Below, one piece after another: positions 1 to 37,951 of a DNA stretch of 37,951 nucleotides. The translations under genes and the position numbers were made by a program. The notes beneath the pieces are model-generated. The model ran no database searches, was not told where the DNA came from, and was given only the letters and a program-made list of their open reading frames with translations. The DNA is from Streptosporangiaceae bacterium. Its GTDB lineage: Bacteria; Actinomycetota; Actinomycetes; Streptosporangiales; Streptosporangiaceae. Each line of letters opens with the position of its first letter. Position 1 is the stretch's first letter. Location: NCBI GenBank assembly GCA_030044595.1, contig JASHVM010000052.1:1-37951 (forward strand), in the 5' to 3' direction.

Positions 1-2
1 GA

Positions 3-1121
3 GGCGCGGGTCTTATCGGGGTCGTTGTGATAGGTGAACGGCACCGTGTCGCGCTCGAAGTAGACACCGCCGGTCTGGCCCGCGGGCAGTTCGGTGCCGT
101 CGGCGGAGCAGATCCGCACGGTGCCCAGGACGGGCCGGCCGACGGTGCCCGGCCTAGTGAGCCAGGTGGCGCTGTCGATGACCGTCATGCCGTTGGCCTC
201 GGTGCCCGCGTAGTACTCGACCAGGACCGGCCCCCACCAGTCGATCATCTGCTGCTTGACTTCGACCGGGCACGGCGCCGCGGCGTGGATGGCGACCCGC
301 AGGCTCGAGGTGTCGTACCGGGCGCGGACCTGCTGGGGCAGCTTCAGCATCCGGACGAACATGGTCGGCACGAACTGCGCCTGCGTGACGCGGTAATCCT
401 GGATCGCCGCCAGAGCCTGCTCGGCGTCGAACCGCTTCATCATCACCACGGTGCCGCCGAGGGTTTGGGCGGCACTGGAGAAGGCCAGCGGGGCCGCGTG
501 ATAGATCGGCCCGGGCGAGAGGTAGACCGTGTCCCTGTTGAAGCCGAAGGCGTGGCCCACCAGCGCGACGATGGCCTCGCCGGACTCGGACACCTGGCTG
601 CCGGGCAGCGGCCTGCGGACGCCCTTGGGCCGGCCGGTGGTCCCAGAGGAGTACAGCATCGCGGCGCCGTGCGGCTGGTCGGCGAACGGCACGCCGGACG
701 CGGCGGCGATGGTGTCCTCATAGCTGCGGTAACCGGCGACCGGGCCGCCGAAGGCCAGCCGGAGCTTCAGGTTCAGGCCCGTGACGGCCTCGGCGGTCGC
801 GGCCTGCTCCGCGGACACGATCAGCGCGCGGGCGCCGCAGTCGTTGACGATGTAGGCGACCTCGTCGGGCTTGAGGTGATAGTTGACGGCGGTGACGTAC
901 AGCCCGGAGCGCATGACGGCCCAGATCACCTCGAAGGCACGCAGGCTGTTCTCGGTCAGCAGCGCCACCGCGTCGCCGGGGCGCAGGCCGACGTCGTGCA
1001 GCACGTGCGCCAGCTGGACCGAGCGCCCTTCAAGCTGCCCGTAACTGAGCGTCTCCCCGGTCCCGGCCATGACCGCGGCGAGCCTGTCCGGCGTCTCGGC
1101 TGCGTACCTACCTGGATACAT
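3..1121 (-). CDS. Acyl-CoA synthetase / AMP-dependent ligase (FadD-like); the 3' end runs off the left edge of the window
   Basis: It is absent from the ORF track because it has no stop codon inside the window. Manual reverse translation from the ATG (complement of 1119-1121) gives MYPGRYAAETPDRLAAVMAGTGETLSYGQLEG... It contains the AMP-binding signature MLYSSGTTGRPKGV. The listed + ORF 27..1145 is its Arg/Gly-rich antisense shadow. Confidence 0.9.
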   Translation of the reverse strand, partial: MYPGRYAAETPDRLAAVMAGTGETLSYGQLEGRSVQLAHVLHDVGLRPGDAVALLTENSLRAFEVIWAVMRSGLYVTAVNYHLKPDEVAYIVNDCGARALIVSAEQAATAEAVTGLNLKLRLAFGGPVAGYRSYEDTIAAASGVPFADQPHGAAMLYSSGTTGRPKGVRRPLPGSQVSESGEAIVALVGHAFGFNRDTVYLSPGPIYHAAPLAFSSAAQTLGGTVVMMKRFDAEQALAAIQDYRVTQAQFVPTMFVRMLKLPQQVRARYDTSSLRVAIHAAAPCPVEVKQQMIDWWGPVLVEYYAGTEANGMTVIDSATWLTRPGTVGRPVLGTVRICSADGTELPAGQTGGVYFERDTVPFTYHNDPDKTRA

Positions 1122-1182
1122 GGTGGCCGTCCTCACCTTGGTTAAATCAACGGTAAGGTAACCGCCCAGCAGGGAGCGTGTC

Positions 1183-2340
1183 GTGGCCGGTCTTTCTGTG
1201 GAAGAACAAGCCGTCATCGGCACGGCGGCGGAGTTCGTCGACCGCGACGTCCGGCCGGTGGCCCGCGAACTCGAGCACGCCAACGAGTACCCCGAGAAGC
1301 TGATCGAGCGGATGAAGGCCATGGGCATCTTCGGCCTGGCCATTCCCGAGCCCTACGGGGACGCGGCGGTCTCGACGCCGTGCTACGCCGAGGTGACCGC
1401 CGAGCTGGCCCGGGGCTGGATGACCCTGGCCGGGGCGATGGGCGGGCACACCGTGGTGGCCAAGCTGCTGCTGGCGTTCGGCACCGAGGAGCAGAAGCGG
1501 CGCTACCTGCCGCGGATGGCGACCGGCGAGGTACGCGCGGCGATGGCGCTGACCGAACCGGGAGGCGGGTCTGACCTGCAGGCCATGACGACGACCGCGC
1601 GGCGGGAAAGCGGCGGGTACCGGGTCAACGGCGTCAAGACGTGGATCACCAACGCACGCAGGTCCCAGCTGATTGCGCTGCTGTGCAAGACCGACCCGTC
1701 GGCCAGGCCGCGGCACCGCGGCGTCAGTATCCTGCTGGCCGAGCACGGCGACGGGTTGCTGGTTTCCCGCGACCTGCCGAAGCTCGGCTACAAGGGGGTG
1801 GAAAGCTGCGAGCTGTCGTTCTCCGATTACTTCGCGCCCGCCGACTCGGTGCTCGGCGGCGAGCCCGGTCATGGCTTCGCGCAGATGATGAAGGGCCTGG
1901 AGATCGGGCGCATCCAGGTCGCCGCGCGGGCGGTGGGGGTGGCGCAGGCGGCGTTCGACGACGCGCTGCGGTACGCCCGGCAGCGGGAGAGCTTCGGCGT
2001 GCCGATCTGGAAGCACCAGGCGGTCGGCGGCCTGCTGGCCGACATGGCGACCAAGCTCACCGCGTCCCGCCAGCTCGTGCTGTACGCCGCGGGGCGCTAC
2101 GACGCCGGGGACAGGTGCGACATGGAGGCCGGGATGGCCAAGCTGTTCGCCTCGGAGGCGGCCATGGAGATCGCGCTCGACGCGGTCAGGGTCCACGGCG
2201 GTTACGGGTATTCGACCGAATACGACGTGGAGCGGTACTTCCGCGACGCGCCGCTGATGATCGTCGGCGAGGGCACCAACGAGATCCAGCGCAACGTCAT
2301 CGCGGCCCAGCTGGTGTCGCGCGGCGGGCTGGACCGCTAG
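1183..2340 (+). CDS. Acyl-CoA dehydrogenase
   Basis: The 385-aa ORF has typical ACAD sequence throughout (EYPEKLIERMKAMGIFGLAIPEPYGD, ALTEPGGGSDL, GVKTWITNA, RVHGGYGYSTEYDVERYFRDAPLMIVGEGTNEIQ). It is divergent from the acyl-CoA synthetase. Its TAG stop shares the CTAG tetranucleotide (2337-2340) with the convergent VWA gene stop. Confidence 0.93.
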   Translation: MAGLSVEEQAVIGTAAEFVDRDVRPVARELEHANEYPEKLIERMKAMGIFGLAIPEPYGDAAVSTPCYAEVTAELARGWMTLAGAMGGHTVVAKLLLAFGTEEQKRRYLPRMATGEVRAAMALTEPGGGSDLQAMTTTARRESGGYRVNGVKTWITNARRSQLIALLCKTDPSARPRHRGVSILLAEHGDGLLVSRDLPKLGYKGVESCELSFSDYFAPADSVLGGEPGHGFAQMMKGLEIGRIQVAARAVGVAQAAFDDALRYARQRESFGVPIWKHQAVGGLLADMATKLTASRQLVLYAAGRYDAGDRCDMEAGMAKLFASEAAMEIALDAVRVHGGYGYSTEYDVERYFRDAPLMIVGEGTNEIQRNVIAAQLVSRGGLDR

Positions 2341-3335
2341 CAGCCCGGCGCGCGCGAAACCCGGCCGACCGGGAAATCCGCGGCCGGCCCGGCTTCCAGC
2401 AGATGGTCAAGAGCCGCGGCCGCGTCAAGCGGGTGGGCCACGGTACCCCACCGCGCGCCGGCCAGCTCCGCCAGGCGCGCCGCCTGCTCGTGATCGTCGG
2501 CGGGCGCCAGGATAATCAGCTCGGGCAGGCTGCGGGCGGTATCGACGGTGTCGTCCTCATCGGTGCTGCGGCAGTCGGACAGCAAGATGACCACCCGGCG
2601 CCGGGCCCGAGCCTGCGCCAGCTGCTCGCGCGCGGCCCGCAGCGCGTCGGCCAGCCTGGTCACGCCGTGTCCGCGGAGCCGCAGGAGCCGCTCCGACACT
2701 GCCGCGGGCGCGACGTCGGCGACCAGGGGCCGGATGACATCGACGGTCGCGGCGAAGCACAGCACGGCGTGCTCGTCCGGGGCTCGCAGCGCGCAGGCGG
2801 CGGCGACGGTCGCGGCTGCGGCCAGCCTCGGGCCGTTCATCGAGCCCGACCGGTCGACCACGACCGCGAAGGCCGTGCGCGGCCTGGCCCAGTGCACGGT
2901 GGTCAGGTCATCGTGGGCGACGGGCCGGGCCTCGGTCCTGGCCGCCGAGACGCCCTCGACGGATGCGTCTATGTCGAGGTCGCCGTCGGCGGCGCCGCGA
3001 GCGGGCCGCAGCCGGGAGACCCCGCGCATCGAGGCGCGCCCGGCGCGGGCGCGATCGAGCACGATGCGCGAGCTGAGCCGGACCGCGGCGGCCCGCAGGC
3101 GCTCGTCGGTAGCGGTGGTCATGGCCGCGAGCAGCTCGAAGGCCGTCGGATCCTCGGCCAGGGCACGGCTCAGGGCCTGCTCGTCGAGAACCCCGACCTC
3201 GGGGCTGATCTCGGCGAAGCGAGCATGCCGCGCGAGCTCGTGCCGCCCGACGGTCTTGCCCTCGGGCCGTCCTCCCTTGGGTCGCGGTCGCTGGCTCGGC
3301 CCGCCGGCGGCCGAGGCGGCCGGCGGGCCGGTCAT
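2337..3335 (-). CDS. von Willebrand factor A (VWA) domain protein, partner of the MoxR ATPase (CoxE/BchD-like)
   Basis: It carries the MIDAS motif VVVDRSGSMNG. I chose the start at the ATG on 3335, which forms an ATGA overlap with the upstream AAA+ gene stop (3332-3334). The longer track ORF (to 3434) would overlap the AAA+ gene by 100 nt. Confidence 0.8.
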   Translation of the reverse strand: MTGPPAASAAGGPSQRPRPKGGRPEGKTVGRHELARHARFAEISPEVGVLDEQALSRALAEDPTAFELLAAMTTATDERLRAAAVRLSSRIVLDRARAGRASMRGVSRLRPARGAADGDLDIDASVEGVSAARTEARPVAHDDLTTVHWARPRTAFAVVVDRSGSMNGPRLAAAATVAAACALRAPDEHAVLCFAATVDVIRPLVADVAPAAVSERLLRLRGHGVTRLADALRAAREQLAQARARRRVVILLSDCRSTDEDDTVDTARSLPELIILAPADDHEQAARLAELAGARWGTVAHPLDAAAALDHLLEAGPAADFPVGRVSRAPGC

Positions 3336-4204
3336 TCCCCCGGGCTGGTCCCGCCTCCCGGCGCGTCGGCCGTCCCGGCTGCCCGTACCTGCCGGAATAT
3401 CTCCTCGATGACCTGGTCGGCCGACCGCCGGCACGATTCGTGCGGCCGCACCCGGCCGGACATGGTGGTCAGCGCCGCGTCCAGCCCGGCCTGCCAGTCG
3501 CCGATGGGGACGGCGCGGACGTCGGCCAGTTCCGGGACCAGCCGGGCGTAGTCGATCGCGCCTCGGACCGAGGCCCCCGAGCGCAGGTCGGGATGCTCGC
3601 GCGTGGCCCGGGCGAGATCCACCGCCTCGGCCACCAGGCCCGGCTTGGCGCGGGAGGCCGCGAGCCGGACGATCTGGCGCTCGTGCTCCGCGTCCTGGTA
3701 CCCGACCGAAATCCGGCAGGTCCGGTCGTACAGGGCCATCGACAGACGCGAGGTGCCCACCGAGTCGTACGGATTCATGGCCGCGACCAGCCGGAAGCTG
3801 CAGTCCGCGGCGATGCGGCCGAGCCGCGGCACGTTGATCTCACCTTCGGACATGACCGTCAGCAAGACATTGATCGTCTCTTCGGGCACGCGGTTGAGTT
3901 CCTCGACGTACAAGAGCCCGCCGTCGCGCATGGCCCGCACCAGCGGGCCGTCAGAGAAGTTCTCCGGCCGGTATCCCTGCTCCAGGACCAGCGCCGGGTC
4001 GAAGGACCCGATCAGCCGGGCCGGGGTCAGCTCGGCGCTGCCCTCGACCAGCACGAATTCCGTGTGCCGGGATTCCGCAACCTGCCTGAGCAGGGTGGAC
4101 TTGCCCGTGCCGGGCGGGCCCTCGAGCAGGATGTGGGCGCCGGACGCGAGCGCGGCTCGTACCAGCTCCAGCTCGCGCCGGAGCCCGACAACCTGGATCG
4201 ACAT
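3332..4204 (-). CDS. MoxR-like AAA+ ATPase
   Basis: It has Walker A LLEGPPGTGKST and Walker B-like GGLLYVEELNR. The 290-aa single-AAA architecture and the following VWA gene are typical of MoxR/VWA pairs. Confidence 0.88.
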   Translation of the reverse strand: MSIQVVGLRRELELVRAALASGAHILLEGPPGTGKSTLLRQVAESRHTEFVLVEGSAELTPARLIGSFDPALVLEQGYRPENFSDGPLVRAMRDGGLLYVEELNRVPEETINVLLTVMSEGEINVPRLGRIAADCSFRLVAAMNPYDSVGTSRLSMALYDRTCRISVGYQDAEHERQIVRLAASRAKPGLVAEAVDLARATREHPDLRSGASVRGAIDYARLVPELADVRAVPIGDWQAGLDAALTTMSGRVRPHESCRRSADQVIEEIFRQVRAAGTADAPGGGTSPGE

Positions 4205-4227
4205 CGGCTCAGTGCTCGCGTGCCGGG

Positions 4228-5340
4228 TCAGTGCTCGTGCACGACGACGCCGCGCACGTTCTTGCCGGCCAGCAGGTCATCGTATCCCTCGTTAACCTGG
4301 TCAAGCGTGTACGTCTTCGTGATGATCTCGTCCAGCTTCAGGTCGCCGGCCTGGTACAGCCCGAGGAGCTTCGGGATGTCGTACGTCGGGTTGCAGTCGC
4401 CGAACAGGCTGCCCTTCAGGCTCTTGCGGAACAGGGTCAGGATCGTGGCCGGCAGCTGGATGTTCGGCTCCAGCAGCTTGTTCAGCCCGGTGACCACGAC
4501 CACGCCGCCCTTGCCGACCGCGTTGAAACCGGCCGCGATGACCTCGGCCGTCATCAGGTCCACGGTCAGGATGGCCGAGTCGGCGCCCTGGCCCCGGGTC
4601 ATGTCGATGATGGCGCCCTGCGCTTCGTCGGCGGTCGCGAACGCGTGGGTGGCGCCGAGCTCCATCGCCTTCTCCCGCTTGTTCTCCAGCGGGTCGATGG
4701 CGACGACGTTCTTCGCGCCGGCGTAGCGGGCGCCCTGCACCGCGTTGATGCCGATGCCGCCGATGCCGTAGACCGCGACCGTGTCCCCCGGGGTCACGCC
4801 CGCGGTGTACACCGCGGAACCCCATCCGGTGGGCACGCCGCAGCCGACGAGCACGGCCTTGTCCAGCGGCAGGTCGTCGTCGACCTTGATCGTGGAGTTC
4901 TGGTGGATCACGCCGTACTGGCTGAAGGTGCCGAGAATGCACATGGCGCCGTACTGGCCGCGGGACCCGGTGAGCGGGAACCGCTCGCCGGGCAGGTAGC
5001 CTTCCAGGATCGTCGCGCCCCAGTCGCAGATCGACTGGCGCCCGGTAGCGCAGTAGCGGCAGACACCGCAGTTGGGGATGAACGAGCACACGACGTGGTC
5101 GCCGGGAGCCACGCGGGTCACGCCCGGCCCGACCTCTTCGATGATCCCAGCGCCCTCGTGGCCGAGCACCATCGGCATGCGCGCCTCGAGATCGCCGTGC
5201 AGGACGTGAAGGTCGGAGTGGCACAGGCCCGCGTGGGTGTAGCGGATCAGGACCTCGCCGGACCGCGGCCCGTCCAGGTCGAGCTCCTCGACCTCGAGAC
5301 GCTTGCCCGGCTCGTAGACGACGGCTGCCTTGGTCTTCAT
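4228..5340 (-). CDS. Zinc-dependent alcohol dehydrogenase (MDR family; resembles the NDMA-dependent nicotinoprotein ADH clade)
   Basis: It has the catalytic Zn site GLCHSDLH, plus GHEGAGIIEEVG, the structural Zn cluster CGVCRYCATGRQSIC and the Rossmann motif VAVYGIGGIGINAV. An RBS AAGGAGCG lies upstream of the ATG at 5340. It is the first gene of the ADH-MoxR-VWA operon, with a 23-nt gap to the MoxR start. Confidence 0.9.
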   Translation of the reverse strand: MKTKAAVVYEPGKRLEVEELDLDGPRSGEVLIRYTHAGLCHSDLHVLHGDLEARMPMVLGHEGAGIIEEVGPGVTRVAPGDHVVCSFIPNCGVCRYCATGRQSICDWGATILEGYLPGERFPLTGSRGQYGAMCILGTFSQYGVIHQNSTIKVDDDLPLDKAVLVGCGVPTGWGSAVYTAGVTPGDTVAVYGIGGIGINAVQGARYAGAKNVVAIDPLENKREKAMELGATHAFATADEAQGAIIDMTRGQGADSAILTVDLMTAEVIAAGFNAVGKGGVVVVTGLNKLLEPNIQLPATILTLFRKSLKGSLFGDCNPTYDIPKLLGLYQAGDLKLDEIITKTYTLDQVNEGYDDLLAGKNVRGVVVHEH

Positions 5341-5465
5341 CGACGCTCCTTCGGATGGGGTGACTGCTTTAACTCTTCCCCCAGGACCGCTCGATGATCA
5401 AGTCGGCGTCCTGGCCGACGGCGGGCGTAGCCGCTGCGGCCGGACGGGCACGCTGCCGCCCCGGC

Positions 5466-5885
5466 TCACCTGCGCCCGGCCGACTGGCGGGACCGCCTGT
5501 TATGCCGCGCGGAGAGGATCTGAGCCCCGGCGACCAGCAAGGCCATGAGGTAGAAGAACGTGAACATGGCGAAAGCGTAGGTATTGGTGAAGAAGGTGAC
5601 GGCCAGCGTGGCAACCGCGATCGCCACGCAGATGGCCGCCTTGACCGCGTTGCTCATCGGCGGCTTGTCCTGCGCCCGGACGGGCTGGACCCTGACCAGG
5701 CCGGCGGGGATGTCCATGGTGACCGCGGCCAGGTCCGCGTAGGTGCGCGAGGCGAGCACCTGGCCCAGCCGCGCGTCAAGCTCGTCCCTGCTCAGCCGGC
5801 CCTGCACGAACGCGGTCTTGAGGATCTCGATCACCTGGTCACGGTCGGCGTGAGAAGCCCGGAGACCGCCGCGGTCCGCGGCCAT
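5466..5885 (-). CDS. DUF1707 (SHOCT-like) domain membrane protein
   Basis: The internal ATG at 5885 gives MAADRGGLRASHADRDQVIEILKTAFVQGRLSRDELDARLGQVLASRTYADLAAVTMDIP, the typical DUF1707 N-terminus. Two hydrophobic helices follow. The upstream 69 codons of the track ORF look non-coding. Confidence 0.75.
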   Translation of the reverse strand: MAADRGGLRASHADRDQVIEILKTAFVQGRLSRDELDARLGQVLASRTYADLAAVTMDIPAGLVRVQPVRAQDKPPMSNAVKAAICVAIAVATLAVTFFTNTYAFAMFTFFYLMALLVAGAQILSARHNRRSRQSAGRR

Positions 5886-6147
5886 ACGCTTTCCCGGCCC
5901 TGCCGTCACGGAACCTCCCACGAACACGAGCAGGAAAAGCGTAACGCGGCGGCCGGAGGGCGAGCATCCCCAGCTACCGTCCCGGCGAAGACCAGACGGC
6001 GAGCAAGTCCTGCCGAAAGCCGCGGCCACGACGATTCCTCGCATCAAGCCGGGCACCGGGATGGCTGGCCTGAAGTCGTAAGAAAAGGTCATCCGATTAC
6101 ATGCGGCAACAAAATGCCCGAGTGCAGTGAATTACATCCAGGTAATC

Positions 6148-6231
6148 TGTGGATATGCTGTGAATGAACCTGCGGATAAACGCCGCCGAATGCGGACAAC
6201 TGCCCGGATTCTGTGGATATCGTGTGGACAG
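6148..6231. repeat. Array of five same-orientation DnaA-box-like 9-mers (TGTGGATAT, TGCGGATAA, TGCGGACAA, TGTGGATAT, TGTGGACAG)
   Basis: The 9-mers were read directly at 6148, 6171, 6191, 6212 and 6223, giving spacings of 23, 20, 21 and 11 nt. Each reverse complement is within one mismatch of TTATCCACA or TTGTCCACA. The array lies in a visibly AT-richer non-coding stretch. Confidence 0.45.
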
Positions 6232-6263
6232 CGGAAAAAACCAAAATGGTTTGCTGCAGGCCC

Positions 6264-6293
6264 TTGCGCAGCGCCCGCGGACACAGTAAAAAT
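6264..6293 (+). promoter_or_regulatory. Candidate sigma-70 (HrdB-type) promoter TTGCGC-N17-TAAAAAT
   Basis: The -35-like TTGCGC is at 6264-6269 and the -10-like TAAAAAT at 6287-6293. It points toward the hairpin-rich segment that ends in the strong terminator at 6449-6492. Confidence 0.35.
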
Positions 6294-6297
6294 GTCT

Positions 6298-6492
6298 TAC
6301 CGTTGGAAACGGGCACCACCCCGGGGGCGACCTCGGGAACGTGAGAGGAGCCGGGAGACCGGCCCCCCGCACGGGTACCTGGCACCGGCGGGCGGCGCGC
6401 AGTGTCGGCCAAGCCAGGCAACTGGCCGGCTGACGCGGCGAGGCCGGGCAAGGCCCCTCCATCTCATACATGGAGGGGCCTTGTCTGATTTG
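6298..6492 (+). ncRNA. Candidate structured small RNA of about 190 nt; family not recognised
   Basis: It is bracketed by the putative promoter and a terminator. It contains two GNRA-tetraloop hairpins: 6350-6363 (GCCGG-GAGA-CCGGC), and 6404-6434 (12 bp with a GCAA loop). There is no credible ORF and no RBS. Confidence 0.3.
6449..6492 (+). terminator. Strong hairpin, likely an intrinsic terminator
   Basis: CAAGGCCCCTCCAT (6449-6462) pairs perfectly with ATGGAGGGGCCTTG (6470-6483), giving 14 bp with a 7-nt loop. It is followed by GTCTGATTTG. The T-tract is weak, as is common in actinomycetes. Confidence 0.55.
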
Positions 6493-6711
6493 CCCTGGAA
6501 GGCATTCTGACCAGGACCGATGTGACGCGGCAACGCCGCCTGGACCGCGGGCCGCGGCGATCGCGGGGGCATGACCGAGACCCGGCACGACGGCGGGCGA
6601 AAGCTGCCGCACCGCCTCTCAGGCTCGCGCAGGACAGCCGGTCCAGCCCCCGAAACCTCAGCCGCCGCCCTGTCCCGGGCCTGCGACCGTGCGGGCCGGC
6701 TCACCGGCTTC

Positions 6712-6875
6712 TGTGCAGAAACATGTGGACCACTTGTGCAAAACGGGACTGAGGCTGTGCATACGTTGGGGAAATGCAGGGGATTTCTCGGCCGGGTGGT
6801 GTCCATAACGAGGCTTTCACCTGGCACATTGCCACCCACAGGCTGTGCATAGAGACAAATCTTAAATTGTCCACA
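6712..6875. repeat. Second cluster of TGTG(G/C)A-type 9-mers, including one perfect Streptomyces-type DnaA box TTGTCCACA
   Basis: The members are TGTGCAGAA 6712, TGTGGACCA 6724, TGTGCAAAA 6735, TGTGCATAC 6756, GTGTCCATA 6799, TGTGCATAG 6844 and TTGTCCACA 6867-6875. TTATCCGGT also occurs at 6923. Confidence 0.35.
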
Positions 6876-7232
6876 TGCCGCACCGCAATATCCCATAAAT
6901 GAACCGAAAATTTATCGCAAGTTTATCCGGTCGTGATTCAGGATGGGGACCGTAAATGTATTGAACCAAGAAACGGTTAGTCCGGGGGTGTTGAAAGCGG
7001 ACGGCACGTGCAGTGGCCGCACATGCGCGCCAAGGCAAACCAGGCGCTCGCTGACCGCAGGCCGCTTTCCCGCGTCGGCCCAGGACAGCAGCCCGGCAAG
7101 TTCACCGCCGCGCTGGCAGCACACAAGCCCAGCGCGCGAGGGACGCGCGGCGGCCACTCCGTCCGTCATCCCGACGTACGTGCCCGTCACGGGTGCCCGG
7201 CGCTCACCACTGGCTCAAACGGGAGGCCTGAC

Positions 7233-8015
7233 ATGAGGATCAAGACCCGCCCAGACGACGTCAGCATGCTCCAGATGAATGACTGGCTCGCCGAGCTTCG
7301 GGACGAGGACCGTGCCGAGGCGACCCGAGAGGAGGCTGCAGGAGCCCCCGTTGCCGCGGCGCCGAATGGGTCGGCAGCCCCGGCCGAGACCGGGGTCCCC
7401 GGCTGGGCTAGTGCCCCGGCCGAGACTGGGGCACCCGCTGGGGCCCCAGCCGAGACTGGGGCACCCGCTGGGGCCCCGGCCGAGACTAGGGCACCCGCCC
7501 AGGTCCCGGCCGAGACCAGGGCCCCTACCCGGGTTGGCGCCGCCGCCGACGTCAGTCCTGCTGCCAGCGCGCCCGAACGGGCCGTGATCGGTGATGAGAT
7601 ACGGATGCCGATCATGTGGTGCGAGATGGGTTCCTGCATCTCCTGGTACACCCATCGCGCAGCGCTCGGCGAAGCCGATACCCGCGCCCGCGCGATCGCC
7701 GCCGGCTGGCGCATCGACGCGCTGGGCCGGCTGACGTGCCCCCAATGCCAGCAGACCGATCCTCGCTTCTGGGCCTCGTGCGCGGTCGTGCCGTGGGACC
7801 GATACACGGCTATCGCGCGGGCGGCCCGGATCACCACCGTGCGCAGCGACGGTGCCCGTGGCACGGTCCCGGAAATCAGCCATGATCGCGGCCGCATGGC
7901 CGGCCGCGATCCCCGGCGCGCGGCCAGCGGCCATCTCGGGGCGAGCGGCCATCTCGCGGCGAGCCCGGTGGAGTCGGCATGGCAACGCAGTTACGTAGCA
8001 GCTAGGACCATGTGA
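7233..8015 (+). CDS. Hypothetical protein with a PAETGAPAGA tandem-repeat linker and a C-terminal Cys-rich (putative zinc-ribbon) domain
   Basis: GGGAGG (7221-7226) sits 6 nt upstream of the ATG at 7233; the upstream part of track ORF 7008.. looks non-coding. The C-terminal region MWCEMGSCISWY...LTCPQCQQTD has a CxxxxC...CxxC pattern. I recognise no family. Confidence 0.6.
   Translation: MRIKTRPDDVSMLQMNDWLAELRDEDRAEATREEAAGAPVAAAPNGSAAPAETGVPGWASAPAETGAPAGAPAETGAPAGAPAETRAPAQVPAETRAPTRVGAAADVSPAASAPERAVIGDEIRMPIMWCEMGSCISWYTHRAALGEADTRARAIAAGWRIDALGRLTCPQCQQTDPRFWASCAVVPWDRYTAIARAARITTVRSDGARGTVPEISHDRGRMAGRDPRRAASGHLGASGHLAASPVESAWQRSYVAARTM
7380..7535 (+). repeat. Five tandem copies of a 30-nt (first copy 36-nt) coding repeat CCGGCCGAGACTGGGGCACCCGCTGGGGCC
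   Basis: The units are 7380-7415, 7416-7445, 7446-7475, 7476-7505 and 7506-7535. Units 2 and 3 differ by a single nucleotide. They encode the PAETGAPAGA-type repeats. Confidence 0.9.
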
Positions 8016-8671
8016 GATTTGACCGTGCGGCGATGGCAACCCATCCGTCATACCTGACGGGCAGCCCCGGCTGCCACTGGCTGATGCTGGCCGCGGAGAC
8101 GGCCGGCCTGGTGAACGGCCGCTGGCGGCCAGACCAGGTCCGCGAAACCCGAGCCTGCCGCCCCCGGATCGCTACGCGCATGCTCGGCGCGGACGCCGGG
8201 TCGGTCCGCGCAGGCCGGGATTTCACGGTCGCCACCTTGCGCCGGTGGGGCACGGCAGAACGCAGCCAAGATATCGCGATCGTCGTGTCCGAGCTGCTGA
8301 CTAACGCGCTACGGCACGGCGTGCCGCTGTCCGGCGGTGATCGGCTCCGGCAGCCGATCCGGCTCGGCCTGCTGGACCCCGGATCATTCGTGCTGTGCGC
8401 GGTCGCGGACCCCAGCAAGGCGGCGCCGGTACCGCAAACGCCAGGTTCCCTCGCTGAGACTGGTCGCGGGCTGAACATCATCTGCGCGCTGAGCGACCAA
8501 TGGGGCTACACGACCACGACCGACGCGGGAAAGGTGGTATGGGCCGTGTTCACACCGCGGCTCACGCTGCCTGCACGGTACCCGGGCAGGCTGGCCGAAG
8601 AGCGGATCCCGGAACCGCGCGCTGACGACGGGCGGGCGGTCAGCTGCGCTGCGCGCGGATCTGGCGCTTGA
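8012..8671 (+). CDS. ATP-binding protein of the RsbW/SpoIIAB anti-sigma-factor (HATPase_c) type
   Basis: It has the N-box VVSELLTNALRHG and the G-box-like ETGRGLNIICALSDQWGY. The GTG at 8012 overlaps the upstream stop (GTGA, 8012-8015). An alternative in-frame ATG lies at 8033. The 3' end overlaps the convergent sufE-like gene by about 30 nt. Confidence 0.75.
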   Translation: MRFDRAAMATHPSYLTGSPGCHWLMLAAETAGLVNGRWRPDQVRETRACRPRIATRMLGADAGSVRAGRDFTVATLRRWGTAERSQDIAIVVSELLTNALRHGVPLSGGDRLRQPIRLGLLDPGSFVLCAVADPSKAAPVPQTPGSLAETGRGLNIICALSDQWGYTTTTDAGKVVWAVFTPRLTLPARYPGRLAEERIPEPRADDGRAVSCAARGSGA

Positions 8672-9077
8672 TCCGGGCGAGCATCGCGGCCATGCCACGC
8701 AGCCGAAGCGGGCTGACCAGCTCCTGCAGCCCGAGCTGACTGGAGAATTCGGCGGGCGTGGCCAGGACCTCGTCGGCACTGAGCCCGTCCAGCCCGGCAT
8801 GCAGGATCGCGGCGAAGCCGCGGGTCGTCGGCGCTTCCGGCGGCGCGTCGAAAAACAGGTGGACGGTCGAGTCGGGCTCGACCTCGACCGCCAGGAAAAG
8901 CGGCGTCTGGCATTCGGGTACCGGCTCCAGCAGGTCGTGGTGCTCGGCGTAGCGGCCGGGCAGAGCGGGGAGCTCGCGAGAGAGTTCTAGCAGCAGCTGC
9001 AGCCGGTCCTGGCTCGGCGTGTCGTTGAATTCATCGGCGATTTCCTGCAGCCGGGGATGGAGCGTGGCAGCGGTCAC
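8640..9077 (-). CDS. sufE: SufE-like cysteine desulfuration / sulfur acceptor protein
   Basis: It shows SufE-type sequence (LQEIADEF...[14 protein letters not shown]...[10 protein letters not shown] with the conserved Cys...[22 protein letters not shown]). The GTG start at 9077 forms a GTGA overlap with the rhodanese stop. Confidence 0.8.
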
Positions 9078-9973
9078 GGGCTGTCCCCGCGGGTGATCGG
9101 GACCCGGACGCTGTTTCCCCACTCCGTCCACGACCCGTCGTAGTTGCGCACGTGCGGGTAGCCGAGCAGGTAATGGAGCACGAACCAGGTATGGCTGGAC
9201 CGCTCGCCGATACGGCAGTAAACGATGACGTCGTCCTCGGGGCGCAGGCCCGCCTCACCGGCGTAGATCGCCTCGAGTTCGGCACGCGTCCGGAAGGTAC
9301 CATCCTCAGCGGCGGCGCGGGCCCAGGGCACGCTCTTGGCGCCAGGGATATGGCCACCGCGCACGGCGCCCTCCTGCGGGTAGTCGGGCATGTGGAGCAG
9401 CTCGCCGGTGTACTCGCCGGGTGACCGCACGTCGATCAGCGGCTGGCCCAGGTGGACCAGGACCTGATCCTGGAACGCGCGAATGTGCTGGTCGTCGCGG
9501 TCGACGACCGGGTAGTCGGTCGGCGGCCGCTTGGGGGTGTCCGTGCTGAGCGGGCGGCCTTCGGCGATCCACTTGGCCCGGCCGCCGTCCATCAGGCGCA
9601 GGTCGGGGTGCCCGAACAGGGAGCAGACCCACAGCGCATAAGCCGCCCACCAGTTGTTCCTGTCGCCGTAGAGAACGAGCGTGGTGTCCCGGCTGATCCC
9701 CTTGTCCGACATCAGCCGGGCAAAGCCGGCCCCGTCGACGTAGTCGCGGGTGACCGGGTCGTTGAGCTCGGTGTGCCAGTCAAGCTTGACCGCGCCGGGG
9801 ACGTGGCCGGTCTCGTACAGCAGCACATCCTCGTCCGACTCGGCCACCACTAGGCCGGGGTCGTCCAGGTGCTCGGCCACCCATTCCGTGGTGACGATCA
9901 TCTCCGGGTGGGCGTACTCCCGGAACTTAGCTGCGGAATCATATGGCAGCGCCACGGTCAGCTCCATTTCCAC
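9074..9973 (-). CDS. Thiosulfate sulfurtransferase (tandem rhodanese, SseA/CysA-like)
   Basis: It has two rhodanese repeats. The active-site loop is [15 protein letters not shown], with [13 protein letters not shown] and YDGSWTEWG. Confidence 0.9.
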
Positions 9974-10085
9974 TCGCGACCGGCCTCCGGCGCGGCGCAG
10001 GAGGCCTCAATCATCCCACGCACTGTAACGCAGCGGACTGGTGCCGCCTTCCCCGGTTCTGCCGCCGTGAACCCGCCCGCGCCCG

Positions 10086-10643
10086 CTACTTCTGTTCCAG
10101 AACGCGACGCTTGGCTGCCTCATAGTCAGCATCGGAAAGCACGCCCTGGTCGTGCAGCCGGGCGAGGTCACGCAACTGCGAGATCCAGGATGCCTGGTCC
10201 TCCGCGGGCGCGGGCTGGGCCGGGGCGGCTGATCCGACCGTAGCGGCAGGCGGGGACGAAACGGCTGGGCGGACGTACGCCGAGGCCCCGGGGCTTGATG
10301 GGATCAGCGTCGCGGGATTCAGTCCGAGCTGGCGCCAGAACCGGTCGACCTGAGCCATGTACTGGGCTTCGGTGAGCCGTCCGGCGCGAAACGACGCGTT
10401 CGCGCCGGACATCGACCTTATGTGAGGCAGTTGGGCGCGGCTGAGCTGCAGGCCCCTGCTGCAGATGGGGCACATCAGGTAATCGTCCGTGCCGTAGGGC
10501 ACGACGGGCACGAAGTACAGGCTCACCGACTTCTTCGACCGGACGTGGTGAAGGAACACCTGGTTGCGACAGTTCGGACATACGCAGGGCGCCACCTCGC
10601 CGAGGTCCTCTGCTTTGCCCGGCCCGAAGCCGAAAATCACCAT
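10086..10643 (-). CDS. Zinc-ribbon protein with a C-terminal SHOCT domain
   Basis: The N-terminus has CVCPNC...CPIC (four Cys). A Pro/Ala/Ser linker follows. The C-terminus ISQLRDLARLHDQGVLSDADYEAAKRRVL is a typical SHOCT motif. Confidence 0.7.
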   Translation of the reverse strand: MVIFGFGPGKAEDLGEVAPCVCPNCRNQVFLHHVRSKKSVSLYFVPVVPYGTDDYLMCPICSRGLQLSRAQLPHIRSMSGANASFRAGRLTEAQYMAQVDRFWRQLGLNPATLIPSSPGASAYVRPAVSSPPAATVGSAAPAQPAPAEDQASWISQLRDLARLHDQGVLSDADYEAAKRRVLEQK

Positions 10644-10805
10644 GTCGTCATTGAAGCAAAGACGCGCCCGGGCATCGAGGAAGGCTGCGGCGGTTCCTCC
10701 TTCGACGGCTTGTGCTTAACGCGCAGTCAGCACATTGCCTTCCACGGCGAGCTCATAGCCAGATCACACTTCCGCGGGATGCGCTTGGGGTGGCTGACGC
10801 CCTGG

Positions 10806-11348
10806 CTAGGCGGTCTCCTCCATCTCGGTGCGATGCCCGGCGGCCCGGAGGCGGGTGAGCGTGGCCGCGAACTGGCGCAGGGTCCGCTCCGGCACCGCGG
10901 CCCCGAGCCGGATTTGCAGTTCCTCGTCAAAGGCCACCCCGGCCTCACCGAGAAGGCGCCGGCCTTCTGGAGTCAGCTCCAGCAGCGACGATCGCCGGTC
11001 GGCCGGGTTCGGCAGCCTGCGGCAGTAGCCGTTCGCCTCGATCCGGTCGATCAGCTTGCTCGTGCCGCCGGTCGTGATGCCCAGCTCGTGCGCGATGTCG
11101 TAGACCCGGCAGCCCGAGAGCCTGTCGATCACGGACATGGGCTCGAAATGCGTCAGCGGCAGGTCGAATTCGCTCTTCAACCTGGCGTCAATCGCATTCC
11201 AGATCTCGATCTCAAATCGGATTATGTCGTTGAACAGGCGCCTCAGGTCCGACACCAGCCTCACCTCCCCATGCGCCTCCAGCTTAACGCCCAGCGAAAG
11301 TAACTTCCACTTAGGAAGATTCTCCGGAAGCGGCAGAGTACGGGCCAC
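10806..11348 (-). CDS. MarR family transcriptional regulator
   Basis: It has a winged-HTH region VYDIAHELGITTGGTSKLIDRIEANGYCRRLPNPADRRSSLLELTPEGRRLL. It lies 18 nt downstream of the membrane protein gene on the same strand. Confidence 0.85.
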   Translation of the reverse strand: MARTLPLPENLPKWKLLSLGVKLEAHGEVRLVSDLRRLFNDIIRFEIEIWNAIDARLKSEFDLPLTHFEPMSVIDRLSGCRVYDIAHELGITTGGTSKLIDRIEANGYCRRLPNPADRRSSLLELTPEGRRLLGEAGVAFDEELQIRLGAAVPERTLRQFAATLTRLRAAGHRTEMEETA

Positions 11349-11365
11349 AGACCCGGCCGAGGCGG

Positions 11366-12001
11366 TCAGGTAACCCCGGGGCTGTCGCCGGTCATGGCGG
11401 TCGCGACGTAAGAGCTCAGGACGACCGGAGTGAGCCGTCTATGTTCGTAACGCAGGCTGAGCGCCAGCAGGACGACGCCGGCGGCCGCGCCGATCCCGGC
11501 GGCGGCGGGCAGCGGTGCCTTGAAGGCCAGGTCGCACAGCAGCGCGACGATGGCCCCGGCTACGACGCAGTTGACCACGATGACCATGCTGGCCATGGTG
11601 AACACGAACGACCAACGGCCGTAACGCACGCCCTGCCCAGCAGGCGAGTCGTCCGTCCCGAAATAGGGCGGGGCAGTCGGGGCCAGGGCGGCGTAGTACT
11701 GCTTGATCAGCTCCATCCTGCGCAGCGACACGATGTTGGACACGCTGGTATCGATCAGCCGAACGATGGTGAACCAGCCGAGCACGAACACGGTGGGCAG
11801 GACCGTGAAGGCCAGCGAGGCAAACGCTCTCGGCGAGGAACTGGCGAACCCGATCGCCACCAGCCCGCTGGCCAGCGAGGACAGGTAGATGCTGACCCGG
11901 CTGCCGCTCTCGCTGATGGTCGAGCTGGCGGTGGACTGCAGCACGAAGTACTCGGTGCCCAGCGCGCTGATGAACTCCGGCGGTGGTTTGTCGTTAGCCA
12001 T
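11366..12001 (-). CDS. Hypothetical integral membrane protein
   Basis: It has several long hydrophobic segments (LVAIGFASS, VLPTVFVLGWFTIV, FVFTMASMVIVVNCVVAGAIVALL, AAGIGAAAGVVLLAL). I chose the start at the ATG on 12001 (MANDKPPPEF). Confidence 0.6.
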   Translation of the reverse strand: MANDKPPPEFISALGTEYFVLQSTASSTISESGSRVSIYLSSLASGLVAIGFASSSPRAFASLAFTVLPTVFVLGWFTIVRLIDTSVSNIVSLRRMELIKQYYAALAPTAPPYFGTDDSPAGQGVRYGRWSFVFTMASMVIVVNCVVAGAIVALLCDLAFKAPLPAAAGIGAAAGVVLLALSLRYEHRRLTPVVLSSYVATAMTGDSPGVT

Positions 12002-12157
12002 CGCGATCCTCACTCTCGGTGTCCTGCAGGTCCCGGCGGGCAGCTGCCACCTTCCTTGCGGCGGGCGATATACCTTCCAGAGAAGTAATAAACCAGAATT
12101 ATACTTTCGCAGAAATGATATGGTAGCCTCGTGCAGGCGCCGGGAAGGTGATCTCTG

Positions 12158-13192
12158 ATGAGCGCGGACGCGTCACTCCCAGCAGCCGCAGTTCCGGGGC
12201 TGAGGCGCAGTGACCCGCACGGTCCCGGGATCACCCGCGAGCGGGCCAGCGAAGGTTTCCGGTACCGGGATCCCTCGGGCGCGATCGTTGCGAGTGCCGA
12301 CACATTGCAGCGCATCGGTGCGCTCGTCATCCCGCCGGGCTGGAAGGACGTCTGGATCTCTCCGGACCCGCTCGGTCACATCCAGGCCACGGGCGTCGAC
12401 AGCCGGGGCAGGACCCAGTATCGCTACCACCAGTTGTGGCGAGAGCAGCGCGACGCCCAGAAGTTCGCGCACATGCTCCGGTTCGCCGACGCGCTGCCCA
12501 CGCTAAGGGCGGCCACCCTGCACGACCTGGGTGGCCGGCGCCTCGATCGTGATCGCGTGGCGGCCGGCGCCGTCCGGCTGATTGACCTCGGCCTGTTCCG
12601 CATCGGTGGGGAGAAGTACGCGGAACTGGACCACCACTACGGCGCGACGACGCTGCAGAAGCACGACGTGAAGGTCACGCGTGATGGCATCATGTTCGAC
12701 TACATCGCCAAGGAGGGCAAGCGCCGAACGATCGAGGTCAGCGACGAAGCGGTCCGGCCGACCGTACGTGCGCTGGTCCGCAGCGGCAACAGCCTGGACT
12801 CGCTGTTCAGTTATCGGGATGGCGGCACATGGCGGCCTCTGCACTCCTACCAGGTGAGCAGCTACATCGCCGAGCACGCTGGCGGCCACTTCACCGCCAA
12901 GGAGTTCCGCACCTGGAACGCCACCGTGCTGATGGCACTGCAGCTCGCGAACGCGAACCCGTCGCCGACCGCCAGGAGCCGTAAGAACGCCATCACCGCC
13001 GGCCTCCGCGGCGTCGCGGAGTGGCTGGGAGATACCCCTGCGGTGGCGCGCAAGTCCTACATCGATCCCCGGCTGATCAGCCGGTACGAGGCCGACGGGC
13101 GGCTGCCCACGATTCCCGTGTTGCCCGCCGTGCTCCCCGCCGCCGCGGAAGCCGAAATCGCGCTCGCCGCGCTGCTCGCGGGCGAGAGCTGA
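12158..13192 (+). CDS. DNA topoisomerase IB (bacterial poxvirus-like type)
   Basis: It carries FRYRDPSG, IPPGWKDVWISPDP, GHIQATGVDSRGRTQYRYH, FTAKEFRTWNATV and the catalytic-Tyr region ARKSYIDPRL. Confidence 0.88.
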   Translation: MSADASLPAAAVPGLRRSDPHGPGITRERASEGFRYRDPSGAIVASADTLQRIGALVIPPGWKDVWISPDPLGHIQATGVDSRGRTQYRYHQLWREQRDAQKFAHMLRFADALPTLRAATLHDLGGRRLDRDRVAAGAVRLIDLGLFRIGGEKYAELDHHYGATTLQKHDVKVTRDGIMFDYIAKEGKRRTIEVSDEAVRPTVRALVRSGNSLDSLFSYRDGGTWRPLHSYQVSSYIAEHAGGHFTAKEFRTWNATVLMALQLANANPSPTARSRKNAITAGLRGVAEWLGDTPAVARKSYIDPRLISRYEADGRLPTIPVLPAVLPAAAEAEIALAALLAGES

Positions 13193-13208
13193 CCGGTCCG
13201 GCCTGCCG

Positions 13209-13850
13209 CTACGCGCCGCGCTTGGCCCGGGCGACGTTCGCCGTCAGCTCGGCGAGATTCTGATGGACGACGAACGCGGGCTGGCCGGCGTCGACCCGCC
13301 AGCTTTCGTCGAGGCCGCCGATATCAAGCGCGTCAAAGCCGAACTCGTTGTAGAGGTTCGCGGCCAGCTGCTTGGCCGCCGGGTCGTCTCCGGCGAGCGC
13401 GAGCGCCCGGCGCTTCGGGTCACCCGGCGGGTGGCCATCGCCCGACATCTCCCCGGCGTTGATCATGCTGAAGGCGCGCACGACCCGGCTGGTGGGCAGG
13501 TGGGCCTGCAAGAGCCCGGGCACCGTGGTCCTCCCGTCGTCGATCTCGGGGAAGTGGCCATCCCGCTGGGGGAAGTAGTTGATGGTAGCGAGGATGACCT
13601 TGCCCGCGAGCGGCTCGACGGGCACCTGGTCGATGGTCGTGATCGGGATGGCGACGATCGCGAAGTCACCCGCGGCGGCCGCCTCGGCAGGCGTTGCCGC
13701 GCTGGCGTGCGGCCCGAGGTCCTCGACCAGGCCGGCGAGCGTGTCGGGTCCCTGGGAGTTGCTGAGTACGACGTCATACCCGTGGGCGATCGCCGCCTGG
13801 GCCAGGTTGCTGCCGACGTGCCCGCTGCCGATGATTCCGATGGTCGTCAT
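13209..13850 (-). CDS. NADPH-dependent F420 reductase-like / NADP oxidoreductase (F420_oxidored family)
   Basis: The ATG at 13850 gives MTTIGIIGSGHVGSNLAQAAIAHGYDVVLSN, a dinucleotide-binding fold typical of the family. The longer track ORF adds 20 implausible codons. Confidence 0.75.
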   Translation of the reverse strand: MTTIGIIGSGHVGSNLAQAAIAHGYDVVLSNSQGPDTLAGLVEDLGPHASAATPAEAAAAGDFAIVAIPITTIDQVPVEPLAGKVILATINYFPQRDGHFPEIDDGRTTVPGLLQAHLPTSRVVRAFSMINAGEMSGDGHPPGDPKRRALALAGDDPAAKQLAANLYNEFGFDALDIGGLDESWRVDAGQPAFVVHQNLAELTANVARAKRGA

Positions 13851-14033
13851 GATCGTGTCCTTCCTCAGCGCTCTTCCTCCCCGCCACTGGCACAGCGCGC
13901 AAGATACCAATAGACTGCCAAGGAAGCTATGTTATCAGAACCAATATCTGCGGAAACGACTTCGGTGGAAGCGCGGCGGGCGCGACCGTCCGGTCGGGGG
14001 CCTCCGGGCCAGGACGGCCAGAAGGGAAGCAGC

Positions 14034-14984
14034 ATGAGCGTCAAGGCTCGCACGTGGGTCGCCGTCGAGTTCGGCGGCGCCGGGGCGCTGCGGAAGATCG
14101 AGGTCGACGTGCCGGACGCGACCCATGGCCACGTCACCATCGGCGTGCGCGGCGTGGGAATGAATCCTGCCGACGCCAAGCACATAGCGCCGGGGCAAGA
14201 TGCCAAGCTGCTTCCGCTGTCGATCGGCTTCGAGGTGGCCGGCGTCGTGACGGCGCTGGGGCCTGAGACCGAGCTCGCATCCGGCGGCGGCGCGGTCGGG
14301 GATGAGGTCGTCGCCTCGCAGGTCACCGGCGGCTACACCACCGCGATCACGGCGCCGGCTTCTAGCGTGTTCGCCAAGCCGACCACGCTCAGCTTCGCCG
14401 AAGCCGCCAACCTCCTGCTGGTGGGGACGACCGCGGCCGACTTGCTGCATGTTTCCGGGGCTCGGGAAGGCGAGACGGTGCTGCTGCACGGGGCGGCGGG
14501 AGCCGTCGGCAACAGCTTTCTCCAGCAAGCCCGGCGCCTCGGCGTGCGCGTGGTGGGCACCGCGAGCAAGGAGAATTTCGACGTCGTCCGGCGGTTCGGC
14601 GGGACGCCCGTCGAGTACGGACCCGGACTGCTCGAGCGGGTCCGGGCGGCCGCCCCGGAAGGAATCGCGGCCGCGCTGGACACCGTCGGCAGCGACGAGG
14701 CGGGCGACGTGTCGCTGGCTCTGGTGCCGGACCGCAGGCGAGTGATCACGATCGCCGCTGGCCCGCGGGCCAAGGCGGACGGGTACATCTTCGTAGGCGC
14801 GTCGAACCCCGAGAGCGGACCCTTCCGCGCGCGCGCCCGCAGCCGGATCCTGGCGATCGCTCAGGCTGGTGACCTGGTCGTGCCGATGGCTCAGACGTTC
14901 AAGTTCGAGGATGCTCCGGCCGCGTTCGAGCTGCTGACCAGCCCGCATCCACCCGGCAAGATCGCCCTGGTAAACGAGGACTGA
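14034..14984 (+). CDS. NADPH:quinone oxidoreductase-like MDR (zeta-crystallin type)
   Basis: GAAGGGA precedes the ATG at 14034. Characteristic segments are GVGMNPADAK, VLLHGAAGAVGNSFLQQARRLGVRVVGTAS and the C-terminal PPGKIAL. Confidence 0.85.
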   Translation: MSVKARTWVAVEFGGAGALRKIEVDVPDATHGHVTIGVRGVGMNPADAKHIAPGQDAKLLPLSIGFEVAGVVTALGPETELASGGGAVGDEVVASQVTGGYTTAITAPASSVFAKPTTLSFAEAANLLLVGTTAADLLHVSGAREGETVLLHGAAGAVGNSFLQQARRLGVRVVGTASKENFDVVRRFGGTPVEYGPGLLERVRAAAPEGIAAALDTVGSDEAGDVSLALVPDRRRVITIAAGPRAKADGYIFVGASNPESGPFRARARSRILAIAQAGDLVVPMAQTFKFEDAPAAFELLTSPHPPGKIALVNED

Positions 14985-15062
14985 AGCCAGATGCGGACCT
15001 GGTTTCATTGACGCGGTCCGAGGTGGCGCGGGCCGGGCCGGCTGCGTAGCTAGGCTGCGGGT

Positions 15063-15938
15063 ATGGGCCAGATCCTGATCGGCACGGCGTCGTGGACCGA
15101 CAGGACGCTGATCGCCTCCGGCTGGTACCCGCCGGAGGCCAGCACGCCGGAGAAGCGGCTGAGGTTCTACGCCCGCCAGTTCCCGCTGGTCGAGGTCGAC
15201 GCGACGTACTACGCGCTGCCCGCCGAGCAGACCGCCACCACCTGGACCGAGCGGACCCCGGCGGGATTCACGTTCAACATCAAGGCGTTCAGCCTGTTCA
15301 CCCAGCACCCCACGCCGGTCAAGGCGTTCCCGGCCGACCTGCGCGAAGCGGCGAGCAAGACCGGCAAGGACCGGGTGTACCTCAAGGACGTTGACCAGGC
15401 GGTGGCCGATCAGGCCTGGGACCGGTTCCTGACCGCGCTCGAGCCGGTGAACCGGGCCGGGAAGCTCGGCGCGATCCTGCTGCAGTTCCCGCCCTGGTTC
15501 CCCATCTCCCGCGCGAACAAGGACTACATCGTGGCGTGCGCGCAGCGGGCCGCGCCGCGCCGGGTGTGCGTGGAGTTCCGCAACCGGACCTGGATGACCG
15601 AGGACAACCAGCAGGAAACCCTCGGCTTCCTGGCCGCTCAGCAGGTGCCGTACGTGTGCGTGGACATGCCGCAGGGCTACCCCAGCTCCATTCCGCCGGT
15701 CCTGGCCGCCACCAGTGACCTGGCGGTGGTCCGCATGCACGGCCACTCCGACAAGTGGAACAGCAAGGACATCTACGAGCGGTTCGGCTACCTCTACAGC
15801 GACGAGGAGCTGAACGAGTGGGCGCCCAAGATCCGCGGCCTGGCCGAGGACGCCGAGGTGACGCAGGTCTTGTTCAACAACTGTTACAGCAACTATGCCC
15901 AGGTCAACGCGCAGCAGCTCGCCGCGCTGGTCGGCTGA
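15063..15938 (+). CDS. DUF72 (UPF0759) family protein
   Basis: Characteristic segments are IGTASWTD, FYARQFPLVEVDATYYALP, FTFNIKAF, ILLQFPPWF and AVVRMHG. Confidence 0.85.
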   Translation: MGQILIGTASWTDRTLIASGWYPPEASTPEKRLRFYARQFPLVEVDATYYALPAEQTATTWTERTPAGFTFNIKAFSLFTQHPTPVKAFPADLREAASKTGKDRVYLKDVDQAVADQAWDRFLTALEPVNRAGKLGAILLQFPPWFPISRANKDYIVACAQRAAPRRVCVEFRNRTWMTEDNQQETLGFLAAQQVPYVCVDMPQGYPSSIPPVLAATSDLAVVRMHGHSDKWNSKDIYERFGYLYSDEELNEWAPKIRGLAEDAEVTQVLFNNCYSNYAQVNAQQLAALVG

Positions 15939-15946
15939 GCCCGGCG

Positions 15947-17527
15947 TCAGGCCGTGGCGGCGATCATCGCGGCCGCCTTTTCGCCCACCATCACCGTCGG
16001 GGCGTTGGTATTGCCGTGCGGGATAACGGGGAACACCGACGCGTCAGCGACCCGCAGCCGCTGCACGCCGTGCACCCGTAGCTGTGGATCCACCACTCCG
16101 CTGGACTCGGTGCCGATCCGGGCGGTGCAGGCCGGGTGGTAGGTGTGCTCGACCTCGCGCCGGATGACCTTGTCGAGGGCCTGACGAGATGACGTGTCGC
16201 CGCCCGGGTGGATCTCACGGCCGACGAGCCCGCGAAGCGGCTCGGACGCGACGACCTGCCGGACCCGCTCGACGGCGGCGATCATCGCCTGCATGTCCTC
16301 GGGCTCTTTGAGGTAGTTGGCGGTGATCGCCGGCCTGTCCTTCGGGTCGCTGCTGCGCAACCGGACGTGGCCGGTACTCTGCGCTCCGACCAGCGAGCAG
16401 CCGATCCCCACCGCGGGAGCCGGGTAGGTGCGGAAGCCATGATCGTAGAAGTACCCGGGCGCGCAGATGTACTGCATGTCCGGGGCCGCGTCACCGGAGC
16501 GGGTGTGGAAGAACGCGCCCGCTTCGCCGATGTTGGAGGTCAGCAGCCCGGTCCGGCGGGTCAGGTAGGTCAGCAGCCACTTGGGTGATTCGGCCTCATG
16601 CAACGTTCCCTTGGCGGTGGCCTCCACGTTGACCAGGAACATCGGATGGTCCATGTAATGGTCGCCCACGTTGGGGTTGTCCACGATCACGCTGACGCCG
16701 TGCTCGGCCAGGTGATCGGCGGGACCGACACCGGAGAGCATCAGCAGCTGGGGAGTGTTGATCGCCCCCGCAGAAACGATGACCTCCCTGGTGGCCCTGA
16801 TGAACCCGACCTGGCCGTCCCGCTCGGCTTCGACGCCGACTGCGGCGCCGTTATCGATCCGCACCCTGAGCACCAGCGTGTTGGTCAGGACGCTGAAGTT
16901 ACCGCGCTTGCGGGCCGGCTTGATGTAGCCGTCGGCGGTTGTCCACCGCATCCCCCTGCGCTGGGTCACCTGGTACAGGCCCGTGCCGAGCTGATCGGCC
17001 CCGTTGAAGTCGTCGTTCGCCTCCAGGCCGGTGGCGGCGATCGCCTCGACGAGCTTGAGGCTCATCGCGTTCGGGGACCGGAGGTCCTGGACGTAAAGCG
17101 GACCGTTGTCGCCGTGGTATTCGTCGGCGCCGCGGGAGTTGTTCTCCGACTTGCGGAACAGCGGGAGCACGTCCGCGTACGACCATCCGGCGGCCCCGTC
17201 CTTGGCCCAGGTGTCGTAGTCGGCCTTGTTACCGCGGATGTAGATCATGGCGTTCATCGACGAGCAGCCGCCGAGCATCTTGGCTCTCGGCATGAAGATC
17301 CTCCGCCCGCCCAGGTACTGCTCGGGCTCGGAGAAGTAGGCCCAGTCCAGCTTGGTCTTGAACTGCTTGGAAAACGCCGCGGGCACTTGCACGTTCATAT
17401 GCCTGTGGCTGCCGCCGGCCTCGATGAGCAGCACCTTGTTGTCGGGTGATTCCGACAGCCGGGCGGCCACGACTGCGCCAGCCGAGCCCGCGCCCACCAC
17501 GATGTAGTCGAAGGAAGTCATGGTCAT
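15947..17527 (-). CDS. GMC family FAD oxidoreductase (choline/alcohol dehydrogenase-like)
   Basis: The ATG at 17527 (ATGA overlap with the ALDH stop) gives MTMTSFDYIVVGAGSAGAVVAARLSESPDNKVLLIEAGG. The C-terminal part has the GMC signature HPACTARIG...VADASVFP. The upstream 104 codons of the track ORF overlap the ALDH gene. Confidence 0.9.
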   Translation of the reverse strand: MTMTSFDYIVVGAGSAGAVVAARLSESPDNKVLLIEAGGSHRHMNVQVPAAFSKQFKTKLDWAYFSEPEQYLGGRRIFMPRAKMLGGCSSMNAMIYIRGNKADYDTWAKDGAAGWSYADVLPLFRKSENNSRGADEYHGDNGPLYVQDLRSPNAMSLKLVEAIAATGLEANDDFNGADQLGTGLYQVTQRRGMRWTTADGYIKPARKRGNFSVLTNTLVLRVRIDNGAAVGVEAERDGQVGFIRATREVIVSAGAINTPQLLMLSGVGPADHLAEHGVSVIVDNPNVGDHYMDHPMFLVNVEATAKGTLHEAESPKWLLTYLTRRTGLLTSNIGEAGAFFHTRSGDAAPDMQYICAPGYFYDHGFRTYPAPAVGIGCSLVGAQSTGHVRLRSSDPKDRPAITANYLKEPEDMQAMIAAVERVRQVVASEPLRGLVGREIHPGGDTSSRQALDKVIRREVEHTYHPACTARIGTESSGVVDPQLRVHGVQRLRVADASVFPVIPHGNTNAPTVMVGEKAAAMIAATA

Positions 17528-19224
17528 CCTCGCAGTGCCGAGGCGAATAGGGCGGGCAGCTTCGCTGCCGATGGCGCCGCGGCGAACTCCGTGAGTTTGC
17601 GGGCGGTGGACTCGGAGGTCTTGTTGGTCAGGAACCACGGCGGCTTGGGGAACAGGGTGTTTTCGCCGGCCGTGATCGAGCGCGGGAACGGGTGGAACGG
17701 TGCGGACACCACGGTCTTGAGCGGCTTGTCGAACATCAGCGCGTTGTGTACCACCCCGATGCCCGATTGCACGTCGGTGTAGGTGTGACCGGGGTAGGCG
17801 CCCCAGGCGGCGCGGGGGATCAGGAACGCAGCAGCCGACCACGCGTTGATCCCGATGCCCCCGTACCGCAGGGCTGCGATGGCGCGGTCGAATTCCTCGC
17901 CGAGCTCGCGTCGCGTCTTCGGGTGCACGATCAGGTTCACCGATAGCGTCCCGTACAGCCTGTCGTTGCAGAACTCGACGGCGTGCCGGAGGAACTCCGC
18001 CGCGTCCCCCGGCAGCGACGTCGTCACCATGGCCGGCGCGAAGAACTCGTTACGGAACCCGTAGTGGTCCAGGCCCGGATCCAGGTCGGCCACGAACACC
18101 CGTTTCGCACCGCCGCCCAGCACCTCGGCGGCGGGCTCGGCTTGCTGCAGCGCGCTCAGCCGCTGCTCGGTACCGGGGTAGTAGGCGGGCCTGGGTTCGG
18201 AGTCGTCCAGCCCGCGCCGGACCTGTTGCAGCATCTTGGCGCGGCCGTCCCAATCGGCGGGAAGGATGAGGACCTGGCTGGCGACGCAGTTGTGCCCGGA
18301 GTTGTGCAGCTTCTGCGTGACGGCGTGATCGGCCTGATACCGGAAGTCGGCGTCGGTCCACGGCCCGGGCAGCACGATGGTCCCGCCGACGCCGCCGAGC
18401 TCGGAGTTGATCGGCTTGCCGACGACTCGGTCGTCGGCTGCCTTGCGCCGTTCGCCGTCCTCCCCCGGGCCGTACACGACCAGGTCGTGGGTGCGGGCGC
18501 TGCCGGTGATGTGGATGGCCTGCACCGCGTCGTGACGGGTCAGGTACTCACCCACGTCGGCGCCGCCGTAGACGAAGGCCAGGTACCCGTCACGTATCAG
18601 CTGGGCGAAGACGTCCTCGAAGATCGGCCCGAGGTACTCGTTGACCGGGTTCATCTTGCAGATCACGACCTCACCGCAGTTGATCATGCGGTCGAGGATG
18701 TCCAGCGGCACGATGGCCGAGACGTTGCCGGCGCCCAGCACCAGGGCCAGTTTGCCCTCGGGATCCTCCCGGCGGTAGAAGCCGGCCATGTTCTGGCGCA
18801 GGTTCTGCTCGGTCACGCCGTCTTGCATCCACACGTCCGCGGTGACGCCGTGGAACAGCAGTTCCTCGTAGACGTCGTACGGAAGCACCCGGGCGACCAG
18901 CGTGCCGTCGACGCTGCGGCGCAGCTTGACGTGCTCCAGCAGATCCGCGTCCGTGTTGAGGTCGGTGAGGGTCTGGATCGACGCCGAGAGCCACGCCACC
19001 ACCCCGTACGGGCCGGCCAGCCACGCCTCGGCGCCGACCAGGGGCGAGCCGGCCTGCAACTGCTTGGCCTTGGTCTCGGCGTCAACCCAGCGCTGCGCGT
19101 TGGCCAGCGTGGCCTGGCGGACCTCGGTCAGGTACTGGATCTTGTCCTTGATCGGCAGCCGCGCCCACATCGTCGTGTGGTCGGCGAGCTTGGCCAAAAG
19201 CTGATCCAGATGTTGGGTGTCCAC
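17524..19224 (-). CDS. Aldehyde dehydrogenase superfamily protein (long, about 566-aa form)
   Basis: It has the ALDH-like segment ELGGVGGTIVLPG and the Cys region NSGHNCVASQVLILP, plus LVLGAGNVSAIVPLD. It is the first gene of a two-gene operon with the GMC oxidoreductase. Confidence 0.75.
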   Translation of the reverse strand: MDTQHLDQLLAKLADHTTMWARLPIKDKIQYLTEVRQATLANAQRWVDAETKAKQLQAGSPLVGAEAWLAGPYGVVAWLSASIQTLTDLNTDADLLEHVKLRRSVDGTLVARVLPYDVYEELLFHGVTADVWMQDGVTEQNLRQNMAGFYRREDPEGKLALVLGAGNVSAIVPLDILDRMINCGEVVICKMNPVNEYLGPIFEDVFAQLIRDGYLAFVYGGADVGEYLTRHDAVQAIHITGSARTHDLVVYGPGEDGERRKAADDRVVGKPINSELGGVGGTIVLPGPWTDADFRYQADHAVTQKLHNSGHNCVASQVLILPADWDGRAKMLQQVRRGLDDSEPRPAYYPGTEQRLSALQQAEPAAEVLGGGAKRVFVADLDPGLDHYGFRNEFFAPAMVTTSLPGDAAEFLRHAVEFCNDRLYGTLSVNLIVHPKTRRELGEEFDRAIAALRYGGIGINAWSAAAFLIPRAAWGAYPGHTYTDVQSGIGVVHNALMFDKPLKTVVSAPFHPFPRSITAGENTLFPKPPWFLTNKTSESTARKLTEFAAAPSAAKLPALFASALRG

Positions 19225-19518
19225 GGTGGTCTCCTCGGCTCGCCGGGCGTCACGTCGGCACGTTGGCCCCAGCCTGCTGATATTGCCACGCTAATCCCTG
19301 CCGCCGAGCCTTGCCAGCGGCAAACACGATGCGCGAGACACCTTGCCTCAGCGCGGGCCTGGCGTATCGGATAGGCATTATGGCGCGATCGAGGCATACA
19401 TGATGCATCCCGGGTAGGCCAGCTGGGAAGGGCACATGTCGCAGCCGTCACACGCCAAGGTCGCGCCGCGACCAGACAGGACGGCCGCAGCAGGCCAGGT
19501 TCGTTCCGGAGGTGATCC

Positions 19519-21528
19519 ATGAAACCGTTCGTGATCAACCGGCATGGCCGCCTGGTGTTCCCCGCTAATTTCCTCGGCGACCTGGACTTCTCGGTCCTGG
19601 ATACGCTCGATCAGTTCACCGCGGTGATCGGGCGGGATTTCGAGGCGAAGGCGCCGACAGGAACCGACCTGCTCGCCCGCGTCGAGTCCGGGGCGTACAC
19701 CAGGCGCTTTGAGCTGCTGCGCGACCTGGGCCAGAACCTGTACTGGGCCAACCGCTACTCCATCACGATGTTCGACAGGCGGCCGACGCGCTGGCGCGAC
19801 CTCGCGAAGCGGCGCGACGACATCTTCCTGCCCATCCTGACCCCGTGGGAGGACCGTGAGCGCAAGGTGGCCGCGGTCGAACGCGCCTTCCGGTCACTGC
19901 CGGCGACGTGGGACGCCGAGACCGAGAACACCATCTTCGACCTGCTGTTCGACCTGTTCAGGAACAAGCTGTACCACGCGACGGAACTGCCGGCGATCAA
20001 GCCGACGGTGGCCGAGTTCCTGGACCAGCCCGGCGCGCTGACGTTCGTCATGCCCGCCTGCGACCCGGACTACCCGGTCTTCCGGATCGAGGACATCCTC
20101 GACGCCGATGAGAGCGTGCCCGAGCTGGAAGCGCTCATGCGCTGGGCGATGGTGCTGCACAACCAGTACCCGTGGGATCGCTCCCGCACCGAGCTACGCG
20201 GGCCGGCCGACATCGGCGACGACGACTTCGTGGTTGCCTTCCACCCGCGTAACCGCGACGTGATGGCCTTCATCGAGCGGGTCAAGCGCCAGGAAACCGC
20301 GGCCGGCCGTGCGGTCCTGGGGAGGGTGGAAGCGGTTGAGGAGGTCGAAGGGGTGGGAGGGGTCGAAGGGGTGGAAGGGGTCGCGCCCGCCGCGCCGTAC
20401 CCGCCCGTACGGGTGCGGGAAGCGTTCGCGGTCCAGCCGAAGCTCGAGGCGCTGGCGATCGTGCGCGGCGAGCATGTCTGCGACAACACCGACGTGATCA
20501 GGAACGCGAGCTTCTCCTGGTCGCCGATGAGCGCCGACGAGATCAGCGCCAAGACCGGCATCCGGCAGCGCCGCTACACCAGCCGGGAGCCCGAGCGGCT
20601 GGCGCTTTACGCGGCCAGGGCGGCGCTGGCGAAGTCCGGCCGCTCCCCCAGCGACATCGGCGCCGTACTGGTCAGCACCTGCACGAGCAACCGGCAGATC
20701 CCGTCGACGGCGTGCTGGCTGTCCGGCGAGCTTGGCTTGCTGCAGACGCACGCCTCGGCCGACCTGGTGGCGGCCTGCGCCGGGCTGCCCTACGGGCTGG
20801 CCGAGGCCATCCGCCAGCTCCAGGAGGTCAACCGGCCTGTCCTGCTGGTCTGCGTGGAAAAGTTCTCCGACAAGATCGGCAGCGTCCGCACCTCCCGGAT
20901 GATCTTCGGGGACGGGGCCGCGGCGATGGTCATCACCCCGGCACCGGCGCGGGAGGCGGGGGACGTGGTAGTCGTGCAGACTTACGCGAGCGGGCCGCAC
21001 AGCGAGGTCAACTCGATCATCTGGCCGAACCCCGAATTCGACGGTGACATCACCGTGTACGGTCCGGAGGTCAAGTCGCTGGTCCAGCGCTACCTGGTCC
21101 AGATGCTCGACGAGCTCGGCGCGCAGCCGGATCCGGACGACCCGCGGCGGACGCTGCTGGAAAGCATCGAGCTGATCATCCCGCACCAGGCCAACAAGAC
21201 CATGATCCTCAACCTGGCCGACAAGGCCGGGCTGTCCGCTGACCATCTGTACTTCAACGTCGAAAGGATGGGCAACGTGTCCGCAGCGAGCATTCCGATC
21301 GCGGTCCACGACGCCGTACGCGACGGCGTGATCACCCGTCCGACCCGGGTCTTCGCACCGGGCTTCGGGGCCGGCGCGGTCGGCGGTTACGCCGTGATGC
21401 GGGTCGACCCGGCGATCGTCGCCGATGAGGTAGTGCTGGATGTCCTCCCGGACGCCCGCCGGGCCGGGGTGGCAGCTCAGCGGGCGGGAAGTACGACAGA
21501 CGACATCCGCGCCGCCTTCGGCGGGTAG
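19519..21528 (+). CDS. Fusion protein: unrecognised N-terminal domain (about 270 aa), Gly/Val/Glu repeat linker, and a KAS III (FabH-like 3-oxoacyl synthase III) domain
   Basis: GGAGG (19508-19512) sits 6 nt upstream of the ATG. The C-terminal half has KAS III triad contexts: Cys in DLVAACAGLPYG, His in IIPHQANKTM and Asn in ERMGNVSAASIPIA. I recognise no family in the N-terminal half (MKPFVINRHGRLVFPANFLGDLDF...). Confidence 0.85.
   Translation: MKPFVINRHGRLVFPANFLGDLDFSVLDTLDQFTAVIGRDFEAKAPTGTDLLARVESGAYTRRFELLRDLGQNLYWANRYSITMFDRRPTRWRDLAKRRDDIFLPILTPWEDRERKVAAVERAFRSLPATWDAETENTIFDLLFDLFRNKLYHATELPAIKPTVAEFLDQPGALTFVMPACDPDYPVFRIEDILDADESVPELEALMRWAMVLHNQYPWDRSRTELRGPADIGDDDFVVAFHPRNRDVMAFIERVKRQETAAGRAVLGRVEAVEEVEGVGGVEGVEGVAPAAPYPPVRVREAFAVQPKLEALAIVRGEHVCDNTDVIRNASFSWSPMSADEISAKTGIRQRRYTSREPERLALYAARAALAKSGRSPSDIGAVLVSTCTSNRQIPSTACWLSGELGLLQTHASADLVAACAGLPYGLAEAIRQLQEVNRPVLLVCVEKFSDKIGSVRTSRMIFGDGAAAMVITPAPAREAGDVVVVQTYASGPHSEVNSIIWPNPEFDGDITVYGPEVKSLVQRYLVQMLDELGAQPDPDDPRRTLLESIELIIPHQANKTMILNLADKAGLSADHLYFNVERMGNVSAASIPIAVHDAVRDGVITRPTRVFAPGFGAGAVGGYAVMRVDPAIVADEVVLDVLPDARRAGVAAQRAGSTTDDIRAAFGG
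20326..20379 (+). repeat. Three tandem 18-nt coding repeats (GTCGAAGGGGTGGRAGGG) forming the G-rich linker VEAVEE/VEGVGG/VEGVEG
   Basis: The units were read directly at 20326-20343, 20344-20361 and 20362-20379. Confidence 0.85.
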
Positions 21529-21532
21529 CGGG

Positions 21533-24500
21533 ATGAGCCAGCGGCCTGCCTTCGAGCGCATTGCGGTCGTCAACCGGGGCGAGCCCGCGATGCGGCTGAT
21601 CAATGCCGTGCGGGAGTGGAACGCCGAGGGGCGGCCCGCCCTGCGCGCCATCGCCGTCTACACCGCCGCCGACCGGCGGGCGACGTTTGTCCGTGAGGCC
21701 GACGAGGCGGTGCTGATCGGCCCGGACCCGTCCTCCGGTGACGACGCCGGGTTCAGCGCCAGCCCCTATCTCGACTACGCCGAGCTGGAGCGCGCACTGC
21801 GGCAGTGCCGGGCGGACGCGGTGTGGCCCGGCTGGGGGTTCGTTTCGGAGAAGGCCGAGTTCGTGGAGCTGTGTGACCGACTCGGGATCACCTTCATCGG
21901 CCCCTCCGCCGAGGTCATGCGCAGGCTGGGCGACAAGATCGGGGCTAAGCGGCTGGCCGAGCAGGTCGGGGTGCCGCTCGCCCCGTGGAGCGGCGGCCCG
22001 GTGGCCGATCTCGGACAGGCCCGCGCCCGGGCCGAATCGATCGGCTACCCGCTGATGGTCAAGGCCACCGCGGGCGGCGGCGGGCGGGGCATCCGGCTGG
22101 TGCGCTCCGCCGAGCAGCTCGATGAGGCCTTCGAGCGCGCGCGGTCCGAAGCGGCGAAGACGGCCGGGGACGCGACAGTCTTCCTGGAGCAGGCGATCCG
22201 CGGCGGCCGGCACGTCGAAGTGCAGGTGATCGCCGACGCCGAGGGCACCGTCTGGGCGCTGGGCACCCGGGATTGCAGCGTGCAGCGGCGCAATCAGAAG
22301 GTGATCGAGGAGTCCGCTTCGGCGGCGCTCAGCGACGAGCAGGAGCAGCTGCTGCGCGCGCATGCCGCCGACCTGATCCGGGCCGCCGGGTACGTCAACG
22401 CCGGGACGGTGGAGTTCCTCTACGAGCCGGGCAAGCGGCTGCTGTCGTTCCTTGAGGTCAACACCCGGCTCCAGGTCGAGCACCCGGTCACCGAGATGAC
22501 CACCGGCGTAGACATCGTCAAGCTGCAGCTGCATATCGCGGCGGGCGGCACGCTCGCCGCGATCGGCTCCGCCGCGCCGCCGCCGCGCGGGCACGCGATC
22601 GAGGCCCGGCTCACCGCCGAGGACGCGGAGCGCGATTTCGCGCCCGCGCCGGGCCTGATCGAGCACCTGGCCCTGCCGGCCGGCCCCGGCATCAGGGTCG
22701 ACACCGGGGTGGCGCCGGGTGACGTCATCCCGCCGCAGTTCGATTCCATGATCGCCAAGGTGATCGCCTGGGGCCGGGACCGCTCCGAGGCCCGGGCCAG
22801 GCTCTCCCGTGCGCTCAGGCAGACCGCGACGGTAATCCAGGGCGGAACCACGAACAAGGCCTTCCTGCTCGACCTGCTGGACCGGCCGGAATTCATCCGC
22901 GGCGAGGTGGACACCACCTGGCTGGATGCGATCATGGCCGACGGCTACGCGCCGCCACGACGGGTCGACGTCGCCCTGCTGGCGACCGCCTTCGAGGCGT
23001 ACGAGGCGCACGCGCGACGCCAGCAGGACCACCTGTTCGCCTCCGCCGAGCGCGGGCGTCCCGAGGTCGGCCACGAGACGTGGTACCAGGTCGACGTCCG
23101 TGCGGGTGGTGAGGCCTACCGGCTGCGGGTGTCGCGCAGCCGTCCCGTCCGGTACCACGTGGAACTGGACGGGCGCTCGGTGGAGGTCGATGTCGAGCGA
23201 TCCGGCCGGTTCGAGCTCAGGCTGAGCGCGGGCGGCCAGACCTTCGACGTGCTCTCGGTCGCGCAGGGCCCGGACTACCTGGTGGAGGTCGACGGCGCGG
23301 TGCACCGGATCTCCGGCGGCGAAGCCGGGCTGGTCCGAGCCCCGGCCCCGGCGATGGTGGTGGCCGTCCCGGTCGTGGTCGGCGCGGAGGTCGCGGACGG
23401 CGACGTCGTGGCCATCGTCGAGAGCATGAAACTGGAGACTGCGCTGCGCGCCCCGATCGCCGGGCGGGTCGCCGAGGTGTTCGCTGACGTCAACACCCAG
23501 GTCGAGAGCGGCGCCAAGCTGCTCCGGATCGAGCAGGATTCCGACCAGCCCGCAGAGGCGGAAGCGGGGGCTCGGGGCGATCTGTCCGCGCTGGCCGGTG
23601 AGGGTGCCCCAGCCCCCGGCGACCCGGTCTTGACCGCCGCCGACGCGCTGGTCGCCCTGCGCTCCCTGGTTCTCGGCTTCGACGTGGACGAGCAGGAGGC
23701 CAGACGGCAGCTGCGCAGGTTGGCGACGGCGCGGGCGGACCTGGCCGCGGACGACCCGCGGCTGCTCGCCGGGGAGGCCAAGATCCTGCAGATCTTCGCC
23801 GACTTGTCCGCGCTGTGGCGCAACCGCCGGGACGCTGGCGAGGCCGAAGCCGAGGTGGCCGTCGACGATGAGGCCGCCCGCAATCCGCAGGAGTACCTGC
23901 ACGCGTACTTGCGTTCCAGGGACGCCGACGTCGAAGGGCTACCCGAATCTTTCCGGATCCGGCTGCGGCGGACGCTGGCGCACTACGGTATTACCGAGCT
24001 AGCCGCCTCGCCCGGCCTGGATCCGGCGCTGTACCGGATTGTCCTTGCCCACCGCCGGGCGGCCGCGCACGCGCCGATCGTGTCGGAACTGCTGCGGTGG
24101 CGGCTGGACCACCCGGAATCCCTGCCCGATGAGGCTCGCGACGACTACCGGCGGGTGATCGACCAGCTCGTGTCGGCCACCCAGCTGCGCCACCCCGGGG
24201 TCGGCGACCTGGCCCGGCAGGTCCGCTACCGCTGTTTCGACGCCCCGCTGGTCGCCGCCGAGCGGACCCGGGCCCTACAGCAGGTACGCGCGGAACTCGA
24301 CCGTTTGTCGCCGGAACCCGAGGCCAGGGCGGCTCAGATCGACGCGATCGTCGCCTCGGGCGAGCCGATCCTCGGCGTTTTCGCCGCGCGGCACCATCCG
24401 GTCATGCTCGAGGTGATGACCCGGCGGTACTACCAGATCAGGCCACTGCGCCACGTCCGGGTCAGCGAGCGGAACGGCCGGCCGCTGCTGACCGCGGAGT

Positions 24501-27142
24501 ACGCCCACGGCGGACACGACTACCAGGTGATCGCGACCGTCGCCGAGGGTAGCGAAAGCGCCGCCGAGACCGACCTGCCTCAGCTGGTCGACGCGCTCCC
24601 GCCCGGCCGGACCGCGCTCATCGATCTCTACGTAACCTCCCACACGCCCGAAGACAAAGCCGACCCGGACGCCAGGGCGGACCGGATCCGCGGCAAGCTC
24701 GGCACCGTCCCGCCCGCGGTCGGGCGGGTCGCGGTGGCGGTGCGCAGGCCAGACGGCGCAGAAGGTGACGGGCCGACCTGGTTTACCTTCGGCCGGGGCC
24801 CGGACGGGGTGCTGGCGGAAGATCGCACTCTGCGCGGCCTGCACCCGCTGGTAGCCGAACGGCTCGGCGTGTGGCGGTTGTCAGGGTTCGAGCTGACCCG
24901 GCTGCCCTCGGCCCCGGACGTGCACCTGTTCCGAATCCAGGGCCATAAGGTACCGGGTGATCAGCGGCTCATCGCGCTTGCCGACGTGCGCGACCTGACC
25001 ATCGTGCGCGACCAGGACGGACAGATCCGCGGCCTGCCGCAGATCGAGCAGATCCTCGACGCCTGCCTGGACAGCCTGCGTTCGGTCCGCTCCGCCGACC
25101 GCGAGCTGGCCAAGCTGGACTGGAACCGCATCCAGGTTTACGTCTGGCCGGCCGTCGACGCGCCGCTCGCCGAATTCAACCAGGTCATCAGGTCACTCGC
25201 GGCGCGCACCGGAGCGCTGGGCCTGGAGGAGGTGCTGGTCCAGTTCCGTGCCGCCGAACGCGGCGGCGAATCCCGCGAGCTGATGCTGCGGATGTCCCGC
25301 CCGCCGGGCGCCGGGCTGACGGTGCGCATCACCGATCCGCCGCCGCAGCCGTTGCGCGAGCTGAACTCCTATACGCAGAACGTGATCCGGGCCCGCCGCC
25401 GGCGTGCCGTCTACCCCTATGAGCTCGTCCCGATGATCACCCGCTCGCCGGACCGGGACGGCACGGCCGGCGTATTCACCGAATACGACCTCGACGACGC
25501 TGGCGCGGCGGTCCCGGTGGACCGCGCTCCAGGGTCGAACAGCGCGAACCTGGTACTGGGCGTGGTGAGCACGCCGACCAGGCGCTACCCGGAGGGGATG
25601 CGCCGGGTGGTCCTGCTAGGCGACCCGACCCGCGCGCTGGGCGCGCTCGCCGAACCGGAGTGCCGGCGGGTGCTCGCGGCGATCGACCTGGCGCGGCGCC
25701 TGCACGCCCCGGTGGAGTGGTTCGCCATCTCGGCGGGGGCGAAGATCGCCATGGACTCCGGCACCGAGACCATGGACTGGATCTCCCGGGTACTGCGCGG
25801 CATCGTCGAATTTACCCAGGACGGCGGCGAGATCAACGTCGTGGTCACCGGGATCAACGTCGGCGCGCAGCCGTACTGGAACGCCGAGGCCACCATGCTC
25901 ATGCACACCAAGGGCGTCTTGATCATGACCCCGGACTCGGCCATGGTGCTGACCGGGAAACAGTCGCTCGACTACTCCGGCGGAGTGTCGGCCGAGGACA
26001 ACTTCGGCATTGGCGGCTATGACCGGATCATGGGCCCGAACGGCGAGGCTCAGTACTGGGCGCCGGACATATCCGCCGCCGTCGACGTGCTGCTGGCGCA
26101 CTACGAGCACGTGTACGTCGCCGCGGGCGAACGCTTTCCCCGGCCGGCCCCGACGGCCGATCCCGCCGACCGGGATATTACCGGCTCGCCGCACGCCGCA
26201 CCGGGCAGCAGCTTCAGCGAGCTCGGCGAGATCTTCGATCCCGCTACGAACCCGGAGCGCAAGCAGCCCTTCGACGTGCGCTCGCTGCTGCGCGGCGTGA
26301 TCGATGCCGACCACCCGCCCCTCGAGCGCTGGGCCGACATGCAGGATGCCGCCTCGGTCGTGATACTCGACGCGCACCTGGGCGGGCAGCCGGTCGCCTT
26401 GATCGGGTTCGAATCGCGGCCGTTGCCGCGGCACGGACCCCATCCCGTGGACGGCCCGTCGCAGTGGACGGCCGGCACGCTGTTTCCCCGCTCGTCCAAG
26501 AAGACGGCGCGCGCGATCAACGCCGCCAGCGGGAACCGGCCGCTGGTGATCCTGGCCAACTTGTCGGGATTCGACGGCTCACCGGAGTCGCTGCGCCAAC
26601 TCCAACTGGAATACGGCGCGGAGATCGGCCGCGCGGTGGTCAACTTCGACGGCCCGATCGTGTTCTGCGTGGTTTCCCGTTACCACGGCGGCGCGTTCGT
26701 GGTGTTCTCCGGGACGCTCAACGACAACATGGAGGTCGCCGCCGTTGAGGGCTCGTACGCGTCGGTCATCGGCGGCGCGCCCGCCGCCGCAGTCGTGTTC
26801 GCCGCCGACGTCAACAAGCGCACGGCCGCCGATACCCGGGTGGCCGGCCTGCGGACCAGAATCGCCGCGGCCACCGCCGACGGTGACCACGACGAGGAGT
26901 CCCGGCTGCGCACCGAACTGGCGGCGGTCTGGCCTGCGGTGCACTCCGAGATGCTCGGACGGGTCGCCGACGAGTTCGACGACCTGCACAGCATTGAACG
27001 GGCTCGCAGCGTGGGCTCGGTCGACACCATCGTTCCTGCCGCGGGGCTGCGGCCCTACCTGATCGGGGCCGTACAGCGAGGAATGCGAAAGACGCTCGCG
27101 GCGCCCGTCGGCCTCACACCTCAGTCTGCAAAGCCGGGCTGA
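21533..27142 (+). CDS. Single-chain multidomain biotin-dependent acyl-CoA carboxylase (BC, BT-like, BCCP, central region, CT); eukaryote-type ACC architecture
   Basis: The ATG at 21533 lies 4 nt after the KAS III stop. The BC domain shows RIAVVNRGEPAMRLINA, GYPLMVKATAGGGGRGIRLV and LEVNTRLQVEHPVTE. The BCCP domain has VAIVESMKLET, with the biotinyl-Lys codon at 23429-23431. The CT domain shows VVLLGDP...GINVGAQPYWNAEATM, ANLSGFDGSPESLR and VSRYHGGAFVV. The protein is 1869 aa. Confidence 0.9.
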   Translation: MSQRPAFERIAVVNRGEPAMRLINAVREWNAEGRPALRAIAVYTAADRRATFVREADEAVLIGPDPSSGDDAGFSASPYLDYAELERALRQCRADAVWPGWGFVSEKAEFVELCDRLGITFIGPSAEVMRRLGDKIGAKRLAEQVGVPLAPWSGGPVADLGQARARAESIGYPLMVKATAGGGGRGIRLVRSAEQLDEAFERARSEAAKTAGDATVFLEQAIRGGRHVEVQVIADAEGTVWALGTRDCSVQRRNQKVIEESASAALSDEQEQLLRAHAADLIRAAGYVNAGTVEFLYEPGKRLLSFLEVNTRLQVEHPVTEMTTGVDIVKLQLHIAAGGTLAAIGSAAPPPRGHAIEARLTAEDAERDFAPAPGLIEHLALPAGPGIRVDTGVAPGDVIPPQFDSMIAKVIAWGRDRSEARARLSRALRQTATVIQGGTTNKAFLLDLLDRPEFIRGEVDTTWLDAIMADGYAPPRRVDVALLATAFEAYEAHARRQQDHLFASAERGRPEVGHETWYQVDVRAGGEAYRLRVSRSRPVRYHVELDGRSVEVDVERSGRFELRLSAGGQTFDVLSVAQGPDYLVEVDGAVHRISGGEAGLVRAPAPAMVVAVPVVVGAEVADGDVVAIVESMKLETALRAPIAGRVAEVFADVNTQVESGAKLLRIEQDSDQPAEAEAGARGDLSALAGEGAPAPGDPVLTAADALVALRSLVLGFDVDEQEARRQLRRLATARADLAADDPRLLAGEAKILQIFADLSALWRNRRDAGEAEAEVAVDDEAARNPQEYLHAYLRSRDADVEGLPESFRIRLRRTLAHYGITELAASPGLDPALYRIVLAHRRAAAHAPIVSELLRWRLDHPESLPDEARDDYRRVIDQLVSATQLRHPGVGDLARQVRYRCFDAPLVAAERTRALQQVRAELDRLSPEPEARAAQIDAIVASGEPILGVFAARHHPVMLEVMTRRYYQIRPLRHVRVSERNGRPLLTAEYAHGGHDYQVIATVAEGSESAAETDLPQLVDALPPGRTALIDLYVTSHTPEDKADPDARADRIRGKLGTVPPAVGRVAVAVRRPDGAEGDGPTWFTFGRGPDGVLAEDRTLRGLHPLVAERLGVWRLSGFELTRLPSAPDVHLFRIQGHKVPGDQRLIALADVRDLTIVRDQDGQIRGLPQIEQILDACLDSLRSVRSADRELAKLDWNRIQVYVWPAVDAPLAEFNQVIRSLAARTGALGLEEVLVQFRAAERGGESRELMLRMSRPPGAGLTVRITDPPPQPLRELNSYTQNVIRARRRRAVYPYELVPMITRSPDRDGTAGVFTEYDLDDAGAAVPVDRAPGSNSANLVLGVVSTPTRRYPEGMRRVVLLGDPTRALGALAEPECRRVLAAIDLARRLHAPVEWFAISAGAKIAMDSGTETMDWISRVLRGIVEFTQDGGEINVVVTGINVGAQPYWNAEATMLMHTKGVLIMTPDSAMVLTGKQSLDYSGGVSAEDNFGIGGYDRIMGPNGEAQYWAPDISAAVDVLLAHYEHVYVAAGERFPRPAPTADPADRDITGSPHAAPGSSFSELGEIFDPATNPERKQPFDVRSLLRGVIDADHPPLERWADMQDAASVVILDAHLGGQPVALIGFESRPLPRHGPHPVDGPSQWTAGTLFPRSSKKTARAINAASGNRPLVILANLSGFDGSPESLRQLQLEYGAEIGRAVVNFDGPIVFCVVSRYHGGAFVVFSGTLNDNMEVAAVEGSYASVIGGAPAAAVVFAADVNKRTAADTRVAGLRTRIAAATADGDHDEESRLRTELAAVWPAVHSEMLGRVADEFDDLHSIERARSVGSVDTIVPAAGLRPYLIGAVQRGMRKTLAAPVGLTPQSAKPG

Positions 27143-27376
27143 CGATCAGGGCACGCTGATCAGCCGGCGCAGCAGGACCGGGATACTTACCAGGTCCCCG
27201 CGCGCCGCCGCGACCAGCAGGTCCAAGAGATCTGGCGTGGTCTGCCGGGGCGGTTCGGCGATCTCGATGCGAGCGGCTACGACGGACCCGAGCGATTGGG
27301 TCTCGACCCGGCCCAGGCTGGGTAACGATCCGGGCCTGCGGGCGGGTGGTCGGGCGGGTGGTTCGACGGGTTGCGC

Positions 27377-28207
27377 TCAGCCGGTGGTGCGTCGGCGGTA
27401 GAGGAGGGCGGCGAGGGGGACGCAGATGACCAGGAGCGCGACGGACCACAGCAGCGAGGCGGCTACCGGGTGCTGCATGGGCCAGGCGTGGATGGTCGCC
27501 GAGGGATTGGGGTTGCCCCACAGCTGGCGGGCGGCGGCGGTTACCGCGCTGACTGGGTTCCAGTCGGCGATGACCCGCAGGACGGTGGGCATGTGCTGGG
27601 TGGGGACCAGGCCGTTGGAGACGATGGCCAGCGGGAAGAGGATAACCAGGCCGACGCCCTGTGCTGATTCGGGGCCCTTGCTCACGATGCCGAGGCAGCC
27701 GCAGCCCCAGGATAGGGCGTAGCTGAAGAGCAGGAACAGGGCGAACCCGGCCATGACCGGCGGGATGCTGGCGTCGGGGCGCCAGCCGATGACCAGGCCG
27801 GTGACGGCGACGATGAGCGTGCACAGGGCGGCCGTCGACAGGTCAGCCAGGGATCGTCCGACGAGCACGGCGGCCCGCCACATGGGGAGGGTCCGGAAGC
27901 GGTCGATGACGCCGGTGTTCAGGTCGGTGCTCAGCCCGACCGCGGTGCCCATCGCCGAGGTAGTGAGGTTCAGCGCGAGCAGCCCGGCGATGGCGAAGTC
28001 TTTATAGCTGCCGCCGCCGGGCAGGACGACCCCGGAGCCGAACACGTAGACGAACAGCAGCGTGAACAGTACCGGCTGGATGGTGACGTCGGAGAGCTGC
28101 AGCGGCTCGCGCGCGATGTGCACGAGGTTGCGGCCGGTCAGGACGAGGACATCGGCGAACCGCCGCCCGAGGTGGCGCGGTGGCGCCGGGAGGGTGGCTA
28201 GGGTCAT
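27377..28207 (-). CDS. ABC-2 type transporter permease (DrrB-like)
   Basis: The ATG at 28207 forms an ATGA overlap with the ATPase stop. It gives a 276-aa protein with about six hydrophobic spans. The 432-aa track ORF is an artefactual N-terminal extension through the ATPase gene. Confidence 0.85.
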   Translation of the reverse strand: MTLATLPAPPRHLGRRFADVLVLTGRNLVHIAREPLQLSDVTIQPVLFTLLFVYVFGSGVVLPGGGSYKDFAIAGLLALNLTTSAMGTAVGLSTDLNTGVIDRFRTLPMWRAAVLVGRSLADLSTAALCTLIVAVTGLVIGWRPDASIPPVMAGFALFLLFSYALSWGCGCLGIVSKGPESAQGVGLVILFPLAIVSNGLVPTQHMPTVLRVIADWNPVSAVTAAARQLWGNPNPSATIHAWPMQHPVAASLLWSVALLVICVPLAALLYRRRTTG

Positions 28208-29199
28208 GACCGGGCTACCTCCAGGCCGATTTCGTCGCGGTCCCCCGTGGTCGGCGCCGGCATGTCCGCGGGGCGGCCGGTGAGCGCGAAGAACACGTCG
28301 TCCAGTGAGGGCTGATGAACCTCCACGTCGTCGACGGTGATCCCGGCGGCGTCGAGGGCGCGCACGACCGTGCTGGCCAGCCCGCCGCCGCTGCGCACCG
28401 GCGCCCGCAGCCGGCGCCCGTCCTGGCTCAGCTGCACGGGGCCGGTCACGAACGGCTCCAGGGCGTCCGAAGCGACGGGGCTGGCGTCGGTGAGGGTGAC
28501 CTCGAGCCGGGCTCCCCCGATTTGCGTCTTGAGCTCGGCGGGCGTCCCTTCGGCGATGACGTGACCGTGGTCGATAACCACGATCCGGTCGGCGAGCTCG
28601 TCCGCCTCGTCGAGGTACTGGGTGGTCAGCAGCAGGGTCACGCCGCCCGCGACCAGCCCGCGGATCACGTTCCACATCCGGAGCCTGCTCGCCGGGTCGA
28701 GCCCGGTCGTCGGCTCGTCCAGGAAGAGCACCGGCGGTCGGGTCACCAGGCCGGCGGCGAGGTCGAGGCGCCGGCGCATGCCGCCCGAGTACTCCCTGAG
28801 CATCCGGTCGGCGGCATCGGCGAGATCGAACTGGCCGAGGAGCTCGCCCGCGCGCGCCCGCGCCTGGCGGCGGCGCAGGCCGCTCAGCCGCCCGATCATC
28901 ACCAGGTTCTGGCGGCCGGTCAGGACCTCGTCGACGGTGGCGTGCTGAGCCGTCACGCCGATGTTGCGCTGCACGGCGGCCGCCTCCCGGACCACGTCGT
29001 GGCCGGCGACCCGGGCCCAGCCGGCGTCGGGCCGGGACAAGGTGGTCAGGATGCGCAGCGCGGTGGTCTTGCCCGCGCCGTTCGGCCCGAGCACGCCGAG
29101 GATGGACCCGGCCGGGACCTGCAGGTCGATGCCGGCCAGCGCGACGGTGGGGCCGTACCGCTTGGTCAGCCCTCCGGCTTCGATCATCACAGAACTCAT
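28204..29199 (-). CDS. ABC transporter ATP-binding protein (DrrA-like)
   Basis: It has Walker A GPNGAGKTT, the signature YSGGMRRRL and Walker B VLFLDEPTTGLD. Confidence 0.92.
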   Translation of the reverse strand: MSSVMIEAGGLTKRYGPTVALAGIDLQVPAGSILGVLGPNGAGKTTALRILTTLSRPDAGWARVAGHDVVREAAAVQRNIGVTAQHATVDEVLTGRQNLVMIGRLSGLRRRQARARAGELLGQFDLADAADRMLREYSGGMRRRLDLAAGLVTRPPVLFLDEPTTGLDPASRLRMWNVIRGLVAGGVTLLLTTQYLDEADELADRIVVIDHGHVIAEGTPAELKTQIGGARLEVTLTDASPVASDALEPFVTGPVQLSQDGRRLRAPVRSGGGLASTVVRALDAAGITVDDVEVHQPSLDDVFFALTGRPADMPAPTTGDRDEIGLEVARS

Positions 29200-29210
29200 C
29201 GGCGCCTCTG

Positions 29211-29230
29211 CTTACTTGTCAACTAGTAAG
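29211..29230. promoter_or_regulatory. Putative TetR operator 1: palindrome CTTACTTGTCAACTAGTAAG
   Basis: It is an imperfect 20-bp inverted repeat (CTTACT-N8-AGTAAG) 12 nt upstream of the ABC ATPase start, in the divergent intergenic region. Confidence 0.6.
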
Positions 29231-29262
29231 GGCTCATACAGTCATGTAGGTAACCATTGCTA

Positions 29263-29282
29263 CTTACTGGTTGTCAAGTAAG
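29263..29282. promoter_or_regulatory. Putative TetR operator 2: palindrome CTTACTGGTTGTCAAGTAAG
   Basis: Its reverse complement CTTACTTGACAACCAGTAAG is near-identical to operator 1. It overlaps a -10-like TAAGAT (29279-29284) located 7 nt before the tetR ATG. Confidence 0.6.
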
Positions 29283-29291
29283 ATTGCGGCC

Positions 29292-29960
29292 ATGCCCCGA
29301 CGTTCCGCAGCCGCGGCCGGGCGGACCCTGGCCGACACCGGCAGGCACCCCGACGAAGGCGACACCCGCGAGCGGATCCTCGACGTCGCCCTGGACCTGT
29401 TCATCGAGCAGGGCTACGACAAGACCACCCTGCGCCAGATCGCCGAGCCGCTCGGCTTCACCCAGGCCGCGATCTACTACCACTTCGCCGCCAAAGAGGA
29501 CATCCTGGTCGCGCTGCACCTGCGCCTGCACGAACTGGCCCGGCCCGTTCTCGAGCAGCTGGCCGCGGAAGCAGGGCCGTCAGGATGGGCCGCCGTGCTG
29601 CGCGGGCTCGTCGACACGATGCTGGCCAACCGCAAGCTGTTCATCCTCCACCAGCGTAACCAGACCGCCCTCTCGAGCCTGCACATCAAGGGACACGACG
29701 GCGATCACGATGACATGGGACAGCAGTTCCGCCGGATCCTGGGCAACCCCGCGATCCCCGCCCGCGACCGGGTCCGGCTGAGCTGCGCCCTGGGGGCGCT
29801 GCTGAGCACCCTGATGTCCGTCGGCGAACTCGGCGATCTCGGCCCCGCGACCTACGGTGAGCTCTTCCGCGAGGCCATCACCGACCTGCTCGAGCCACCG
29901 GGCATCCCAGCCGCCGGCCAGGCGCTGCCGGCACGGGAACCCCTCACGCCTCTTCAGTAA
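29292..29960 (+). CDS. TetR family transcriptional regulator
   Basis: The HTH region is [48 protein letters not shown] chose the ATG at 29292. No RBS is visible, and the -10-like hexamer just upstream suggests a leaderless mRNA. Confidence 0.88.
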
Positions 29961-30249
29961 CTTCCACAATTGAAGGTCGTTTAGGCGCGCGTTCGTCCCG
30001 GTCTGGAGCGCGGTTACTCCCTGCCGGAACTATCGAATTCTCCGTTCCTTACTGCGGTAGAGCAATAAGGCACGGGGGACGGCGGTAAAAGAATGCGCCT
30101 GGAGTTGCTGGCGCAAGCGAAGTCCGCGCCACGGCACCGCAGCCAGCTCGGCTTACCGCAAAAACTTGCCGCCGGGGCGGTAACCACACGATCGGCCCGC
30201 CGCCGATTGGGAGAAACGGCAACAGGCGTTAGTCGTGCGCCAGGTTAGT

Positions 30250-30411
30250 TCACCAGTGATAGTAAACGTCTGGGACCCTGATAGAAGACGCCAGCACGTG
30301 GGCGCTGGGCGCGGGCGCGGCCGCTACTGATGTCGCCGAACCAGCCACAATTGATCCGACCGCACTGAGCGCGAGGATAGCGGGAACGATGATGGCTCGC
30401 CTGATGCGCAC
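30250..30411 (-). CDS. Small secreted peptide/protein precursor (53 aa), hypothetical
   Basis: GGAGG sits 4 nt upstream of the GTG at 30411. The product is VRIRRAIIVPAILALSAVGSIVAGSATSVAAAPAPSAHVLASSIRVPDVYYHW. It has a basic n-region, a hydrophobic core and an AxA-like cleavage context, leaving a C-terminal part of about 23 aa. Confidence 0.45.
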   Translation of the reverse strand: MRIRRAIIVPAILALSAVGSIVAGSATSVAAAPAPSAHVLASSIRVPDVYYHW

Positions 30412-30706
30412 GATACCTCCAAGGTATCTACGGAGGTCAGCAGCCTGCTGCGTGACCTCACGACCCACCCGCGCATCGGAGTCATGTGGAGTTATTGCCA
30501 GGCTTGGGCCATTCCATGCACGAGGCAAGCCATTATTTGCGCCCGTTGGAGTTCGGCGAGACCGCTGACCGCGGTTACCACGCGGGCCAGGACACCAACG
30601 AGGTCAAAGAGATTCCGGTGATCGCCGGAAACGTACGGTGGGAGGGTCCCACCACCCGAGGCTTTTTGGAACGCGCTCGCCGACCCCGAACGTGAGGCGC
30701 TTGCGG

Positions 30707-31090
30707 CTATTCGACCACGGCCGCTTCCAGCCGCGCTCGCTCGGTTTCGCTGAACGGGACTGGCTGCCGGTGACCAGGGTCCCAGCGGACCGTGACGACG
30801 CGCGCCTCGGCCGCTACCTCCCCCGATGGGGTCAGGATCGTCTCGCGGGTGGTCAGGCTCGTGGTCCCCAGGCGCTCGGCCTCTATCCGCACAGTCACCT
30901 GCTGGTCTGGGTGACGGACCTCCGCCCGCAGGTCCACTTCGAGCCGAGCGACCACATAGCTGGGATCTCCCACGGCCTGGGTGTAAAAAGCGTCCCTGCC
31001 CTCCTCGAGGTAGGTCAGGAAGACGGCGTGGTTGACGTGGCCCTGGGCGTCGGTGTCACGCCACCTCACATGGACAAGGTGCTCGAACAT
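30707..31090 (-). CDS. Acyl-CoA thioesterase, hotdog fold (YbgC/4HBT-like)
   Basis: The sequence VRWRDTDAQGHVNHAVFLTYLEEGRDAF is typical of the 4HBT-type catalytic Asp region. The protein is 127 aa. Confidence 0.85.
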   Translation of the reverse strand: MFEHLVHVRWRDTDAQGHVNHAVFLTYLEEGRDAFYTQAVGDPSYVVARLEVDLRAEVRHPDQQVTVRIEAERLGTTSLTTRETILTPSGEVAAEARVVTVRWDPGHRQPVPFSETERARLEAAVVE

Positions 31091-31138
31091 CGCAGCCTCC
31101 GAAAACTCCTGGGCGGTTCACTACCGTGATGTGGCGGG

Positions 31139-32458
31139 ATGCGTCATGATCCAGCCATGAGGGATCAGACGATCGGTCAGCCGGATGTAGGGTCGCTCGC
31201 GCTGGCCGAACCGACCCAGTACGTACGGTACCGCTGGATCGTCGGTCTCACCCTGGCCAGCCTGGGTATGTGGATGGCGGCCCAGACGCCGCTGCAAGTC
31301 ATGCTCGCGCTTCAGTTGCAGGACATTACGCCGCGACACAAGATCGTCGCACTCGCGGTCGTCACCGGAGTCGGGGCCATCTCCTCGGCCCTGGCCACCC
31401 CGTTCGTGGGCGCGCTGTCCGACCGCACCACGCACGGCGGGCGGGCGGGCCGGTTCAGCGGGCGGCGGCATCGGTGGACGCTCGCCATGGCCGTGCTCGC
31501 CGCGGTCTGCATGGTGCTGCTGGCCAAGGAGGCCACGGTACTCGGCGTGGCCCTGCTGTGGTTCCTGTTCTGCGCCTTCCAGAACGGCGAGTACGCCACG
31601 CTGAGCGCGGCGATCCCCGACCACGTGCCGGTGCGGCAGCGTGCCACGGTGGCCGGCTGGGTGGGCATGCCGATCGCGCTCGGCCTGGTCCTGGGCACCG
31701 TCCTGGTCGTGGACGTCCTCGGCCAGGACCTGGTCACCGGCTACATCACGCTCGCGGTGCTGATGGTGGTGCTGGCGGTGCCGTTCGTGCTGTTCACCCC
31801 CGACTATCCGCTCGCACCGCAGGACCGCCAGCCCTTCTCCTGGCGCCGGGTAGCCTCCTCCTACTGGCTGAGCCCGCGCGAGCACCCCGATTTCGGCTGG
31901 GCCTGGCTGACCCGCTTCCTGACCAGCCTGGCCATAGCCATGGGCACCCTCTACCTGCTCTACTTCCTGCGCGACGCGGTGCACTACTCGCGGCTGTTCC
32001 CCGGCCAGACCGCCGCAGACGGCCTGCTCATCCTGATCCTGATCTACACAGGCTGCGTGGTGGTCACCTCGATCGTCGGCGGGATCATCTCCGACCGCCG
32101 CGGCCGTCGCAAGATGATGGTCACCGTTTCCGGCCTGCTGATGGCGGCGGCCGCGCTGTCGCTGACGTTCTGGGAGACGTGGCCGTCTGCGTTGCTCGCG
32201 GCGGTGCTGTTCGGCATGGGCTACGGCGCCTACATCGCGGTCGATCAGGCGCTGATCACGCAGGTCCTGCCGAAGGCCCACGACCGCGCCAAGGATCTCG
32301 GCATCATCAACATCGCCATCGTCTGCCCGGGCGCCATCGGCGCGCTGATCGCGGCCCCGCTCGTCTCGCTGGCGGGCTACCCGGCCCTGTTCGGGGCGAC
32401 CGCGGTGGTGGCCATCGCCGCTGCGATCGGGGTGTGGCAGATTAAAAGCGTCCGCTGA
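31139..32458 (+). CDS. MFS transporter
   Basis: The 439-aa protein has about 12 hydrophobic segments. MFS-like loop motifs include GALSDRTTHGGRAGRFSGRR and ISDRRGRRKMM. Confidence 0.85.
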   Translation: MRHDPAMRDQTIGQPDVGSLALAEPTQYVRYRWIVGLTLASLGMWMAAQTPLQVMLALQLQDITPRHKIVALAVVTGVGAISSALATPFVGALSDRTTHGGRAGRFSGRRHRWTLAMAVLAAVCMVLLAKEATVLGVALLWFLFCAFQNGEYATLSAAIPDHVPVRQRATVAGWVGMPIALGLVLGTVLVVDVLGQDLVTGYITLAVLMVVLAVPFVLFTPDYPLAPQDRQPFSWRRVASSYWLSPREHPDFGWAWLTRFLTSLAIAMGTLYLLYFLRDAVHYSRLFPGQTAADGLLILILIYTGCVVVTSIVGGIISDRRGRRKMMVTVSGLLMAAAALSLTFWETWPSALLAAVLFGMGYGAYIAVDQALITQVLPKAHDRAKDLGIINIAIVCPGAIGALIAAPLVSLAGYPALFGATAVVAIAAAIGVWQIKSVR

Positions 32459-32520
32459 GAGACCTCCGGTGTCAGCCTGCACCGACGTCCTGTCTGCGAA
32501 CGAGCCCGACGAGCTTGCCG

Positions 32521-33573
32521 TCAGCCGCTGATCATCGACCTCACGTCGAACGCGGGGAAGCCGAGGAACTGCCGCATCACGTCGGCGACCCGCTGGACAC
32601 GCACCGCGTCGACCGGCCCGACCGGGTAGCTATCCAGCGCCATCACCGCCGCCGTTACCCTCGAGACCCCAAGGGGTGTCGGCAGTGCCTCCATCGCCTG
32701 TTCCACAGCGGCCCGGTTGGTATCCGCGATCTCCTGACCCTGCTCGAACGCGGCGCGGAAAGCGGCCAGCGTCACGGGATGCAGCCCAGCCCACTGGCGA
32801 GTGACAGCACAGCCCTGTATCGGGAACGCGGTGGTGGCGCCCTCGTCCAGGTCCGCGAGCAGCGTGACGCCCATCGATAGCTGAGCCTGACTGGCGAACG
32901 GCTCGGGCAGCACCGCCGCGGCGATCTTCCCGGCCTTGAGCATCGCGGCCATCTCAGGAAGCGGGTAATACGCGAAATGTACTGCGGACACGCTCAGTCC
33001 GTGATCGGCCAGCGCAGAGGCGGCCAGCAGGTAGAGGATGTTGCCGGGCGCGTTGACGCCGATGACCTTGCCTTCGAGGCCGGCCAGGGTCCGGATGCCG
33101 GAGTCGGGCATCACGTACAGGCCCTGGGCTCCGGGTTCCATTACCGAGCCTTCGGCGAAGATGTCCAGGTCGGCGGCGACCATGGCTTCGCTGGCCGAGG
33201 AAGGCCGCTTGCCCAGGTCGTAGTTTTCCTGCGCCTGGATGTAGCTGACGTAGTTGCCGCAGGAGATGTCGACCCGGTCGCCCGGCTCCTCGAGTGCCTG
33301 AGCGTTGATGACCGTCTCGGAACTGACCGCCGGGATGAATGTGACGCGCAGACCGTGCGCCGCGAACAAGCCCTCGTGGAGTGCGACAAAGAAACCGGCG
33401 GAATCGACGGCGGGCACCACCGCGACATTCAGGTCCGGCTGCTCGATGACGGAGGGGGCGGCGTCCCCGCCCCCGGCAAACCTGGGCAGGAACAAGATGA
33501 TCAAGATTGCGACAGCCATCCCCGCGCCGATTATCTCCGCGACCCGGACAGCCCGCGCGAACCTGCGTGCCAT
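32521..33573 (-). CDS. ABC-type substrate-binding protein, NMT1/SsuA-like, N-terminally membrane-anchored
   Basis: GAGGAGGGAGG lies upstream of the ATG at 33573. A TM anchor (IIGAGMAVAILIILFL) is followed by a periplasmic-binding fold (LNVAVVPAVDSAGFFVALHEGLFAAHGL). There is no adjacent permease or ATPase. Confidence 0.7.
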   Translation of the reverse strand: MARRFARAVRVAEIIGAGMAVAILIILFLPRFAGGGDAAPSVIEQPDLNVAVVPAVDSAGFFVALHEGLFAAHGLRVTFIPAVSSETVINAQALEEPGDRVDISCGNYVSYIQAQENYDLGKRPSSASEAMVAADLDIFAEGSVMEPGAQGLYVMPDSGIRTLAGLEGKVIGVNAPGNILYLLAASALADHGLSVSAVHFAYYPLPEMAAMLKAGKIAAAVLPEPFASQAQLSMGVTLLADLDEGATTAFPIQGCAVTRQWAGLHPVTLAAFRAAFEQGQEIADTNRAAVEQAMEALPTPLGVSRVTAAVMALDSYPVGPVDAVRVQRVADVMRQFLGFPAFDVRSMISG

Positions 33574-33775
33574 CGCGGGTTCCTCCCTCCTCAGGGCGGG
33601 CAGGGCTCGGACAGTGCTGATCCCCCGCTGCGGGTGCGCGCGGGAAGGCCCAAGCAGAGTGTCGGGCGCCCGGTACCCGTTGCACGACAAATGGTGCTGC
33701 AAGCTGCAGCCAGAGACATCGGTCAGCTGACGGATCTTGAACTATCGCCAACGACCGCCGTCGCGGCGGCGCCCG

Positions 33776-34681
33776 TCATCGTTCAGCGGCGGCGGGTTGC
33801 TGCGGCGCCAGGGCACGCGCCTGGGCTTGGGGGCGCGCACCGGGGCCGGTGGCACGTACGACGCGCCGTTCTGGCTTGCGGGCCAGCTCGTAGGCGAAGC
33901 CGACCGTTTCGGTCAGGCGCCCGTCGGTCGCGTGGCGGCTGAGTTCGGCCGTGAGGTCGGCGTCGAACTCGGCGGCGTGGTTCGCGAGCACCGAGGCCGG
34001 CAGGAACGATGTCGACCGGATCAGCCCGGCGAGTTCGACGACCGTCCAGCGGTGCTCGGCGGGGAACTCGTGGCGCCCGGCGGGCTCGAACCCGGCGCGG
34101 GACACTACGTCGTGGTCGGGGTCCTGCTGCCTCGGTTGGTCCCAGCCCGGCGGAACGCGGCCGGATGCGCCCAAAGCGTCCCGCCATCTGCGCAGCACCA
34201 GGTCAAGTGCCCGCTGCCAGTCCTGGTGGCCAGCCCACGGGCCGGTCGACCAGCACAGCGCGAGGCACCCGCCCGGCTTGAGCCAGGCGTAGGCACGCTC
34301 CGCGACCAGGGCGCGGCGGAGCCTGTGGAAGGCGTTACCGACCACGATCAGCTCGAAGCTGCCCGGGCCGGCGTGCAGATCCTCGGCGCTGGCGGTCACC
34401 GGTCGGATGCAGGCCGCTCCGGAGGCGATCGCCTTGGCGCGGACCACGTCGGTCATGTCGGATTCGGCGTCCACCGCCCACACTTCGGCGAACCAGCCGC
34501 GCAGCGGGAAGGCGAGCTGGCCGGTGCCGCACGCCAGGTCGAGCAGGCGGCCGCCCCCTGACGGCGCGGCGCGGCGCGCGAGGTCGGTGATCATCGCGTC
34601 GGGATAGGGGAGCCGGAAGCGCTCGTAGTAGTCGGCGGTGCCCCGGAACAGGTCGGGCTCGAACCTGACCTCGCCGACCAT
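33776..34681 (-). CDS. Class I SAM-dependent methyltransferase
   Basis: Motif I is RLLDLACGTGQL, with post-I VWAVDAESDM and LIVVGNAFH. The start is at the ATG on 34681. Confidence 0.85.
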   Translation of the reverse strand: MVGEVRFEPDLFRGTADYYERFRLPYPDAMITDLARRAAPSGGGRLLDLACGTGQLAFPLRGWFAEVWAVDAESDMTDVVRAKAIASGAACIRPVTASAEDLHAGPGSFELIVVGNAFHRLRRALVAERAYAWLKPGGCLALCWSTGPWAGHQDWQRALDLVLRRWRDALGASGRVPPGWDQPRQQDPDHDVVSRAGFEPAGRHEFPAEHRWTVVELAGLIRSTSFLPASVLANHAAEFDADLTAELSRHATDGRLTETVGFAYELARKPERRVVRATGPGARPQAQARALAPQQPAAAER

Positions 34682-34775
34682 GCGACCAGCATCGCACAGC
34701 GACTTGTTCACCCGGAACCTGCGCGAGGCGGCCTAGGAGGAAACTAGGTCCATGGCATACGACAGGAGGTGGCTT

Positions 34776-34931
34776 GTGAGACTTCTGCGTCGGCTGGGTT
34801 ACGAAAAGGAAGCCGACGAAGCCGCGCGAGTGCTGCCAGAGAAGATCTCACTGGAACAGCTCGAGGAGTTCGGCGAAAAGCACGGAATCTCTCGCGAAGA
34901 GCTGACCGACCAGATGGGCGGCAGCCCCTGA
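34776..34931 (+). CDS. Small hypothetical protein (51 aa), not in the ORF track
   Basis: AGGAGG (34764-34769) sits 6 nt upstream of the GTG at 34776. The product MRLLRRLGYEKEADEAARVLPEKISLEQLEEFGEKHGISREELTDQMGGSP has a balanced, helical-looking composition. This contrasts with the overlapping track ORF 34769..34963 in another frame. Confidence 0.5.
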   Translation: MRLLRRLGYEKEADEAARVLPEKISLEQLEEFGEKHGISREELTDQMGGSP

Positions 34932-34954
34932 GGCGCGGCACTCGGCAGTCCCGG

Positions 34955-35884
34955 TCATCGTGAGGCGGTTATCCTGCAGACAGGAGAACGAGTAAGTTCT
35001 CGGCAGAGCCTCTGGCTCCCGGCACGAAGGAGGGGCCTGGTGCTCCGTGCAATCCACGATGCGCCCGCGGACATCGGCCCGGATGCAGCTGCCCGCGTCG
35101 GCAGGATAATGCGATTCGCGCGAGCCGCGCGGCGGCGCTGGCGGCTTATATTGCTGTTCACTGGCGCGGTGCTCACCCTCCTCGGTGTTGTGCTGGCCAG
35201 CGCCGCGCTTCTCATCCCTGGCGTGCTGCTCCTGCTGTTCGCTGCACTGCATGGAATAGGGTCCAGCGGCTGCACGTCCGCGGACCAGCTGGCCGGGTGG
35301 CCCTGGCGCGGGTGAAAAGGGCCGGGCCGCAAGTCCACACCTGCGAGGTTGGAGGTCGTACCGCTGTGAGGCGGTAAGGTCGGTGGCAACGTGCCAGGGC
35401 GCATCCGGGAAGGATCATGGTTCCCCGGCTCCGCGATCGGCCGCAGCCTCCGGCCGGTCACCAAACTTGGCACGATGCGGACGAAATGCTCCCGAGTACC
35501 CCCGGCCCATGATTCCAGACCGAGCTTTTCCAGCCTGACGATTTCTCGGCGATCGGTGACCTCCTCGGCCTGCCCGACCGCTGTGACGCTCCAGCCGGAC
35601 CGGGTGGCCGGGTTAATGTCGTCGGCCTCGAACGCCACAACTGCGCGGCGGGTCGCCGCCGCGAGCTTGCTGCCAGCATCGGTCCTGATCACGATCGCGC
35701 TGTCGTAGAGCGCGAAGTTCACCGGCTCGACGGCCGGCAGGGCCTGCCGGGTGTAGCAGATCCGGCCAACCGCTTCGGTGGCCATCAGCCGCAGGCATTC
35801 CGCCTTTGACAGTTCTTCCAGGGCGAGACCATCCACGTGCGGTGCCTTCTGGTGCTCGCGCCCCGCAGCTCCGTGATCCATCAT
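34955..35884 (-). CDS. Pyridoxamine 5'-phosphate oxidase family (Pyridox_ox_2-like) protein with a doubtful C-terminal extension of about 160 aa
   Basis: The first 145 aa or so (LEELSKAECLRLMATEAVGRICY...VNFALYDSAIVIRT...GWSVTAVGQAEEV...EHFVRIVPSLVTGRRL) look like the split-barrel flavin-binding family. The rest is Pro/Ser/Arg-rich and runs antisense through the RBS-supported gene at 35040-35315. Confidence 0.6.
   Translation of the reverse strand: MMDHGAAGREHQKAPHVDGLALEELSKAECLRLMATEAVGRICYTRQALPAVEPVNFALYDSAIVIRTDAGSKLAAATRRAVVAFEADDINPATRSGWSVTAVGQAEEVTDRREIVRLEKLGLESWAGGTREHFVRIVPSLVTGRRLRPIAEPGNHDPSRMRPGTLPPTLPPHSGTTSNLAGVDLRPGPFHPRQGHPASWSADVQPLDPIPCSAANSRSSTPGMRSAALASTTPRRVSTAPVNSNISRQRRRAARANRIILPTRAAASGPMSAGASWIARSTRPLLRAGSQRLCRELTRSPVCRITASR
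35040..35315 (+). CDS. Small membrane protein (91 aa, two predicted TM helices)
   Basis: GAAGGAGG (35026-35033) sits 6 nt upstream of the GTG at 35040. The sequence RRRWRLILLFTGAVLTLLGVVLASAALLIPGVLLLLFAALHG forms a hydrophobic hairpin. Confidence 0.55.
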   Translation: MLRAIHDAPADIGPDAAARVGRIMRFARAARRRWRLILLFTGAVLTLLGVVLASAALLIPGVLLLLFAALHGIGSSGCTSADQLAGWPWRG

Positions 35885-36175
35885 GATCGCCGCCTTACTG
35901 TGTCGGTCGCTCTGGCGGGGCTTGTCCGGAAGTTGCCGCCCAGCCTGCGAAGTCCGCTCACGTGGACCGTGGCCGTTATTTCAAGGCAGCTGACAACTGC
36001 GCGGTAGGGACCAAGTTCCCTCTTTCGGCACTTGCAGATGGCGAGCGAGGGCGAAAAGTCGTCGGTTAGCCGCGAGAGACCTCCGCGATCTGGACCGTGT
36101 ACGACGCCGTGTACGGCCCGTACTGGGCGCGGCGTCCGGCCTCGCGCCAAGGTCAGCCGCGCCGTAGCCGCCGAG

Positions 36176-37009
36176 TCACGGGTGCTGCTCGCAGCGTTCG
36201 GCCATTTGCGCTGCCTGGTCGGCAATGGCCCGCCACCGTTTGATGTCGGCTGGATAGTCGATGCGGGTGGGATGACCGATAAGGTCGGCCTGTCGCTCCA
36301 GCAGCGCCGCGGTGTCGGCCGCGGTTGACTGCACGGCGCGCGCTGCTTGCGCTACGCGCCTTTGCAGGTCCATGGCCCGCGCTGAGCGCTCTAGCAGGCA
36401 CGGGGAAGGCGCCTCGGCCACGCCGGCCTCGACACTGCGGCCGCGTTGAGCGAACACGTGACCGCGGATCTCCCGCACTACGTCGTCGAGGCGTTGCAGG
36501 GCTTCGGTAATGCGCTGCGCGGTGATGTCGGGGGGCAGGTCGATGGCGGTCTGCAAGATCAGGCCAACGTTGAAGATGCTGTCAACTGTCAGGGCCAGCA
36601 GGTCCTCGGCGGGGGCTGCGCCGTATGCGACCGGGGTTGTCTGCTCGCCGGCCAGCTCACGGCGTTCAGCTCCGGCGGCGACGGCTCCGTCCAAGTCTGG
36701 GTAGACCGCGACCAGCCGGTCAAGGCCCCTGAGGCTGAGCACCCGGCGGACGACATGCGCGGTGACCACCAGCCGCAGCTCGGTCCCGCTCGCCAGGGCA
36801 CGGCGGTGGGCGCGGGCCAGAGCGTCCGCGCCGGAGTAATCGCAGGAAACAGTCCCGGTCAGGTCCGCGATCAGCACGCCCGCGCCGCGGTTAATGATCC
36901 ACAGCAGCTGCTCGCTGATCTGGTCGGCGTTGGAATTGTCGATGTGCTCCGGAAGCGTAACCACCGCCTGCTGGCCCGTCCACTGCACCGGGCATATGCC
37001 GTTAGCCAT
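36176..37009 (-). CDS. STAS domain protein (anti-sigma-factor antagonist-like) with a helical C-terminal extension
   Basis: The N-terminal part (AVVTLPEHIDNSNADQISEQLLWIINRGAGVLIADLTGTVSCDYSGADALARAHRRALASGTELRLVV...VLSLRGLDRLVAVYPDLDGA) is STAS-like. The C-terminal half contains ITEALQRLDDVVREIRGHVF, which resembles the helix that follows sensor domains in HisKA_3-type kinases. Confidence 0.7.
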   Translation of the reverse strand: MANGICPVQWTGQQAVVTLPEHIDNSNADQISEQLLWIINRGAGVLIADLTGTVSCDYSGADALARAHRRALASGTELRLVVTAHVVRRVLSLRGLDRLVAVYPDLDGAVAAGAERRELAGEQTTPVAYGAAPAEDLLALTVDSIFNVGLILQTAIDLPPDITAQRITEALQRLDDVVREIRGHVFAQRGRSVEAGVAEAPSPCLLERSARAMDLQRRVAQAARAVQSTAADTAALLERQADLIGHPTRIDYPADIKRWRAIADQAAQMAERCEQHP

Positions 37010-37562
37010 GACAACGACCAGCGGGAGGCGCGATCGGCGGCGCGCGCCGGGACGCCTGTGGCCTGGTACAGGCGGGCCGACTGTCCATCAGGCGACGGGG
37101 CGGGCCAGCGCGCAGCACTGCGATCTCGGCTCCAGCGAGCCGCCTCACAGCTAGCGTGCGTCTGGCATATCCGCAGGCCATGGCCACCTCCAGCGCCCAG
37201 GCCGATGCCGTACTATCAGCGTCCGGCGTAAAGGCACCAAGCTTTAGAGTCCTTGGTCCCCGGCGCCCAGCCCGAACGACCTCAGGGGCTCGCAGGTACC
37301 GGCCGGCACCACTCAATGAGATGACCTCAGCGGACAGGGCGCGGACGGCAGGGACGTGCCTGCCCGTTGAGATTCCCCGCACGGGTTTCGGGCCTAGCCT
37401 CCGGCCCGGCCTGGGCGGCAGGCTGAGGAGGGACGCAGAAACCACGGCCCGTTCGGGAAAATAAAAGATTTTCAGAACGGACAGCGGTACTTGTTTCCGG
37501 CGAGCCGGAGCTGAGCCGGGAGAGCCCTCGAGGCAGGATTAATCGTTGTGGCTGTGAACCGG

Positions 37563-37951
37563 ATGCCGGCCGCTGACGTCGAGGTGTCGGCGGATCTCGT
37601 CCGGCGGCTGCTCGCCGATCAGCACCCTGAGCTCGCGCGGCTGCCGGTGGGGTTCCTCGCGAACGGCTGGGACAACGAGCTCTACCGGGTCGGGGATGAG
37701 CTGGTGGCGCGGCTACCACGCCGCGCCCTTGGCGCGCAGATCATCAAGAATGAGCAGCGCTGGCTGCCCGGGCTCGCTCCGAGACTGCCCCTGCCCATCC
37801 CGTATCCAGAACGGACCGGGGTACCCGCCTGCGGTTACCCGTATCCGTGGAGCGTGGTGCGCTACCTGCCGGGCGTGCCCGCGGCGCGGGCCAGCTCCTT
37901 CGACCTGGACGCAGCCGCGGCCGCCGTCGGCGGGTTCCTCGGGGCGCTGCA
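37563..37951 (+). CDS. Aminoglycoside phosphotransferase (APH) family protein, N-terminal part; runs off the right edge of the window
   Basis: Manual translation gives MPAADVEVSADLVRRLLADQHPELARLPVGFLANGWDNELYRVGDELVARLPRRALGAQIIKNEQRWLPGLAPRLPLPIPYP...YPWSVVRYLPG, typical of the APH family N-lobe. Alternative in-frame GTG starts lie at 37548 and 37554. It has no stop in the window, so it is absent from the track. Confidence 0.8.
   Translation, partial: MPAADVEVSADLVRRLLADQHPELARLPVGFLANGWDNELYRVGDELVARLPRRALGAQIIKNEQRWLPGLAPRLPLPIPYPERTGVPACGYPYPWSVVRYLPGVPAARASSFDLDAAAAAVGGFLGAL

Follow-up and report, generated by a model that had tools for sequence, protein, structure and literature searches.

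A KAS III fusion gene with an orphan N-terminal domain beside a multidomain acetyl-CoA carboxylase gene in actinomycetes: neighbouring genes suggest carrier-free formation of acetoacetyl-CoA

The window, i.e. the whole stretch of DNA that was analysed, comprises 37,951 nt (positions 1 to 37,951), and the two open reading frames at positions 19519–27142 are named A and B here. ORF A consists of an orphan N-terminal domain, a linker, a KAS III domain and a weakly conserved C-terminal tail, in this order. ORF B encodes a carboxylase of the actinobacterial multidomain (eukaryote-like) ACC family. Both ORFs have a GC3 of 0.90–0.91 (0.91 in A), a coding-type composition for a high-GC genome. The features are as follows:

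19508–19514, + strand: ribosome binding site GGAGGTG, 4 nt 5′ of the ATG of ORF A (read from the sequence)
19519–21528, + strand: ORF A, 669 aa (ORF list and translation)
19519–20319, + strand: N-terminal domain of A, residues 1–267, mixed alpha/beta (AlphaFold2, pLDDT 91.4, pTM 0.87)
20320–20406, + strand: linker of A, residues 268–296, Gly/Val/Glu-rich, disordered (pLDDT below 50 at about residues 267–296)
20407–21423, + strand: KAS III (thiolase-fold) domain of A, residues about 297–635 (Pfam ACP_syn_III 415–484, ACP_syn_III_C 548–628)
20776–20778, + strand: Cys420 (AACAGL), triad residue of A
21184–21186, + strand: His556 (PHQAN), triad residue of A
21199–21201, + strand: Thr561 in PHQANKTM, in place of the conserved FabH Arg
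21274–21276, + strand: Asn586 (GNVSAAS), triad residue of A
21526–21535, + strand: junction TAG-CGGG-ATG, with the stop codon of A at 21526–21528 and the ATG of B at 21533
21533–27142, + strand: ORF B, 1869 aa (family by Pfam architecture)
21551–22930, + strand: biotin carboxylase (BC) domain of B, residues about 7–466 (Biotin_carb_N, CPSase_L_D2, Biotin_carb_C)
22073, + strand: start of the GGGGRG loop in the BC domain, from residue 181
23333–23530, + strand: BCCP (biotinyl) domain of B, residues 601–666 (Pfam Biotin_lipoyl)
23429–23431, + strand: codon AAA of the biotin-accepting Lys633 in ESMKLE, which begins at residue 630 (from the sequence)
24719–25213, + strand: ACC_central (PF08326), residues 1063–1227 of B (34.6 bits, cutoff 23.2)
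25595–27049, + strand: carboxyltransferase (CT) domain of B, residues 1355–1839 (Pfam Carboxyl_trans)

The second gene had been predicted to carry all carboxylase functions on one chain of 1869 aa and to follow the eukaryotic ACC plan. Both statements hold, as Pfam recovers BC, BCCP, central region and CT in order, and the domain order, the central region and the CT similarity found in the PDB search fit that plan. The GGGGRG loop is present as described, and the Lys codon of ESMKLE lies exactly where it had been placed. The match to PF08326 covers part of the model, and the matched region is part of the non-catalytic central region. In the PDB, residues 1101–1869 of B retrieved 20 eukaryotic ACC entries with 58–85 bits, and the only bacterial match to the CT region was an ACC beta-chain with 29 bits, which is a ranking by similarity and not a phylogeny.

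The original prediction knew of no characterised system with such a two-gene architecture, but as far as the single-chain carboxylase is concerned the family was described already in 2019 (PMC6491548). Its only studied member is SACE_4237 of Saccharopolyspora erythraea (Livieri et al. 2019, PMC6491548), a homodimeric multidomain ACC. This enzyme is essential, serves de novo fatty-acid synthesis as the general ACC and accepts acetyl- and propionyl-CoA only, both equally well, and no long chains (PMC6491548). Set against this description, B has the same layout, a single chain of ~200 kDa with BC, BCCP, eukaryote-type central region and CT, and in both proteins the CT is closest to that of the eukaryotic ACCs. 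The taxa of the SACE_4237 family (Streptosporangiaceae, Pseudonocardiaceae, Micromonosporaceae and Nocardiopsaceae) are the same as those of the relatives of A and B. Carboxylase B is a further member of this family and nothing new in itself, and since SACE_4237 is an essential general ACC, the predicted role of B as a dedicated carboxylase is argued against by the refuting condition which the original prediction had set. In S. erythraea, sace_4237 was taken to have a native promoter of its own (PMC6491548), and the paper does not mention a neighbouring KAS III gene, whereas B sits 4 nt after a KAS III fusion gene. The LCC enzymes are likewise bacterial single-chain biotin-dependent carboxylases, but they are smaller than B; they carry the CT domain N-terminally and BC-BCCP C-terminally, have no central region, form hexamers and prefer long chains (PMC6491548). 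Membership of B in the LCC class was rejected, since its domains run in the opposite order, it possesses a central region and its CT is of the eukaryote type.

ORF A is the uncharacterised part of the pair, and the N-terminal domain is its most unusual feature. More than 3900 database relatives of A exist, and among the 120 matches listed all are full length with 81–100 % identity. Relatives were confirmed at 573 genomic sites, and the best 80 matching loci (67–85 % identity) belong to several actinomycete families. Such strong conservation looks more like that of a core function than of an accessory one. A plasmid search yielded no match to A. In the literature, no description was found of the A fusion, of a KAS III in ACC or PhaB operons, or of a native acetoacetyl-CoA synthase route to PHB.

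The KAS III domain possesses the Cys/His/Asn triad that had been predicted for the first gene, and it is intact (C420/H556/N586). The relationship to FabH is evident in sequence and structure: over residues about 325–630 the FabHs of Aquifex, Yersinia, Vibrio and E. coli are the best matches, with Aquifex FabH at the top of the PDB search (127 bits), and Foldseek with the full-length model of A recovered only FabH structures. A and FabH have the triad and the region of the GDGA motif in common, but A is twice as long because of the orphan domain. A stays below both NCBIfam FabH cutoffs (NF006829, 173 vs 249; TIGR00747, 146 vs 292). Moreover, the domain matches the Aquifex and proteobacterial FabHs (about 105–128 bits) better than the actinobacterial ones (about 80–84 bits), so that A is not a vertically inherited actinobacterial fabH. 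In the alignment with Yersinia FabH, A has no counterpart of the Trp in DEWI, which we take to correspond to Trp32 of the E. coli enzyme, the residue that stacks on CoA. At the xPS motif A has Ile where Yersinia FabH has Phe; the latter presumably corresponds to Phe87 of E. coli, which limits the size of the primer pocket.

The HQAN-x-R motif of four solved FabH sequences (Aquifex, Yersinia, Vibrio FabH1 and FabH2) aligns to HQAN-K-T in A, and PHQANKTM is conserved to at least 90–98 % among 75 members of the A family. We assume that the Arg of this motif is the ACP-docking Arg, Arg249 in E. coli, to which Zhang and co-workers are said to have assigned a role in ACP docking in 2001. In NphT7 the missing KAS III activity was attributed to the loss of the ACP-binding Arg (PMC5432608). 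By tblastn with approximate ACP and FabD query sequences, neither acpP nor fabD was found within 8–10 kb of A at any of 85 loci or anywhere in the window, and a census of neighbours showed no acpP, fabD or fabF beside A. As originally stated, a gene for an ACP, malonyl transferase, PKS or KR/DH/ER is missing from the window, since Pfam detects none in the 29 other ORFs scanned. Thr561 and the conservation of its motif may be read as a hint that A works without ACP; the FabH scores below cutoff and the absence of acpP and fabD nearby indicate that A is not part of a fab cluster. Lys560, which is invariant beside Thr561 in the A family, could stand in for the missing Arg in ACP docking and counts against an ACP-independent reading.

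NphT7 of Streptomyces sp. CL190 (UniProt D7URV0, sequence confirmed as exact) shares with A the KAS III fold, the Cys/His/Asn triad, the lack of an Arg after HQAN and a setting which points to CoA esters and not to ACP. However, the identity between the two is 29 % (92 bits, compared with 127 bits for Aquifex FabH). The AGGSR motif of NphT7, for which a role in CoA recognition was proposed (PMC5432608), is absent from A; PAGGSRQP of NphT7 falls opposite a gap and the segment around IIWPNPEFDG in A, which is conserved in the A family. In addition, the N-terminal domain of A, about 270 aa long, is missing from NphT7, and NphT7 is tied to a mevalonate cluster, A to ACC, PhaB and PhaC genes. Judged by sequence, A stands no nearer to NphT7 than to FabH, and it is not a member of the NphT7 family.

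A separate domain without family in the first ~300 residues of A had not been remarked upon before. The domain is as well conserved as the KAS domain (0.82 vs 0.86 in the family alignment), and its invariant residues (R39, D40, R68, W76, R79, R91, D101, W110 and K116) are rich in Arg, Asp and Trp; H214 is nearly invariant (at least 90 %). The linker which follows shows low conservation, and its coding DNA is partly a 9-bp tandem repeat (20324–20381, 6.4 copies, Tandem Repeats Finder). For the N-terminal domain there was no match in Pfam at E ≤ 10, in NCBIfam, or among PDB sequences, either by sequence or by profile. Foldseek found no matching fold in the PDB (best E 5.4) or in BFVD, and a word-indexed protein search returned nothing outside the A family. 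Searched with a profile, 1.84 billion proteins yielded the domain only ahead of an A-type KAS III domain. Several shorter proteins with the N-terminal domain (about 400–540 aa) seemed at first to be alternative architectures. This was rejected, as the remaining KAS domain continues in the next ORF or is found by tblastn in the four that were looked up (L081, L082, L084 and L085), and the shorter proteins are therefore treated as frameshift artefacts of assembly. The domain may serve to bind a substrate or partner (e.g. CoA esters, or docking onto the carboxylase), which would appear a better guess than catalysis of a known reaction.

The gap of 4 nt between the two genes was predicted correctly, and by the test which the original prediction proposed, the pair is also conserved as neighbours in related genomes. 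B directly follows A in 38 of the 76 evaluable loci, which come from genomes of different species, and the gaps in these 38 are short (8–215 nt, tblastn estimates). The A-B loci span Streptosporangiaceae-like MAGs, Nocardiopsis, Pseudonocardia and Frankiaceae. No synteny of other genes of the window with A and B was found in the related loci. Neither B nor a PhaB-type reductase (SDR) lies within 8 kb of A in 17 of the 76.

Such a reductase is the second recurrent partner. It is located directly beside A in 21 of the 76 loci, 19 times after and twice before A; the order A-B-SDR occurs in seven loci, and in four more the SDR lies divergently upstream. Altogether a reductase adjoins A or A-B in 28/76 related loci. 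Scores hardly tell PhaB-type reductases from FabG; the SDR of locus L064 lies above the cutoff of the acetoacetyl-CoA reductase model TIGR01829 (310 bits vs 302) and below that of the FabG model TIGR01830 (287 vs 298). One database protein (P0253, 881 aa) unites the N-terminal domain, KAS III and SDR in one chain. A PHA synthase was found in the flanks of only two of the 85 loci used for flank searches. Locus L025 contains phaC, SDR and acetyl-CoA synthetase genes and then, divergently, A and B, while in L082 an SDR, a CoA-transferase and A face a PHB-esterase, an SDR, phaC and an Ala-rich protein of 204 aa. Neither of these two clusters contains a thiolase (PhaA). The window itself harbours neither a gene for this reductase nor one for a PHA synthase. 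Acyl-CoA ligases and CoA-transferases recur near A, the recurrent acyl-activating neighbour being acetyl-CoA synthetase (ACAS_N). Directly upstream of A in locus L085 lie genes for a carrier of the MatC/CitMHS type and for a CoA-transferase of family III, which might represent another link of A to malonyl-CoA.

In related actinomycetes these neighbours suggest that A and B form acetoacetyl-CoA from malonyl-CoA without a carrier protein. We consider the chances about even that A is a malonyl-CoA-dependent acetoacetyl-CoA synthase which acts like NphT7 but stands outside the NphT7 family. The NphT7-like CoA-dependent Claisen condensation of the original prediction thus gains support from the PhaB-type neighbour, the two PHA synthase loci without thiolase and Thr561, whereas kinship with NphT7 itself is lost with 29 % identity and no AGGSR. 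The reaction of NphT7 is the formation of acetoacetyl-CoA from acetyl-CoA and malonyl-CoA. A and B would be a co-expressed, ACP-independent unit for carboxylation followed by condensation. B would serve as the acetyl/propionyl-CoA carboxylase of the organism and deliver malonyl-CoA, probably also to fatty-acid synthesis by analogy with SACE_4237. Acetyl-CoA would load the KAS III domain of A on Cys420, and decarboxylative condensation of the acetyl group with malonyl-CoA, and not malonyl-ACP, would yield acetoacetyl-CoA. In related genomes the PhaB-type reductase whose gene adjoins A or B may convert this to (R)-3-hydroxybutyryl-CoA, and a PHA synthase would then polymerise it, at least in some of them. 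The acetoacetyl-CoA is probably destined for the storage polyester PHB. The net result would be an ATP-driven, irreversible substitute for the PhaA thiolase step. The analysis shows directly the gene structures, the domains, the triad, Thr561, the synteny and the orphan fold, and we infer from there the substrates, the product, its physiological sink and any contact between A and B.

The resemblance to the PhaA-PhaB-PhaC route lies in the PhaB-type reductase clustered with A or A-B in related loci and the PhaC-type enzyme in two; the condensing enzyme there is the PhaA thiolase, but in the A clusters the KAS III fusion. Lan and Liao reportedly engineered a malonyl-CoA bypass of ACC plus NphT7 (PNAS, 2012), and the ATP-driven chemistry proposed for A-B would be the same. 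A more far-reaching conjecture, which we hold to be rather doubtful, is that the N-terminal domain is a new fold which docks the KAS III onto the multidomain carboxylase or its product and so channels malonyl-CoA into ACP-free, ATP-driven acetoacetyl-CoA synthesis, a natural and widespread replacement of the thiolase step (PHB, C4-CoA) in actinomycetes and the native counterpart of the engineered bypass.

As SACE_4237, the studied relative of B, has an essential housekeeping role, the adjacency of A and B could also reflect fatty-acid synthesis. A would then be a FabH-type initiator of the type II pathway (acyl-CoA + malonyl-ACP) co-expressed with the housekeeping ACC, the SDR would be of the FabG type and the N-terminal domain a lineage-specific regulatory or docking add-on. 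The role of SACE_4237 in de novo fatty-acid synthesis, genuine FabHs as best PDB matches, high scores of the neighbouring SDR against FabG models as well, the invariant Lys560 and the very strong conservation of A at its many sites all agree with this. Nevertheless we judge it fairly unlikely, because A falls short of both FabH cutoffs, has Thr in place of the HQAN-x-R Arg, has acpP or fabD beside it in none of the 85 loci and does not descend vertically from actinobacterial fabH, and because the PHA synthase, PHB-esterase and acetyl-CoA synthetase neighbours of L025 and L082 and the SDR of L064 point elsewhere. If A is a CoA-dependent KAS III, its product may be another one: with a propionyl-, butyryl- or other short or medium acyl-CoA starter and malonyl- or methylmalonyl-CoA, 3-oxoacyl-CoAs would feed PHA copolymers, ethylmalonyl-CoA/butyryl-CoA pools or some lipid or metabolite, and the N-terminal domain, which leaves room for such a role, might select or deliver the starter. 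The equal activity of SACE_4237 with acetyl- and propionyl-CoA, the Ile at the xPS motif and the recurrent acyl-CoA ligases and CoA-transferases are in line with a larger starter. The conserved reductase partner, however, is of the acetoacetyl-CoA reductase type, the recurrent acyl-activating enzyme is acetyl-CoA synthetase and no feature of the sequence specifically indicates larger starters, and this reading is unlikely.

A mere coincidence of two independent housekeeping genes, adjacent by chance in some lineages, would accommodate the 17 loci without B or SDR and the separate native promoter used for the S. erythraea gene. It is very unlikely, as A and B are found side by side in several families of actinomycetes, each time amid different flanking genes; some loci read A-B-SDR and others A-SDR, which looks like the insertion of B into an operon; and only 4 nt separate the genes in the window. 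The original prediction also considered that B carboxylates a long acyl-CoA which A then condenses head-to-head, as in OleA, mycolate or alkylpyrone chemistry. What speaks for this is a general thiolase-fold kinship, marginal for the OleA structures (E about 1e-3 over about 100 residues) and E 2.7e-10 for the pyrone-forming CorB. FabH-type enzymes match A far better than either, B does not have the layout of the long-chain LCC class, the studied carboxylase takes short chains only, and the conserved neighbours of A do not include OleBCD, FadD32, Pks13 or an acyl-AMP ligase, nor does Pfam show OleBCD-type partners in the window. The OleA- or mycolate-type condensation was rejected on the weak similarity, the absent partner genes and the short-chain-only SACE_4237, and a head-to-head reaction of any of these kinds is extremely improbable.

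The N-terminal domain comprises ~270 residues, is well folded and highly conserved and, because it has no relatives outside the family in Pfam, the PDB or the 1.84 billion protein representatives, lends itself well to discovery work on structure and function. The formation of acetoacetyl-CoA by thiolase is thermodynamically unfavourable, and metabolic engineers have introduced the ACC/decarboxylative design artificially with NphT7. If carrier-free synthesis by A and B is true, many soil actinomycetes would spend ATP (at the ACC, followed by decarboxylative condensation) to obtain acetoacetyl-CoA instead of using thiolase. A native, co-evolved set of ACC, KAS III and reductase would then provide new parts for the engineering of PHB, butanol and isoprenoids, and reconstructions of carbon storage and C4-CoA metabolism would change for the organisms that bear A.

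The window has a high GC content (about 0.65–0.74), as is usual for actinomycetes, and carries two neighbouring genes, ORF A and ORF B, which are separated by four bases. Both show a GC3 of 0.90–0.91, matching the expectation for real genes here. The gene pair, its domains and the 4-nt spacing of the original prediction were borne out by the coordinates and by Pfam, and the lysine codon of the ESMKLE motif in ORF B lies exactly at the predicted position (23429-23431). The pair comprises the following features:

19508-14, forward strand: GGAGGTG ahead of ORF A
19519-21528, forward strand: ORF A, 669 aa
ORF A residues 415-628: ACP_syn_III and ACP_syn_III_C (Pfam)
21526-28, forward strand: TAG stop of ORF A
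21533 (ATG) to 27142, forward strand: ORF B, 1869 aa
ORF B residues 7-465: Biotin_carb_N, CPSase_L_D2 and Biotin_carb_C (Pfam)
ORF B residues 601-666: Biotin_lipoyl (Pfam)
ORF B residues 1063-1227: ACC_central (Pfam)
ORF B residues 1355-1839: Carboxyl_trans (Pfam)

The remaining ORFs scanned in the window have functions unrelated to the pair. They include genes for an acyl-CoA ligase and dehydrogenase, a MoxR/VWA pair, alcohol dehydrogenases, a topoisomerase IB, a DUF72 protein, a GMC oxidoreductase, an aldehyde-dehydrogenase-like protein, an ABC-2 exporter, TetR and MFS proteins and a hotdog thioesterase. As predicted, genes for an ACP, a malonyl transferase, a PKS or KR/DH/ER functions were not found among them, and in the related loci no other window gene was found in synteny with A and B. 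The topoisomerase gene (12158-13192, forward strand; Top1B_N_bact and Topoisom_I) belongs to the bacterial type IB, a class comparatively rare in bacteria. On the reverse strand (15947-19224) the ORF of the GMC oxidoreductase (15947-17842) shares about 300 bp, as listed, with a 566-aa ORF (17524-19224) that matches Aldedh only in part, so that one start codon is probably mis-assigned; both are divergent to ORF A and show no synteny with A in relatives. The small hotdog-fold (4HBT_2) thioesterase gene (30707-31090, reverse strand) is located 3.5 kb downstream of ORF B, past the ABC-2 exporter and TetR genes.

ORF B, a single-chain biotin-dependent carboxylase with a GGGGRG loop at residue 181, has by Pfam the same domain architecture as SACE_4237 of Saccharopolyspora erythraea. 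The latter is a multidomain ACC of about 200 kDa that forms homodimers, is homologous to eukaryotic ACC from end to end, the central region included, and accepts only acetyl- and propionyl-CoA (Livieri et al. 2019, PMC6491548). It is essential, 14C-acetate incorporation into lipids depends on it, and oleate rescues the mutant; it has orthologues in Micromonosporaceae, Pseudonocardiaceae, Nocardiopsaceae, Streptosporangiaceae and other families (PMC6491548). The layout of B differs from that of the long-chain LCC class as summarised in the same paper. In a PDB search the CT region of B matched 20 eukaryotic ACC CT entries (58–85 bits), and the sole bacterial match reached 29 bits. The eukaryotic ACC plan recognised in the original prediction is thus truly present in B, though already explained by the SACE_4237 family, and B is a further member of this carboxylase family described in 2019. 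The characterised relative is a general ACC, which speaks against the dedicated carboxylase that had been proposed.

In ORF A an orphan N-terminal domain and a linker precede a KAS III domain with the catalytic triad Cys420, His556 and Asn586. The protein scores under the curated NCBIfam cutoffs for FabH, the ACP-dependent KAS III (173 vs. 249 and 146 vs. 292). Its PDB matches are confined to residues ~325–630 and lead to FabH enzymes, with about 105–128 bits for those of Aquifex, Yersinia, Vibrio and E. coli and about 80–84 bits for actinobacterial FabHs. In the alignments four solved FabHs carry HQAN-[LVI]-R-I, whereas A carries HQAN-K-T-M, and PHQANKTM is conserved to at least 90–98 % among 75 members of the A family. 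The arginine of the FabH motif HQAN-x-R, which we take to be Arg249 of the E. coli enzyme, is reportedly the principal ACP-docking residue. For the known acetoacetyl-CoA synthase NphT7, a passage in PMC5432608 that cites the original NphT7 study ascribes the missing KAS III activity to loss of an ACP-binding arginine; an AGGSR motif put forward for CoA recognition is also mentioned there. A resembles NphT7 in having no arginine after HQAN. However, it is without the AGGSR motif and shares only 29 % identity with NphT7 (query sequence confirmed exact), which places it outside the NphT7 family. It may nevertheless carry out the same chemistry and is rated as a predicted acetoacetyl-CoA-synthase-like KAS III.

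Residues 1–300 of A gave no Pfam match even at E ≤ 10 and no PDB sequence match, family profile included. Residues 1–270 were modelled by AlphaFold2, using an alignment of family members, as a confident mixed alpha/beta domain (pLDDT 91.4, pTM 0.87), for which Foldseek searches of the PDB (best E 5.4, TM 0.1–0.2) and of BFVD returned no related structure. The predicted structure shows a disordered Gly/Val/Glu linker between both domains (residues 267–296). Part of this Val/Glu/Gly-rich linker (VEAVEEVEGVGGVEGVEGV) is encoded by a 9-bp tandem repeat at 20324-20381 (6.4 copies, consensus GGGTGGAAG), and as conservation of the linker within the family is poor, it may grow and shrink by slippage. 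A profile of the N-domain found only 414 matches among 1.84 billion representative proteins, and those examined were all full-length members or fragments of the A family. The lone differing architecture among them is P0253 (881 aa), with N-domain, KAS III and a C-terminal SDR on one chain; if real and not an assembly read-through, it would be a Rosetta-stone fusion tying A to a reductase. The match P0282, in which a CT end is joined to an N-domain start, is probably an artefact. In four long-contig MAG assemblies (L081, L082, L084, L085) the A homologue is called short (342–521 aa) and the KAS remainder was recovered either from the following called ORF or with tblastn. These calls look like frameshift errors, and therefore apparent stand-alone N-domain proteins in databases call for caution. 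Among 75 family members the N-domain equals the KAS domain in conservation (0.82 vs. 0.86) and is rich in invariant charged and aromatic residues. Speculatively, its conservation, the charged invariant residues and the exclusive pairing with this KAS domain point to a specific binding role, the ligand being either a CoA ester or another protein, for instance the carboxylase.

A has more than 3900 matches in the protein database; among the 120 matches listed all are full length with 81–100 % identity. When one genome was scanned for each species, relatives were confirmed at 573 genomic sites. The best 80 of these 573 loci belong to Streptosporangiaceae-like MAGs, Nocardiopsis, Pseudonocardia, Actinomycetospora, Frankiaceae and Micromonospora, the same families in which multidomain ACC is found. 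The arrangement was tallied over 76 loci with sufficient flank. B follows A directly at 38 of them, so the predicted pair is conserved in related genomes; within these 38 the order A-B-SDR, with a PhaB-type reductase, occurs seven times and a related SDR lies divergently upstream four times. At 19 loci the SDR directly follows A with no adjacent B, at two it directly precedes A, and 17 have neither B nor SDR in the flanks. Of the 137 other nearest neighbours classified with Pfam, 17 were SDR, 11 TetR and 6 AMP-binding proteins, four of these last being acetyl-CoA synthetases. The SDR at locus L064 scores above the TIGR01829 cutoff (NCBIfam acetoacetyl-CoA reductase; 310 vs. 302 bits) but below that of the FabG equivalog (287 vs. 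298); for two more distant copies TIGR01829 is the best match, yet sub-cutoff.

Two loci contain phaC, and no thiolase accompanies either cluster. At L025 phaC (PhaC_N and alpha/beta hydrolase domain) is followed by genes for an SDR and an acetyl-CoA synthetase and then by A and B, which run divergently. At L082 the order is SDR, family III CoA-transferase and A, opposed by a PHB-depolymerase-type esterase, SDR, phaC and an Ala/Thr-rich 204-aa protein (16093-16704, reverse strand) without Pfam match, perhaps a phasin-like granule protein of actinomycetes. Homologues of acpP and fabD were found neither within 8–10 kb of A at any of 85 loci nor in the window. In one MAG (L085, 2865-7054) genes for a MatC/CitMHS-type dicarboxylate carrier and a family III CoA-transferase, located behind one for a GntR regulator, immediately precede the A homologue and share its strand; the carrier and transferase might form a route from malonate to malonyl-CoA feeding A. 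Two Micromonospora-type loci (L045, 4104-5186; L072, 7559-8731) have two tandem KAS III-like genes of ~350–400 aa, convergent and downstream of an SDR-A pair, which form their own cluster (c19).

Gene context and one residue-level feature lead us to propose, with about as much confidence as doubt, that A and B serve ACP-free acetoacetyl-CoA synthesis from malonyl-CoA, bypassing thiolase; substrates and product are inferred. The essentiality of SACE_4237 and the very strong conservation of A would also suit the main rival, in which A is a FabH-type starter of fatty-acid synthesis and is co-expressed with a FabG-like reductase and the housekeeping ACC. That reading is unlikely, as the L064 reductase passes TIGR01829 and fails the FabG equivalog, the phaC clusters are without thiolase, acpP and fabD were not found near A at the 85 loci, and HQAN-K-T-M departs from the FabH motif. 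CoA-based chemistry with different starters or extenders is rather improbable. A merely coincidental adjacency of A and B appears very improbable, and the head-to-head condensation considered in the original prediction fails as scarcely credible.

No published description was found of the widespread fusion between KAS III and an orphan N-domain with a confident fold prediction, or of its conserved linkage to the multidomain ACC and a PhaB-type reductase, on occasion with PhaC and no thiolase. In the proposed acetoacetyl-CoA route, malonyl-CoA would be made by B and condensed by A with acetyl-CoA to acetoacetyl-CoA without an ACP. A PhaB-type reductase, in this organism encoded elsewhere if present at all, would then yield (R)-3-hydroxybutyryl-CoA, which in at least some relatives would be passed to PHA synthase. 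The net result would be an ATP-driven route in which the thiolase step is bypassed.
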